Notes: generated from the sequence alone by a model not told the origin. DNA of 64,000 nucleotides from an uncultured euryarchaeote (GCA_937899865.1 CALBRH010000025.1:1-64000), one strand, 5' to 3'; shown: positions 1-64,000, counted from the stretch's first letter. Translations and numbers: made by a program.

Positions 1-1672
1 CTGGGGCATTCTCTCGCATCATCCAAGCATGTAGTTCACCATCATCGGCAAATGTTGGCAGAGATACTCTTGGAATATTGGAGTGTGCTAAAGATTCGGT
101 AGTAGTTTGAACAGTAAACGGCTTACCTCGCACGTGATAGGTATATTCTCCACTGGAGTATTCTTCTGCTAATTGGCGGAATTCTGCTAGTGCATTACGA
201 GCATCACCAACCTCTTCAAGGAGTTCATCGATTTGCTCTTGCAGGTCTTTAGCGACTGCTTTAGAGTCCCGCTCGCTTGCATTGTTGGCAGCAGTTTCAA
301 GATGCTGACAAAGACGTAATTTCTCACTCATCTCAGAATTTATGTTGTGATAATCTCGCACAGTTGCGGCAATTTCAGACAAGTAGTGAACTCGTTCAGC
401 TGGGATTACGCCTTTTCGCTCACCCATTGCATCGGTTGGCAAACTTGCTTCAAAGCCGACTAATTTAGCGACCTTGCCCCACAATCGGTCAACTCCACCA
501 TCAGCGAATTGACTGGCAATAGTGGCCACGACTGGCAACTCTTCATCAGCGACATCGAACTTGTTACGGTTACGACGTACCTGTTTGCGAATCGCCCTAA
601 GTGCGTCTTCACTGCCACGCTTCTCATACTTGTTGAGTACGACAACATCAGCAACATCGAGCATCTCGATTTTTTCCAATTGTGTGTGTGCTCCGAATTC
701 AGCGGTCATGACATACATTGAGTGGTCAGCAACAGTGGTTATTGCATCACTGCCTTGTCCGATACCACTGGTCTCGCAAAAGATTAGGTCAAATCCAACT
801 GCTTTAGCCACCTCAATAGCACGGTCAAGATTGGCGGAAATTTCGCTACCAGAGCCACGACTAGCAAGGCTGCGCATGTAGAGGTCATTATTGGATAGAG
901 AGTTCATTCGAATACGATCGCCAAGTAGTGCTCCACCGGTTCGCTTTCGAGTCGGGTCAACGCACAACAGACAGACTTTCTTACCAGGATTATCTCTAAG
1001 GATTCTAAGCATTAATTCATCGAGTAGACTTGATTTTCCTGCGCCGCCAGTTCCGGTAAAACCGATTACTGGGACATCCTTTTGTGAGGAGCGACACTTG
1101 TCAAGTGTGGCTTTGAAAGTAGCATCATCAGCACTTTCACTCATGGTAAGGAGTAATCCTACTTTTGCCGTATCCTGTGCTGTAACAGGCCCACTCAAAC
1201 TAGCAACTCTGTCTGGATGAATCAAATCAACTTCACTGGCAATTCCCATCAAATGATGAATCATACCCATTAGACCCATGGTGCGTCCATCATCTGGCGA
1301 GTAGATTTTCGAAATCCCAGATTCGTGTAGAGTCTTGATTTCCGGTGGCGTAATTGTTCCACCACCGCCACCAAAGATACGGATATGCTCGCAACCAGCC
1401 TCGTCCAAAAGCTGGCGAATGTAAGTGAAATATTCTACGTGTCCACCTTGGTAAGATGTTAGCGCAACGCCATGTGCATCTTCTTGAATTGCACAGTCAA
1501 CTACTGCTTTAGCAGACTGGTCATGACCCAAGTGGATTACCTCAGCACCAGCTGATTGTATCAGTCTGCGCATGACATTTATTGCAGCATCATGGCCATC
1601 GAAAAGCGAAGCCGCAGTAATAATTCGCGGTGGCCCAGTAGTTGTTTCGAACACAGGTTCCTCTTCGGCCAT
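1..1672 (-). CDS. icmF: Fused isobutyryl-CoA mutase / G-protein chaperone (IcmF-type), N-terminal part; runs off the left edge of the window
   Basis: Not in the ORF track because it is truncated. Manual translation from ATG at 1672 gives MAEEEPVFETTTGPPRIITAASLFDGHDAAINVMRRL (DxH cobalamin-binding domain), then VIGFTGTGGAGKSSLL and ETSGIGQ (MeaB/MeaI GTPase), ending PTFADDGELHAWMMRENAP at the start of the mutase barrel. This domain order defines IcmF. Confidence 0.88.
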   Translation of the reverse strand, partial: MAEEEPVFETTTGPPRIITAASLFDGHDAAINVMRRLIQSAGAEVIHLGHDQSAKAVVDCAIQEDAHGVALTSYQGGHVEYFTYIRQLLDEAGCEHIRIFGGGGGTITPPEIKTLHESGISKIYSPDDGRTMGLMGMIHHLMGIASEVDLIHPDRVASLSGPVTAQDTAKVGLLLTMSESADDATFKATLDKCRSSQKDVPVIGFTGTGGAGKSSLLDELMLRILRDNPGKKVCLLCVDPTRKRTGGALLGDRIRMNSLSNNDLYMRSLASRGSGSEISANLDRAIEVAKAVGFDLIFCETSGIGQGSDAITTVADHSMYVMTAEFGAHTQLEKIEMLDVADVVVLNKYEKRGSEDALRAIRKQVRRNRNKFDVADEELPVVATIASQFADGGVDRLWGKVAKLVGFEASLPTDAMGERKGVIPAERVHYLSEIAATVRDYHNINSEMSEKLRLCQHLETAANNASERDSKAVAKDLQEQIDELLEEVGDARNALAEFRQLAEEYSSGEYTYHVRGKPFTVQTTTESLAHSNIPRVSLPTFADDGELHAWMMRENAP

Positions 1673-1722
1673 GATGCTTCGAGGCTCCTGCAGTTCATCA
1701 ATTCAACCCTTGACAGGTTTCC

Positions 1723-3399
1723 CTAAACTTCTGAGACTTCACCATCAGCCAACGGAGGAAGCCCCTTCTTGGCTCGGACATAATCGGTATAATTGCCATA
1801 ATAGGTGGTAATGACTCCGTCTTGTAATTCCCAAATTCGATTGACAACTTGGTCAAGGAACCAACGGTCGTGTGAAACTGTGACAAGTGAACCCTCATAA
1901 TTGAGCAGTGCTTCTTCTAAGGTGTCTTTGGAATCCATATCGAGGTGATTGGTTGGCTCATCCATTAGCAGCAGATTATTTTCTTCTAACAACAATTTGA
2001 GTAGCGCAACTCTCGCTCGCTCTCCACCAGATAACTGAGATAGTTTAGACTTGACTTGGTCGCTTGAGAATTGGAATCTACCGAGGGCAGCACGGATATC
2101 ACCATATTGGAAATCCGGTCTAAGTACTTCGATTTGCTCAACCGGATTGAGATTAAAATCAAGGGTTGCATGGTCTTGATGGAAGTAACCAATTTGGCAT
2201 CCTGGTGCTAAATCTCGTGTGCCGGAATCAAGTTCTAACTCACCATTGATTATCTTTAGCAATGTGGTTTTACCTTGACCATTCCCGCCAACAATACCGA
2301 TTCTGTCACCCTTGCGAATCTCTAGATCTTGGTTGTCGAGAATTGGTCTCTCCAATCCATCAAAGCGCTTTGAACCACCTTCAATGTGAAGTACATCCAT
2401 ACTGGCTTTATCAGTTGCTTCAAGTTTGAGAATCAATGGCTTGCGCTTCTTTGGTACTCGTGCTTTGAGTGCTTTGAGCTCTTGCTGATAGCGCTCGAGC
2501 ATCTTATGTTTAGCGGAAATTGACTTGTCATATTTGTTAGCACGCTTCATTTGTTGTAATGCTCCAGTAGTAGATTGCATTTTCTTTTCGACCGTCTTAA
2601 TTCGATCTGCTAAAGATGCTTCACTAGCAATCTTTTGTTTGATAAATTGTGAGTAATTACCTTTCCATGGCCATGCTCTTAAGTTATCAACTTCGATTAT
2701 TCGAGTGCAAACTTGGTCGAGGAAATATCTGTCGTGAGAGACAATTAACTGAGCACCTTTGAAATCTCTTAGAAAAGCCTCTAACCATTCTGTAGTTTGG
2801 ATGTCAAGGTGATTAGTCGGCTCGTCAAGAAACATTACATCGACGCCAGCAAGTCCAACAAGTTGTCTTGCAAGTGCAAGTTTGGCCTTTTCTCCACCAG
2901 ATAATGCACTGACTTTCATGTCCATTGGATGCTTATCAAGCCCCAATCTTTCGAGTATACCTTTAGCGATACCAGCAACATTGCCACCGCCACTGCTGGC
3001 AAGCATTTGCTGTAATTCACTGTAACGTTCCATTATTGGCTCCCAATCTCCTTCATAGAATGACGGGTCGATCATCTGTGCTTCAATTGCTGCAATCTCT
3101 TCTTCTAATTCTTGAAATTGACGACCCTTTCTTCCTAACTCTTCTTCAATGGTTGAATCTGACTCAATATCTCTAATTTGGGTTAGATAAGCAAGACGAA
3201 TTCCAGGTGCAAAATCGATATCTCCAACATCTTGCTTTTGCTCACTGATAGTATTGAGTAATGTGGTTTTACCAGCACCATTATGGCCAACAATACCGAT
3301 TCTATCGCCATCGTTAACAATCATATTGATGTCTTTGAGAACATCAACTGGTCCGAAACTACGGTCGACTCCTTCGACGGTGATTAGTTCACGTACCAT
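1723..3399 (-). CDS. ABC-F family ATPase (ribosome-associated, no transmembrane domain)
   Basis: Two NBDs: GHNGAGKT / LSGGE / LDEPTNHLD and GGNGQGKT / LSGGE / MDEPTNHLD, with a helical arm and inter-domain linker and no TM segments. Start moved to ATG 3399 (GAGTGAT SD-like element upstream); ORF track starts at 3411. Confidence 0.9.
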   Translation of the reverse strand: MVRELITVEGVDRSFGPVDVLKDINMIVNDGDRIGIVGHNGAGKTTLLNTISEQKQDVGDIDFAPGIRLAYLTQIRDIESDSTIEEELGRKGRQFQELEEEIAAIEAQMIDPSFYEGDWEPIMERYSELQQMLASSGGGNVAGIAKGILERLGLDKHPMDMKVSALSGGEKAKLALARQLVGLAGVDVMFLDEPTNHLDIQTTEWLEAFLRDFKGAQLIVSHDRYFLDQVCTRIIEVDNLRAWPWKGNYSQFIKQKIASEASLADRIKTVEKKMQSTTGALQQMKRANKYDKSISAKHKMLERYQQELKALKARVPKKRKPLILKLEATDKASMDVLHIEGGSKRFDGLERPILDNQDLEIRKGDRIGIVGGNGQGKTTLLKIINGELELDSGTRDLAPGCQIGYFHQDHATLDFNLNPVEQIEVLRPDFQYGDIRAALGRFQFSSDQVKSKLSQLSGGERARVALLKLLLEENNLLLMDEPTNHLDMDSKDTLEEALLNYEGSLVTVSHDRWFLDQVVNRIWELQDGVITTYYGNYTDYVRAKKGLPPLADGEVSEV

Positions 3400-3455
3400 G
3401 TTATCACTCAACCTATCGGCTGATTACCAATTGATAAACAAAGTCCTTGAATTAC

Positions 3456-3794
3456 TCAGTCAAAGGCGGTAAATGCCTTGATAATACGTTGCCGTCTTGC
3501 TCTATCTGCTCGACGTATCTTCTCGAGTTCCCGACGAGCTGCAATTTGTCCTCGCATCATTCCAGGGCAGCCAAATAAGCACACTGAAAGCCCAAGACTT
3601 GCACCTATGGCAATGGATGATAACAACGGTATTCCGAGTATCAATGAATTAGAGAACCCAATGATTGTACCGACAATAATGCCGACTCCCAATGGCTTTT
3701 GTAGGGTTCGATAAATTAGAGATGATGAAGATCCTTGCTGTTCTGACTTTGGGTTGTCAGCAACAGAAATCATTTCCACAGCATCTATAGTCAT
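3456..3794 (-). CDS. Small hypothetical membrane protein (two TM helices, basic C-terminus)
   Basis: 112-aa ORF fills the gap between two genes; two Gly-rich hydrophobic stretches; TATA-like element 24 nt upstream. Confidence 0.6.
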   Translation of the reverse strand: MTIDAVEMISVADNPKSEQQGSSSSLIYRTLQKPLGVGIIVGTIIGFSNSLILGIPLLSSIAIGASLGLSVCLFGCPGMMRGQIAARRELEKIRRADRARRQRIIKAFTAFD

Positions 3795-3817
3795 TTGATA
3801 GAAAAATCACATTGCGG

Positions 3818-3825
3818 TTAATAAA
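3818..3825 (-). promoter_or_regulatory. Putative archaeal TATA box (TTTATTAA) for a leaderless transcript
   Basis: Minus-strand TTTATTAA lies 24 nt upstream of ATG 3794, the same spacing seen at the TBP gene. Confidence 0.45.
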
Positions 3826-3901
3826 CTAATTCCCTTCTCGTATAGTTAAGTCACCATTGGTTAATGGTAAGTGGTAAGCGAATACCGGAATACGGACTAT
3901 T

Positions 3902-5818
3902 TCAGCCTTGTATTTTAGCAATCTCAGCCTCATGGTGGGACAACAAGTTACGTAGTTTTACCTTCATTGAAGGAGTTAACATATCGTTATCAGTAGTCCA
4001 TTCTTCAGGATCTAGAATTAAGTTGGCTGCAACTTCATAGCCTTTCCATACTGGAGCTTTCATGTTGTTTGCCTTTAGTTCACCAAGTAACCAGTCTCTG
4101 GTCTCTTGTCGTGCACAAATGTCAGCATCACTACCTGAAGCATCAACACCTGCAGCACTCATTGCAGCCTTCATTGCTTCCATGTTTGGATGAACAATTA
4201 GGTAAGTCTTCAACATGTTTCGGCCATCAAGTACGGCTTGCTCAACCAGTGGTGAAAGTTTGAGGTTTTCTTCAAGCGGTGCAGGTGAAACATACTTACC
4301 GTTTTCAAGTTTGAATTGACTCTTCACACGACCAGTGATCGCTAGGTAGCCATCTTTATCCAACTTACCTAAGTCACCGGTTCTAAATACACCAGGCTCA
4401 ATGATAACTTCCTTTGTTGCTTCTTCGTTGTTCCAGTATCCCTTCATAACGTTAGGTCCGTGAACAATGATTTCACCTTCATCAGGTCGATCAGGATCAT
4501 CCCAAGCATCGGTATCGATTGTTACTTTGACACCATTTGCTACTAGTCCAACACAGCGAAGTTTTGAGGTACCAGGTCCAGACCATCCATTAGCCGCAAC
4601 CAATGGTGAGGTTTCTGTTAGACCATATCCTTCATAGCAACTAAATCCAACCATTTGAATGAACTCAGCAACATCAGGTGATAGTGCAGCAGCACCAGAC
4701 ATACAGAAGCGGATATTTCCACCAAATCGGGCTCTTACTTTCTTCCAAACTAGTTTGTCAAACAACTTGTCAAAGAAACCACTTGGTGGAACTGCGTCAC
4801 ACTCTACACCAGCCTTGGCGATTCTTCTTGCAGCATGCTTCTTCGCTTTGGAAACAAAAATTTTCTTAAGACCAGTTGCAGCCTCGAATTGGCTGTTAAC
4901 ACGGTCATAGAATTTATTCCAAACTCTTGGTACAGCCAATAATACTGCAGGCTTAATTTCAATACATTCATCTGCAATCTTAGTTAGGTCTGAGATTAGG
5001 TTGATGTGAACACCACATCGAATCATCCAGTGCAGGTCAAAGGTACTACCAAATGAGTGCGCCCAAGGTAAGAACGCCGCGTTCTTATCTCCGACGTAAA
5101 TCTTGAACGCTGATTGTACACACAAAATGTTCGATAATGTATTCCAGTTTGTTAGCATTACACCTTTTGGATTTCCAGTAGTACCGGATGTGTAAATCAA
5201 GGTGTTTAGAGCGAATGGGTCATCTGCGATTTCAAACTCATTTTCGCTGGCTCTTCCAGCAGCAACAAATTCGTTCCACTTGTGAACTGCGATACCTTCT
5301 GGAGGCAATTTGTTAGCCTCATCATCACCGAGAATGATGATTCCACATGGTGGGTAAGCAGCTTTATCATCACCCAAATTGTCAACTAATTTGTCAAGTG
5401 TTTCAGGTCCAGCAACTGCTAGAATAGCCGGTGTTGAATCACCCAAAATGTAAGCCCATTCTGCACCATGTTGGTGAGTATACATTGCAGTATAAGCGGC
5501 GCCAATTGCATTAGCACCGTAAGATAGAGCAGCCCATTGTACGCTGTTATCTAGGATAAGAGCTACTCTGTCGCCAGCCTTTACTCCAGCGTCGTTCAAA
5601 CTCTTGGCTACTGAAGTTGCTAATTCACCAAATTCATTGTAGGTCAAATGCTGCCTTGCCATTCCAGGTGCTGGTATGTAACCAAAACATGGTTCGCTGC
5701 CAAAACGTTCAACGCTAGTCATCAACATTTGGTATAGTGTTCGTGGGTCCTCGCCTTCAGGTCCGTCCCATTGTCGGTCGTCGGGCTGTCGGGCCCATGC
5801 CATCTTCTCTTCTGCCAT
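3902..5818 (-). CDS. fadD: Long-chain fatty-acid--CoA ligase (AMP-forming, FadD/ACSL-like)
   Basis: LIYTSGTTGNPKG P-loop, YEGYGLTE, FRTGDLG and ITGRVK motifs of the ANL superfamily. Start moved to ATG 5818 (AGGTG SD upstream). Confidence 0.88.
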   Translation of the reverse strand: MAEEKMAWARQPDDRQWDGPEGEDPRTLYQMLMTSVERFGSEPCFGYIPAPGMARQHLTYNEFGELATSVAKSLNDAGVKAGDRVALILDNSVQWAALSYGANAIGAAYTAMYTHQHGAEWAYILGDSTPAILAVAGPETLDKLVDNLGDDKAAYPPCGIIILGDDEANKLPPEGIAVHKWNEFVAAGRASENEFEIADDPFALNTLIYTSGTTGNPKGVMLTNWNTLSNILCVQSAFKIYVGDKNAAFLPWAHSFGSTFDLHWMIRCGVHINLISDLTKIADECIEIKPAVLLAVPRVWNKFYDRVNSQFEAATGLKKIFVSKAKKHAARRIAKAGVECDAVPPSGFFDKLFDKLVWKKVRARFGGNIRFCMSGAAALSPDVAEFIQMVGFSCYEGYGLTETSPLVAANGWSGPGTSKLRCVGLVANGVKVTIDTDAWDDPDRPDEGEIIVHGPNVMKGYWNNEEATKEVIIEPGVFRTGDLGKLDKDGYLAITGRVKSQFKLENGKYVSPAPLEENLKLSPLVEQAVLDGRNMLKTYLIVHPNMEAMKAAMSAAGVDASGSDADICARQETRDWLLGELKANNMKAPVWKGYEVAANLILDPEEWTTDNDMLTPSMKVKLRNLLSHHEAEIAKIQG

Positions 5819-5875
5819 GAACACCTAGTGTAGCAATGAGCACTTGAAACCTGCGCCTACTAAAATCAACGTTTT

Positions 5876-6646
5876 TCATGCATTTTCTAACACAGAAATC
5901 ACATTAGCGCGCCAATCTGCGCCATCATTTCTGTTTGCTAACGGACTTGCAGGACTAGGGTGCCAACACGAAGTAATGTCTATTTTACGTCCACTTTTTG
6001 TGATACCATCGCCGGTTTTTCCAGCATCAAATGCTAATCTTGCCCGCTTTTCTGCATATTTGCCAACTCCAATAATGCGGGTAATTCCCATTATATCTAC
6101 AACTTTTTTCAGATGTTCATCACATGCCTCCAATATTGGTTTCAAGACTGCTGCCGATAAATTATCAGGAGTGAGATTTTTGCCACTTTCTCCGAGTAGT
6201 AGTAACGGGCAATGATTTACAACAAAAATATTCGAGAAGACATTTTTCCCATTTCCAAAATGATCGAACATGAGTGACCACAAACGCTGTCCGGAGATTT
6301 CTTGACGTTCTAAATCAAGTCCAATAATTGGCCTTTTAGGATGAGCGTTAGATGGTGTTGTGAGTTGACAAGGTTTGATTTTTAGTTTAGATTTAGCTAC
6401 TTCAGTTGAGCCGAAAGGCACGCCACTTTGAGCCATTCCCCAAGGCCCTGGATTCATTCCAAGCAGTAGGGTTTTAGCACCTAAACCTCCCCAATTTGTT
6501 AGGTATTGTTCATGGTGAGGCCAAGCATAATCAAGAGGATTTGTTGCATGAGCGACTATCGTTTCACGTTCAATTTTTTTGATTGACTTATTACATGAAT
6601 TAGAAAGCTGTTTGGCAGCCATAATCAAATCATCAACAACTGCCAT
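5876..6646 (-). CDS. smug1: Single-strand-selective monofunctional uracil-DNA glycosylase (SMUG1, UDG family 3)
   Basis: Motif 1 GMNPGPWGMAQSGVPFG, E.SGQRLW, NHCPL and motif 2 HPSPASP are SMUG1 signatures. Confidence 0.88.
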   Translation of the reverse strand: MAVVDDLIMAAKQLSNSCNKSIKKIERETIVAHATNPLDYAWPHHEQYLTNWGGLGAKTLLLGMNPGPWGMAQSGVPFGSTEVAKSKLKIKPCQLTTPSNAHPKRPIIGLDLERQEISGQRLWSLMFDHFGNGKNVFSNIFVVNHCPLLLLGESGKNLTPDNLSAAVLKPILEACDEHLKKVVDIMGITRIIGVGKYAEKRARLAFDAGKTGDGITKSGRKIDITSCWHPSPASPLANRNDGADWRANVISVLENA

Positions 6647-6690
6647 GAAGATAGTGTTGCATGGAGAATAAATGATACTTCCGAGTACAA

Positions 6691-8466
6691 TTATTCAGCA
6701 AAAAAGATTTCAAAATCATCTTGCCAAGTAATTCCCGTAGAATCAAACCAAGACTTGGCATTTGGGAAAGACTTTGTTGCATCTTTACGTTTTTGTTTGA
6801 CCCGTTCACCGATTAATTTCCATGCTGACTTAGCACCAATGCCAGGGATTGCTGAAAGTTGCTTCTCGCTGATTGTATCATGATTCATTGAACATTCAAC
6901 CCCGGTAATCGAACGTGCTCCGTGGCCGGTGACTACAATATCAGAGGTCGTCTCAAGTGGGATGAGATATTCTGCTCCAATTAAGATAGGATAAGCACCA
7001 ATTTGTCTGCCAAAGGTAATGCCTGATTTGCCTCTAATCTCTTCACCAATATGTGGCTGATTTAGATGGACAGGTAGTCTTGTTCTACCATTATGGGATT
7101 CCCAATGAACCTGCTTTAGCACCTCTCCTTTAGGAAATAATTCTTCGAGCAGTGGTGCATCAATATCATCTCTTACCGATTGTTTAAACTTTGAAAATTC
7201 ATGTTCAGGTATTTCTTGAAAACCTTCACCTTCGACCTGCCTAATGTTAATTCTTCTAAGTAACAGGTTTTCATTGCGTATTTCATGTAAGAGGTCAAGA
7301 TTTTTTTGATAAGTTATTGAAGTTTCACCATTTAATCCAGCGATAAAGTTCAATCCAGGTAGTAGTTTTGGTAAGCCTCTTTCACCTCTTGCAGAGCCAT
7401 ATTTGTTGATTAAGCGAATAGCAGATTTCAGCTGGGAAGCATCACAATTCAACCAATTTGCTTCATGTACTACGCTATCGGCTGATTCTAAACCAAATGA
7501 CAGAACTGCTCCATCAGATAGTGTGTCTACAAGTGTCTTAGTAATCTCTTCAGAGGGTTCTAAATTTTCAGCAATAATCGATGGATTACCATTGTCAGTA
7601 TGCAAAATCTCCAATCGTTCATCATTTCTCAAACCATGTAATAACTTAGCAATCGGCTCTGGATTAGGAGTGGGATATTCTAACTCTTTTACACCATCAG
7701 CCATGTAGGTGTAAGTATCAGTCATACCTCCAAGCCGAACATGCTTTACACCTAATTCATGTGCAATTCTAACCTCTTCTATAATGTCTTCAGGACTACG
7801 CCAAATCGGCACACCTTTCTTTGGCTCAATGCAAAACTTACATCCACGTTTGAACCTTACACAGCCTTGGTAAACTTCTACTTCATATGTTAGTGGCCCG
7901 GGTTTTTCTTCACTTCCTAAGTCTGGGTGGAATTTGACTGCCTTACTATTTGCTCCATAATGTGCCCACTCAGTCCATTGTTCAGCATTGCGACGACAAT
8001 GTTTCCAATTACCAGTATTCAAGAAATTGTTAAGCGTAGCATCAGTATCTTGTACTGCTAAAAACAGATTCTTGCGCAATGGATTCCAACCTTGCTGACG
8101 CCAGCCCCGAATAGCCCAGCCGCCCAATATAGCGGGAATTTCGCTTGGTAAATTTCGAACAATATCTTTCATTTCATTGATGGAAATAGGAGTTCCTCGC
8201 AGATATTTGCCTGGAACTACCGCACCAGCAATACAAGCAAAACCGTCAAGACTTTCCATCAGTTTTTCGACACCAATAGCACCTTTTTGTCTAACAAATT
8301 CACGCCATTGATCTATTGTCATATATCGGTAATCCAAATTGTGCTGCTCGAGTACCCCGCATAGGTAGCGAATATGAAATCCAACATAAGGTGGAACTCC
8401 AAATGCAGCAGGTTCATCTTCATAGCCGTCGAGTACCAACCATTTCGGCGTTGTTTGCTCGACCAT
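6691..8466 (-). CDS. Radical SAM protein with TRAM-like and C-terminal helix-hairpin-helix domains (COG1031-like)
   Basis: N-terminal LDGYEDEPAAFGVPPY, spaced cluster motif GCVRFKRGCKFC, RRINIRQV, GRQIGAYPIL, and HhH LSAIPGIGAKSA. Confidence 0.8.
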   Translation of the reverse strand: MVEQTTPKWLVLDGYEDEPAAFGVPPYVGFHIRYLCGVLEQHNLDYRYMTIDQWREFVRQKGAIGVEKLMESLDGFACIAGAVVPGKYLRGTPISINEMKDIVRNLPSEIPAILGGWAIRGWRQQGWNPLRKNLFLAVQDTDATLNNFLNTGNWKHCRRNAEQWTEWAHYGANSKAVKFHPDLGSEEKPGPLTYEVEVYQGCVRFKRGCKFCIEPKKGVPIWRSPEDIIEEVRIAHELGVKHVRLGGMTDTYTYMADGVKELEYPTPNPEPIAKLLHGLRNDERLEILHTDNGNPSIIAENLEPSEEITKTLVDTLSDGAVLSFGLESADSVVHEANWLNCDASQLKSAIRLINKYGSARGERGLPKLLPGLNFIAGLNGETSITYQKNLDLLHEIRNENLLLRRINIRQVEGEGFQEIPEHEFSKFKQSVRDDIDAPLLEELFPKGEVLKQVHWESHNGRTRLPVHLNQPHIGEEIRGKSGITFGRQIGAYPILIGAEYLIPLETTSDIVVTGHGARSITGVECSMNHDTISEKQLSAIPGIGAKSAWKLIGERVKQKRKDATKSFPNAKSWFDSTGITWQDDFEIFFAE

Positions 8467-8491
8467 GACTTACTCTCAAGGCTTGAGAATT

Positions 8492-9889
8492 TCAATCCTT
8501 CTTGTGTCTTGGCTTGCGCTTGCGCTTTTTACCATCTTCAGCCTCTTCACGAATAGCTCTTAGTTCACGAGAACTTTTTGCTGGTTTTCCGTCTTTTTGA
8601 CCGCCACCTTTCTTTTGTGAGACATCAACACGAATTTTCCTACCTAGTAATTCGGAACCATTTAGTTGTTTGATGACTTCATCACCCTTGTCTTTTTCTT
8701 TGAGGGTTACGAAAGCAAAGCCCTTTGGCCTACCTCCATTATCGGTGACAATATTTACATCAACGACAGTACCATGTTTACTGAATAATTCTTGCAAAGC
8801 GTCTTTTTCTGCCTTGAATGGGAGATTGCCAACATAAAATTTCATGCCTTCAACCTCTCTTCGACCTTTATTCTTACCTTTCTTGTCATCGCTGTCAGCA
8901 TCTCTGACACCAATTCTACGACCATTGATTCGATGCCCGTCTAATTCCTTAGCAGCTGCTTCAGCTACTGATTTTTCATGATAAGTAACGAATCCAAATC
9001 CTCGGTTAGCGCCACTATCATCGGTTGGGACAAAGCAATCCGCCATATCGCCGAATTTAGAGAACATTTCACGTAATTCCTCTGTGCCAATTTCTCTTGG
9101 TAAACCGCCAACAAATAATTTACAGCCAGGTTTTGCTTTTTGACGCTGACCACCGGTAGATTGTTGTCCTTCAAAGCGGAAATAATTGCGCTCTCGACCA
9201 TCTTCACGGAAATCTTCTGAAATGAATGTCGCACGGCCGGATGGTCCTTTGGCAAATAATGCTTCAGCCTCACTACCCCAGCGCTTGCCAGAGTTGTTTA
9301 GCACGCTTGCACCTTGGTCAAGTTCAGCCCAGCCAGCGCCAAAGTTATCCGCAAGCGCTCTAAATGAGCGATACTCACAACTTTGACAATTAACATTCCA
9401 ATCACCTTGTGCTTCAGCAACTAAAGTATCTCCACAGGATGGGCAAATTGCATGTAATACGCCACAATCATCTCGTTCTCTAAAATCAATTCTTACCACT
9501 GGTGAGACTTCTTTGATTTGAGCACGACAAATATCTCTACGACGAACCGCATCTGCGGTTTGATGCATGTATCGATCCACTAGTCCAGTGACATGAAAAT
9601 GTCCATACAGATGGGTAGGTAAAAGGTCACCAGGTTTGCCTTCAACGCATAGGATTCTAGCCTCACCATTCTTTTCATTGAGTTTCTCAATTTGACAAAT
9701 AACAGTGTCTCCAACACTTGGAGTTAGAACCTCTTTGACCGGAATAACGGAGCCTACACCATTGTCGATACTGAAATTTCCAACCATAGTAGCCAAGATT
9801 AGGCCATCAACTTCTATTGTTCCTTCACCAGCCTCACATTTAGAAGTGGTTGATACTTGCATTCCTGGGGTGACGAGGCTCGCCGTCAT
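8492..9889 (-). CDS. csl4: Exosome cap protein Csl4 fused to two RRM domains and a basic tail
   Basis: N-terminus LVTPG...GEGT, S1 domain (PSVGDTVICQI, RRRDICRAQI) and zinc ribbon (CPSC...CQSC). Then RRM1 KLFVGGL...RGFGFVTY, RRM2 KFYVGNL...KGFAFVTL and a KKRKRKPRHKK tail. Start moved to ATG 9889. Confidence 0.85.
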   Translation of the reverse strand: MTASLVTPGMQVSTTSKCEAGEGTIEVDGLILATMVGNFSIDNGVGSVIPVKEVLTPSVGDTVICQIEKLNEKNGEARILCVEGKPGDLLPTHLYGHFHVTGLVDRYMHQTADAVRRRDICRAQIKEVSPVVRIDFRERDDCGVLHAICPSCGDTLVAEAQGDWNVNCQSCEYRSFRALADNFGAGWAELDQGASVLNNSGKRWGSEAEALFAKGPSGRATFISEDFREDGRERNYFRFEGQQSTGGQRQKAKPGCKLFVGGLPREIGTEELREMFSKFGDMADCFVPTDDSGANRGFGFVTYHEKSVAEAAAKELDGHRINGRRIGVRDADSDDKKGKNKGRREVEGMKFYVGNLPFKAEKDALQELFSKHGTVVDVNIVTDNGGRPKGFAFVTLKEKDKGDEVIKQLNGSELLGRKIRVDVSQKKGGGQKDGKPAKSSRELRAIREEAEDGKKRKRKPRHKKD

Positions 9890-9998
9890 TGTCTTACATC
9901 CTAAGCAATTGTGGCCCGATGTAGGTCGCACAATCTTCGCTTATGTCGATGGGCGGGTTTATCCCTTTTGAATCCATCATACGGAATGCCAACTAATC

Positions 9999-10652
9999 TC
10001 AATCCTCTAAATCCGGTATTTGAGCGTCACCAGGTTTGTGGAAACGCCAACACTTGACTTCAGTTTCACCCATTTTTCTACTTTGATGTGAATATTTTGG
10101 CGGTAGTCTGAAGTTACTTTGGAATACAATTTCATTTTCATAACCATATGATTTGCCTAATTCTTCTAAATGAGTTGCTCTAGCAGAATGCATAACATAC
10201 ATTGATTTTGGTTGTAATTCAAATCCGTATTCCAATAATGGGCGGTCAGCTTTACTATTTTGGAAACCCCAAGGTGGATTCATAATTACAATGTCACAAG
10301 AAATCTCTTTTGGAGGCTCATCAACACCAATCATACAGTTGATCGTATTGATATTAACAGAATATTTGGCCATAACATTAGCACTATTTTGTATAGCGAC
10401 TTTTGCTACATCATCATCTGCTTCAATTAATATCACATTACTTGCTCCTAAAATCCCACAACCGATTCCCAATATTCCATTACCAGCACCAATATCGACA
10501 ATGGTTTTGTCATTGAGAGAATCAAGTTGGTCAACCGCTAAAGCAAAAAAAGCTGCCAAATCTCCTTCTGTAGCATATTGCTCAAGGTTAGCAGAATGCT
10601 GAGGATGTGGAGTTAATTTGGACAATTCAATGGCCAAATGTTTGGGCCGCAA
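9999..10652 (-). CDS. METTL5-like N6-adenine RNA methyltransferase (COG2263-like)
   Basis: LEQYATEGDLA, SAM-binding DIGAGNGILG and catalytic NPPW motif; this family is commonly found next to csl4 in archaea. Confidence 0.85.
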   Translation of the reverse strand: MRPKHLAIELSKLTPHPQHSANLEQYATEGDLAAFFALAVDQLDSLNDKTIVDIGAGNGILGIGCGILGASNVILIEADDDVAKVAIQNSANVMAKYSVNINTINCMIGVDEPPKEISCDIVIMNPPWGFQNSKADRPLLEYGFELQPKSMYVMHSARATHLEELGKSYGYENEIVFQSNFRLPPKYSHQSRKMGETEVKCWRFHKPGDAQIPDLED

Positions 10653-10656
10653 GACA

Positions 10657-10923
10657 TCACCAACCTGGTGATCTGTATTGTTGATTATTCATTCTGGCAG
10701 CGGCTTCAGATTGTTGGCGCATAGCTTCTAAACGAGCGTACGCATCATTCTGTGCATTCACTTGTTGCTGTTGCATTTGAATACGTAGAAGGCGAATCTG
10801 TTCTGCCTCGGAGCGTAATCTTGCAAGTAATTGTTCGCTAGGCTGAGCCGTGCCACAAAACCGACAGAATCTAACACCGTCATGGTGTTGGTTGCCGCAA
10901 TTAACACAAAAGCCCATAACCAA
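10657..10923 (-). CDS. Small double-zinc-ribbon protein with Gln-rich coiled-coil tail
   Basis: CVNC-x10-CRFC followed by a helical Q/R/E-rich segment. Confidence 0.65.
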   Translation of the reverse strand: MVMGFCVNCGNQHHDGVRFCRFCGTAQPSEQLLARLRSEAEQIRLLRIQMQQQQVNAQNDAYARLEAMRQQSEAAARMNNQQYRSPGW

Positions 10924-10956
10924 TCCTCTCCGTCGTCATATTTGAGTCAATCGTTA

Positions 10957-11976
10957 TTATTGCATGGCCGTTAATTGAAGGAAGACCGGCCATGTTTCAA
11001 AACCAGTCGCCATTGCGCGTTCGCTAATATCTTCCCATCGTGGATCATCCATCATGTCAGAAGGCTCTACCCCTGCTTCAATTAATTCAGTTACTAATGC
11101 TCTAAATTCAATTTCAACATCAGACATTTCAACAATTTCTTCCTCTTCTTCGAAAACAGGAATTTCAACGTTATCAACTGCAATAGGAGCTTGGGATAGT
11201 TCTACTTCATCGACAATAGGGATTTCTTTAACTATGTCCGAAGGTAATTTTACATTGACTACTTCTTCAACTTGTGTGGTAATATCTTCCATCATTTGAT
11301 TGGAGAAATTATCCAAAACAGCATCAAGTTGGGCTTCCTCTTCAGTTTTTATTTGTGGAGGCAAGGCCTCAACAGGAGCTTCTTGTATGGTTATTTGTGA
11401 TTTTTTGACCAACCTTCCTACACCGAGAACTTCAGCCTGTTGTCTTGCTAATTCAGCAGCCTGTCTACGTGGTAGTGATACGAAACATTTGCCAGGAATT
11501 GAATTTGGTGGGAATGGGAGGTAGTAATTGTCCAATTCTTTAACTTCTGGATGTCTAAAACATAATACATTCATCATCTCAAAAGGACGTTGTGCAGGTA
11601 AACCCATGGAAAAGGGAACTGGCATAACATTAATTGTCCCGCGTAACCATTTTTCTTGTCCTATCAAATGTTGCATCCAAGGTCCTAAATCTAAGCTGGC
11701 AATATCTACGAACTGGAAAGAAGCAGAACGTGAATCAAAGCCTTGGTCTTCGAGAAGTTTTGCTTCATCTCTTGGTCGATGGAAAACAGTCATGACCGGT
11801 TGTCCATGTTCAACCATATCGCCATGCAACTCCATCATTTTACGATGATTGCGAGGAAACATCAACAATATTAACATCCGTGCAGCCTTTTCATCCCAAA
11901 TTTCATCCCATCTGGATTCGGCTTCAACATATAGTTGGCCAATGGTCATGTCCGGTATCATTGCGGTGATTCCCAT
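10957..11976 (-). CDS. Hypothetical protein (globular N-terminus, acidic linker, small C-terminal helical domain)
   Basis: 339-aa ORF co-oriented with and tightly packed between neighbours; no family recognised. Confidence 0.65.
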   Translation of the reverse strand: MGITAMIPDMTIGQLYVEAESRWDEIWDEKAARMLILLMFPRNHRKMMELHGDMVEHGQPVMTVFHRPRDEAKLLEDQGFDSRSASFQFVDIASLDLGPWMQHLIGQEKWLRGTINVMPVPFSMGLPAQRPFEMMNVLCFRHPEVKELDNYYLPFPPNSIPGKCFVSLPRRQAAELARQQAEVLGVGRLVKKSQITIQEAPVEALPPQIKTEEEAQLDAVLDNFSNQMMEDITTQVEEVVNVKLPSDIVKEIPIVDEVELSQAPIAVDNVEIPVFEEEEEIVEMSDVEIEFRALVTELIEAGVEPSDMMDDPRWEDISERAMATGFETWPVFLQLTAMQ

Positions 11977-12029
11977 TGCGCACCAGTATAACGGACTGTG
12001 AACAATACTTTAGGCATACCGTATCGAAG

Positions 12030-13085
12030 TTAGGCATTTTTTGATAGAACAAATTCGGCCAAGTAGACTAAGCCGCCAGCAGCCCCACGAACCGTATTGT
12101 GCGAATAAGCACTAAACGAAATGATTGTTCCACTAATTGTAATATTTCCTACAACGATAGACATTCCAGTTTTCAAATCTATTACCGGATTTGGTTCGCT
12201 TTCAAAATCAAATCCATCAGTCCAAAGATGTTGTTTTGGATTGATTTCATCAACGACATGTACCGCTTTAAGTGGACCACTTGGCAGCTCACTGAATGTT
12301 GTTATCGAATCGATTTCATCAATAAAATCGCTCAATGTAATTTCATGTTCTGTTTCAACTTCGACAAAAACTTGATGCCCGTCTTTTCGAGCAATTCGTT
12401 GACATATTATATCGGTGTTAAAGTCAGCAGGAGTAACATGTCCAAAAGACAAATCTCCACTGACATGGAGTAACTCTGCTGCTGTTTTTTCCGCCTCATG
12501 TTCTATATGTGGATTGACCTTGCCGGCTAGTGCTTGTTCATCGAACAATAATTCCCATCCTGCACCTGATAGGGCTTGTTCACTACGCATTTTGACAGAT
12601 TTTATTGTGGTTAATTTGCTGATGGCTGATACTGGAATTGCCAATGGAATCAATGTGCAATTAGTCGCACAATAGTGCATAGAGTCGGAGAAATGATGTG
12701 GATTGATCTCAGGAATTATCATCGGAATACCGGTTTTTCTGCGGTATGCACTAGCATTAGAGAATACCATTATACCAGATTCTGTTAACCGTTTTTCAAC
12801 TTCTTTAGCAACTGATGATGGTAAGCCAGAAAAGGCAAATCTGATGCCTAATTTGTGACACTCCTCACTCAATATAGTTGAATTAGCATCGAGTATGGTC
12901 AAGTTTGGTAAACTTGGTCTCCCTTCTTCTAATCGCCATGGAATAGAGTCCAATTCATTACCAGCAGTTGTCTTACTACCTGCGACTGCACCGATTTCAA
13001 ACATTGGATGATTGGCTAATCGCTGTTGTAGTCTTTGGCCAACAAGCCCGCTTGCACCGAGAATTAGGCACTTGTGGCGGCTCAT
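12030..13085 (-). CDS. asd: Aspartate-semialdehyde dehydrogenase
   Basis: GASGLVGQ Rossmann motif, SNASAYR, IPEINP, NCT catalytic Cys, QALSGAG, HNTVRGAAGG. Confidence 0.85.
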   Translation of the reverse strand: MSRHKCLILGASGLVGQRLQQRLANHPMFEIGAVAGSKTTAGNELDSIPWRLEEGRPSLPNLTILDANSTILSEECHKLGIRFAFSGLPSSVAKEVEKRLTESGIMVFSNASAYRRKTGIPMIIPEINPHHFSDSMHYCATNCTLIPLAIPVSAISKLTTIKSVKMRSEQALSGAGWELLFDEQALAGKVNPHIEHEAEKTAAELLHVSGDLSFGHVTPADFNTDIICQRIARKDGHQVFVEVETEHEITLSDFIDEIDSITTFSELPSGPLKAVHVVDEINPKQHLWTDGFDFESEPNPVIDLKTGMSIVVGNITISGTIISFSAYSHNTVRGAAGGLVYLAEFVLSKNA

Positions 13086-13121
13086 GACGGATGGTCAAAG
13101 TCATCAAATTTGATTCCTTGC

Positions 13122-13910
13122 TTAATCCATGTCGAGATTACCTTTGCCAGTTATTACTTCAACTGGGGTTGAGAAAATGCGCCTAACTAACAATTTTTTG
13201 AAGATAATCCATCCATCTACAATCGAACCAAGTTTTGCTTCACCGATTCTTGAACGATAGTTAATTGGTATTGACTTGATCATAATTTTTTCTTTAACAC
13301 ATGAAGCATACATTTCCGCTTCAATTTCAAATCGCATCGAGTTTAATTTTAATTTAGCAATGGCTGATTTAGTAAAAGCCCAATAACCAGTGCACAAATC
13401 ATTAGTTGTAACACCATAAAGAGCTGAAGCAATCCAGGTTAACATGTGGTTGCCAAAATAATTCATTCTAGTCATTGCACCAGGTTCAATATTGCCTCGC
13501 AACCTATCGCCAATAACTACCTCATTATTATTTAATTTAGTAACAAATTTTGGTATTTCAGTTGGGTCATAAGTGCCATCAGCATCTAACATAACTAATG
13601 CATCTTTGTTTAGGGATAGGAATTTATTGAATCCAGTCCTCATCGCTGCACCCTTTCCATATCCTGCTTGTTTGATCACTTTGCAATCAAATTCCTTGGC
13701 GATTTCAACAGACAAGTCTTTACTTCCTCCATCGATTACCCAAACATCGGTTTGCCATCCTAATTTGGTTAATTCTTCTCGAGGAATTAACGGTAAAATC
13801 TCTCGTAAACCATACTCCTCATCTAAAGTGGGAAGCATCACTATGAGATTCTTCATTGTCTGTGACATCATATCTTCGGTTTTGATGCCTTCTATTGATT
13901 GTACAATCAA
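13122..13910 (-). CDS. Glycosyltransferase family 2 (polyprenol-phosphate sugar synthase-like)
   Basis: LPTLDEE, IDGGSKD, GKGAAM, DADG (DxD), DLCTGY and FEIEAE, typical of DPM1-like GT2. Confidence 0.85.
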   Translation of the reverse strand: MIVQSIEGIKTEDMMSQTMKNLIVMLPTLDEEYGLREILPLIPREELTKLGWQTDVWVIDGGSKDLSVEIAKEFDCKVIKQAGYGKGAAMRTGFNKFLSLNKDALVMLDADGTYDPTEIPKFVTKLNNNEVVIGDRLRGNIEPGAMTRMNYFGNHMLTWIASALYGVTTNDLCTGYWAFTKSAIAKLKLNSMRFEIEAEMYASCVKEKIMIKSIPINYRSRIGEAKLGSIVDGWIIFKKLLVRRIFSTPVEVITGKGNLDMD

Positions 13911-16225
13911 ACATCAATTTCTAACCAATGAAGCCGAATTCCAGTAGTATCCAGTATTCTATCTCCACGACCAGAAAATCCAGACGGATTTATCCAAGTG
14001 CTTGAAGAAGCGGACTCATGCCAAGTAATTTCCATTGTGATTTGAGTCAATGTTTCATTTAGGCTAAAACAGTGAGTATGCCACCCTGAATCGGTTTGTT
14101 TTATTGTAGATTGTTGGCTGCCAACTTTAACTGTAAAATCATCGATGTTACCGATTGACTCAAAGAACAAACAACTGTTTGAATTTACAAATACAGTTCT
14201 ACTCAAATCAAAATCAACGATCGTATTTTTTCCTTCTTCAACGAATGCCCGGTAGTCTTGATTCATTTGTCCAATGTTTTCATAGCGATTTTCACGCCAA
14301 GGGTCGAGACGCATTTCACAGTTTTCAGAACAAGAACTCTCATTTACCGGAGCAAGTGTAGATTGCTGAGAGTTGCCAGATGGATTAAATTGCCATAATC
14401 TACTGCCATCAAAATCTTCGATTATAGACCAATATCTTGATTCAGCAAGACTCCATCCGATGGTACCAATTGGTGAACTAATCGCATAATCAATACCTAA
14501 TTGACTTATTCTTGTGATATTGTCATGTTTTATTGCAGAGGTTGCCAATGGATGGATAGTTTCATCAATCTTTAGTAGTCCAAGCGAAGGAATGCTGGTG
14601 GTTTCTAAACCGTTTGGCAAATCAAAAACATATCCCCAGTGGTTGTTTTCGGTATAGATTATACTATTTTCAGGTAGATTTTCAATAGCTTCACGAATCT
14701 CCAAGTCACCATCAGTTACTGGCCTCAACTCATCATGTTGAGCAATTTGGATTGTTATGATGTTAGCGATGATAATCGCTACAAGAACAGATGCAGTAAG
14801 TATCCTGGCAAATTTTTCATTTGTAGTCGGGTCCCAATTTATTGAAAGTAAGCCACGTTTTGAATCCAGAGAATTTAGCCCGGTTGCTGGGCTTAACCAT
14901 AAAGCACTCAATGCAGCAAGTGGAATGTGGAATGCATGCAATCCCATAGAGTATAATGTGTAAGATAACAAAGAGAGCACTGGTATATCTTGCAATCCTT
15001 CAATCAAATGGATGGCAGTAAGCAGCCAAAGCATTGCAATCCAAGAGATTAACAAACGTCCTTCGACAGTTTTTCTCAACTTCCATCCAGCGAAAAATGA
15101 GAATAATAGTAACAATCCATTGTAAGTTACCAATGGCCTACCACCTTGCCAACCGTATTCTGCAAACACCGCAGCATCTAACATTCTTGGTGCGAGGAAA
15201 ACTACTGAAATAGCTGCAGCAATGGTGATTAGAATAGAGCATGCGAGTAATAATTTTTGTAAATTTTCACTGTATTCTGCACGTAGACTTAATCCAATAA
15301 TGATGTGTGCAATCATCATTGTCCCTAGGTATATCGCACCTGTAGGGTGAATTAGTGCAACACAAGATACTGCTATTATGAATCCTCTAGTATGGTGCGA
15401 GCCTCTACTGGAAGATGGACGTAAAAGCACAAGAAGTCCAACTACCAAACCTAGTTGACTTGCTACAGTAGGATAACCTGAATCATATGCTTTGGCAAAT
15501 AAGCCAAAACCTAGGGCCATTGTAACGAAGAATTGACCGCCTGCGCCATGATGATCCATCGCACCAGCCGCCCCAATTATCAAAATCGCTAATGTGTAAT
15601 GTCCTAACAAAAATACTGCCTTTCCAGAACTTATTCCTAAACTGGTGGCTAACCAACCTGCTAAGGCAGGAAAGGCTGGTGGGTATGTCCATGAACCTTC
15701 ATTTACACCTGTAAGAATCATATTGCCGTTTTCAGCAATTTGTCCAGCAAGTACAGCAAAACCAATCCAATCAACACCGAATGGTAACTTTTGAAACAGA
15801 GGTAATAACAAAACACCAGAACATAAAACTGCACCGACAATAATGCCCAATCTGTATCTATTTGATTGGAACCATCGTTGAGTTGCCACTTCGTCACTAA
15901 TCTCTTGGTCTTCACTTTCAAGAATCATACCATGCATCGCTGCCTCGAGTTTTTGCCATTGAGTTAGGCCCTTTTCTTCATTGATTCGACGTTTGAGATG
16001 AGCAATTGCTAATGTGTTCAGTAGTAAGATGACTGCTGAAGTAAGGCCCCAAGTTGACAAACCACTGAGAACTACCAAACCGCATGCACCATAAACAAGT
16101 AACAATCCTAAAGCTGGACTAAGCATTGCTTTTCTCCACTTGTCTGCAGTGCCATCAAGTACTTTGCATAGTGCATAGCCCGGAATTATGCTTATGGCTA
16201 ACAATACAATAGTAGCCACAATCAT
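13907..16225 (-). CDS. Polytopic membrane protein with extracellular C-terminal domain, probable GT-C-fold glycosyltransferase
   Basis: Many TM segments, DWIGF loop and YPPAFP motif, soluble C-terminal domain; overlaps the GT2 gene by 4 nt (TTGA). Confidence 0.55.
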   Translation of the reverse strand: MIVATIVLLAISIIPGYALCKVLDGTADKWRKAMLSPALGLLLVYGACGLVVLSGLSTWGLTSAVILLLNTLAIAHLKRRINEEKGLTQWQKLEAAMHGMILESEDQEISDEVATQRWFQSNRYRLGIIVGAVLCSGVLLLPLFQKLPFGVDWIGFAVLAGQIAENGNMILTGVNEGSWTYPPAFPALAGWLATSLGISSGKAVFLLGHYTLAILIIGAAGAMDHHGAGGQFFVTMALGFGLFAKAYDSGYPTVASQLGLVVGLLVLLRPSSSRGSHHTRGFIIAVSCVALIHPTGAIYLGTMMIAHIIIGLSLRAEYSENLQKLLLACSILITIAAAISVVFLAPRMLDAAVFAEYGWQGGRPLVTYNGLLLLFSFFAGWKLRKTVEGRLLISWIAMLWLLTAIHLIEGLQDIPVLSLLSYTLYSMGLHAFHIPLAALSALWLSPATGLNSLDSKRGLLSINWDPTTNEKFARILTASVLVAIIIANIITIQIAQHDELRPVTDGDLEIREAIENLPENSIIYTENNHWGYVFDLPNGLETTSIPSLGLLKIDETIHPLATSAIKHDNITRISQLGIDYAISSPIGTIGWSLAESRYWSIIEDFDGSRLWQFNPSGNSQQSTLAPVNESSCSENCEMRLDPWRENRYENIGQMNQDYRAFVEEGKNTIVDFDLSRTVFVNSNSCLFFESIGNIDDFTVKVGSQQSTIKQTDSGWHTHCFSLNETLTQITMEITWHESASSSTWINPSGFSGRGDRILDTTGIRLHWLEIDV

Positions 16226-16249
16226 GCTTCGTCGTAATCCATCAAGGTC

Positions 16250-16918
16250 TTGACTTTTCGGCCAATAATCAATAATATCCGTCGTTTAGCAAATGTTATG
16301 GCAGGATTCGATGCACCATTCCATCCAATTGTAAAGTTGCCAGATGAGTATTGGGTATTTGATTTTACCAAAGGCCCAAATTCATCTTGGGAGTGTCCTT
16401 TTGATTATCAAATTGGTAGGTATGATGAGCATCGACCAGGGATGTATACTACGGAGTTATTTTCAGGCGAGAGAGACTTACACGTTGGCTTAGATATTGG
16501 TGCTCCTGTCGATACAGAAGTCTTTGCTTTTGCAGATGGTGTTGTTTTCAGTAAAGGGATTAATCCTGAAGCAGGATCTTATGGGCCGACAATAATCACC
16601 GAACATAATTTGCCTATACCCACGGCGGTAGGTGCAATGGAATTGGGTGCTGCGCAGAAATTTTGGGTTCTTCATGGCCATCTTTCAACAGAATCTCTTG
16701 AGATGGTTGAGACTGGACAGGTAATAACTAAGGGACAAAACATAGCAAAAATTGGTAATGAAAGTGAAAATGGTGGCTGGCCCCCCCATGTCCACATACA
16801 ATTGTCATTGGTTGAACCAATTGGCAACGATTTGCCAGGAGTGGTTAAGTTGTCTGAAAGAGATGAAGCGCTGAAAATATATCTTGATCCAAGACTAATT
16901 ATTGGCCAAATATATTGA
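16250..16918 (+). CDS. Peptidase M23 family protein
   Basis: HVGLD (HxxxD), YGPTII.EH, LHGHL and PHVH (HxH) zinc motifs; no signal peptide seen. Confidence 0.82.
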   Translation: MTFRPIINNIRRLANVMAGFDAPFHPIVKLPDEYWVFDFTKGPNSSWECPFDYQIGRYDEHRPGMYTTELFSGERDLHVGLDIGAPVDTEVFAFADGVVFSKGINPEAGSYGPTIITEHNLPIPTAVGAMELGAAQKFWVLHGHLSTESLEMVETGQVITKGQNIAKIGNESENGGWPPHVHIQLSLVEPIGNDLPGVVKLSERDEALKIYLDPRLIIGQIY

Positions 16919-17998
16919 TTAATTCTGATCGGCTAAGAATTTCTTTAGTGAGTTGATAGGGCCAATCGCTGAGGGGTCTTTCCCATGAATTAGACCTAAT
17001 GCAATAGATAGCCAATCCATGATTATGCAAAGGTGTAAAAGTGCCTCTAATAGTGATTCACCCTCGCCATGAATACGCCATGCCATATCACTGGGAGTGT
17101 GGGCAATCATCCATTCTAAGCGCTTTACAACTCTTGAATGCATGCCATTCCATGTCAAAAACAAAATTACATTTTCTTCAACACTAAAATCAGCATCGTT
17201 GCCGACACCACCCCAAGCAACGCTTTCGTTATGATTCATTTCAGGAAAGATTCCGATTCTTGCAAAACGTGCAGAATTTTCGTTTAATTGGTTTTTGAAA
17301 CGGTTTAGAGCTGGCATTAATTCAGTAGGGCCAAGTAAGGAAATCGGTTGTGTAGCCATGTAAGATATCAGCTCAATTACATCTGAGTCATTATTATTGA
17401 TGAAATCATAATCGTTGACAATTAATTGCAACCTTTGTAGCATTGCTTCATCGTCATCACCTTCTGGCAAGAGTCCTATGCCGCGAAATAAGGCAAGTTG
17501 TCGAGCAAAGATATGACCAAATGCTGAGCGTGGAGGTTGTCCGCCGATTGAAGGAATATAGTAGCAATTGTAGTGTAATTCCGCAAGTCCTGATAGTATG
17601 CCACCGGTTGAAATTACGATAACTGTTGCACCTGCTTTCAAAGCAATTTCAGTTGCATCAATCGCTTCTTCAGTATTGCCGCTGTGTGAAGTAGAAATTA
17701 CTAGCCATTTTTCATCCCACCATGAGGGTAGAACATAATCTCGCTGGACAACCACTGGAGTCTTACCTTTTAGATTACAAAGTGCTGAAAGGAAATCTCC
17801 ACCTGCTGCAGAACCACCCATCCCTAGAGCAAGAACACCTTTCCATTCCGTATTGCCTATTTCTTCCATCCAGGGGTAACGCTCCATAGTAACATTACGT
17901 AATCCTATGCGTATATCTTCAACGAATGCTCGAGTAAAGCCAATCATGTCTTCACTATCGAGTGATGATGCTAATTCAGTGAGATTGATATCCGCCAT
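16919..17998 (-). CDS. Bifunctional phosphoglucose/phosphomannose isomerase (SIS family)
   Basis: GMGGSAAGG, STSHSGNTEE, STGG, PPRSAFG, NQLNENS, PEMNHNE and HGKDP motifs. Confidence 0.85.
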   Translation of the reverse strand: MADINLTELASSLDSEDMIGFTRAFVEDIRIGLRNVTMERYPWMEEIGNTEWKGVLALGMGGSAAGGDFLSALCNLKGKTPVVVQRDYVLPSWWDEKWLVISTSHSGNTEEAIDATEIALKAGATVIVISTGGILSGLAELHYNCYYIPSIGGQPPRSAFGHIFARQLALFRGIGLLPEGDDDEAMLQRLQLIVNDYDFINNNDSDVIELISYMATQPISLLGPTELMPALNRFKNQLNENSARFARIGIFPEMNHNESVAWGGVGNDADFSVEENVILFLTWNGMHSRVVKRLEWMIAHTPSDMAWRIHGEGESLLEALLHLCIIMDWLSIALGLIHGKDPSAIGPINSLKKFLADQN

Positions 17999-18023
17999 CG
18001 AGTGATGGATTGGCTCTTCCTTT

Positions 18024-19094
18024 TTACTCTATACTACTATTTTCGTCAATAGCCATGTGATGCAGAGCAAACCATTCACCGTCAATGCGCGCAATGCGGA
18101 TGGTGTTTCTACCGTTGTGATCATATGGTAATCTAACCGATGCCATCGTCCAAGTAGTAGGGTCAAGAAATTCCCCAACAGATGAGTCTTGATTAATTAG
18201 TTCAGCAATAATTTGTTCTGACATACGAGACATGACCTTTGAGGATTCTAGGTCTCGCCAAGTCGCACCAGTTCTTTCTTGACGGTCTATTCTTTCGATT
18301 ATCGCTCCGTCTTTAGTCCATGAAGCAGGACGCCAAAAGTTATCTCTCCATCGAATTACATCTCCAATTTCATAACCTGGTTTACGATATAGCAGGGTTA
18401 GTCTTGTCACATCAATTCCATCTTTTCTACCAACAGTTGAATTTGTTTCAACTACTTGGCCTCCGTACTCCTTAGTTAGATGACGGCCCCAAGCGCGGGC
18501 TAGGCCTTTACTGCCCATAACCACGTCATATCCACCAGTGACCGGCCCTTCATTAGTAATGAAAAACATCGGATCATCCGACAAAGACTCCTTTACAATA
18601 TCGAGTGTAGCACGTAGGTTTTGATATTCTTCTTCGCTTAATTTTCTACCACTTGAGCGAAGTTGCACAGTTGCTTCATAATAATTACCTGCTCTTCGAG
18701 TACAGGTTAAGCACACACCATTTGCCATTCTAGCTCGCATAGTATGTTCTTCTTGGAATAACAGCGAATCAATGACTCCTTCGAGTTGTAGGTGGATAAG
18801 AGTGTGTCTATCAGAGATAGTTTGTGTTTCAACAGCAATTGAGATGTCCTCTGCATCAATGTGAAATTTAAGATTCCGTTGAATTAGTTCATCCCATACT
18901 TCATCTTCAGAAATGTTCACCCACTTCCCTTGTATCTCAACAATACCACATCTTGCACATCTTACCCATGGGACATTTTCGGGCACTTCAGCCAATTTTG
19001 TCCGCTTGCGCAGACATGATTCACACATCCGATCGCCGAATAGTGGAGGTGGTGCACCACACACGAGACAAAAATCTGCACCTAGTCCCGACAT
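18024..19094 (-). CDS. nmd3: NMD3-family ribosome biogenesis protein
   Basis: Four CxxC pairs (CLVC, CESC, CARC, CLTC) and YYEATVQLR motif. Confidence 0.88.
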   Translation of the reverse strand: MSGLGADFCLVCGAPPPLFGDRMCESCLRKRTKLAEVPENVPWVRCARCGIVEIQGKWVNISEDEVWDELIQRNLKFHIDAEDISIAVETQTISDRHTLIHLQLEGVIDSLLFQEEHTMRARMANGVCLTCTRRAGNYYEATVQLRSSGRKLSEEEYQNLRATLDIVKESLSDDPMFFITNEGPVTGGYDVVMGSKGLARAWGRHLTKEYGGQVVETNSTVGRKDGIDVTRLTLLYRKPGYEIGDVIRWRDNFWRPASWTKDGAIIERIDRQERTGATWRDLESSKVMSRMSEQIIAELINQDSSVGEFLDPTTWTMASVRLPYDHNGRNTIRIARIDGEWFALHHMAIDENSSIE

Positions 19095-19144
19095 ACCTTC
19101 ACCAACCTACCGTAGATGCGTCTTGGTTTCAATTTGTGCCAAGA

Positions 19145-19333
19145 TTATTCTTCATTTGTAGCATTTATTTCTGCAATAGAGTCAGCATTAGATGGTTTAA
19201 TATCCAGACTTTCTTCCATTGCAAGGATTCTCTGTTCCATGTTTCGACTGCGAGAAACAATTGTCCAAGTCCATATTGCTAATGCAAAAATCATTCCTAA
19301 ATATGCTATTGAAAGGTATGTTTTATCTTCCAT
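19145..19333 (-). CDS. CcmD-like small single-TM protein
   Basis: 62 aa with YL.IAY, one TM helix and a charged tail; start codon directly abuts the ccmC stop, with GGTGAG SD inside the ccmC end. Confidence 0.6.
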   Translation of the reverse strand: MEDKTYLSIAYLGMIFALAIWTWTIVSRSRNMEQRILAMEESLDIKPSNADSIAEINATNEE

Positions 19334-20032
19334 TTACTCACCATCCAGTTTCTTTTGCAGTCTATCCATCCGCTGCTCAAATTTGGTAATTTCTATCGAA
19401 GTAAGTATATGGCCGATAATTAGTGTGGTAAAAGATAGTGCACCAATCAACAAAACTAGCGCCATGTCTCCCGAAATAGAACTGTCTTCATCACCTCCAA
19501 TCACCGGTCCTGGGTGCCGAATGACCCATATTCTAGTGGCGACATAAGTTAGAGGAACCAAAACGAATCCATACAAACCAAATGTTGAGAATGTATCTCT
19601 ACTTTCAACTCCATCAGGCTGACTTTGTCTACCAAGTACCAAAAATAGTGCTAACAGAGTTAGTAGGCCAAATGAGTTGAGCCGCCAATCTTCCCAGTCC
19701 CAAGGTGTACCCCATTCTGCAGCACCCCAAACGCAACCAGACCATACCGCCATCAATCCACAAGCAAGACCAGCTTCAGAGCCTGCGATGTGCAATTTCC
19801 ATCCAAGTGGACTTCGCTTGAAAAACCATAGTGCTGAGCCAACAAATAACACAGCAAAAGCGATGAATGCAGCCCATGCTGCAGGCACATGCCAGTAAAA
19901 AATTCTCTGTGCTTCAGGAGATTCAAAAGCATTGATATTTACACTCGGCGCCCATAAAAAAGCCAGGTATAGAGTAAGCATTAGGCCTAAGAATCCTAGA
20001 GCGAGTATTAACTCTCCAACCTTTACTCGCAT
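19334..20032 (-). CDS. ccmC: Heme exporter / cytochrome c maturation protein CcmC
   Basis: RIFYWHVPAAW, Trp-rich WGAAEWGTPWDWEDWRL (WWD domain), second His in IRHPG, about six TM helices. Confidence 0.85.
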   Translation of the reverse strand: MRVKVGELILALGFLGLMLTLYLAFLWAPSVNINAFESPEAQRIFYWHVPAAWAAFIAFAVLFVGSALWFFKRSPLGWKLHIAGSEAGLACGLMAVWSGCVWGAAEWGTPWDWEDWRLNSFGLLTLLALFLVLGRQSQPDGVESRDTFSTFGLYGFVLVPLTYVATRIWVIRHPGPVIGGDEDSSISGDMALVLLIGALSFTTLIIGHILTSIEITKFEQRMDRLQKKLDGE

Positions 20033-20069
20033 GAATAGTGCTCATACGCCTCCTTATTGAAGTTGGAGG

Positions 20070-21287
20070 TTATAATTTTGAACAATAATCGACAATAATT
20101 CCCCATGGTAGTATCAAAATGGGGGTTAAAAGTCTGATAAAAACCGCATTACTACGAGGCAATCTAATGGTGCTCATCTGCAAAAATCGTACTACAAAAG
20201 AGGTCGATAATACAATTCCTCCTCCAGCAAGAATTATTCTATAATCAACTGATTGAATGAATATTTGCATGGCAATTGCAGTAATCAAAAAACCACTAAT
20301 AATGCTTTCAAGGTATGAATTTGGTACAGAGTTATTTTGTGCACGCCACCAATCGATTGCTCTTTGTTCACTGAGAATTTTGAACACAGGATCGCCTACT
20401 AATCCCATAGTAAAGGCAGGAGCAAGGGTGAATCCCATCAAGATTACATCTCTATCTGATAATGTTAGAGGGTCTGCAATTGACAACAATCCGCCCATCA
20501 CCAATAATGCTGCTAACCAATTTCTTTGGATTGAAACCAAAGTAGTAAAATTAAGATTCCAACCAATTTTGGTTCTAAGTAAAGAATAATTTTTGTCAAC
20601 AGAATCAACTTGCCAAACCTCGGTAAAATCCGGAGTTTGATTGGTGGCTTCGCTCAAATCATGTAATGATGTTGCACATTCCCTTAGACGCTTGTTATGG
20701 GATGCGATGACAATGCCATGGCCTAGATTTCTCAGCATGTGGATTTGCTTCACCAATATTTCAACAGAATCATCATCAAGTCCAGAGTCTGGCTCATCGA
20801 GCAAAATAAGTCTACTTTCTTGATTAACCATTCCTGGTATTAATCCACTTATGACAGCAACTTTTCTTTGCTGTCCACCGGATAAGTGAGCAATTTTATC
20901 GTTTCGACGATTGCCTATTTTGTAACTTTCAATAATCGGTTTGATTTCAAATGATTTATCGCTTAACGCAATAACATTGTCTAATTGTTGTTGAATTGTT
21001 TGACTTGGTACCAAGCAGTTTGCTTGAAGAGTTAATCCAAAAGGCTTAGCGGGATTATTTCTCCGACCCTCGCCGTCACAAATCACCATTCCATTATGCT
21101 TTACAGAGCCACTTTCTAGCGGAAGTAATCGAGCAGCAGTTTCTATGACTGTTGACTTTCCAATGCCATTTTCGCCATGCAAAACCACACATTCACCAGC
21201 GTTTACCTTGAGAGAAAAATCTCTCAACACAATACCCATTCCGCGTCGAACTGTGACATTGTCCAGTTCCAAAATAGGCTCTGCCAT
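20070..21287 (-). CDS. CcmA-like ABC ATPase fused to a CcmB-like membrane domain
   Basis: GENGIGKS, LSGGQQRK, LLDEP and SH motifs, followed by about 170 hydrophobic residues ending LLTPILILPW (CcmB-like); lies directly upstream of ccmC. Confidence 0.65.
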   Translation of the reverse strand: MAEPILELDNVTVRRGMGIVLRDFSLKVNAGECVVLHGENGIGKSTVIETAARLLPLESGSVKHNGMVICDGEGRRNNPAKPFGLTLQANCLVPSQTIQQQLDNVIALSDKSFEIKPIIESYKIGNRRNDKIAHLSGGQQRKVAVISGLIPGMVNQESRLILLDEPDSGLDDDSVEILVKQIHMLRNLGHGIVIASHNKRLRECATSLHDLSEATNQTPDFTEVWQVDSVDKNYSLLRTKIGWNLNFTTLVSIQRNWLAALLVMGGLLSIADPLTLSDRDVILMGFTLAPAFTMGLVGDPVFKILSEQRAIDWWRAQNNSVPNSYLESIISGFLITAIAMQIFIQSVDYRIILAGGGIVLSTSFVVRFLQMSTIRLPRSNAVFIRLLTPILILPWGIIVDYCSKL

Positions 21288-21375
21288 GGTTGAGCGATTG
21301 GCTAAACAGCAATGAATGCTACCATTTGCCTACATTTCTGCACTACTTCAAAAATGGTAAGCCCTAAGCATCGTC

Positions 21376-22416
21376 ATGGCGGCCCAATTTACGCAGTTCA
21401 GCGTGGTTGAAGGCAGTCTATTCTTGGTATGGATCGTTGCAGTTTTTTGGCCTTTAGTTTATTCATTCCGTCACAAAACTTCCTTTGCCCTTTCAATGAC
21501 AGTTGGTCTACTGCTTGGTTACTTAGTGCAAGTTATTTGGGCATTAATGTATAATTTCGATTTAGTCACTATTTGGTTATGGGAAGACCTTTGGATGAGG
21601 CCTACTGAGGCGAAACAACCTTCAGGTTGGATAACATTTATCTCAGCGGGTTTTCTTCACAGCCAATTTGATGCAACTCATGTTTTAGGAAATATTTTGG
21701 TGATTTCGCTGGTTGGAATCCCATTGGAGCAGAGGCTTGGTAGGAAGCGATTTGCTGCAATATATTTCATTGGTTTGATAGGTGGTTCAATCGCTTGGTT
21801 TTTGTTCAACATAGATTCATCAAGACCAGCTCTTGGCGCTTCTGGAGCCGCATTCGGTCTATTTGGTGCTTACTTGGCAGGTTGGCCGAAAGATGAAATT
21901 CCATTTCCTTTGATACTGATTCGGAAATGGCCAGTATTCTATTTGGCTTTGATTTATTTTGGCTTAGAGGTTGTAAGAGCATATTCAACTTACGGTTTGG
22001 AAAGGCCAAGTGATGTGGGTCATATGGCGCACTTAGGTGGATTTATTCTTACATATATCATGTTACCATTGGTTGCTCGTGGAGGTCCAGTGCCCCTAGG
22101 AATTGAGGATGGCGGGCCATCATCATCTAGTGAAGTAATTAATCGGCTAAAACGAATCAAACAACAGATGAAAGATTTATCAGAAATTGGCGATCCTTGG
22201 GAGTCGCAAAATTATGAACTTCCTAAGCATCTAAGAGGCCCGGTAAAGAGTTTGATGGAATCCAGTGATGAACCTGAAACAAGATTAGCTTGGATGGAGC
22301 ATATAGCAGATATTTCTACATGCCCGGACTGTGGTAGTAAATTGGGCGTGGTAGAGCGTTCAGATGGTCCTCATATACAATGTTCAAAAAACCCGGAACG
22401 TTTCAACTGGCCATAA
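21376..22416 (+). CDS. Rhomboid family intramembrane serine protease with C-terminal soluble domain
   Basis: FLHS..HVLGN, GASGAAFG (catalytic Ser), HMAHLGG (catalytic His); C-terminal domain with CPDC...HIQC. Confidence 0.88.
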   Translation: MAAQFTQFSVVEGSLFLVWIVAVFWPLVYSFRHKTSFALSMTVGLLLGYLVQVIWALMYNFDLVTIWLWEDLWMRPTEAKQPSGWITFISAGFLHSQFDATHVLGNILVISLVGIPLEQRLGRKRFAAIYFIGLIGGSIAWFLFNIDSSRPALGASGAAFGLFGAYLAGWPKDEIPFPLILIRKWPVFYLALIYFGLEVVRAYSTYGLERPSDVGHMAHLGGFILTYIMLPLVARGGPVPLGIEDGGPSSSSEVINRLKRIKQQMKDLSEIGDPWESQNYELPKHLRGPVKSLMESSDEPETRLAWMEHIADISTCPDCGSKLGVVERSDGPHIQCSKNPERFNWP

Positions 22417-22417
22417 T

Positions 22418-22447
22418 TTCCCCAAACCCCCTAAGGGGGTTGGGGAA
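22418..22447. repeat. GC-rich inverted repeat / hairpin TTCCCCAAACCCCC-TAA-GGGGGTTGGGGAA
   Basis: 13 paired bases with one bulged A around a 3-nt loop, starting 1 nt after the rhomboid stop codon. Confidence 0.8.
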
Positions 22448-22515
22448 GGGTCGAGAAGAGGATACTATCAAAACATGGATAAGTCTCAGGTTAGATATCG
22501 AAGGGGTCAATTTCA

Positions 22516-25500
22516 ATGAGTTCTAACATCGGCTTGCGTCGCTCAGCGATATTTATCGCGTTGATTTTTTTGATTGCAGATTGCTCTTCTGCCGCCTCAG
22601 CAATTCCAGTTACTGGTGATGAAAATTTAGATGATGAAGCCAAAATCACCCATGTCGAACCAATTCTAATCGAAGGACTGCCGCCACTCATGTGTGGTGA
22701 AGAGTTGTGTGAGAGGCCATTAAGGCTTGACCTTAGAGGAGATTTGCCAGCCTCAGAAAAAGATGGCTGGTGGTTAAGTTATGGGCCAGACTTAGATTGG
22801 AACGGTATGGATGACCGATTACAAAGAGTGCTTGCGGGTTATGATTCGATTTCTCCAACGGCAATAATTGGAGAAGATGGTAAGAAAACTGTTGCTATAA
22901 TCGTAGATTATGCTTGGCACCCAACCGATGTTGAAGTCTTTGAATTGCAAGAAGTTTTACACTCTCACAATTGGATTGGTGAAGAATCAGGCGCTTGGTT
23001 TGATAGGCCAGAGAGCATTGATTCCATCGTTGTTGACAAGGTTCCAGTTAGTGCTTTGATGGACATTTATCACCTAAATGGTGTTGTGGTAATCGAGATG
23101 CAGAATGTAATGGTGCCGAGTAATGATATTGCAGGAAAGGCCACAAGAGCAATGCCATCTGATATTTATTCAGAAACTGCTTACGAACGCGGTTATACAG
23201 GGGATGGAGTAGTTATTGCGATATTAGATACAGGTGTAGATAATGAACATCGCTCTTTGAATGATTTCGATGATCAAGATGATGCCCCAGATACCAATCC
23301 TCTTTCTTATGACGACCACAAGTGGGTTGCAGGTTTTGATGCAACATCTACAGCATCAAATCCAGATGGTTCACAAGATCCAGACGATGGACAGGGACAC
23401 GGCACACACGTTGCAGGCTCTGCATTAGGTACAGGAGATTCCTCAAGAGTTCATGTTGGTACAGCGCCCGGAGCATATCTTGTTGATATCAAAGTGTTAA
23501 CTGATGCAGGTGGAACTAATTCACAATATTCAGTCAATGGGATTCAGTGGATGATTAACAATGCAGATACCGATTGGGGTCATAACTCTTCGAGTAGAGG
23601 TATCCAAATTGGTTCTATGTCATTTGGTTCAGTATCATCTCCACTCAATCCTGGTGATGAGGGTGACAATGGTACAGGCGGTGAAGCAAGACTGATAAAT
23701 AACGCTACGGAGAATTCTGACATCGTCTGTGTAATTGCCATGGGCAATGATGGCTCCAAGAGAGTACCATCCCCAGCCAGTGCAGATATGGGCTTTGCAG
23801 TTTCTTCAGCCTCTGATTTTGGTACAACCAATCGAACTAATGATGGAATCTCGAGTTTTTCCAATTATGGTCCAAGGCTTGATGATAGTGATGATAATGA
23901 ATGGGATGAACTCAAACCTGACATATCATCGTACGGTTCGAATATCATTTCTGCAACTGCCGCTACAGGAACATCCTTCCCTGGTGCGCCGAGACCGGAG
24001 GCTGATTCAGGTTATGATGAGAAAGATGGCACTAGTATGGCGACACCAATCGCTTCTGGAATAGTTGCTCTAGTTAGAGAAGCAGCGCCATCTCTCAATG
24101 CCTTTGAAGTAATGGATGTTATTCGGAATTCATCTGAACTTAGAGAAAAACCAGCAAACACTGTCTCGGACCGCTGGCATGAGAAGTGGGGATTCGGTCT
24201 AATCGATGCATCTTGTGCAATAGATTTCGCTCTTGACCAACCTTGTACTCCATTAGAGGATACTGGTGTAGTCAATCCACCTCCGAGTGGCAATGGTTCA
24301 GGAGACTATGTTTCCATTAGCCAACCGTCAAATGATACATGGTGGCTTGAAGGCGATACAGCCACAATTTCAGGTACTACTGATTTCCCTTCAAGTGAAC
24401 AGTTTGATCAAGTTCAAGTACGTATAGCTCAGTTTTTAGAATCAGGAACTGAACGTGAATTGAAACCATGGACAATTGCTGGCGGCGAGATAGATGATTG
24501 GAGACTTAATGTCAATGTCTTAGAGGATTGGATTCAAGCAGATGAAGAGTATGTTATCGTAAGTGTCAAATTATTTGATACAGTTAATGAAGCTGAATCA
24601 AATATTGATTTTAGAGTGATAAACCTTGCAAGAATGAAAGTCACAATTGCTAGTCCAAACGTTGGCGAAAGTGTGAGTGGTATGGTTGAATTTAGTGGAA
24701 CAGTGGATGGCATTCAACATGATTACATAGAATACAAAGTTGATAATGGTCAATGGGAATTTGCCACGGACTTGCCTGCTTTGGAGGTTGGTAGCCAAGA
24801 TTGGTCATTCAATTGGGATTCCACAACAGTAACTGATGGTTCAACACGTCTTAGCTTTAGAATGGTAAATGAGTCAGGCGTAAAAACTGATGATATTCGT
24901 AGAACCATAGATGTTGACAATATGCCGGCTGCACCGGACTTCGTCTTTACCGGAGTAGTAGAAGTGTTGGATGAAGTTGGACTTCCTGTACAATCTGCGG
25001 TTGCTGGTTCAATATTGACGGTTAAATTCACAATAGAAAATGTTGGAGACTTAGATGCAGATGATGTATTCATTACTCTCAACGCACCGGGTGATGACTC
25101 AGATGTATATCCATCAGATATTACCATTTCAAATTTGGATGACGGCGATGAAGCAGAAATCACGCTCTATTGGTGGGCTACAGAAGTAGGAACTCACACA
25201 GTGACATTGTCGATTGATCCATCGATGAATTATGATGATCCAAATCCCGAAGATAATTCTTACAGTTTCTCTTTTGAGGTAGAAGAGCGACCAGTGGAGC
25301 CTAGATTACGATTTATGCAAGGCGCTTACCAAACAATTCCTCTAATTCCAACTCCTGGGCAGGAATATACCATTGTAGTAAGAGTTGATAATCTAGGACA
25401 AACTGATGCTACAGGTTTATCATTGACTCTTTATTCTGATGTTGATGGAGAGGGATGGATTGAAATCGGTCAAGATAACATTACCATAATTCCAGGTTCT

Positions 25501-27450
25501 GATTCAAGTTCTGGTTATGATGAAGCAAGATTTGCGATCCCTGAAAATCTCTCGATTGTTGGAGGAACCGATTTCCGAGTTTCTATGTCTGGTGACGGTG
25601 TTGAATCAGAATTCTCTGAACTTCGATTCACAGTAGTGGTTAATGAAGTTGGAATCGACTCTCCAGTTAGATTGAATTTACTATCTGGTGAATCTGTTAT
25701 TGATTTCGTTGGCATGGAAGAAAGTGGATTACTGTTCACTACTGTTGATGGTGAATTGCATGTTCGAACAGTGACAGAATCATCTTCTGGAGCATGGGCG
25801 ACTCTTGCAGATGTTAAGTTGGCTGATTCTTGGGCTGGGGAATTAACTGCTATCCTGCGGGATGATGGATTGGTTCATGCTGCTTGGACTGAGAATGTAC
25901 TCAGTCAACAAGGATATTTTCTTTCCCATATTGCAATGACTTCAATCACCAGTGCTGGAGAGACTACGGAAAAGCAAACCCACATGCAAGCGATAAAACT
26001 CTCCGAAGGCAGATATTGGGGGCTAGACATGGCTAAGAAAGGCGATAGAATAGTTCTAGCAGGGTATCATCGGGACATAGCTACAGGTGGTTCATACAAC
26101 GATATAACTTCGATATTCGTACTCATGTCAGATACACCATTGATACAAAGTTCTTGGAGTTCTAGTAATATTTTGACTAATATTGACATCAAACCATCGC
26201 AAGGAGACGCATTGGCAATTGCTCTTGGCGAGGAAAATATGCATATTCTCTACCAAGAAATCCGAGATGATGTAACTGGTATTGATCGTGTTGGGTTGAT
26301 GTATGCTCATGGCAAAGAATGGAATCCATCTTGGTCATTCCAATATTCAGTTGGAGATTTTGCCTCTAATGCTCAGTTAGAAGTTTATCAGAAAAATGAC
26401 CGAGATGTACTTGCTGCAACATGGGTAGAAGGCTTTGGTGGTGAGTCTAAGATCGCTTACGTAATAACCGATAATTCATGGTCAGCCGATGCTCCAGAAT
26501 ACATGATTGCAGCAGGAGTAACAAATCTTGAAATGACGTCATACGAAGAAAAAATCTCACTGGTTTATGATGAAATAAATGTTTACGGGCCAATGACTCG
26601 ATATGGGATTTTAGATGTTGAGGAAAATGAATTTGCCTTATCTAATTTAGTTGCTGAAGGATTTACATTAGGTTATGCATCTACTAAGGAGGAATCGATT
26701 ATTTTAGTCTCCTCAAGCAGTGGAACTATGTCGTTCAAGACTATTGTTTCTTTAGAGAGTGAGCAATTCGATAAAGAAGAGAAAACCTTCCTTGAGGCAT
26801 TGCTTGAACCGTTGCCTGGTGATGCAACTACTAAGGCGATTATACTAGCATTAACTGTACTTGTTATTTCGGTAATTTTCTTGTATCTAGTGGTCTCACT
26901 TAGAAGAAGTAACCGGGAAACTGAAGAATTAATTCTATCAGCCACAATAGAAACTAGTGAAGATGATGTCGAAATCATGGTCGATATTGAGGCGGATGAT
27001 GATTCGGCTATTGCAATAAATTTGGATGCTGAAGAATTAGTAGTTAAATCAGTCGTTGAACCTAAACTTGAGGTAGTTGATGAGCCAGTGGAAACTCTCG
27101 AGCAATCCTTAGCTGCTAAAGCGGAGTCTGGAGAAGGTAATTCACGATTGGAGAGGCGAATGAAGCGTAAACAACAGCGTGAATTGGTTGAGATTACAGA
27201 AAAAATGCTTGCTAATGTACCACAACCTGCACAAGCTACACTACCTCCAATTGATGCCACTCTACCGCCGATTGATTTAGCAGAATTACCGCCACCAAGT
27301 GATACAGAACTTCCACCAATGCCATTACCAAGTATGCCAATCCCACAAAAGGAAGCAAATTGTCAAGAATGCTCAGCTAAATTTACTATCAAGGATTTGC
27401 GATTAACCAAAGTTAACTGTCCAATTTGTAATGCGGTTGTAGAATTGTAG
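22516..27450 (+). CDS. Large membrane-anchored S8 (subtilisin-like) serine protease with CARDB/Ig-like domains and a cytoplasmic Pro-rich zinc-ribbon tail
   Basis: Signal peptide; ILDTG, HGTHVAG and GTSMATP triad; CARDB-like repeats (IENVGDLDA, VDNLGQTDA); TM IILALTVLVISVIFLYLVVSL; tail ends CQEC...CPIC. Confidence 0.9.
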   Translation: MSSNIGLRRSAIFIALIFLIADCSSAASAIPVTGDENLDDEAKITHVEPILIEGLPPLMCGEELCERPLRLDLRGDLPASEKDGWWLSYGPDLDWNGMDDRLQRVLAGYDSISPTAIIGEDGKKTVAIIVDYAWHPTDVEVFELQEVLHSHNWIGEESGAWFDRPESIDSIVVDKVPVSALMDIYHLNGVVVIEMQNVMVPSNDIAGKATRAMPSDIYSETAYERGYTGDGVVIAILDTGVDNEHRSLNDFDDQDDAPDTNPLSYDDHKWVAGFDATSTASNPDGSQDPDDGQGHGTHVAGSALGTGDSSRVHVGTAPGAYLVDIKVLTDAGGTNSQYSVNGIQWMINNADTDWGHNSSSRGIQIGSMSFGSVSSPLNPGDEGDNGTGGEARLINNATENSDIVCVIAMGNDGSKRVPSPASADMGFAVSSASDFGTTNRTNDGISSFSNYGPRLDDSDDNEWDELKPDISSYGSNIISATAATGTSFPGAPRPEADSGYDEKDGTSMATPIASGIVALVREAAPSLNAFEVMDVIRNSSELREKPANTVSDRWHEKWGFGLIDASCAIDFALDQPCTPLEDTGVVNPPPSGNGSGDYVSISQPSNDTWWLEGDTATISGTTDFPSSEQFDQVQVRIAQFLESGTERELKPWTIAGGEIDDWRLNVNVLEDWIQADEEYVIVSVKLFDTVNEAESNIDFRVINLARMKVTIASPNVGESVSGMVEFSGTVDGIQHDYIEYKVDNGQWEFATDLPALEVGSQDWSFNWDSTTVTDGSTRLSFRMVNESGVKTDDIRRTIDVDNMPAAPDFVFTGVVEVLDEVGLPVQSAVAGSILTVKFTIENVGDLDADDVFITLNAPGDDSDVYPSDITISNLDDGDEAEITLYWWATEVGTHTVTLSIDPSMNYDDPNPEDNSYSFSFEVEERPVEPRLRFMQGAYQTIPLIPTPGQEYTIVVRVDNLGQTDATGLSLTLYSDVDGEGWIEIGQDNITIIPGSDSSSGYDEARFAIPENLSIVGGTDFRVSMSGDGVESEFSELRFTVVVNEVGIDSPVRLNLLSGESVIDFVGMEESGLLFTTVDGELHVRTVTESSSGAWATLADVKLADSWAGELTAILRDDGLVHAAWTENVLSQQGYFLSHIAMTSITSAGETTEKQTHMQAIKLSEGRYWGLDMAKKGDRIVLAGYHRDIATGGSYNDITSIFVLMSDTPLIQSSWSSSNILTNIDIKPSQGDALAIALGEENMHILYQEIRDDVTGIDRVGLMYAHGKEWNPSWSFQYSVGDFASNAQLEVYQKNDRDVLAATWVEGFGGESKIAYVITDNSWSADAPEYMIAAGVTNLEMTSYEEKISLVYDEINVYGPMTRYGILDVEENEFALSNLVAEGFTLGYASTKEESIILVSSSSGTMSFKTIVSLESEQFDKEEKTFLEALLEPLPGDATTKAIILALTVLVISVIFLYLVVSLRRSNRETEELILSATIETSEDDVEIMVDIEADDDSAIAINLDAEELVVKSVVEPKLEVVDEPVETLEQSLAAKAESGEGNSRLERRMKRKQQRELVEITEKMLANVPQPAQATLPPIDATLPPIDLAELPPPSDTELPPMPLPSMPIPQKEANCQECSAKFTIKDLRLTKVNCPICNAVVEL

Positions 27451-27458
27451 GTGTAATT

Positions 27459-29279
27459 ATGTGTGGTATTTTTGGCTACATGGGGCCCAAACAGGCTGCC
27501 CCTATTCTGTTAGAAGGGCTTCGTAGGTTAGAATATCGTGGCTATGATTCTTCAGGTATTGCATTAAAGAATGGCGACTTTAGCATTTACAAAAAAACCG
27601 GCAAAGTTGTTGAATTACAATCAATTCTTCCTAAGAAATTGCACGGTAATCTAGGAATTGCTCATACTAGATGGGCGACTCACGGTGGAGTTACCGACCC
27701 AAATGCACATCCACATTTGTCAGAGAATGGTAAAGTTGTGATAGTTCATAATGGGATTATTGAAAACTCGCGAACCTTGAGAAATTTGTTAAAAAAGAAA
27801 GGAGTTGAATTCAATAGTGAGACTGATTCTGAGGTTATATCTCATATTTTAGAATATGAATTAAACAGGGATAATTCTCCTACTGATGCATTACGAAGGA
27901 CGCTGAGTAAGTTGGTTGGGACATGGGGTTTATGCGCAATTTTTCTTGAACATGATGTCATAATGTGCGCTAGAAACGGCTCGCCTTTGATTATCGGTCA
28001 AGGTGATGGTGAAGTATTTGTTTCAAGCGATCCTCACGCTTTGGCAACTCACACTCAAAAGGTTGTGTTCATGGAAGATGGTGATATAGCAACTTTGACT
28101 CGTAATGAAATCACAATGTCCAATATACATGGGGACTCTTTTGATACAGATATTACCGTAATTGAGGAAGAATGGAAAGAAGCAGAGCTTGGAGAATTTG
28201 AGCATTACATGTTGAAAGAAATTTATGAACAACCAGATTCATTACGTCAATGTATCAATGGAAGGCTTGACAGAATAAGAGGAAATGGTAGATTAGGTGG
28301 ATTGAAATTAACTCCACTTGAATTGTCTAAATTACCACATGTTAGGTTGTTAGGTTGTGGAACAGCATATCACGCAGCAGAAATTGGTGGTTTATTAATC
28401 GAATCTCTAGCTAGAATTCCATCAGTAGCCCATATTGCCAGCGAATTTAGAACTAATGAGCCAGTGATAAATCCAAACGCTTTGCACTTTGCAATATCTC
28501 AATCAGGTGAAACAGCAGATACTCTTTCTGCGTTAAAAGAAATCCAACTAAAAGGTGGTTCAGTGCACGGAATCGTTAATGTTGTTGGCTCATCTATAGC
28601 CCGTCAGTGTGGTAAAGGAGTTTACATTCATTCTGGTCCTGAACAAGCAGTAGCATCTACCAAAGCCTTCTCAAATATGATTGCAGCATTAACGATATTT
28701 TCGATACAGGTGGCGCGGTCACGTTCATTGAGTAAAGAAAAAGGTAAACAGATCATTAATGGCTTACAACAAATACCTCACTTGATTGAAGAATATCTTG
28801 CTAACCAAGGGCCAATAATGGAGGCGGTTGAATTGGTAAAGGATGCGAAAAGTGTGCTTTTCTTGGGTCGTGGCATTTCTGCTCCAGTAGCTAAAGAAGG
28901 TGCTTTGAAGTTGATGGAAGTAGCATACATACCTTGCTTAGCATATCCTGCGGGAGAGATGAAACATGGACCAATCGCCTTACTTGAAGAAGGAAGTCCA
29001 GTAATTTTCATTGTTCCCAATGACCATGTTAAGGCTAAGTCTGTTTCTGCAATACATGAGTGTAGAGCTAGAGGTGCAAAAATTATATTGATACATGAAC
29101 AAGGAGATGACATTTCTAAAGAAGGTGACATAAATATTGCAATTCCAAAAGTAAATAATTACCTTTCTCCAATCCTATCAGTGATACCACTACAATTGAT
29201 TTCATATCATACAGCACTAGCGCTTGGATGTGATGTTGACAGGCCAAGAAATCTGGCAAAATCAGTAACAGTAGAATAA
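27459..29279 (+). CDS. glmS: Glutamine--fructose-6-phosphate aminotransferase (isomerizing)
   Basis: MCGIFG N-terminal Cys, LEYRGYDS, HTRWATHG, SQSGETADT, EMKHGP, RNLAKSVTVE; AGGTG SD 5 nt before the ATG. Confidence 0.96.
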   Translation: MCGIFGYMGPKQAAPILLEGLRRLEYRGYDSSGIALKNGDFSIYKKTGKVVELQSILPKKLHGNLGIAHTRWATHGGVTDPNAHPHLSENGKVVIVHNGIIENSRTLRNLLKKKGVEFNSETDSEVISHILEYELNRDNSPTDALRRTLSKLVGTWGLCAIFLEHDVIMCARNGSPLIIGQGDGEVFVSSDPHALATHTQKVVFMEDGDIATLTRNEITMSNIHGDSFDTDITVIEEEWKEAELGEFEHYMLKEIYEQPDSLRQCINGRLDRIRGNGRLGGLKLTPLELSKLPHVRLLGCGTAYHAAEIGGLLIESLARIPSVAHIASEFRTNEPVINPNALHFAISQSGETADTLSALKEIQLKGGSVHGIVNVVGSSIARQCGKGVYIHSGPEQAVASTKAFSNMIAALTIFSIQVARSRSLSKEKGKQIINGLQQIPHLIEEYLANQGPIMEAVELVKDAKSVLFLGRGISAPVAKEGALKLMEVAYIPCLAYPAGEMKHGPIALLEEGSPVIFIVPNDHVKAKSVSAIHECRARGAKIILIHEQGDDISKEGDINIAIPKVNNYLSPILSVIPLQLISYHTALALGCDVDRPRNLAKSVTVE

Positions 29280-29999
29280 TCACAACACAGTGAATCGTTG
29301 TTCTTCAACTTTCCACTTGAACGGTTTGTAACCCAACATATGATTGGTATGACGCATTTTTATTACGCTTAATTTTCTGTTAACTTCATCTGCAGAACGC
29401 TCCATAACTAAGTGAATTACACCATCTGAGAGATAATCTTCAATTCCGTACTCGCCGAATTGTTTATGCTCTTCACCAGTCATTTCACAAATAAAGAATG
29501 AGGTCAAATCAAGTCTTCTTGCAGCTTCAAACAATCTAAAAATTTCATCACGTGGATTTTCCATTTTTGTTAGAGTAAAAAACGCTCCGAGAGAGTCAAA
29601 AACCAATAATTCAAATCCAATTGATTGACGATAAGATGTAAGTTGTTTAATCAATTGACCCATCCAGTCAACTCTGTTACTCATTCCCTGTTCATCCAAT
29701 TGAACACGTAAATCTACCAAGTCAATAATCGCAATCCGATTTCTAACTCTTGGGTCATCAACATTCATACCCATATTGCTCATATGTGCTCTAAGTGATT
29801 CTTTGCCTTGTTCAAGAGTGATATAAATTCCACTTGTTTCACCATACAAGACTGCATTATAGAGCATAGAGAATGTCAAACTTGACTTCATTGCACCAGA
29901 TGCTCCTGCGACCAAACAAATGTGGCCCTGAGGGATACCACCTTGCATATTTTCATCCAATCCTTCGATGTGTGTTGGGATTCTATCTAGTTCAGACAT
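29280..29999 (-). CDS. KaiC/RAD55-like single-domain RecA-superfamily ATPase
   Basis: IPTHIEGLDENMQGGIP, Walker A variant GASGAMKS, YITLEQ, FDSL, YLSDGVI, KMRHT. Start moved to ATG 29999; ORF track starts at 30128. Confidence 0.82.
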   Translation of the reverse strand: MSELDRIPTHIEGLDENMQGGIPQGHICLVAGASGAMKSSLTFSMLYNAVLYGETSGIYITLEQGKESLRAHMSNMGMNVDDPRVRNRIAIIDLVDLRVQLDEQGMSNRVDWMGQLIKQLTSYRQSIGFELLVFDSLGAFFTLTKMENPRDEIFRLFEAARRLDLTSFFICEMTGEEHKQFGEYGIEDYLSDGVIHLVMERSADEVNRKLSVIKMRHTNHMLGYKPFKWKVEEQRFTVL

Positions 30000-30100
30000 G
30001 CTGCCACCGTTTATCGGAATGTTATCCATCACTTGAATATGTCTAAAAATTGACAAGTCAAATAGTAAGGTTGATTGATTGGGGTAATTATTTGATTTTG

Positions 30101-30673
30101 ATGAGAGTTTGGTTGGCATCTCAATCAACCCGCAGGGCGGAAATGTTGAGGCAAATTTTCTCTAATTTGGACTGCAGAGCTATCAATTCAATTGATGAGA
30201 CTTCTTCTGCTAAAGAAGTATCTGGACAGGTTTTGGAAATATGTCAAAAGAAAGCAGCAGCAGTAGAAATTGACAATGGCTATGATTTGGTAGTCGTTAG
30301 TGATACGATGCTTCAAGACCCCGATGTTGATACTATTGCAATGGGTAAAGCCAACGATGCAATTGAAGCTGCTGCTATGCTACACCGATTATCAGGCCGT
30401 AGACATCGGGTTTGGACTGCAACAGGCCTTTTATTTGAAGGTAGATGGGAATTTCATTTGAATCAGGCAATTGTTGAATTTGATAATTTAACAGATGAAG
30501 TGTTAGTAGAATTAGTACTAAATGAGTCCTGGGTTGGTAAAGCAGGTTCATATGATTTTGCTGGAGATATGGGCGAGTTTGCAAAACTCGTTGAAGGTGA
30601 TGAAGCAACAGTGTTAGGCATTGCTGGAGATGCTATGGAGCGACTGGTAGAATTGAGTGACTATGAAACATAG
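30101..30673 (+). CDS. maf: Maf-family nucleoside triphosphate pyrophosphatase
   Basis: LASQSTRR, SDTM, MGK, LSGRRHRV.T, GKAGSY motifs. Start moved to ATG 30101. Confidence 0.88.
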   Translation: MRVWLASQSTRRAEMLRQIFSNLDCRAINSIDETSSAKEVSGQVLEICQKKAAAVEIDNGYDLVVVSDTMLQDPDVDTIAMGKANDAIEAAAMLHRLSGRRHRVWTATGLLFEGRWEFHLNQAIVEFDNLTDEVLVELVLNESWVGKAGSYDFAGDMGEFAKLVEGDEATVLGIAGDAMERLVELSDYET

Positions 30674-31950
30674 CGCTCATGATGCATGGGTATTCTGTGC
30701 CAGGTATCAAGAGATAATATCAAGTCCTTGAATAGAATTACTACCATGTAAACCATCATTGAAGTTAGTGCGAAATTTCTCATTACGAAATAAACTAAGT
30801 CGGAATCATCCCCTAATATGTTAATGCGGAAACCAATCATGAATAATGATAAAACTCCAATAAAATTGAACATTAGCATTATGTATAAATTTGAACGGCT
30901 GTGTATAGATTGGTGTAGATGATCTTTATGCAAGTAAATTCCTGAACCCCATATCGACAACATTACGTTGGAGAATATTAGAGTCACATATGATATATTG
31001 ATGAATTTTCCTTCATCAAAGTCTGGAATAATCGACATGATTGCTACAATCAAAAAATACATTTGGCCTTGACCTATCAATGCAGAATGTGGTTTACGGT
31101 TTTTTCCAATCGTATTTTGAAGCATCTTGACTGGTCTTGTAGAGATAAAAGCCCAAAAAAATGGTAAAGATTGACTGTAATTAACAATATTTTCTGTAAC
31201 TTGTCCTCGTTCATACAATAACACTGTGAAGCAATGAACTAATGCTAACACAAGATAGACTGCAACTACTGGACGAAAATCAGTAAATTTCACTAAGTTC
31301 CATGAAAGACGTCGATTGAAATGAGCAAGAATTAAGGTAAGAGATATTGTTCCCATCATGACTACAACATTGAAAGAGAAACCAAACTCGAGCAAGCCGG
31401 TTTTTTGACGGAAAATCCAACAGCCAAGAATAATTAAAGCAGATACAGGGATCATTAAAGCGGGTAAAAGTGCTATATTTCCACAATTTCTTTGGTTTTC
31501 TTTAGAGTCTAAATGAAGTTTCCAACTCGGCCATGCAATTGATATTAATCCCCAACAAAGTAACACTAATCCAATAGTTACCATTTCAAACATTGTGCTA
31601 AGATTATTAGAAAAAATTCCCCCCATTATCAATGCTTGTCCAATAAAGTTGATTACTAAATATTGGTTTGAATGTGTGTGATTAAAGGCTTGACTATCAT
31701 GTGTAATCGGGAATAAATCAAACACCATTCCAACAACCATTGACATTAGCCAGCCAAGAGAAATTAATGCAGTTAAAATAAAAGCGATTTCCAAGCGGTA
31801 ATTTTCTTGTTGGAATGAATAATCTGATTCGGTAGCAGATAGCCAAGTTACAGTTAGCATAAATGGGATTATCATTACCATTGACGATGTGAAATGAGGT
31901 ATGTAAGAACCACTCAATCCCGAGAAAGGAACTTTAAATCGGCCGGCCAC
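30661..31950 (-). CDS. Hypothetical polytopic membrane protein (about 11-12 TM)
   Basis: 429-aa ORF of alternating hydrophobic segments; no family recognised; overlaps the maf 3' end by 13 nt. Confidence 0.6.
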   Translation of the reverse strand: MAGRFKVPFSGLSGSYIPHFTSSMVMIIPFMLTVTWLSATESDYSFQQENYRLEIAFILTALISLGWLMSMVVGMVFDLFPITHDSQAFNHTHSNQYLVINFIGQALIMGGIFSNNLSTMFEMVTIGLVLLCWGLISIAWPSWKLHLDSKENQRNCGNIALLPALMIPVSALIILGCWIFRQKTGLLEFGFSFNVVVMMGTISLTLILAHFNRRLSWNLVKFTDFRPVVAVYLVLALVHCFTVLLYERGQVTENIVNYSQSLPFFWAFISTRPVKMLQNTIGKNRKPHSALIGQGQMYFLIVAIMSIIPDFDEGKFINISYVTLIFSNVMLSIWGSGIYLHKDHLHQSIHSRSNLYIMLMFNFIGVLSLFMIGFRINILGDDSDLVYFVMRNFALTSMMVYMVVILFKDLILSLDTWHRIPMHHERYVS

Positions 31951-32002
31951 ATTTAGTCGAGATTAATGCCCCTTTTAAGCAAGTTTCCGACAAAATGACA
32001 AA

Positions 32003-32593
32003 TTACATCAAAGGATTAATGCCCAAACTATAGTTGCCAACATCAACAATTACATCAGTCCCTGGAATCATCAATAACTTATCTTCTTGGTCAAGAGAAA
32101 ATACTCCTACTCCTACTTCATCAGTCATCATCTTCAAATCTCTTCGACAAGCATTTTGATGCGCATCCATGTGGACAAGTTCCCTTAAATCAACAATTAC
32201 AGTGTCACCATTAGCAATTCTTTGAGCAATGCCTCTAGTAGGTATGCGTTTCATTTCATCGGGTGAAACATAACGCAATGCCCTTGAAGGAAAGGAACGT
32301 CTAGCTTTATTTTGTACTCCTAAATCATGAAATGGTTCCCCATCAGCAGTTACTGGACCTTGCCAGTTTGGTGGGATTGGGACACGATTTTGTCTCACAT
32401 CCATTTTTGGTAATTTATCTAAAGGCTCTTGAACAGTTGCTGGTGGCTCATTGTTTAGAGTCGATTGAGATAAAGCGTTATTTTCATTGGCTTCAGGTTC
32501 CTTTGCAGCAGGTTTAGAGGCTGAATTAGTAGGTTTTTCTGCCCCATCAGGATCGGGTAAACCAAAGAAACTCCACAAACTGGGCATAATCAC
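32003..32593 (-). CDS. sepF: Cell division protein SepF (archaeal type) with low-complexity N-terminal extension
   Basis: N-terminal amphipathic segment (SLWSFFG), disordered linker, core ...IANGDTVIVDL...LMIPGTDVIVD matching the archaeal SepF pattern. Confidence 0.7.
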   Translation of the reverse strand: MIMPSLWSFFGLPDPDGAEKPTNSASKPAAKEPEANENNALSQSTLNNEPPATVQEPLDKLPKMDVRQNRVPIPPNWQGPVTADGEPFHDLGVQNKARRSFPSRALRYVSPDEMKRIPTRGIAQRIANGDTVIVDLRELVHMDAHQNACRRDLKMMTDEVGVGVFSLDQEDKLLMIPGTDVIVDVGNYSLGINPLM

Positions 32594-32596
32594 ACA

Positions 32597-35500
32597 TCAC
32601 AAGTCTAAGTCATCTAAAATATCATTCAGAGAATTGCTTGCTGATTGAGTTGTAGTATCTGTAATTGTTGGTTGACTTTGAACCGCTGGGGCTGATTGTG
32701 CAGCAAGATACTGTGCGCCATAGTACTGCCATTGTTCCATAGTCCAACCTTCTGGAAGACCAGTAGCAGGAAGTGGTGGAGATTGGCTTGCAACAGGTTC
32801 TGGTTGAGGTGCTACAACTTCTTGTGTTACAGGTTGTGGAGTGGGGTTGTATGCAGCATATGGGTCAGGTTGTGTGGCAGCTTGAGGTTGCGGTTCGTAA
32901 GAACTGTAAATGTCTGGCTGAACCGTTTCTTGTTGATATAAGCCAAACCCTGTATCGGCTCCAAGGTTATTGATTGGTTCACTAAATTGACTGGTAGTTG
33001 TACTTATGATAGTGAGGTCAGAATATTTATCGGATGTTGAACCAGAGTTTCTAGTAAATAGTAAGAATGCGGCAAGGCCAATTACGACTATTGCAAGGAT
33101 ACCAATTATCAAAGTTCCAACTCCACCAACAGAATCGGTAATTGCTTCAAGGAAACCTTCTGCAGGCTTTGCCTTCACAACAATTTCAATTGAAGTAGTA
33201 CTACTTTCACCGTCGTCGTCAGTAGCAGTCATGGTTATTGTCCATGTTCCTGGAGGTAAATCAGCAATCAACCATTCTGCACCATAGTGATCAATATCGC
33301 CGACCTTTTCACCATCAAGGTCCGAATCAAGATGATTACTATCCCATGCATAAATCAGTGACAATTTGTCAAATACTGTATCAGTAGTAGTAATACCTGA
33401 TAGAGTTAGGTTGTCTCCTTCATTCAATGCTAAGACATCAGTGCTATTGGTTATCTTAGCTCTTGGAGCAGTATTAATCACACTGACGTTGATACTTGTT
33501 GAGTCACTCGCACCATCATCGTCTGTAACGGTTGCAGTAATCCATCTAACTCCACTAGTTGGCCATGAAGCAGTCATTTCAAGCCCATTAATGTCACAGT
33601 CATTGTCAGCAACTCCATCCTCATCAGCATCACTTAAGGAATCTAAATCCCAACAGACTTCGAGATTATCAATATCTGATGCAGTGTCATCAACATCAGC
33701 AGTGAAAGTAATGTTATTGTCCTCAAAAATTGGTTGTGTAGATCCAAGTGAAGCAATTGATGGGGCCACATTTGAGATGTTCACTATTCCAGTTCTAATC
33801 TCAGACTTTTCATTATCGTTATCATATGCTACAACAGTTAGATTATGAAGTCCTGAAGTTGGCCAAGATACTGTTGTTTGTGATGAGGGCCCAACAGTTG
33901 TTATGGTCCAATTTTCATCCAAGTCAGAAGGCATCCATTCAATAATCACGGAATCTTTGTCCAAAGGAGTATCGTCTGCTACGGCTCGTAATATGACGGT
34001 TTCATCTTCGTTCAAGTTCCAGTAACCCATTTCATCAGTCGATTGGTTTTGGCCGGCTTTCCATAATTCGGGTTGGGCTAAGGTTGGAGCAACATTCAGT
34101 ACATCTAGAGTCCTAGTTATGGTGGTTATTGCCCCGTCATCATCTTCAGCAATCGCAGTTATTGTCATTGGACCTTCTTGGTTAGCAAGGAAAGTACATG
34201 TTGGCTGAGTAGTTCCTTCATTACAATTTAAGCCAGGCCAAGTAATTGTGACCTCTTGCCCGGATGGAGATATAGTGTCTACATCCCCACTATCACTAGC
34301 ATCAGCGAAGACGAATTGGTTAACCTCGATAGTTTCCGGAGCGCTCAAATTCATGTAAGGCGCACGATTTAATACGGTTGCAGAAACATCGATTATGTCA
34401 GTGTCAAGTTCATCATCGGTAACAATAACTTGTATATTCCAAGCTCTTCCGTCACTCCAGTTATATTCGATGATACAATCCTCACTGTCAACATTGTCAA
34501 TTAGTCCAGGTTGTTTTTCCACAGAGAATCGACAGGTCACCGCTCCACCATCTTCATCAAAACTTGCTGATGCATCGATAGTGACATTCTCAAAAGTATA
34601 AACTCCATCTACAACGGTTACTTGAGCAGTAGGAACTCGTCCAATAAATATCTCAACATTGGCTAAATTGTTGGTACGGTTTGAGTCTTCAGTAACTAGG
34701 TTATCAGGGTCTACTTCAATTAGCAGATTCTGAATTCCTATCGGTTCATTGGCTGGTACTTCCCAGTCTATGTCAACTCTTGATTCACCATAGGAAGGGA
34801 TTGACGGTAGAGGTTCGGTTATCACAGTACCACTTGGAGTTGTAACATCAATTGTAGTGGCAGTGGATGCAAGTAAGCCTCGGTTTTGAGTTGGAATAGA
34901 AAACGACAAAGTATCGCCAGGTAGAGCATTGTATCCAATTGATTTAGTTAGGGTTGATTCAACACCATCTCTGGTTCTAGTGACAATTATCGCATCGGTT
35001 TGAGCAATTAGATCAACCGGGGTAAGCGATAAATCAATCACGATAGTTGCAGCACCGACAATCTCTGCTTGAGGGTCCCAAACAATTAATCCGTTACTGG
35101 AAAAGTCATCACTAGAATTTGTAGTATCAACTACGTTAGATGAATTTACGATTTCTGTAGCCTGTCCATTGGCATCAGTTGTTGGATTGAGATATGTGTT
35201 AGTCATCTCATAACGTAGTTGTAGGTTAGTATTGGCCTGTGCATTACCGCTTGGCCCCCCATAATCTATGGAAATGGTTTGTTCTACATTTGGTAGAGTT
35301 GCAATTCCTTGTAAGCCAACATCAATTTCAAGGTCGCGGGTCCCTGGATTTGAATTCGGATTGACACCACTTGACCCAGCTGGCTCGTATGATTTAAGTA
35401 ACCAATCAATAGTAAATCCAGCAGCATTACTGATTCTCATCCATGAATTATATCTAACGTCAGGACAATACCAATTGAATCCTTGACTCACTCCAGTAAC

Positions 35501-36274
35501 GTTCCACTCGTTTATTTTGTATGAATCGTCGCATCCCGAATAACCAATATTGATGCCATCTTCGGTTGGAATTCCTTGAGCAGTAATTTGCCAACTGTTG
35601 TTTTCAGGCCCTGCCGTGTCAAATTCTGAGGGATCAAAATAATCAGAAGAACCGGAAACAGAGGTAGAAGCAAAGAATTCCATGTACCATTGATCACCTG
35701 TGTGTAGTGGGAAATCATACTTTTCTTTGGGTGGATTGTAAGATGTGTCAAAAGAAATTTCTGCTATATCTTGTTCTAAGAAGCCAAAATTAAACGGTCG
35801 AAATTTAACATCGAGAGTAAATTCAGAATTGATTACAGCCATATCACGAACTCGTATAACATCTTCACCACTATAACCTATGTCGAGACGACCACTAACG
35901 CCTTCTAAAGTCGCACCACTATTTCCAGAGGTAAAGTCTCCTTCAATTTCCATCCTGTAGGCTAATGTTTGGACGTTATTGACATTGATGAAGAAGATAT
36001 CCTTAACTTCGTAAACAGTATCTCCTGTCAAGGTGTTGAGAGATGCAGCAACATTAGCTTGTTGAATCAGTTGTTGAACATCAAACTGAGTTTCATAGGT
36101 ATATTTGTCACCAATTCGCCATGTAGGGACATCAGGCCAACCATTTAGTGTGCCACTTTCACTTATTGTTGGAGTATCAGTTAGGCTGTTTTGTTTTGAG
36201 TCATTGAGGCTAGCCAATGGCGCAATAAACATAATTGAAATTAGAAGTATAGCCAAGCAGCGTTGCTTAAACAT
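32597..36274 (-). CDS. Large single-pass surface protein with CARDB and PKD-like repeats (paralog B)
   Basis: Signal peptide, CARDB-like region (VDPDNLVTEDSNRTNN), repeated (V/A)TDDDG PKD motifs, DxDxDG Ca-binding motifs, C-terminal TM and Pro/Gln-rich tail with GLPEGWTMEQWQYYG. Confidence 0.8.
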   Translation of the reverse strand: MFKQRCLAILLISIMFIAPLASLNDSKQNSLTDTPTISESGTLNGWPDVPTWRIGDKYTYETQFDVQQLIQQANVAASLNTLTGDTVYEVKDIFFINVNNVQTLAYRMEIEGDFTSGNSGATLEGVSGRLDIGYSGEDVIRVRDMAVINSEFTLDVKFRPFNFGFLEQDIAEISFDTSYNPPKEKYDFPLHTGDQWYMEFFASTSVSGSSDYFDPSEFDTAGPENNSWQITAQGIPTEDGINIGYSGCDDSYKINEWNVTGVSQGFNWYCPDVRYNSWMRISNAAGFTIDWLLKSYEPAGSSGVNPNSNPGTRDLEIDVGLQGIATLPNVEQTISIDYGGPSGNAQANTNLQLRYEMTNTYLNPTTDANGQATEIVNSSNVVDTTNSSDDFSSNGLIVWDPQAEIVGAATIVIDLSLTPVDLIAQTDAIIVTRTRDGVESTLTKSIGYNALPGDTLSFSIPTQNRGLLASTATTIDVTTPSGTVITEPLPSIPSYGESRVDIDWEVPANEPIGIQNLLIEVDPDNLVTEDSNRTNNLANVEIFIGRVPTAQVTVVDGVYTFENVTIDASASFDEDGGAVTCRFSVEKQPGLIDNVDSEDCIIEYNWSDGRAWNIQVIVTDDELDTDIIDVSATVLNRAPYMNLSAPETIEVNQFVFADASDSGDVDTISPSGQEVTITWPGLNCNEGTTQPTCTFLANQEGPMTITAIAEDDDGAITTITRTLDVLNVAPTLAQPELWKAGQNQSTDEMGYWNLNEDETVILRAVADDTPLDKDSVIIEWMPSDLDENWTITTVGPSSQTTVSWPTSGLHNLTVVAYDNDNEKSEIRTGIVNISNVAPSIASLGSTQPIFEDNNITFTADVDDTASDIDNLEVCWDLDSLSDADEDGVADNDCDINGLEMTASWPTSGVRWITATVTDDDGASDSTSINVSVINTAPRAKITNSTDVLALNEGDNLTLSGITTTDTVFDKLSLIYAWDSNHLDSDLDGEKVGDIDHYGAEWLIADLPPGTWTITMTATDDDGESSTTSIEIVVKAKPAEGFLEAITDSVGGVGTLIIGILAIVVIGLAAFLLFTRNSGSTSDKYSDLTIISTTTSQFSEPINNLGADTGFGLYQQETVQPDIYSSYEPQPQAATQPDPYAAYNPTPQPVTQEVVAPQPEPVASQSPPLPATGLPEGWTMEQWQYYGAQYLAAQSAPAVQSQPTITDTTTQSASNSLNDILDDLDL

Positions 36275-36319
36275 GGTTATCCGAAGAAGTCCTATTACTT
36301 GAGAGAGTCGTTATTTAGT

Positions 36320-39300
36320 CTACTTTTGAGATTTTAACCATTCATGACCGTAATACTTCCATTGTTCCATAGTCCATCCGTCAGGAAGTCCGCCTTCGGG
36401 TAATTGCGGATCGGCAAGTAGATCATCGATTGAAAAATCATCAGAATCAGCAGCATTAGGTGGGAGTTGTAATGCTTGGTCAAAGACAAAACCAGGCGGT
36501 GGAGCGGCTGGTTTGCGAGTTTCTGAATTCAATTTTCCATCGCTATCAAATGCTGAATCTAGTTCATCTTGTTCCCAAGTTTTTACTTTTTCAGCATTGC
36601 TTCTACGACGTCCAACCAGTACAAGTAGCATGATTACGATTAATGCAAGAGCGAGTTGGGCTATTGGGTTGGCTTCTTCTCCAGCGAGTAATGCTCCAGC
36701 TTCTTCTATGATGTTGCGATCTGCTGGACCTACATCAACGACCATTTCCTTTGAGCCAGGTTTTTCTGGGTTTTCATCCCATACAATTGCTTTAATCGTT
36801 ACCTTACCTTCCTGCCTGAACGTATGTTCAACTCTAGCGCCAACTAGGTCAGCATCATTATCTTTAATTCCATCACCATTACTATCAAAGTTGATATCAG
36901 TATCCCATGCATAATTTAATCCACCTATGTCATTAAGTGAATCAGTGGTTGAGCGTGCATCAAGAATACATTTTTCATACGCTCGACATTGAATTGATTT
37001 GACTTTGACAAGTGGGGGGATATTGACAACATTGACCACTACAACTTCACTGGTTGTTGCGCCATCATCATCGGTCACGTGATAGACAACAGTATGTGAA
37101 CCACTTCGGTTCCAAGCATAATTGAAAACATCTCCAATGATATCACAATCATCACTGGCTCCTCCTATGCCATCACTATCTATTCCGGGGTCAACATCCC
37201 AGCATTTGACTAGTGATGCTAAATCACTTTGTGTATCTGTTGAGTTTCCAGTAATAGTAATTGTTTGGCCTTCAGCAATTGGTAAAATTGAATCTAATGG
37301 TTGTACTATTGGGGGGACATTTCTAATGTTTACCCAGCGCTCATTCGTTGAACTAGTAGCACCATCATCATCGGTGACATCGAGTCTAATGGTATGTAAT
37401 CCAGAGGTTTGCCAACTCATATCAAATTCAGTGACTCGGCCTTTCAAGAAGTAAATCAAGTCAGACTGGCGGTTATCTGGCCACCAAGTATGATCCAAAT
37501 CCTCTATATCATCAACAGAATCCTCAGCCTGTCCTTTTATAGTGACTAATTGGTCTTCATCAAGTTGCCAAATCTGCTGTTCATCAGATTCGATAATTCC
37601 ATTATTATCATACAGATTGATTATTGTACTGTGAGGAGCAATATTAGTGAATAAAATATCGATATTTGCTTCTGTTTGTGCTAAATCATCATCTACGCCA
37701 ATAGCTTTGAAAGAATGATAACCTTCAGTAGGAGCAGTAGTTGTACAAGTCTTAGTGTAATACCCTTCCATACACTGAGCATCAGGCCAAAAGACATCTA
37801 CCACTCCAGGGAATGGGTCTTCAGAATCAGTGTCATTAGCAAATGCATACAAGGTGATAGGATGTTCTACTCTTGCTTCAGTACGCATACTTCTAATTTC
37901 TATTAATGGAGCCCTATTAGTTATATTTGCATACAGGATTTGTTCGACCTCATCACGCTCTTCATCAACAACAGTGACAACAATTGGATAATTTCCATCG
38001 TCAATCCAAGTCCAATTAGTTTGACAACTGGTAGATACTACTTCCATGTAAGCCCATGAACGAGAACCGTCATCATAAGGGATGTCAAATATGCATGAAA
38101 CATTGCCGCCATCTTCATCGAAACTTGAGCTTGCATTTATGAAAACCTCGACCTTTGTTAGTGCACTAACATGATTTGCCACTGGAGTAGGCAATCTTCC
38201 TACGAATAATTCGATAATAGCATAGTCGTTGTTTGGATTGGCATCTGCAGAGTTCAATTCATCAGGGTCTGCTTCCCAAGAAATCGGTATATTTCCAATT
38301 GGTTGATTTTCAGGTACATCCCATGTGAAATTAGTTTTGTAGATTTCATAGGTAGATAGTGATGGCACTGGTAAATTGAAATCATTACCAGTAGGAGGAT
38401 AGATGCGCAAATCGGTGGCGACGCTATCTGAAATGCCATTATTTTGAATTGACACCTCGATAATAAGTTGATCACCAGGGAGTACATTATATCCTGAAAG
38501 AGAGTTTAATTGCTTTAATTCTCCATCCCTATTTCTAGTAATTATGGCTCTTTCAGCATCAGCGAATAAGTCCAATACTACAAGGTCATCATCAAGAGTG
38601 ATTGTCTTAGCCCCAACTAAATTGCCAGAGGTTGTTCTCGCTACTAATCCATGACTTGCCCAATCGTTTGAAGTAACTGAACCGTCTACTGAATTACCTA
38701 TGTTTATTATCGTCCAAGCACTGCCATTAGATGCTGTAGTTAGTGCTTGGACTTCACCAGTCGCTTCATGCCTTAGTTCTAGTGAAACACCGCTAGTACT
38801 GCCTAAACATCCTGCTGCAGACGAAGCGTTTACCCAGACCTCTATTGGCGTGTCCAAAGCGGTAACATCACTTTCAGTATCGATAAAAAGACAATCTTCT
38901 CTAATGCCAGGGTCATTGTAAATATTTACTCCAGATGAATCCTTTGGCATATATTCTTTGAGTCTAAAATCAATAGTTAGCCCGACATCTTCCTCAGTAT
39001 GCTTCCAAGCAAAATTTCGTGCTGCTGGGCAGTACCAAGTATACCCTGCTTCATCACCATCTGAATTAAATGAAGTGATTTCGTAGGATTGATCGCAACC
39101 TCCATAGTTAATCGATTGACCAAACTCATTGCTTGGTTTGCCAACATTTGTTACTTCGTAGGTTGAACTATTGGTATCTGAAGTTGGTGGAGGAAAAGGT
39201 GTAATGTAGTCACTTGAACCGGACCATTGTGATGTTGAGGTTACGGTAGTAGTCCATCTATCTCCATCTCTTAACGGGAAATCATAGTTTTCGCTTGGAG

Positions 39301-39841
39301 GCGAGTAGGTATTAGATATCGTAATGTCACCGATGGTCTGTTTCAAAAAGCTAATTCCACTTGGTGTGAATTCTATGAATAAATCTAAATCACTTCGAAG
39401 TGATGCTAAATCACTTACTCGCAAAACTTCAGTTTGGGTAAATTCAATTTCTGCGGTGCCGGTGAAGCTATCAAGTGAAACTCCTGATTTGTCAAAATTA
39501 GCCGAGGTTCTAACTGTGTAAACCAAGGTTGGCGTGCCATCAACATTTTGTTCTGAAATAGATAACACTTCAGTTATTGAATCCCCGTTTATTTCACCAA
39601 CATTAGCTTCCACTCCAGAGTCAATTACTAATTGCGTGGGGTCAAATGTCCCAGCATATTTCCATTTGTCACCCACGCGCCAAACAGGGACATCAGCAGT
39701 ACTGGCAGAAGACTTTGAACTATTTTCAGGGTCTGTGATGTCTTCCAGAGAGTTTGTTGCGTCGTAAGGAATTGTAGTTGAGAAAAGCATGATTGCTACC
39801 AAAGCCAGCGCTTTGATTTGCAGGTACGCGATGCTCCGCAT
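36320..39841 (-). CDS. Large single-pass surface protein with CARDB and PKD-like repeats (paralog A)
   Basis: Same architecture as paralog B (VPVWRVGDKWKY vs VPTWRIGDKYTY; VTDDDGA repeats; DSNGDGIKDND), TM, tail ends GLPDGWTMEQWKYYG. Start moved to ATG 39841. Confidence 0.8.
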   Translation of the reverse strand: MRSIAYLQIKALALVAIMLFSTTIPYDATNSLEDITDPENSSKSSASTADVPVWRVGDKWKYAGTFDPTQLVIDSGVEANVGEINGDSITEVLSISEQNVDGTPTLVYTVRTSANFDKSGVSLDSFTGTAEIEFTQTEVLRVSDLASLRSDLDLFIEFTPSGISFLKQTIGDITISNTYSPPSENYDFPLRDGDRWTTTVTSTSQWSGSSDYITPFPPPTSDTNSSTYEVTNVGKPSNEFGQSINYGGCDQSYEITSFNSDGDEAGYTWYCPAARNFAWKHTEEDVGLTIDFRLKEYMPKDSSGVNIYNDPGIREDCLFIDTESDVTALDTPIEVWVNASSAAGCLGSTSGVSLELRHEATGEVQALTTASNGSAWTIINIGNSVDGSVTSNDWASHGLVARTTSGNLVGAKTITLDDDLVVLDLFADAERAIITRNRDGELKQLNSLSGYNVLPGDQLIIEVSIQNNGISDSVATDLRIYPPTGNDFNLPVPSLSTYEIYKTNFTWDVPENQPIGNIPISWEADPDELNSADANPNNDYAIIELFVGRLPTPVANHVSALTKVEVFINASSSFDEDGGNVSCIFDIPYDDGSRSWAYMEVVSTSCQTNWTWIDDGNYPIVVTVVDEERDEVEQILYANITNRAPLIEIRSMRTEARVEHPITLYAFANDTDSEDPFPGVVDVFWPDAQCMEGYYTKTCTTTAPTEGYHSFKAIGVDDDLAQTEANIDILFTNIAPHSTIINLYDNNGIIESDEQQIWQLDEDQLVTIKGQAEDSVDDIEDLDHTWWPDNRQSDLIYFLKGRVTEFDMSWQTSGLHTIRLDVTDDDGATSSTNERWVNIRNVPPIVQPLDSILPIAEGQTITITGNSTDTQSDLASLVKCWDVDPGIDSDGIGGASDDCDIIGDVFNYAWNRSGSHTVVYHVTDDDGATTSEVVVVNVVNIPPLVKVKSIQCRAYEKCILDARSTTDSLNDIGGLNYAWDTDINFDSNGDGIKDNDADLVGARVEHTFRQEGKVTIKAIVWDENPEKPGSKEMVVDVGPADRNIIEEAGALLAGEEANPIAQLALALIVIMLLVLVGRRRSNAEKVKTWEQDELDSAFDSDGKLNSETRKPAAPPPGFVFDQALQLPPNAADSDDFSIDDLLADPQLPEGGLPDGWTMEQWKYYGHEWLKSQK

Positions 39842-39910
39842 GCTATAGCGACGCAATACATAGGAAATGAACACTTCTCCTACCAAGTAGGAAAGGTTGA
39901 GAAGTTAATT

Positions 39911-40525
39911 TCACAACAAGTCTGCTAGTTCGTCCTTGATGATTTCAACTGCTTCAAGAATCTCATCTTTATGGCGAGCACCAGTGATTACCATCTTTCC
40001 ACTACCGAAAATCAAACAGACAACCTTAGGATAGTCGAGTCGGTAAATCAAACCAGGGAATTGTTCAGGCTCGTATTCTACCTTGTCGAAAGGAAGGTGG
40101 AAGGTTAAGTTGTTTAGATTCAACTTTCTTGGAACTCCAGCAAGTGGTTCTCCAGTAAATTTGTCGTTACCATCATAGTCTTCAGGGTAATGAAGAGCGT
40201 ATGTTGCAACCATGTTTTGGACTTCAATTTCAACATCAGATAAGTCCCAAGTCTTGATTCCAGCACCACGTAGATCGGAAATCATTCTGTCGATTCCAGT
40301 ATGGATATTATCTTCATCTTTACCACCAGTACATACTGCTCGACCTGAACGGAACATTAGAATAGCCAGTTTCGGGTCAGTTACTCGGTAAACTACACCT
40401 GGAAACTGCTCAGGTTCATATTCACAATTCAACTGAATTGCAATATCTGGGAGGTCAAGTTCTTCAGCAACTCTTGTGCTGGCAACTACATTTACTACTG
40501 TTAGACGTTCTTCATCTGTTGTCAT
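39911..40525 (-). CDS. tbp: TATA-box-binding protein
   Basis: Two repeats NVVAS...EYEPEQFPGVVYR...FRSGRAVCTG and NMVAT...EYEPEQFPGLIYR...FGSGKMVITG. Confidence 0.97.
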   Translation of the reverse strand: MTTDEERLTVVNVVASTRVAEELDLPDIAIQLNCEYEPEQFPGVVYRVTDPKLAILMFRSGRAVCTGGKDEDNIHTGIDRMISDLRGAGIKTWDLSDVEIEVQNMVATYALHYPEDYDGNDKFTGEPLAGVPRKLNLNNLTFHLPFDKVEYEPEQFPGLIYRLDYPKVVCLIFGSGKMVITGARHKDEILEAVEIIKDELADLL

Positions 40526-40548
40526 GTTTAAAAGCGACTTATAAGAGG

Positions 40549-40556
40549 TATATAAA
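40549..40556 (-). promoter_or_regulatory. Archaeal TATA box (TTTATATA) of tbp
   Basis: Consensus TTTATATA 24 nt upstream of the tbp ATG, consistent with a leaderless transcript. Confidence 0.7.
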
Positions 40557-40595
40557 CAAAAGCATTTGTCCTAAACAAATTATGTTGCCACAGAC

Positions 40596-41759
40596 TTAGA
40601 TTTTTGTCCAAAATGTGACATTTTCGACACTATCTATTTTCATCCCAGGGCTACCTAATTTTGAAATCAATGTCCTGCCACCTGCAAGTTCTATGGCATC
40701 ACTGGTAAGTTTGGGGTTTTTTGTTAGTGCAACCATACATCCTCCCCCGCCAGCACCGGTTAATTTAGCCCCAAGGCTTGTCGGGGCAGCCGCTTTGATT
40801 AAGTTATCAAGTTCTGGACTCGATACACCAATGCTATTGAGCATAATTTGATTCTCACTCATGGTTCGCCCTACTGCTTCATAATCACCATTTCTTAATG
40901 CTTCAATACCTCTTCGAGCTATTTTTCCAATCGTTTCGATTTCTTCAATTCTAGATGGATTTTTTTGTAACATATTAGCGACCTTAGCAACTTGTTTACT
41001 AGTAGGGGCGCTTACTCCTGTGCTACCAATCACTAAGTATACATCATCCGGTTTTTTATCCAAATTTAGTTCATGAATATGCCAAAACCGTTCACCTTCC
41101 GGCATCTTCAACTCTCTTCGATATAGATAATCAATGTCATCTTCGATTTGGTCAGAGATAATGATGACTTCACCATGTGAGCAGGTGGAAGAATCCATTG
41201 GTGAAGCCCGTCCATTTTGGGCTGCGGCTTCTACACTGTGAGCAAGAATCGCATTTTCATCAGCATCTACTGCCTTTTCACCTGTGATATGAAATAATTC
41301 AGTTGTTGGCTTAATCGAGAAAAACCCTTGTTGATTATCATAAGCATTTGTTGTTAAGATACTAGCACCAAATCCTTCAGCCCATTGTTGCTGAGTTGTA
41401 GCACCACTTGCCTCTACCCATCTGCCACGAGCTAGACGAAGTGCACCTGCAAAGGCAACTGATAATGCTGCTGAAGAGCCAAGTCCAGACGCTCTTGGAA
41501 TGTTACCTTCGATGTGGATTGATAATGGCGGTGCACCCTCGTCTGTGGGCCATAATTTATCGATCAATCCTTTGATGTGAGGATTACGTTCCATGTTTAA
41601 TGCACTACCATCAAGAAGCCACATGCCAGTCTGTGAAGGTTGAATCTTGACAGAAATCCTTTGGTCAATTGCTACCGCTACTGCTGGGTGACCATATACA
41701 ACAGCATGTTCACCAAATAGAATACATTTTCCAGGTGCGCTTGTGCTGATATAACTCAT
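40596..41759 (-). CDS. mvk: Mevalonate kinase (GHMP family) with internal insertion
   Basis: SAPGKCILFGEHAVVYG, PRASGLGSSAA, KLTGAGGGGC. Start moved to ATG 41759 (GGAGGT SD at 41765-41770). Confidence 0.85.
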   Translation of the reverse strand: MSYISTSAPGKCILFGEHAVVYGHPAVAVAIDQRISVKIQPSQTGMWLLDGSALNMERNPHIKGLIDKLWPTDEGAPPLSIHIEGNIPRASGLGSSAALSVAFAGALRLARGRWVEASGATTQQQWAEGFGASILTTNAYDNQQGFFSIKPTTELFHITGEKAVDADENAILAHSVEAAAQNGRASPMDSSTCSHGEVIIISDQIEDDIDYLYRRELKMPEGERFWHIHELNLDKKPDDVYLVIGSTGVSAPTSKQVAKVANMLQKNPSRIEEIETIGKIARRGIEALRNGDYEAVGRTMSENQIMLNSIGVSSPELDNLIKAAAPTSLGAKLTGAGGGGCMVALTKNPKLTSDAIELAGGRTLISKLGSPGMKIDSVENVTFWTKI

Positions 41760-41839
41760 CAAATACCTCCAGTTTGACCGCTTATATGTCAACCTCATGA
41801 TGTGGTTTTATTTGTGCTTTGATACGGTGACTTCAATAG

Positions 41840-43930
41840 TTGTCTCATTATCGGAGTAATTATCACAGGCGAGGTGATATTATCGAACACCCACTATTAA
41901 TCGATTATGGGCCGATTCCCGGTTGGGTAATTTTGGCTATTATTGGAGTGATTTCAATATCATTTTTTTCATATCAAGTATGGAAAGCAACTCGTTTGGT
42001 AATGATTGGAAAACCTGACAACCGATTCGACAATTGGCCTGCCCGTATCAAGGAAGTAGCAACAGGTTGGTTGGGTCAAAAGAAAGTGTTGGAAGACAGA
42101 ATTGCTGGTGGTATTCACGTCTTAATGTTCTGGGGCTTTCTCATGCTTTCTACAGATATGTTTGATTTAGCAACTGCTAACTGGTTTTCTCATAATTTGT
42201 TGCCAGCTATAGTCAAAGGACCTTGGAATCTAATGGTTGAGACGGGCTATACTATCGCATTAGTAGGGTGTATGGCTGCATTGATACGGAGAGTAATTTT
42301 CACTCCGGACAAACTCAAGGGTAAATCACAACTTGAAGGCAATGTAATTTTATTGTTGATTATGACCATTACGGTAACATCATTCTTTGTAGAAGCCGGT
42401 GAACAAGGAGTATCTTCAACCTATGAGCCAATAGGCGCTTGGGTAGCAGAAACAATTGCGCCATCTACTAATGTTGTCGTAGGTGCTTATTGGGCTCACA
42501 TGTTGGCTATTGCTACATTTCTGTTTTTGATTCCACTTTCCAAGCATATGCATTTAGTGATGGCATTCCCTAACGTATTCTTCCATGACATGCGTCCTAT
42601 GGCGACAATGGAGCCAATGCAAGTTGGTGAAGATGGTAAAGCAGTATTACTTGATGACTTGGATGTTGAGTCATTTGGTACAGTAAATTACACAGATTTG
42701 ACATGGCGAAATCTAATCGATGGTTGGGCTTGTACATCATGTGCTCGCTGTCAAGATGTATGCCCAGCATATGCATCTGGAAAATCACTAAACCCAATGC
42801 AAATTATTCACGATGTTAGAAATTATGCTAATGACAATTATACTACACTAATGGCAGGAGAGACTCCTGAACAGGATATTATTGCTAAGTTCGGTGAAGA
42901 TTCAATTTGGGCTTGTACTACATGCCATGCATGTGTAGAAGCATGTCCAATTTACATCGACCATGTGCCAAAACTAACCGATGCTCGTAGGCATTTGATG
43001 ATGGAGCGAATGGAGTTTGACGAAAAAGTCGAAGATACCGTCATGCCATTAATGGCAACTATAGAGAACCTGGAATCAGATTCCAATCCTTACGGATTAC
43101 CTTCTCATGAAAGAGGTGATTGGGCTGCAGATCTTGATGTCAAAGTTGCTGAACCAGCCGAATATATCTATTTCGCCGGTTGTGCAGCATCATTTGATGA
43201 GCGCAATAAGAAGGTTGCAAGAGATACTATCAGCATTATGAAAGAAGCCGGCTTAGATGTTGGAATTCTCGGAATGCAAGAAGGCTGTAGTGGAGATGCG
43301 GCTCGCAGGGCAGGAAATGAATACTTATTCCAAATGCTTGCAGAAACTAATCTTGCTACATTTGAGGAAATAGGAGTTAAGAAAGTGGTCGCCTCTTGTC
43401 CACACTGTTTCCATACTCTAGGCAAGGAATACAAAGACTATGGCGGTGAAGACATCGAAGTAATGCACCACTCACAATTAATCAACCATCTTCAAGCAGA
43501 AGGTAAGTTGCCAGAACCTAAACACGATGGTTCTGTAACTTATCATGACCCATGCTACTTAGGTAGGATTGGCGGTGAATTAGATGCTCCAAGAAAAGCC
43601 ATTGGTGGAGTTGATATAGAAACTGAACGCAGTGGAAAATCTTCCTTCTGTTGTGGTGCAGGCGGTGCTCAAATGTGGATGGAAGAGCATGTCGATGAAG
43701 GCTATGATCGAGTTAACATCATTCGTTCAAAAGAACTTGCAGAAACAGGTGCTGATACTGTGGCAGTGGGTTGCCCATTCTGTTCAACAATGATTACCGA
43801 TGGACTTTCTGCTATTGGCTCTGAAATGGAAGTTAAGGATATTGCAGAGATTGTTTGGGAACAACTCAAGGCAAATGATGCAGTGATTGAAGCCAAGAAG
43901 AGCGACAAATCAGAAGCAGCAGAAGCTTGA
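41840..43930 (+). CDS. Membrane-bound Fe-S oxidoreductase (FadF/HdrD-like: TM domain, two 4Fe-4S motifs, CCG domains)
   Basis: About five TM helices; CTSCARCQDVCP and CTTCHACVEACP; CCG-domain motifs CPHC, HDPCYLGR, CCGAGG, CPFC. Start codon uncertain (see findings). Confidence 0.85.
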   Translation: MSHYRSNYHRRGDIIEHPLLIDYGPIPGWVILAIIGVISISFFSYQVWKATRLVMIGKPDNRFDNWPARIKEVATGWLGQKKVLEDRIAGGIHVLMFWGFLMLSTDMFDLATANWFSHNLLPAIVKGPWNLMVETGYTIALVGCMAALIRRVIFTPDKLKGKSQLEGNVILLLIMTITVTSFFVEAGEQGVSSTYEPIGAWVAETIAPSTNVVVGAYWAHMLAIATFLFLIPLSKHMHLVMAFPNVFFHDMRPMATMEPMQVGEDGKAVLLDDLDVESFGTVNYTDLTWRNLIDGWACTSCARCQDVCPAYASGKSLNPMQIIHDVRNYANDNYTTLMAGETPEQDIIAKFGEDSIWACTTCHACVEACPIYIDHVPKLTDARRHLMMERMEFDEKVEDTVMPLMATIENLESDSNPYGLPSHERGDWAADLDVKVAEPAEYIYFAGCAASFDERNKKVARDTISIMKEAGLDVGILGMQEGCSGDAARRAGNEYLFQMLAETNLATFEEIGVKKVVASCPHCFHTLGKEYKDYGGEDIEVMHHSQLINHLQAEGKLPEPKHDGSVTYHDPCYLGRIGGELDAPRKAIGGVDIETERSGKSSFCCGAGGAQMWMEEHVDEGYDRVNIIRSKELAETGADTVAVGCPFCSTMITDGLSAIGSEMEVKDIAEIVWEQLKANDAVIEAKKSDKSEAAEA

Positions 43931-44574
43931 TTGATATGCGTCTATTAGTTGTAGATCTATTGGCTGAAAGAAAAGCGTTTGGCAAAGAAGGCGTAAGGGA
44001 AATTGTAGCACATTTTGACAATCCAGAAGTATTTCTTTGGTCGCCACATACAACAGAGAGAACTGAATACGGTTTTGGGACAGTTGTTGAGCAGCCAGTT
44101 GATTGCGATTTTATTGCCATAACCGGTTCTCGCCGGAATGTTAGTTCATGGGAGCCATGGATGGATGATGTTGCAGAATTAATCCGAACTGCTGAAGTGC
44201 CAATAATTGGAATTTGTTTTGGCCATCAGATTATTGCTGCAGCCCTTGGGGGTAAAGTAGAGCGAGCATCCAAAGGTAGTCATTTTGTTTCTGAAGTGAA
44301 ATACATAGATGGTGCTGTAGTTAATGCTGTGTTCACCCATCAAGACCACGTTGTAGATGCAGGAGAGTTAGAGGTGATTGCTTCTGCACAACATTGCAAG
44401 ATAGCGGCTTGTCAACATCCAACTAGGCCGATAAGAACAGTCCAATATCATCCTGAAGCAACATCTCGTATATTGTCTAAAGCACTTAAGCACGGTGATA
44501 TGACTAAAGTCGAAGCAGAAGTTTTTGATATGTCAAAGCCTTTGATAGATGTTTATGATTCACTCCTTGCTTGA
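43927..44574 (+). CDS. Class I glutamine amidotransferase-like protein
   Basis: ITGS, GICFGHQ nucleophile elbow and QYHPE; TTGA overlap with the upstream gene. Confidence 0.85.
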   Translation: MIDMRLLVVDLLAERKAFGKEGVREIVAHFDNPEVFLWSPHTTERTEYGFGTVVEQPVDCDFIAITGSRRNVSSWEPWMDDVAELIRTAEVPIIGICFGHQIIAAALGGKVERASKGSHFVSEVKYIDGAVVNAVFTHQDHVVDAGELEVIASAQHCKIAACQHPTRPIRTVQYHPEATSRILSKALKHGDMTKVEAEVFDMSKPLIDVYDSLLA

Positions 44575-45288
44575 ATTGGAAAGTTCAATGAAATCTTGTT
44601 CAAACGAGTAAAGACACAATATTAATCCAACAAAAAGAGCATATTCTGCATATGCTGCAACATCAATAGCATACTGGATTTTGTCCAAAGTTAGAATTGT
44701 ATCTCCCTCAAGTCCATATTTGTCTAAACCATTAACTGCACGAACGACTGCTTGAGACATTATCACATAGGATATTAATGATAGTGAGATACTAAAAATT
44801 CGCAACTTCTTCCCCTTCTTATTGGCATTTGGAATAGCAAAGTGAGCCACGATTGCCCATACCATGCCGCCTTGAAAAACCATTGAGGCTGTAATGACAT
44901 GTAGTGCAAGATAGTCATACATGTTAGCAAATGACATTACAAACAAATTTCCACCAGTGAAAAGACCGCATAACATTGCTAAAAACAATAATTTGCTAGA
45001 CTTTATTCTACTAAATTCGTACCACATCCGATAAGAAAATAGCATTTGAGCAAGTCCTGAAATTGCTAAACCAATTGTGAATACCCATCGCTCTACACCA
45101 GGGAAATCAGCTTCAGAGATGAAGAAGGGGAAGTCTCTGGAATTGCCATTTAGCAAATGAATTACCATGGCTAAAGGTACTACAGTAGCAGGTAGTAACC
45201 AACTAGTCTTAACTAGGGTTTCATCAGACAGGAATATTTTTCCAATTTTGATGCCATTTTTATCATTTTTCACTACGACACCGTGCAT
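44560..45288 (-). CDS. Frag1/DRAM/Sfk1-like membrane protein
   Basis: PFFISEADFPGVERWVFTIGL and LHVITASMVF match the family pattern as I recall it; about six TM helices. Start moved to ATG 45288. Confidence 0.65.
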   Translation of the reverse strand: MHGVVVKNDKNGIKIGKIFLSDETLVKTSWLLPATVVPLAMVIHLLNGNSRDFPFFISEADFPGVERWVFTIGLAISGLAQMLFSYRMWYEFSRIKSSKLLFLAMLCGLFTGGNLFVMSFANMYDYLALHVITASMVFQGGMVWAIVAHFAIPNANKKGKKLRIFSISLSLISYVIMSQAVVRAVNGLDKYGLEGDTILTLDKIQYAIDVAAYAEYALFVGLILCLYSFEQDFIELSNSSKE

Positions 45289-45349
45289 GGCGAATGGATT
45301 CGTGCCTATAACCTTCAAGTGTGATGGCTAACACCGCAACCTGTTTCAA

Positions 45350-46837
45350 ATGCCTCTGCGAGTCCACGACACCCGCCGTCGAGAGAAAGTTCCGTTCAAA
45401 ACAATGGAGCCAGGTAAAGTCTCGATGTATGTCTGTGGCGTGACTGTATACGATAATTGTCATTTAGGCCATGCTCGTTGCTATCTTGCGTTTGACTTGA
45501 TCCATCGTTGGCTTGAAGCATCAGGATTTGATGTACATTATGTTCAGAATTTCACCGATATCGATGACAAAATCATCAATCGTGCCAACGAAACAGGAGC
45601 AGATTGGCGAAAATTGGTAGATGAAAATATTGCAGGATATTATGAAGATATGGACGCACTCAACATATTGAGAGCTGATGATTATCCACGTTGTACGGAA
45701 TATGTAGATGATATGATTCGTATTACTCAAGATTTAATCGATAAAAATCATGCATATACTGCCCACGATGGCGTTTACTTCCATGTTGAGTCAGCACCTG
45801 AGAAATATGGGCAATTGACCGGGCAAAGTATTGATGCGGTACGCTCAGGTGCAGGTGGTCGAGTCGATGATACTGGATCTGGAAAGCGAGATCACAAGGA
45901 TTTCGCTCTTTGGAAAGCCGCTAAACCAGGTGAGCCACACTGGGATTCTCCTTGGGGGCCAGGAAGGCCTGGTTGGCATATCGAATGTACTGCAATGTCA
46001 ATGGATTACTTTGGCAAACAGTTTGATATTCACGGTGGGGGTCATGATTTGCGATTCCCGCATCATGAAGCAGAAATCTTCCAAGGTGAATGTCACACAG
46101 GTTGTTCACCAGTAGTTCATCATTGGTTGCACAATGGTTTTGTTAATATCGATGGAGAGAAAATGAGTAAATCTCTGGACAACTTTTGGACTATCAAAGA
46201 TATCCTGAAACAAGTTGATGCAATGGTGTTAAGATTTGCTTTAATCAATGCACATTATCGCTCACCAATCGATATGAATGAGACCTTGTTAAAGGATGCT
46301 GAGCGCAATTATAATCGTGTTTTGAAGTGCTATATCAATGCACTAAAGAGCATGACTACGAAGTCACCAATTGCATTACCACAACCAGATATTACTTCTC
46401 AACAGCCGCTAATCAAGTCTTTAGCAATGCTCGAGAAAATGGGCGAAGGATTTGCTCAAGCAATGGATGATGATTTCAATTCTCGCGATGCAGTTGCTAA
46501 GGTTCTTGGAGGAGTAAGAGAAATTTCCAAAGTGCTAGACAGTGGTTTAGATGACGCAGATAAAGACGCATTTGCTCATTATGCAGTTGATTGGTTAGAA
46601 GAATCTGCAGGCGTAGTTCTTGGGATTTTACCAACTCGAGAATTTGCCTTATTAGAACCGGAAGAAGACCCGCGTAAAGCAGAGATTGCACCCCGAGTGG
46701 AGGGTCTTCTTATCGAGAGAGCAGAAGCAAGAGCTAACAAAGATTGGGCAAAGGCTGACCAAATTCGTGATGAGTTGAACTCAATGGGAGTAATCGTAAC
46801 TGATTCAGCCGATGGACCAACTTGGGAACTTGAGTAA
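45350..46837 (+). CDS. cysS: Cysteine--tRNA ligase
   Basis: [41 protein letters not shown]. Confidence 0.97.
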
Positions 46838-46864
46838 TTAGTAATCTCATTTGGAAGATTTACT

Positions 46865-49747
46865 TCACTTGGGCGGTGGTTTTAGATCAGGTAAAACCGG
46901 CACGAATTGTTTTGGTTGGTGCTTTTCCATCACTGTTAGGAACTCATCCAAACTGATTACTCCATCACCATTAGCATCAAATGTATCCAGCATAGCATCG
47001 ATATCTGAAACCTTTACAGAGTCTTTGAGCAATGTGTTGACAGCGGTTCGAATCTCTCTCCTTGAGACATAACCATCGTTAGTTTGGTCAATAGCAGTGA
47101 ACAACCTTACTGCAGAAAGTCCGGAGGATTTCATAGCGCTAGCAACCTTGTCCTTGATGTCGATTGAATCATCTTTACCATCAGAATCACTTGAAGATTC
47201 ATTCACATCTTCATCATCCCAAATTTTGTCGATTACTGTTGTTTGAGAATTAAGAAGATCATCATCGTCACCTCGACTGACAACATACAATCCAAATAGC
47301 AATGCAATCACAATAATTAGTAAAATTAGTTTCAATTGATTCTTTGTTGCTTCATCTGCTTCTGCTTCATCAATAAATTGGTCATCTGGTTGGTCAGCAA
47401 ACATGTCATCGTCATCATCAACAGTATTGTTATCGGTTGGTCCAGGTAATGTAGTAGTGTCGCCACCATTGTTGGTATTGCCGCCATTGTTGTTATTGTT
47501 ACCAGTATTTGTGTTGTCATCGGGAAGTTGAACATTGACATTTATCCTGTCACCATTTTCCATTTCAACAGTGTAATAATTGTCATATAATTTTGTCAAA
47601 TCAATGTGATAATTTGCATGAGTTGAACGATTGATTACATCGAAGTAGCGGTCATCTCCAGAAGTAAATATTGGGTCCAAAGTCAGGTTCTTCAAACGAT
47701 TAACATTATCTTTGTAATCACCATCAAAAGTAGTATTCAACCAAGCATTGATTTCTTCATCGCTGTCGCCGTTGAACTCGACCCAATTAGCCTTCATGTC
47801 ATCAAACTCATGACGCATAGCCATGGCCAGACCTGCCTCGATTTCGGCAAAGGTTTGACTACCATCTACCTCGGTCAGTGATGTCACATCTACGGCTTTT
47901 TGGAATCCTGTACCATTGACATATTCCCAATCATCACCTTGCAATTGTTGCATGAGGTCAACATCACCAAATACGGCTTTACCTTGTACTACGGTTAGTG
48001 CTACATCAGCATCAATAGCTTCAATCAAGTTTCGATATGGGTCTTCATGGAAGGTATCTATGACAACAAGGTCAGCATATAGGTCAGCCTTGATTCGTCC
48101 AACAAAAGGAGTCCACCCTGTGGCATCAGCAGGATTACAAGTAACCATTTCTACCAATTCATAATTGCTAAAGTGGCCACCAAGATTGTTGGTGTTCCAC
48201 ATATCTGCAACCTTTAATTCATGCAGGTTATTTTTCGAACCACTTGGCCCCCAATCTGGTGAGATTGAGATGCTTACACCTGCTTGGTCTGCCGCGACAA
48301 CATCAGTTGTATCACCGTATAGTAATAGATTAGAAAGCGGAGACCACACAAGTTCTGAATTGACACTAGCCATTTTACTAAATTGTGAGGAGTCTAATGC
48401 TGTTCCATGAATGACAATAGTTTCATCCATTATCAAATTCTTACTCCACAATGCATCAAATTCGTCTTTGCTGGATTGATCAACTCCTTCTGATAAGTGA
48501 ACAAACCACGCGTTTAGTGTTCCTGCCTCACTTTGACTAATCAGGTGGCTACCTGTATAATCGTCATCAGCAGCACCACATACAGCGCATGTAGAAATAC
48601 CGTCTTGTCCGAAGTTGTATAACTCGACATTTCTCGACAGAATGCTATCCCATGCTTGGGTGCCTGAACTTGGTGAACCTTGCATGGCAGTCACTCCACC
48701 GGAGACTGCTTGTACCTCAGCGTACTTCATCTGTTCACTTGCCATATCCCAACGATAAGTCGACTGAATATTGGTCTTCATCCAAGTAATACTTGGTCCG
48801 TAATCCCAGTTGTTACCCCATTGGTATCTGTTAGTGTATCCGCCTTCCTCTGACTTTTGAGAGTCACTAAGATGCACATCGAAATCCCAAAGAGGTATGT
48901 GATTGTAATGTACGTGATTGTGCAAATCAATCAATCCAGGATAAATTGTCCCTTCAGTTTCAACGATTGGCACATCAGTAAAATCAACACCAGCAGGTGG
49001 ATTGGCATTTGATGCCCATACCCCGGTAATCTTACCGTCACGAATCATCACATTTCCATCATTTATTACGTTATTTTCACCATCCATTGTGACAACTCTT
49101 CCTTTGAGAAGGAATGCTCTAGATGAGTCTGTGTTGGTCAACTTATAGCAATTAACAATGTTGTCAGGTACAGTATACGGCTCTGAATAATCTGCAGCCC
49201 TACCGGGGGTCGGGTCGTCCTTGGTTAAACTGCCATCATCCGAAATGTAAGACCTGCCATAACTAGAGTCACTTGCTGGGAAAGACATAGAGTTGATTAG
49301 ATTAGAATTGGTATCAGAAATACTGACTGTCTCGCCATCAAAATAACTCAGATCGAGGTCGGAATCAGCACGGAATACTACCAATCTCTCATCAGCATCG
49401 AGCGTAGTATTGTATGGAAGTTGACAAGGCGGGCTACCACTGGTTGTTGAAAGGAGCCAACTTGAGACATCCTGTGGTGCATCACCGGAATTCCATATTT
49501 CGATAAATTGGTCACTATATTTACCGTAATCTCCGTCGCCATTCCAGTCAACTGCGCCGTAGATGTTAGAATTAGTTTCATTGGCTACAAGATTATTTGG
49601 ACTAATGAAAAGTTCCGAAATAACCACATTTGCCGCACGACCATTTGCCTCTTTTGCATCGTCTAATTCTAGGCTATTGACTGTTGAAGACCATGAAGAA
49701 AACATCAGCAGCAGCAACACGCTTGAGGCAACTAGTACTCGTCGCAT
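46865..49747 (-). CDS. Membrane-anchored lamin-tail-domain plus amidohydrolase protein with cytoplasmic EF-hand pair
   Basis: Signal peptide; LTD (VVISELF...QFIEIWN); amidohydrolase ligands DLHNH, VHLSEG, IHGT, SPDWGPSG; Asn/Asp linker; TM; two EF-hand loops DQTNDGYVSRRE and DANGDGVISLDE. Start moved to ATG 49747. Confidence 0.82.
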   Translation of the reverse strand: MRRVLVASSVLLLLMFSSWSSTVNSLELDDAKEANGRAANVVISELFISPNNLVANETNSNIYGAVDWNGDGDYGKYSDQFIEIWNSGDAPQDVSSWLLSTTSGSPPCQLPYNTTLDADERLVVFRADSDLDLSYFDGETVSISDTNSNLINSMSFPASDSSYGRSYISDDGSLTKDDPTPGRAADYSEPYTVPDNIVNCYKLTNTDSSRAFLLKGRVVTMDGENNVINDGNVMIRDGKITGVWASNANPPAGVDFTDVPIVETEGTIYPGLIDLHNHVHYNHIPLWDFDVHLSDSQKSEEGGYTNRYQWGNNWDYGPSITWMKTNIQSTYRWDMASEQMKYAEVQAVSGGVTAMQGSPSSGTQAWDSILSRNVELYNFGQDGISTCAVCGAADDDYTGSHLISQSEAGTLNAWFVHLSEGVDQSSKDEFDALWSKNLIMDETIVIHGTALDSSQFSKMASVNSELVWSPLSNLLLYGDTTDVVAADQAGVSISISPDWGPSGSKNNLHELKVADMWNTNNLGGHFSNYELVEMVTCNPADATGWTPFVGRIKADLYADLVVIDTFHEDPYRNLIEAIDADVALTVVQGKAVFGDVDLMQQLQGDDWEYVNGTGFQKAVDVTSLTEVDGSQTFAEIEAGLAMAMRHEFDDMKANWVEFNGDSDEEINAWLNTTFDGDYKDNVNRLKNLTLDPIFTSGDDRYFDVINRSTHANYHIDLTKLYDNYYTVEMENGDRINVNVQLPDDNTNTGNNNNNGGNTNNGGDTTTLPGPTDNNTVDDDDDMFADQPDDQFIDEAEADEATKNQLKLILLIIVIALLFGLYVVSRGDDDDLLNSQTTVIDKIWDDEDVNESSSDSDGKDDSIDIKDKVASAMKSSGLSAVRLFTAIDQTNDGYVSRREIRTAVNTLLKDSVKVSDIDAMLDTFDANGDGVISLDEFLTVMEKHQPKQFVPVLPDLKPPPK

Positions 49748-49834
49748 GTAGCGACCTTTACTAACAAGGACATTAACCCGCCGGTATCGATTTGGCAACG
49801 ATTAGATGATAGACTAAATCAAATTGGTAGAGTT

Positions 49835-50209
49835 ATGGCCACATTAGATATTAGTGAACCAGAGTTCTCCGGAATCATTGAAAATAACAAAATTGTCATA
49901 CTTGACTTTTGGGCTGAGTGGTGTGGCCCATGTAAGGCATATGGGCCGGTGTATGAGCGGGTTTCAAACGAATTTGAAGATGTGGTTTTTGCTAAAATCA
50001 ATACCGAAGAGGAACCTCAATTGGGTAGAATGTTCAATATTAGATCTATTCCAACAACCATTGCTTTCAAAGAACAGATTGGCGTTTTTATGCAGCCGGG
50101 GGCGCTTCCGGAAGCAGCATTACGTGATTTAGTGGTAATGTTACAAGACCTAGACATGGATGAAGTTAGAAAAGAGATGGAATCTATGAAGACCGAAGAA
50201 TCAGAGTAA
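49835..50209 (+). CDS. trxA: Thioredoxin
   Basis: DFWAEWCGPC active site and IRSIPT motif. Confidence 0.93.
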   Translation: MATLDISEPEFSGIIENNKIVILDFWAEWCGPCKAYGPVYERVSNEFEDVVFAKINTEEEPQLGRMFNIRSIPTTIAFKEQIGVFMQPGALPEAALRDLVVMLQDLDMDEVRKEMESMKTEESE

Positions 50210-50255
50210 GTCATATCATGCGATGATTTCAATAGGTTGAGGTTTAGCGCAACCC

Positions 50256-52064
50256 ATGCACTGGAAGCCTTGGCTCATCATTATGGTAATGATGAGTGCA
50301 ACTCTTTCCGGTTGTCTTGGTGAAGACTCGAGTACAGAGTCAGAGTCTATCAGCTATGATTCTTATCCTGAACCATGGGATAGAGCCAATATAGTGTACG
50401 ACAATACTGATGTCTTTAGTCGAGTTTCAGTAAATGGAACATTCAATATTTCAGCGCCACAATCAATCTATGTCCCAGTTCCAACAATTACCGCTGCTGA
50501 TGGTGGAGCGGGTGTAACTGGTGGTGCAGAGGTTCATCTTGGCTTATGGCTGCCTGAAATTGATGGCTGTGATTTCACTGCTGGAAATGTTAGCGAAGAA
50601 TGTAAAGTACCAGTCATTGCTGATGTCGGACCTTACTATGATGATGGAGATGTTTCGGCAACAACTCCGGCAGACAGGCTAGGTCGATTTTTAATCGAAA
50701 ACTATGTTCCACATGGCTTTGGTGTTGCCCAAGTATCGGTATTTGGTACCGGTAATTCAAATCATTGTATGGACTTAATGGGTACTGACGAGCAAAGAGG
50801 CATTGACGCTGCAGTGACCTATTTAGGAGAAGCAGGTTGGTCAAATGGAAAAGTTGGCTTAATTGGAAAATCCTATGATGGTTCAACACCATGGCAAGCT
50901 GCTACTTTTGGAAATCCATATCTTGCAACAATTGTTCCAATGTCTGGATTGATTGGTGTTCATGATTTGATGTGGCGCAATGGAAGTATGGAAGCAAGAG
51001 GCGCAATAATGCACAATGGAGTATACGGATCATTTGGAATTGATGGTGATGGCGGTGATACTGGGAACCTATGTGAGGGTTATATGGAAGGTTATGTAAA
51101 CGGTCCACTAGCCTATCAAACTGGAGGCATGGTAGACTATGCTGGCAATACTTATTGGACCGAGCGTTCATTCTTGTCTAGAGTATTAGAGAATTATCAA
51201 GGTTCAATTTACATAATCCAAGGAATGCAAGATTGGAATGTAGATCCGCACATGGCATTCCCCGTTCATCAGCAAGTCGAAGATGCTGGAATAGAGGTCA
51301 AAACATTAGCCGGACAATGGGCTCACGATTATCCTGACCGTGTTGAAGGTCATAGTTCACAAAACTCTGGCCGAGGTGCTGAGGCTTATCCCTACACATT
51401 GAGATGGGATTGGGCTGACGAGATGCTATTTTGGTTTGATTGGTACCTCAAGGGCGAAGGTAGAGCACCAACATTAGGAGTTGAAATGCAGGATAATCGT
51501 GGTGGCTGGAGATTTGAAACCACTTACCCAGCACCAGATACCGAATACTTGGAAATCAACGGTGCTGATATGGCGCCCGATGGAACTTCAATGTCAGCAG
51601 CATCGTCCATAACTCTAAGTTATGGGCCGTTCGAAGAAGATGTCTACATTGCTGGTATGCCAACATTCCATATTCCGGTTACACCTAGTACGCTAAATGG
51701 CGCACATGGGTTCTTGGAAATGACAGATGAAGAAGGAATGCACCTTGGACATGCTGTAATGGATTTCAGATTTCATGCAGGAGGTCGTGATGGCCAACTA
51801 ACTTTAGTGCCATATGTGGAAGTTCTAGGTTTGATGGAATTTATGCCAATGGATGTATTCATTAGTGCGGGAGAAACTATCTTCATCACTTTGACTCAAA
51901 CCGGTGAGGATTATGTTCCGTCATCATCTGCCGTTGGTGGTTATTCAGTTGATTGGAGTGCCTCAACTCTAACATTGCCAATAGTAAAGCGCACCTGTGA
52001 AGATTTATTCCAAGCCCCAATGCAAGTATATGGTACCGAAGATGCTGGCGTTAGAGAATGCTGA
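50256..52064 (+). CDS. CocE/NonD family (X-Pro dipeptidyl-peptidase-like) alpha/beta hydrolase, lipoprotein
   Basis: Lipobox LSGC, GKSYDG nucleophile, [18 protein letters not shown]. Confidence 0.82.
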
Positions 52065-52100
52065 TTTGTCATTGAGTACCAGGTGATTCTGAATAGTTAT

Positions 52101-53501
52101 TCAGTAATCTGGCAAGATTAACTCAACTGCAAATAACGGGTCAGGGTCAGTAGAATCATGATATGCTACAACTACTCCTCCGTCGTTTAGAATTGCTAAA
52201 GAAGCAAAGTCGAATCGAATATCATTTCCTGCACCTGAAGTAGAATCTAGATCGCCTTGACCTATGTAAGTCAAGGTATCAGGTGACATGTCTTGGGAGT
52301 AACCTCTAACATGGTATACAGTATCGACATCAGGCCCTTCAGAGCTTTGATACCTAACATTCAACACAAATAGGTCTAATTCGCCATTGGCTTGGAATTC
52401 CCACTCTTCAATTTGAGTTGCCTGTTCATTCAATTCGTAAGTATAATTCATCCAAGTCATTGCGCCATCATCTGACATATAATGGGTAAAAGATGTACCA
52501 GTATTTGCTACACAATGTATTATTCCTGCTGAATCAATTTGACAATATTCGCTAGGGAACTGAACAAATAATTCATTCCAAGATAGTGATGTGTCCATGA
52601 ATGCAGCATTGCCGTTGCTGTAATATGAGGGGAATACCAATCCACCACTTGGCATAGGAAACGCTCGCATTTCTTTGTGTGGCTTATTGACATCGTAGTA
52701 TGCTGGTAAGTTTGCCTCAGTGAAATCTAGATCGAGTTCAACCTCTGGGTCACCACCACTGCGGTCAGGAAATTGGAATGGATAATAGTTCAAACCATCA
52801 ACACTAATTTGCCCACCAGCATTCATTGACTGATGCCAAAAGTTTGACACAACAATGCTTGCCCATTCACCATTACCCAAGGTTGACTCAATAGGCCCAA
52901 TAACCTCAACTTGCCATGAACGGTCATAAAATGGTTCAGTAATTCTATTGTAGCACCATTTCCATTCATCTTCAGATTCATCATATAATATTGCATAGAA
53001 TTTGTCCAATTTTAGATCAGCACCTGGGTAAGGGAACCAAGACATTGAAATTATATCGCCATTGGTTGCTTGTACAATACTTCCTTCGCCCAATCCTTCC
53101 TGACCAGGATTGGTTGGAACGAAAGTCACACATTGTCCGACTGCAGGTAAAACTCCAGGGATGTAAGTATCCCATTCATGACCACGGTCAAGACTCCATA
53201 CAGGATATTCCCCACCTATGTTGAGTATTTGTCCATCGATTGTTGTAGCAAGGTAATGTTCACAGCAATTTCCTCCTTTTGACGCATCAAATACTGCCCA
53301 TGACATGTTAGTAGATTGATTGGTCCTCAAGTCAATAGTGGTGAATGGTCGTGGGGACTCGTGAGATGCGTTATCAATCAAGATATATTCTGTCCAAATA
53401 TTCTCGACAACTTCTTCTTCGACGAATGTTTCACCTTCGCCAAAACAACCTGCTAGCATTGTAGAAAGTGCTAGCAAAATCGCCAAGGTAATTCTTCGCA
53501 T
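52101..53501 (-). CDS. Hypothetical lipoprotein, possibly a BNR/sialidase-like beta-propeller
   Basis: MRR signal and LAGC lipobox; Asp-box-like SLDRGHEW and SDDGAMTW; beta-rich. Start moved to ATG 53501. Confidence 0.6.
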   Translation of the reverse strand: MRRITLAILLALSTMLAGCFGEGETFVEEEVVENIWTEYILIDNASHESPRPFTTIDLRTNQSTNMSWAVFDASKGGNCCEHYLATTIDGQILNIGGEYPVWSLDRGHEWDTYIPGVLPAVGQCVTFVPTNPGQEGLGEGSIVQATNGDIISMSWFPYPGADLKLDKFYAILYDESEDEWKWCYNRITEPFYDRSWQVEVIGPIESTLGNGEWASIVVSNFWHQSMNAGGQISVDGLNYYPFQFPDRSGGDPEVELDLDFTEANLPAYYDVNKPHKEMRAFPMPSGGLVFPSYYSNGNAAFMDTSLSWNELFVQFPSEYCQIDSAGIIHCVANTGTSFTHYMSDDGAMTWMNYTYELNEQATQIEEWEFQANGELDLFVLNVRYQSSEGPDVDTVYHVRGYSQDMSPDTLTYIGQGDLDSTSGAGNDIRFDFASLAILNDGGVVVAYHDSTDPDPLFAVELILPDY

Positions 53502-53549
53502 GTTGGGTCTAAGTAGCACTCATGTTTGAATGCGTCGTTTATTAGATTT

Positions 53550-56500
53550 CTATGAAACTTTGAAGTAAATCTTAGCTTCATCAACCTCAAAATTCTCGAT
53601 TTCAGAATTAGGCGACTCACCATTTGGATAGAAAATTGCTGCATTTGCTCTTGTTTCAGAAATTATCCAATCTTGGTCAATCTTGAATAATTCTGGAGCA
53701 TTTTCCATCCATACTTCAAGTTCGATAGTTGCTTCAATTTCCAAGTTCAAATCTTTACGCTTGGCTTGAATTCTTCTTGTTATGTCACGGGCTAATCCCT
53801 TGGATAATAGTTCAGGAGTATCGTTCATGTCCAATACAAGGCTAACATGGTATGAATCATCACCTTGTCCAACTTGAATTGTAGATGCAGCAAAACCTGA
53901 TTTTTCAACACGCTTTACTTCAACATCACCCTCTTCTATTTGTATACCCATAATCTCCAAACTTCCAGCTTTGATTTGTTCAAGCATTGCCGCAGGGTCA
54001 TCTGCGTTACGAATCTCAGCAGCGATTGAATTTACATCGCCTCTTGCACGTGGTGCTAATGCTCTAAAGTTAGGAGCCAGTTCAATCTGTTGAAATCTAT
54101 CTAAGTCAGTCTCTATTGAAATATTTTCAACATTCAATTCCTCTGCTAATATATCATGGAATTCAGCCAAATCAGGACCAGAGACAATCCATCCATCTCC
54201 ACATGGCAATCTTTGTCTTCGTGATGCATCTACTCGAATTCGACGACCTGTTTCAGCAAGTTCTCGAACTAAATTCATTTTCTCTTCTAAATCAAGGTCT
54301 TGTGGAGGTAGGGTTGCAGTAGCATTTGCAGCCTCCTCATCCCATGAGTCAGCAGTAGCACCATCAAGGCTACCTGGTGTGCCAAGAGGCCAATCAGCCA
54401 AATGGACAGTTGAGCCAGCCAAGTTACGATAAATCACATCGACCATAAACGGGCTTACTGGTGCAACCAAGCGGCAAACAGTGGTTAGAACTTCATGCAG
54501 GGTGTTTTGACATGCGAGTTTGTCGGTATTTTCAGCCTCGTCCCATAATCTTCTGCGACTTCTTCGGACATACCAATTTGATAAATCATTGACTACAAAG
54601 TCTTCAAGTTCTCGACATGCTTTGTGGTAATTCCAATTAGTGAAACCATCATGATAGCCCTTTGCTACAGTTGCTAATCGAGATAAAATCCAACGGTCAA
54701 GAGGTGATCTTTGCTCTACTGTAATGTGGTTTGTTTCGGGGTCAAAGCCATCAAGAGCAGCATAATCAGCATGGAATTTGTAGATGTTCCATAGAGTCAA
54801 AAACATCTTGGCATAAGTTTCTCGCACACCATTAGGGTCGAATTTTAGTGGACTCCAAGGTGCTCCTGCGGTCACCATATACCATCTTGTAGCATCTGCC
54901 CCTTCTCGATTAAAATGGTCCCAAGGGTCGACAATATTGCCTTTTGATTTTGACATTTTCTTTCCTTCTGCATCAAGAATTAATCCTAAAGATAGACATC
55001 TCTTGTAAGCAGGTGAGTCAAATACAGTAGTTGAAACTGCTAACAAAGTGTAAAACCATCCACGTGTTTGGTCAACACCTTCACAGATGTAGTCAACAGG
55101 GAAAGATGAGTTGAAAGTTTCTCCACCATCGAAAGGATGATGCCATTGGGCAAATGGTGCACATCCTGAATCAAACCAACAATCCATGACAAATGGTTCT
55201 CTATGCATTGGTTTCCCATTATCGGAAAGTAAAGTGAATCCATCAACAATTGGCCGGTGAAGGTCAACATCGTCAGGGCATTCTGGATTTTTAAAACCAG
55301 CAGCATTAGCTTTAGCGACTTCTGCTTGCAATTCCTCGATTGAACCAATACATTTCATCTGTCCATCTTCACAACGCCATACAGGAAGTGGAGTGCCCCA
55401 ATATCTCTCTCTTGAGATTGCCCAATCTTTGACATTTCTAAGCCATTCACCGAATCTACCCTCGCCAACCCAATCAGGGGCCCATTCGACTCCATCATTG
55501 AATTCTAGTAGTTTTTCTTTAACGGCAGTCATACGAACAAACCATGAATCCATGGCATAGTATAGTAATGGATGGTCTGTTCTCCAACAATGTGGATAGT
55601 CGTGAAGGTAGGCTTTTTCACGGTATAAAAGTCCACTTTGAGGGCCTTTGCCATTGCTGCCATTAGGTGCAGATAACAAGTCAATAATTGTTTGATCACA
55701 TTCTTTGACATAACGTCCATCAAGTTGTTCATGAATCCCTTCAACAAAGGCACCGTCCATTCCTACGGTATGGAATGCTGGGAGGCCTACTTCCATACCA
55801 AGATTATAGTCATCTTCACCATACATTACTGCGGTGTGAACTACGCCAGTACCATCGGTTGTTGTTACCCAATCTGCTGACAGAACTGTCCAAGCAGTCT
55901 CGGAATCGCCTCTTGGAACAGCACTTGGGAATAGAGGTTCGTAAGAGCGACCAACCAATTCACTACCAGGAAATTCTTCCACGATTTCGACATTGTGTCT
56001 CAAGACTTCCTTCATCAAATCTTTTGCTAAAATCATTGTTTCACCAATATCAGCACCACCAGAACCACTCCAATTTGCTGCAGCTTCAGAAACTCTAACT
56101 TTGACATAGGTTACATCAGGTCCAACAGCAAGGCCGACGTTACCTGGCAGAGTCCATGGAGTAGTTGTCCAAGCGAGAATAGATGAATCATCATCGGTTA
56201 GTTTGAATTTTACATAAACCGAAGGTTCCTCGACTTCTTTGTAGCCTAATGCTACTTCATGACTTGAATAAGAAGTACCTGTTTGAGGGCAGTATGGCAA
56301 TACTTTGTGGCCTCGATAAAGCAGTCCTTTGTCGAACATTTGCTTTAATGCCCACCAACATGATTCAACATAGTCATTGTCTAGAGTGACGTATGGATTA
56401 TCAAGGTCGACCCAATAAGCCATACGTTCTGTCATTTCACGCCATGCAGACTCATAAGTCCATACAGATTCTCGACAAGCCTGATTAAAATTGCTCATTC

Positions 56501-56837
56501 CGTATTCTTCAATGGCTTCATTGGACATTAGATCCATGCGCTTTTGGACTTCGATTTCAACAGGTAGGCCATGAGTATCCCAGCCACCTTTTCGTTCGAC
56601 CAAGAAACCTTCCATAGCTTTCCAGCGGCATACTAAATCTTTGTACGCACGTGCAACGACGTGATGTATTCCTGGCTTCCCATTAGCAGTTGGAGGACCT
56701 TCAAGAAAAATGAAAGGAGCGCCAGTTCTGCGTGATTCTATTGAATTTTGGAAGGCGTTTTCTTCACTCCATGTATTCAGTAGCGCAGTTTCAAGCGCAA
56801 CTGCGTCGAGTTCTCCGGCGGGTTTTGGCTTAGCCAT
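53550..56837 (-). CDS. ileS: Isoleucine--tRNA ligase, type 2, with GIHH signature
   Basis: EGPPTANG, GIHH in place of HIGH, GWDTHGLPVE, WTTTPWTLP, DWAISRERYWGTP, DQTRGWFY, KMSKS. Confidence 0.96.
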   Translation of the reverse strand: MAKPKPAGELDAVALETALLNTWSEENAFQNSIESRRTGAPFIFLEGPPTANGKPGIHHVVARAYKDLVCRWKAMEGFLVERKGGWDTHGLPVEIEVQKRMDLMSNEAIEEYGMSNFNQACRESVWTYESAWREMTERMAYWVDLDNPYVTLDNDYVESCWWALKQMFDKGLLYRGHKVLPYCPQTGTSYSSHEVALGYKEVEEPSVYVKFKLTDDDSSILAWTTTPWTLPGNVGLAVGPDVTYVKVRVSEAAANWSGSGGADIGETMILAKDLMKEVLRHNVEIVEEFPGSELVGRSYEPLFPSAVPRGDSETAWTVLSADWVTTTDGTGVVHTAVMYGEDDYNLGMEVGLPAFHTVGMDGAFVEGIHEQLDGRYVKECDQTIIDLLSAPNGSNGKGPQSGLLYREKAYLHDYPHCWRTDHPLLYYAMDSWFVRMTAVKEKLLEFNDGVEWAPDWVGEGRFGEWLRNVKDWAISRERYWGTPLPVWRCEDGQMKCIGSIEELQAEVAKANAAGFKNPECPDDVDLHRPIVDGFTLLSDNGKPMHREPFVMDCWFDSGCAPFAQWHHPFDGGETFNSSFPVDYICEGVDQTRGWFYTLLAVSTTVFDSPAYKRCLSLGLILDAEGKKMSKSKGNIVDPWDHFNREGADATRWYMVTAGAPWSPLKFDPNGVRETYAKMFLTLWNIYKFHADYAALDGFDPETNHITVEQRSPLDRWILSRLATVAKGYHDGFTNWNYHKACRELEDFVVNDLSNWYVRRSRRRLWDEAENTDKLACQNTLHEVLTTVCRLVAPVSPFMVDVIYRNLAGSTVHLADWPLGTPGSLDGATADSWDEEAANATATLPPQDLDLEEKMNLVRELAETGRRIRVDASRRQRLPCGDGWIVSGPDLAEFHDILAEELNVENISIETDLDRFQQIELAPNFRALAPRARGDVNSIAAEIRNADDPAAMLEQIKAGSLEIMGIQIEEGDVEVKRVEKSGFAASTIQVGQGDDSYHVSLVLDMNDTPELLSKGLARDITRRIQAKRKDLNLEIEATIELEVWMENAPELFKIDQDWIISETRANAAIFYPNGESPNSEIENFEVDEAKIYFKVS

Positions 56838-56977
56838 GACCCTGCGAGATAGGTTTTTGTCTTGAATCTCACCCTTGAATTAGTGGTAAAATTATTTGTT
56901 AACAGATTATAACTCAATCTAGGTATATTGATTATTGTAACGGTATGTTTGAAGTCCTTTCATACCTACGGTTGTAC

Positions 56978-59900
56978 ATGTCCGCCGCTACATCTTGGCG
57001 TAGTGCCCTGTTTTTGGCCATTCTTATGGCAATTATCGGGCCTTTGCAAATGACAGGTAATATTACTGCTAATTCAGCAGAATTCACCACATTAGCAGAA
57101 GAAAATACAGTTAAGTTTTCAACGATTGGAAATGACGAATTTATTCAATTGATTGGCGATGGCGCTGTTAACAATGATTTCACTGTTGAAGTTCCAAGCA
57201 CATCTCCAATTTCAGATTTGCAACTTAGCATTGAGCCATCTGTCATGCAAACACATTATGGATTCGTATGGAATAGTGATGCGATTTGGTCAAATGCAGA
57301 TGCTACTAAAAATGGAACAGTTGTTGAGGTGAATTCACTAACTGGTTCAACAGCAGGAACCATCTGGGATTTCAATACTGGATTACAAGGCTGGACTGTA
57401 TCGAACCCAACCTTTGTTGGCCGATATACCAATACTTGTGGTGTTAATGGAACTTCAGGTGGTTCAATAAAGACTCAAGCGAATTATAACGCGCCTCATC
57501 ATGCGACTTCACCGCGAGTTAATCTTGCTGGCGCTCAAAGCATGCCTTTACATGCTTGGGTTTTACAAGGCTCCTTTAATTGTGGAGAAGAGCCAGATAC
57601 TAATGAAGATCTCCAAATTCAATATATTACTTCCAGTGGCAACTGGGTTACATTGAATACATGGGCAGGCTCAACATCAGGAGGGACCGCTCAGCAATGG
57701 TCAACCAATTTGCCTGCTGCTGCACTTCATTCGGCCACTCAAATTAGAATCAACCAAGTAAGTGGTTCAGGTGCGAGTGGTACATGTTGTGATTTTTGGT
57801 TTGTTGACGATGTTCATTTAGCATCTCCACCGGAATCTCACTGGATAAGTCCGACAATCGGTTGGGGGCAAGGTGCAGTACAACCGGTTTCAAGAAGCAC
57901 ATACGCACCAATATATCTCGATGCTGTCATTCCTCAAGGCGCTTTCCTAAATTGGTCAATACTTGATGCAAACGGTGTTGAAATCATGGGCGCCTCTGGT
58001 AGTAATGATGCTATGATACCACTCAATATGATAGATTATGAAGCGTATCCGTTGATAAGACTAAAATTAGAGTTTAGAGGTTCGCCTATCGGCACAGGAA
58101 TTCCTATTCTACATTCGATTGCTGGAGACGGACAGATTCATACAAATTTCAGAGGTAGTATCCTAAATCAAGATTGGGAAGCTGCTTGTATGCAAGGTGG
58201 AACAGTTTCTTTTACAACAGGGGCAACTGCAACTGCGGATTGTAACTTGACTTCACCTTGGTATAACCCTCTAAGTCCCGCCAAAGGGATTACAGGAAAC
58301 ATAGAACTAACTAACGGAATTTTACAAATTCGTTATTCCGATTCGGCTAATTGGACTAATTTGACTTCTCCTACATTTACCGATCAAAATGACGAAACAA
58401 TATACCGGTATCAATTACGTGTGATTCATGATAATTCAAGTACAAATTCATGGAAATCTAGTTCACTTTCGTGGACATTACTAAGCGGTAAACATCCAGC
58501 TGAACCTGCTATTGACTTTAATCAGGATGGATTTGTAGAATGGGGTGGCAGCGATAACAGAGTTGGCTCATGGGGCTGGCAAGACCGATTTGAAAATGGA
58601 GAAGAGATAATCTCAGTCACACCAGGGATTTCCGGAAGCGATAGTGTATCTGCATGGTTGCCACGAGACAATATCCAATCTTTTTCAGTCGGCGTGATGG
58701 CAGAGACTGGAGTGCTTACTGGAATATATTTGAGAGTTGCCAATCAACTGATTGCTAATTGGTCATATGATAGTGTCAAAAGTGCATACATTACACTAAA
58801 TTCATCTCAACTTTACGCATTGAGTTATGCTGCCTCTACGGCATCTAGTGTTGGATTCTTAGGGTCTAATTTCGTGCAAATGGATTTTGAAGTCACCGGA
58901 ACTGGTGGCATGAAGATGGCAGGATTATCTGTTCCTTATCCTGTATCTGTATATCTTGACTCTGATCAACAATCACCGATGGTTTTGGGTATTAATGATG
59001 CAAGATCAACTCTTTCAGATGTTAATGGCCAGCACATTATCCCAGTCCCATTTGTCTCAGATACAGCAGGTGGAATGATGGTTACTCTTGATGGAGTAAA
59101 TTATTCATCCGATGTAGAGGTATTAAATTCCTATATGGAAGACCCAGTGCAAGTAATTACTACTAGCCAAAAATGGCATACAATGCACACTAATTTCAAA
59201 GTTAGTGCTTCGAATCCAGGTCTAGTTAGGCTCGATGTAGTCGGTGATAACAATCATGCAACATGGTTAATTCCAAGCGGGGGAGGTTCTCCAATTGGGC
59301 AAGGAGATAGCGAATTAGTAGAATTACATCCAACAAAATGGCTTAATTTCACTCAAAACGGTGATGACGTTAGTGTTGCGGTAAAATATCGAATTGAGCC
59401 AGGATGGGATGATGAAGAATATTTAACTGCATCAACAAGATTGGTTCTCTCCAACGGTGTAGTCTCAATTCCAGCAACCCATTCTTGGGGCAGCACTACC
59501 GGTGGCTCCAAAGCGTTGGAAAACGATTTGGAAATAAAAAGTGTCACATTTTCAACAGAACTTGGCGAATTGCCGAGTGATGAATATTATCTGCCAGCAG
59601 GGCAAGATGTTGATATTTCAGTCGATATTGGATTTGAAGGCTTGACTGGTAGTGAATCATTTGCCGATGGAGATGCATTGTTGTCATTGTATCAAGGCAG
59701 TAATGAAATTGCTAATACTACAATGCTTGATGTTGATATGTGGAATTATACCGATACAGTACCATTCACTAATGGAGTTCTAGATTGGCGAGTTGAAGTT
59801 GTATCACTTGCTGGCGGAGGAGTTACTGATGACGCAGTGCAAGAGAGAACGTTCTTTGCTGATTCTGTAGTTCCATCTGTTTATTGGTCTAGTGTTGCAG

Positions 59901-62137
59901 CATACGATCACAGAGTTCCATCTTCCACTCAAACAATCCAAGTACAAATTACCGACCAACCATTACTTCCTTCAAACATTGAAGCAATGGTTTGGCGAGA
60001 GTGGGTTAACGATTATGACTTCAATGGTCAACCAAGTCCAGATGAGTATGAGTCTTTCTCAAATGTATTGCTGCCTAATGATATGACTGCTTTTGTTGGG
60101 CAATACACAATATTGCTTGACGATAGTGGCGGTGTTATTGGTGACAAAGTTGCCGTTTATCTAACGGGTAATGACGCCGCTGGCCATCCACTAGAAGATA
60201 ATGGAACTGGTGAACAAGGAGACCACCTCTTCATGTATCAATTGAAGGCTGATGGTCCACCATCAATTCCTACTGCAGCATTTACTTGGGAAGGAGGTAG
60301 ACAGACATGGCTTCACCCAATGATAACTTATGAATTCGATGTCATGATGAATGAACCTAATGGTGGCTCTGACTTAAGCGTCGTCGAAGTTCAATTAGCC
60401 TCACAGCAAAATAGTGATCAGTTGCCGATTTCTTGGGATTTCATGACCGGAGATTGTACTACGACTAGTCCACATTTAGTTATCGAAGATTGTCAAATGG
60501 TTGGGCAAGATGGAATTGCAGGTCCATATGAAGAAGACATAACATTGAATGTAGAATTCCATTTGCTTTGGACGATACCAGATTTAGGTGATACCAAACG
60601 TGAACCTAAATTGATTGTAATGGACCGTGCAGGTAATACCGACCAACAATCTTTCCCAACTTTGAGATGGCGTTCTTCTGGCGACATGTATATCCCTGAC
60701 GAAACTATTCAACTAATTATCAATCAAGGAACTGTTGTAGAAGATGGTGCGAGAATTGCTCCAAGTAGTTCTTTTGAAGTATCTGGAGATGTATTATTCC
60801 AAGAAACCAATACAAGACCTGACTTTGATTGTCCTGTTAGTGTAATGTTTGATGGAGTCACCTATCCAACTACTGCAATCGATGGTTCATGGACTGCGGT
60901 TGTGACAGCTTCAGAAAACTCAGGCAAGAAAGCATTGACATGGGGTATAGATTGTATATCTGGGCAAGGAAATGATGCCACAGATGAGTCAGACAATAGG
61001 TGGATTTTGATAGACGGAACAGGACCTACTCCAGTTGAAATTATTAATCCAAGACCTAATACGATTCTCGAAACTGAGGTGTATGAGGTAAGAGTTGCAA
61101 TCAATGAAGAAGGTGGACTTGATGTCGAATCATTACAACTTGAGTGGTGGGTTGAAGACGCAGATACAGGAGATAGATTAGTCAGTGGTTTTGAGACTAT
61201 GATGCTTGAGGGCGATGATATAGAAGGGACACAACTGGAAGTTTATGCCAATGTTGATTTGTCAGAGATTACTGACACTATGATAGAAAAACGACTAATA
61301 TTGTTCATTAAGATAAATGGAAGAGACCTTGCTGATAATGCAATAACTGGAATGAACGGCGCACCGTCTGGTAGCCAAATCGCTCAATGGGATCTTGAGT
61401 GGTTGAGGCCAGAATTCACTATTGGACCACTTGATGTGTCATATACTCGATTGATTCTTGAAGTTGGACAATCAACTTCAGTTCAAGCTCTTGTTAGTAA
61501 TATTGGTTCATTGGACGGAACTGTAGATGCTACTGCCTATGTCGTAAGATTAAACGGTACTAAAGAGGTCTTACAGAGGCCAAACATGGAGATTCCTGCA
61601 GAAGGAAAGGGACTAATCTCCATAGATTGGGTCCCAACAACTGAAGGTATACAGTGGATTGAAGTTGAACTTGATAATGGTCAAACAGCCAAAGGCCCAA
61701 CAGTAGATGTTCGACCTGCGAGAGAACAGGGTTTTGTCGAGAACTTATTCGGTGATGTAAATCCAATTATCGGATCGGTAGTAGCGCTCATTTTCGTCTC
61801 AATTATTGCGACTTTACTGATTTGGGCAAGAAAGGCAACGAGAGGTAGAGGCTCTCGTTCTGAATATGATTGGGATGAATATTCATCTGAAATCGATTAT
61901 GATGACTACGATGATTACGAAGATGAAGGTGTAACTGAATACGAAGAACAGCGGTCAATCGAACCTGCTGCATCAGTAAGTGCTGCTTCAGCAGCCTTAA
62001 CCGGTGGATCAGAGGCTACTACTGAAGAAGAAAACGATTGGGTAATGGGCGCTGACGGTTACTGGTGGTACCATGACAAAGATACAAATGAATGGTGGTA
62101 CAAAGACGAGAATGGCGACATTGTCAAATTTAGTTAA
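56978..62137 (+). CDS. Giant single-pass surface protein with reelin-like jelly-roll and Ig/CARDB-like domains and an acidic, aromatic cytoplasmic tail
   Basis: Signal peptide, beta-rich ectodomain, CARDB-like region (VSNIGSLDG), TM IIGSVVALIFVSIIATLLIW, acidic tail ending DWVMGADGYWWYHDKDTNEWWYKDENG. Start moved to ATG 56978. Confidence 0.78.
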   Translation: MSAATSWRSALFLAILMAIIGPLQMTGNITANSAEFTTLAEENTVKFSTIGNDEFIQLIGDGAVNNDFTVEVPSTSPISDLQLSIEPSVMQTHYGFVWNSDAIWSNADATKNGTVVEVNSLTGSTAGTIWDFNTGLQGWTVSNPTFVGRYTNTCGVNGTSGGSIKTQANYNAPHHATSPRVNLAGAQSMPLHAWVLQGSFNCGEEPDTNEDLQIQYITSSGNWVTLNTWAGSTSGGTAQQWSTNLPAAALHSATQIRINQVSGSGASGTCCDFWFVDDVHLASPPESHWISPTIGWGQGAVQPVSRSTYAPIYLDAVIPQGAFLNWSILDANGVEIMGASGSNDAMIPLNMIDYEAYPLIRLKLEFRGSPIGTGIPILHSIAGDGQIHTNFRGSILNQDWEAACMQGGTVSFTTGATATADCNLTSPWYNPLSPAKGITGNIELTNGILQIRYSDSANWTNLTSPTFTDQNDETIYRYQLRVIHDNSSTNSWKSSSLSWTLLSGKHPAEPAIDFNQDGFVEWGGSDNRVGSWGWQDRFENGEEIISVTPGISGSDSVSAWLPRDNIQSFSVGVMAETGVLTGIYLRVANQLIANWSYDSVKSAYITLNSSQLYALSYAASTASSVGFLGSNFVQMDFEVTGTGGMKMAGLSVPYPVSVYLDSDQQSPMVLGINDARSTLSDVNGQHIIPVPFVSDTAGGMMVTLDGVNYSSDVEVLNSYMEDPVQVITTSQKWHTMHTNFKVSASNPGLVRLDVVGDNNHATWLIPSGGGSPIGQGDSELVELHPTKWLNFTQNGDDVSVAVKYRIEPGWDDEEYLTASTRLVLSNGVVSIPATHSWGSTTGGSKALENDLEIKSVTFSTELGELPSDEYYLPAGQDVDISVDIGFEGLTGSESFADGDALLSLYQGSNEIANTTMLDVDMWNYTDTVPFTNGVLDWRVEVVSLAGGGVTDDAVQERTFFADSVVPSVYWSSVAAYDHRVPSSTQTIQVQITDQPLLPSNIEAMVWREWVNDYDFNGQPSPDEYESFSNVLLPNDMTAFVGQYTILLDDSGGVIGDKVAVYLTGNDAAGHPLEDNGTGEQGDHLFMYQLKADGPPSIPTAAFTWEGGRQTWLHPMITYEFDVMMNEPNGGSDLSVVEVQLASQQNSDQLPISWDFMTGDCTTTSPHLVIEDCQMVGQDGIAGPYEEDITLNVEFHLLWTIPDLGDTKREPKLIVMDRAGNTDQQSFPTLRWRSSGDMYIPDETIQLIINQGTVVEDGARIAPSSSFEVSGDVLFQETNTRPDFDCPVSVMFDGVTYPTTAIDGSWTAVVTASENSGKKALTWGIDCISGQGNDATDESDNRWILIDGTGPTPVEIINPRPNTILETEVYEVRVAINEEGGLDVESLQLEWWVEDADTGDRLVSGFETMMLEGDDIEGTQLEVYANVDLSEITDTMIEKRLILFIKINGRDLADNAITGMNGAPSGSQIAQWDLEWLRPEFTIGPLDVSYTRLILEVGQSTSVQALVSNIGSLDGTVDATAYVVRLNGTKEVLQRPNMEIPAEGKGLISIDWVPTTEGIQWIEVELDNGQTAKGPTVDVRPAREQGFVENLFGDVNPIIGSVVALIFVSIIATLLIWARKATRGRGSRSEYDWDEYSSEIDYDDYDDYEDEGVTEYEEQRSIEPAASVSAASAALTGGSEATTEEENDWVMGADGYWWYHDKDTNEWWYKDENGDIVKFS

Positions 62138-62142
62138 CCACG

Positions 62143-63918
62143 GTGAGTCTTTTGTCCAAAATTATCGGCTTGTTACAAATTGATTCTACAGTCGGTGATT
62201 TGGCAGGTAATGCAAAACGATTGGAATTGTTAGCAAATATCGCTAACCAAAACGGAGCCAAATTGGCAGTTGCTACCGAGTTGGCAATCTGTGGCTATCC
62301 ACCTCGTGATCTATTACTGCAACCAGATTTCATCACTACTTCATTTGAATCCGCTAAATCTCTGAATGTGGATATTCCAGTACTTGTTGGGACTCCAGTT
62401 CCATCCGAGCACGAGAGGAATTTGCCTGCTAATGGGGTAGTACGTTCTGGATTACTAAACGCATCGCCAAATGGAGAAAACACCAATAGAGTGGTGGCCA
62501 AAAAACAACTTTTACCTTCATATGACGTTTTTGATGAAACAAGATATTTTTCACCGGCAAATCGTTCTGGTATTTGTCGCTCAATCGGTGATATTGACCT
62601 TGGAGTGACAATCTGTGAGGATGCTTGGCAAGCTGCGGGAATGACACCATCTACATATGGACAAGACCCAATCGAGAGCCTTGCTGAGTGGGGGCGACAA
62701 GGTGTAGCACTTGATGCTACGGTTAATCTTTCAGCCTCGCCGTACCACGCTGATAAAGTAAGTACAAGAATAGAAGTTTGTCGTACAGCCGCCCGTATTT
62801 TACAACATCCATTTTTACTGTCCAATCAAGTTGGAGGCAATGATGATTTGTTATTCGATGGTTGCTCATTGGTAGCATGGCCAAACGGTAGAGTAGTGGT
62901 TGCACCTGCTTGGCAAGAAGGAGTTTTACTGGTTGATTTAGAACAGCCAGATAACTGTAAATGGGTAGGTATGGATAGTAGTGATGCGCTCTCAATTGGT
63001 AGTGATGAAATCAAATTCCTTGCTAGCGAATCAGATGGTCACGAAGATTCTGCATCATTAATCGAAGACATTACCGATGCTGTGATTACTGGACTTGCTG
63101 ATTATTGTCGTAAATCTGGTATCAAAAAGATAGTTCTGGGATTATCAGGTGGTATCGATTCAGCTGTTGCTGCTTGTGTTGCATGTGCAGCAGTAGGTTC
63201 GAAAAATGTGCTTGGAATTGCGATGCCAAGTCGATTTTCATCACAACACTCACTGGATGATGCACAGTATACTGCTAATTCTCTTGGTATGGAATTCAAA
63301 ATACAATCTATCGATGATATGCATTCGACATTGGAATCCCAAATCAGTAGCGTACTCGAAAATGGTAATCCCGTGGCATCTGAAAATATTCAGTCACGTT
63401 TGCGTGGAATAATTGTCATGGCTCATGCTAATGCGCAAAATAGAATGGCGATTGCAACCGGAAATAAATCCGAACTCGCTCAAGGTTATTGCACATTATA
63501 TGGCGATATGGCTGGAGGTTACACGCCACTTGGCGACTTGTATAAGATGCAGGTTTACGCCCTTGCAGAAATTTTCAATCAACGCGCAATAGCCATTGGC
63601 CAAGCGCCACCAGTGAATCAATCAACATTAACAAAACCACCATCTGCAGAGTTGGCACCAAATCAGAAAGATGAAGACTCATTACCGCCATATGAGGTAT
63701 TGGATGAGATATTAAGACTCCATATTGAAAATACTATGGATGCAGATGATATTGTTAATGCGGGATATGACCGTTCTGTTGTAGTCGATGTACTTACTAG
63801 ACTTGAGCGCAATGAGCACAAGCGCTGGCAAATGTCACCAGCACCTCGTGTGACTGGTAAAGCGTTTGGTCAAGGTTGGCGTAGACCATTAGCATCAAGA
63901 CATGATTGGCGTGATTGA
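62143..63918 (+). CDS. nadE: Glutamine-dependent NAD+ synthetase
   Basis: Nitrilase domain (TELAICGYPP, KQLLPSYDVFDE.RYF, ICED) plus synthetase domain (LSGGIDS, ENIQSR.RG, TGNKSE, GYCTLYGD, PSAEL). Confidence 0.94.
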   Translation: MSLLSKIIGLLQIDSTVGDLAGNAKRLELLANIANQNGAKLAVATELAICGYPPRDLLLQPDFITTSFESAKSLNVDIPVLVGTPVPSEHERNLPANGVVRSGLLNASPNGENTNRVVAKKQLLPSYDVFDETRYFSPANRSGICRSIGDIDLGVTICEDAWQAAGMTPSTYGQDPIESLAEWGRQGVALDATVNLSASPYHADKVSTRIEVCRTAARILQHPFLLSNQVGGNDDLLFDGCSLVAWPNGRVVVAPAWQEGVLLVDLEQPDNCKWVGMDSSDALSIGSDEIKFLASESDGHEDSASLIEDITDAVITGLADYCRKSGIKKIVLGLSGGIDSAVAACVACAAVGSKNVLGIAMPSRFSSQHSLDDAQYTANSLGMEFKIQSIDDMHSTLESQISSVLENGNPVASENIQSRLRGIIVMAHANAQNRMAIATGNKSELAQGYCTLYGDMAGGYTPLGDLYKMQVYALAEIFNQRAIAIGQAPPVNQSTLTKPPSAELAPNQKDEDSLPPYEVLDEILRLHIENTMDADDIVNAGYDRSVVVDVLTRLERNEHKRWQMSPAPRVTGKAFGQGWRRPLASRHDWRD

Positions 63919-63957
63919 ATTCGATGGTCATAAAAATCAACTGCTTTACCTCGGGTT

Positions 63958-64000
63958 ATGTCCGGCGAAGTTGTCAACATTGCAGGCTATCGGTTCACCG
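63958..64000 (+). CDS. Start of a CDS truncated by the window edge, possibly a TrhO/YceA-like rhodanese protein
   Basis: Only 14 codons visible (MSGEVVNIAGYRFT); resembles the NIAGYKF N-terminus of that family. Confidence 0.3.
   Translation, partial: MSGEVVNIAGYRFT

Follow-up and report, generated by a model that had tools for sequence, protein, structure and literature searches.

The window, by which we mean the whole 64,000-nucleotide stretch of DNA analyzed here, comes from a marine archaeon of Marine Group II/Poseidoniales whose genome assembly comprises 2.0 Mb in 65 contigs and is 91% complete. On one strand it carries a gene, termed csl4-RRM in this study, that encodes a full-length Csl4 followed by a segment of ~70 residues, two canonical RRM_1 domains and a Lys/Arg tail; the extension beyond canonical Csl4 is C-terminal and amounts to 282 residues. 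The features of the locus are as follows.

9999..10652, minus strand: upstream neighbor, a small methyltransferase of 217 aa with an NPPW motif (Pfam MTS, Cons_hypoth95)
8492..9889, minus strand: the whole csl4-RRM gene, one ORF including the stop codon, 465 aa
9341..9889, minus strand: Csl4 core, residues 1-183, comprising N-terminal domain, S1 domain and zinc-ribbon (NF034126, 2BA1 match, AF2)
9377..9445, minus strand: zinc-ribbon cysteines C149, C152, C168 and C171 (alignment)
9125..9340, minus strand: order-specific conserved module, residues 184-255 (alignment, AF2, dN/dS)
8885..9124, minus strand: RRM1, residues 256-335 (RRM_1, 75.5 bits; canonical RNP2/RNP1)
8846..8884, minus strand: Lys-rich spacer of 13 residues between the RRMs (dN/dS profile; pLDDT <50)
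8606..8845, minus strand: RRM2, residues 349-428 (RRM_1, 69 bits; canonical RNP2/RNP1; pLDDT ~80)
8495..8605, minus strand: C-terminal tail, an SRELxAxREE helix and then a K/R run (alignment; AF2 helix 440-453)
6691..8466, minus strand: downstream neighbor, a radical-SAM protein of 591 aa (Pfam Radical_SAM, E 4.7e-10)

The ATG at 9889 is favored as the start codon by the MTASL start that most homologues share in the alignment; an in-frame GTG at 9931 is possible and would add 14 aa. An earlier, sequence-only reading of the window had proposed Csl4 and tandem RRMs in one ORF, with a Lys/Arg tail and coordinates that agree with the computed ones to within a few bases. This architecture is borne out by NCBIfam, Pfam and Foldseek, and the C-terminus is indeed rich in Lys and Arg. 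The gene belongs to a row of same-strand genes (zinc-ribbon protein, NPPW methyltransferase, csl4-RRM, radical-SAM protein) that recurs in relatives. The radical-SAM gene follows the fusion in both the window's own family and the sister family, and the same NPPW methyltransferase precedes the fusion in one relative (L042) as well as the canonical csl4 of a genome from the sister order (L029). No tRNAs were found in the window, and a scan of it for sigma-70 promoters and terminators, a model not applicable to an archaeon, stayed at chance level.

The identity of residues 1-183 as Csl4 is supported by profile, structural and alignment evidence. With the NCBIfam profile for the Csl4 equivalog (NF034126/PRK09521; cut-off 90 bits), the csl4-RRM protein reaches 96.9 bits (99.7 bits when scored on the whole genome), and the match spans residues 5-183, that is, profile positions 2-178 of 180 and window positions 9341-9877. 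A PDB sequence profile search matched residues 2-177 of the 179 in 2BA1_A at E 2.5e-39. An AF2 model built on an alignment of 31 sequences (mean pLDDT 75, pTM 0.40) has the three-domain Csl4 fold in the predicted core, at pLDDT 80-92, and its best Foldseek match in the PDB is again 2ba1_A, the Csl4 of the Archaeoglobus fulgidus exosome (E 1e-15, target TM-score 0.67, 183 columns). The N-terminal part thus models as Csl4, as had been claimed. The four zinc-ribbon cysteines are invariant in 31/31 aligned sequences, canonical Csl4s among them, and the zinc-ribbon of csl4-RRM differs from the canonical one by a small insertion, DWNV. Canonical forms measure ~184-200 aa and lack an RRM, in agreement with the ~190 aa without RRM that the sequence-only reading gave for the usual archaeal Csl4.

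A search with NF034126 revealed no second Csl4 in the 91%-complete genome. In model archaea, the Rrp41/Rrp42 ring is capped by Rrp4, Csl4 or both (PMC3672285, PMC4227792). Here a canonical SBDS-Rrp4-Rrp41-Rrp42 operon is found on contig 51 (Rrp41 at 327.9 bits, cut-off 318.7); contig 28 encodes an archaeal DnaG (364 bits, cut-off 300) and contig 48 a bacterial-type RNase PH. Since the operon and DnaG are both encoded, an exosome exists for this Csl4 to cap.

Both RRMs lie well within the RRM_1 family (PF00076; E 2.6e-40 overall, with stretches at window positions 8912-9118 and 8630-8836), their 75.5 and 69 bits exceeding the gathering threshold of 20.7 bits. No further RRM_1 domain was detected in the genome. 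The RNP2/RNP1 motifs read LFVGGL and RGFGFVTY in RRM1, and FYVGNL and KGFAFVTL in RRM2, so the description of each RRM as carrying textbook motifs holds for the translated sequence; the RNP1 and RNP2 aromatics are kept in both domains, F391 and F393 being at least 90% conserved. The NCBIfam profile Rbp_regulator (NF058537) reaches 114.5 bits against a cut-off of 100, a total over two RRMs, and the single RRM of the sister family scores 86.4 bits, below that cut-off. A poly(A)-binding protein identity was rejected, the PABP-1234 profile TIGR01628 scoring only 93.4 bits against a cut-off of 497.1 on a protein that has two RRMs only and no PABC domain. Yeast Pab1 (6r5k) was matched in the PDB profile search, a generic tandem-RRM similarity, and after 2ba1_A Foldseek ranks the tandem-RRM proteins Sxl, HuR/HuD and hnRNP A1; none of these similarities, to PABP, Sxl, HuR or hnRNP A1, goes beyond what tandem RRMs share in general.

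Between the Csl4 core and RRM1, the sequence-only reading had placed a linker. Residues 184-255 are instead conserved across the order with dN far below dS, and are no mere spacer. Residues ~195-250 are strongly conserved within the window's family, and a core of the form L-N-x-x-G-x-R-W ... A-E ... D-x-R is kept throughout the order, with G201, R203, W204, E209 and D226 conserved at 90% or more across the two families. Canonical Csl4s end ahead of this module and therefore lack it, and it has no match in Pfam, NCBIfam or the ESM Atlas. In the AF2 model, residues 194-219 form two short helices (pLDDT ~77), whereas residues 216-252 are conserved yet fall below pLDDT 50, a combination of conservation and predicted disorder that is typical of a partner-binding peptide. 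A further helix is predicted at residues 440-453, and the SRELxAxREE motif of the C-terminal tail is kept in all two-RRM forms and in one form with a single RRM (P0257), that is, in every form without a zinc knuckle. The low pTM of 0.40 alongside well-folded domains indicates that there is no fixed inter-domain arrangement, which fits beads on a string.

The csl4-RRM fusion is real, order-wide and under strong purifying selection. Among 151 genomes sampled across the order, 150 yielded a match, which was convincing in 149: 73/74 in the window's own family, 2/2 in a second family and 73/74 in the sister family. The exceptions are G016 of the own family, with only a match at E 6.6e-4, and G039, with none, both 93% complete. 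Homologues in the own family are full length in most cases and 43-92% identical; most matches align over residues 1-465 free of stops, and a few extend beyond the stop codon or are truncated at contig ends. The full-length layout recurs in more than 500 protein clusters, under names such as “Csl4,” “RRM-containing protein/Csl4,” “nucleolin,” and “polyadenylate-binding protein,” their sources being “Candidatus Poseidonia” and “Euryarchaeota archaeon” MAGs.

Selection was profiled by segment between the window gene and five congeners at 73-91% amino acid identity. Since synonymous sites are saturated, the dN/dS values are rough; dN is far below dS in all segments except the 13-residue spacer between the RRMs, where dN/dS is 0.17-1.04 over the five comparisons and about 0.5-1 in most. 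Together with its pLDDT below 50, this is the behavior expected of a genuinely flexible stretch. Constraint is strongest on RRM1: against L004, the closest of the five, dN is 0.005, compared with 0.053 for the Csl4 core.

The probability that the fusion is an artefact, through a misassembled junction or read-through of adjacent csl4 and rbp genes, is practically negligible. Some database entries do show a shorter Csl4 followed by a separate RRM protein: in P0139, on a 1.5-Mb contig, the latter measures 191 aa. However, this entry owes its split to a 1-nt frameshift directly ahead of RRM1, on a long-read contig polished with pilon, beyond which reading continues unbroken in another frame, while its twin lies on a 935-nt contig whose first 48 nt are foreign to the locus and adapter-like in appearance. 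Neither represents a split gene, and the possibility raised earlier that Csl4 and RRMs are separate genes in all relatives does not apply. Short RRM-only proteins are also numerous in the databases (90-250 aa, 58-93% identical), mostly on contigs of 0.5-3 kb; they are fragments and were rejected as evidence for separate genes. Misassembly at the junction, the other concern attached to the sequence-only reading, is countered by an ORF uninterrupted by internal stops in 149/151 independent assemblies, single-contig genomes included, and by dN far below dS across the junction segment.

The order-wide search that had been proposed for the same fusion thus found it, in at least three fused layouts. 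The two-RRM form described from the window holds for its family; it is not the order's sole form. After the Csl4 core, the layouts are as follows, that of the sister family having been read directly from seven loci.

Window's family (f1): module, RRM, RRM, helix and K/R tail
Second family (f2; small; L014): as in the window's family, its two RRMs being mutual closest relatives (100/97)
Sister family (f3): module, RGG, CxxC-x17-CxxC zinc knuckle (PF23477/TIGR04272), one RRM, RGG tail
P0257: one RRM, K-rich stretch, RELxAMxEE helix

What the whole order shares, therefore, is Csl4, the conserved module and one or more RRMs. The RRM phylogeny, which rests on 79 columns only, groups the sister-family RRM with RRM1 (support 92/78), while RRM2 falls among free RRMs of bacterial type. 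In AU tests, neither a grouping of the sister-family RRM with RRM2 (p 0.36) nor a single clade of all fusion RRMs (p 0.40) was rejected; the tree is thus compatible with one capture and later duplication as well as with other pairings. Only the RRM pair of L014 is firm, and its sisterhood at 100/97 points to a duplication or conversion of the second family's own.

Outside the order, 200 further genomes were sampled across the phylum. There, Csl4 measures about 185-220 aa and carries no RRM. In the sister order, Csl4 (L029; one genome checked, G176) is canonical at 184 aa and ends right after the zinc-ribbon. Free RRM ORFs of ~90-130 aa occur in several families outside the order; nine such ORFs, read directly, from the sister order and other Thermoplasmatota, measure 84-96 aa. 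A census of RRM_1 domains, limited to genomes at least 90% complete within the class, found two RRMs per genome in the own family (except G144, with two extra weak matches, and G016, without RRM) and one per genome in the sister family, all within the csl4 frame, and exactly one stand-alone RRM ORF of ~103 aa in 9/9 genomes of the sister order. RRMs had been described as rare in archaea; they are less so in this lineage, with one stand-alone RRM protein per sister-order genome and others in Thermoplasmatota. Stand-alone RRM genes were absent from almost all Poseidoniales genomes searched. Among 1.84 billion cluster representatives searched with residues 1-250, only Poseidoniales-type clusters carry the extension. 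Independent Csl4-RRM fusions were sought in other long Csl4-like proteins: the extra parts of the nine that were scanned contain neither an RRM nor any other domain, and at least one of the nine, P0298, looks like a read-through.

One free RRM protein per sister-order genome, in addition to a canonical Csl4, suggests a fusion event at the base of the Poseidoniales in which Csl4 acquired the only free RRM protein of the lineage. Such a fusion could serve as a “Rosetta stone.” We tentatively propose, while regarding it as somewhat doubtful, that the free RRM protein of the sister order is an unrecognised trans-acting exosome cofactor that binds via Csl4, and that the Poseidoniales made this cofactor a fixed part of Csl4, from which the two-RRM form and the form with a zinc knuckle and one RRM later arose, giving sequence-selective targeting. 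If so, a prokaryotic counterpart of the eukaryotic RRM adaptors would exist, and by analogy bacterial Rbps may pair with PNPase.

The free RRM proteins of the sister order, being small and of Rbp type, also bear on a quite improbable alternative, in which the csl4-RRM product does most of its work away from the exosome, as an RNA chaperone or regulator with several domains, an Rbp-like protein that gained S1 and zinc-ribbon domains, and the cap consists of Rrp4 alone. The summed Rbp_regulator score of the two RRMs, 114.5 bits against the cut-off of 100, is consistent with such a role, and a passage in PMC3672285 reports that archaeal exosomes with homotrimeric Rrp4 caps exist in vitro. However, the Csl4 part is full length and above the equivalog cut-off, with invariant zinc cysteines and low dN, the genome has no other Csl4 to take its place, and an order-wide loss of the Csl4 role with every Csl4 feature kept would be unparsimonious.

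We consider instead that the gene supplies the archaeal RNA exosome of this organism with its one Csl4 cap subunit, equipped with a permanent RNA-capturing C-terminal arm made up of the module, two RRMs, a Lys-rich spacer, and an acidic helix with a basic tail. The probability of this reading is roughly 0.7; within it, exosome assembly, RNA binding and any effect on substrate choice are inferred. By homology with A. fulgidus 2BA1, the Csl4 core would take the cap position on the Rrp41/Rrp42 ring and place its S1 domain at the pore. In that structure the zinc-ribbon lies at the periphery of the cap, and the extension would consequently emerge there, leaving the zinc-ribbon as a tethered arm, of which a cap could bear up to three. 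Two flexible stretches could place the RRMs and the basic tail above or beside the S1 pore, where the RRM beta-sheets and the tail would capture single-stranded RNA multivalently and concentrate 3′ ends at the pore. Such capture would bias which RNAs undergo phosphorolytic degradation or receive A-rich tails. The kind of task that DnaG performs in trans in Sulfolobus, and RRM cofactors in eukaryotes, would thereby be hard-wired in csl4-RRM, and the Poseidoniales exosome probably carries its own RNA-catching arms.

Csl4 of Sulfolobus solfataricus has no poly(A) preference by itself and recruits DnaG for that purpose; DnaG in turn depends on Csl4 to join the exosome, increases its affinity for A-rich RNA and makes rRNA tailing possible (PMC3672285, PMC4227792). 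Because the archaeon still encodes DnaG, the RRMs are an addition and do not simply replace a lost cofactor. DnaG could also still supply the A-rich preference (PMC4227792), which would leave room for arms that tether or regulate the exosome and do not select decay substrates. Such arms could hold the exosome at rRNA, at ribosomes or on nascent transcripts to serve in processing or A-rich tailing. Alternatively, they could cover the S1 pore as an autoinhibitory lid until a partner binds the 184-255 module or the C-terminal acidic helix and releases the lid. We regard these roles as rather unlikely. The conservation of the module and of the SRELxAxREE helix is consistent with them, the best-conserved parts being predicted as disordered or isolated, as is typical of partner-binding peptides, and the genomic setting hints at ribosomes: the gene always lies between a small methyltransferase of rRNA/tRNA type and a radical-SAM enzyme, and SBDS, a ribosome maturation factor, comes first in the exosome operon. 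However, the methyltransferase also adjoins the RRM-less csl4 of the sister order, so the neighborhood says nothing specific about the RRMs. The canonical RNP1/RNP2 aromatics favor ordinary single-stranded RNA binding over a protein-binding pseudo-RRM, and the AF2 model, at pTM 0.40, does not dock the RRMs onto the Csl4 core.

Knowledge of the archaeal exosome derives from a few thermophile models with a plain three-domain Csl4, in which RNA preference comes from Rrp4 and DnaG. Among the most abundant archaea of the surface ocean, a whole order has rebuilt the Csl4 cap subunit with RRMs, the module that eukaryotes use in trans to direct their exosome. The protein would be a natural cis version of an exosome adaptor, amenable to reconstitution with and without its arms, and it leads to a prediction open to testing, namely that the exosome has cofactors among the free RRM proteins of archaea. 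It also provides a clean synapomorphy of the Poseidoniales and an annotation fix, and bears on the control of RNA turnover in uncultured marine archaea. The sequence-only reading knew of no description of the fusion, and none was found in a full-text literature search with incomplete journal coverage, annotation tables excepted. For example, in a supplementary table to a metatranscriptome study of MGII (PMC9723583, supplement 4), a gene of one MAG appears as “Csl4” together with a Pfam match to RRM, uncommented there, and with a few non-zero columns, presumably transcript abundances.

Compared with known systems, csl4-RRM is closest in its core to canonical archaeal Csl4 (A. fulgidus AF_0206, PDB 2BA1/3M7N/3M85), which has the same N-terminal domain, S1 domain and four-Cys zinc-ribbon as residues 1-183. 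Canonical Csl4 ends just after the zinc-ribbon, whereas csl4-RRM adds its 282 residues and the DWNV insertion. Bacterial PNPase, a phosphorolytic ring of RNase PH type with KH and S1 domains fused to the catalytic chain, likewise has RNA-binding domains that are covalently built in; in csl4-RRM, however, the RRMs are fused to a separate cap subunit. The RRMs themselves resemble cyanobacterial and other bacterial Rbps (NF058537), single RRMs of ~80 residues that share the RNP motifs, have tails rich in Gly and Arg, and are 41-54% identical to one fusion RRM. Rbps are free proteins of ~85-130 aa, whereas the RRMs of Poseidoniales occur only inside Csl4 in almost all genomes searched.

In eukaryotes, exosome cofactors supply RRMs in trans and so deliver particular RNAs to the complex, as in RBM7 of the NEXT complex and Nrd1-Nab3. 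These are separate proteins, recruited via helicase adaptors to an exosome with a Csl4-orthologue cap, whereas the RRMs of csl4-RRM would act in cis; we know of no eukaryotic Csl4 (EXOSC1) with an RRM. By NCBIfam NF058537 the fusion RRMs look bacterial or Rbp-like, unlike those of the eukaryotic cofactors, although the RRM tree singles out no one origin. The Csl4-DnaG exosome of S. solfataricus offers a parallel in which extra RNA-binding capacity is likewise attached through Csl4 (PMC3672285, PMC4227792), the RNA binding of csl4-RRM being predicted. There the extra module is a separate, non-covalently bound DnaG, whereas in the Poseidoniales the RRMs are part of the same polypeptide and DnaG is encoded as well.

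The gene for the exosome subunit Csl4 fused to two RRMs (csl4-RRM) is preceded on its own strand by a small methyltransferase gene, and a methyltransferase gene of the same kind adjoins csl4 in the sister order, an order outside Poseidoniales whose csl4 lacks RRMs.

Window 9999-10652, minus strand: NPPW-motif small methyltransferase (Pfam MTS/Cons_hypoth95), directly upstream of csl4
L029:1-378, sister order: NPPW-motif small methyltransferase, directly upstream of RRM-less csl4
Window 10657-10923, minus strand: Zn-ribbon protein of 88 aa, its tail Gln-rich and coiled-coil-like
Window 10957-11976, minus strand: 339-aa protein, C-terminal half very acidic
Window 6691-8466, minus strand: 591-aa radical-SAM protein, 25 nt downstream of csl4-RRM

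Since the methylase stands directly upstream of csl4 with and without RRMs, the pairing is older than the RRM fusion. Upstream of the methylase, the same-strand row continues with the Zn-ribbon gene; for the 339-aa protein, no Pfam match was found.

The downstream radical-SAM gene is a conserved neighbor, adjoining the fusion in the window's own family and in the sister family alike. Its product is weakly similar to MiaB/RimO (28.9 bits), and its cluster motif is probably C-x6-C-x2-C (CVRFKRGCKFC) rather than CxxxCxxC. In four genomes of one sister-family genus (G013, G053, G031 and G085) and in G043, the two genes are apparently in frame, giving "open frames" of 964–1106 aa.

L010:1847-5164 (G013 contig 57): csl4-RRM and radical-SAM gene, apparent common frame

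At L010, the one of these five cases read directly, a single stop codon sets the genes apart. The common frame may be due to chance (one in three); read-through may be a candidate alternative.

The sister-family Csl4 carries, N-terminal to its single RRM, a CxxC-x17-CxxC treble-clef zinc knuckle (PF23477/TIGR04272; loci L009–L013, L015 and L016) flanked by RGG repeats. Within the own family, only G144 has an additional small RRM_1 ORF besides the fusion.

G144 contig 15: 1843-2067, minus strand: RRM_1 ORF (38.8 bits), 111-aa open frame

Either a rare stand-alone RRM gene or contamination, estimated at 2% for G144, could account for it.

The window's genome, G000, encodes a bacterial-type RNase PH in addition to the full exosome gene set.

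G000 contig 48: 15671-16060, minus strand; locus L021:1114-1935: bacterial-type RNase PH, 274 aa (TIGR01966)

The TIGR01966 match (238 bits; cut-off 141.5) is divided between two stretches, a hint of an insertion. Horizontal transfer may be the source of this RNase PH; its occurrence together with a full exosome in one archaeon is unusual.
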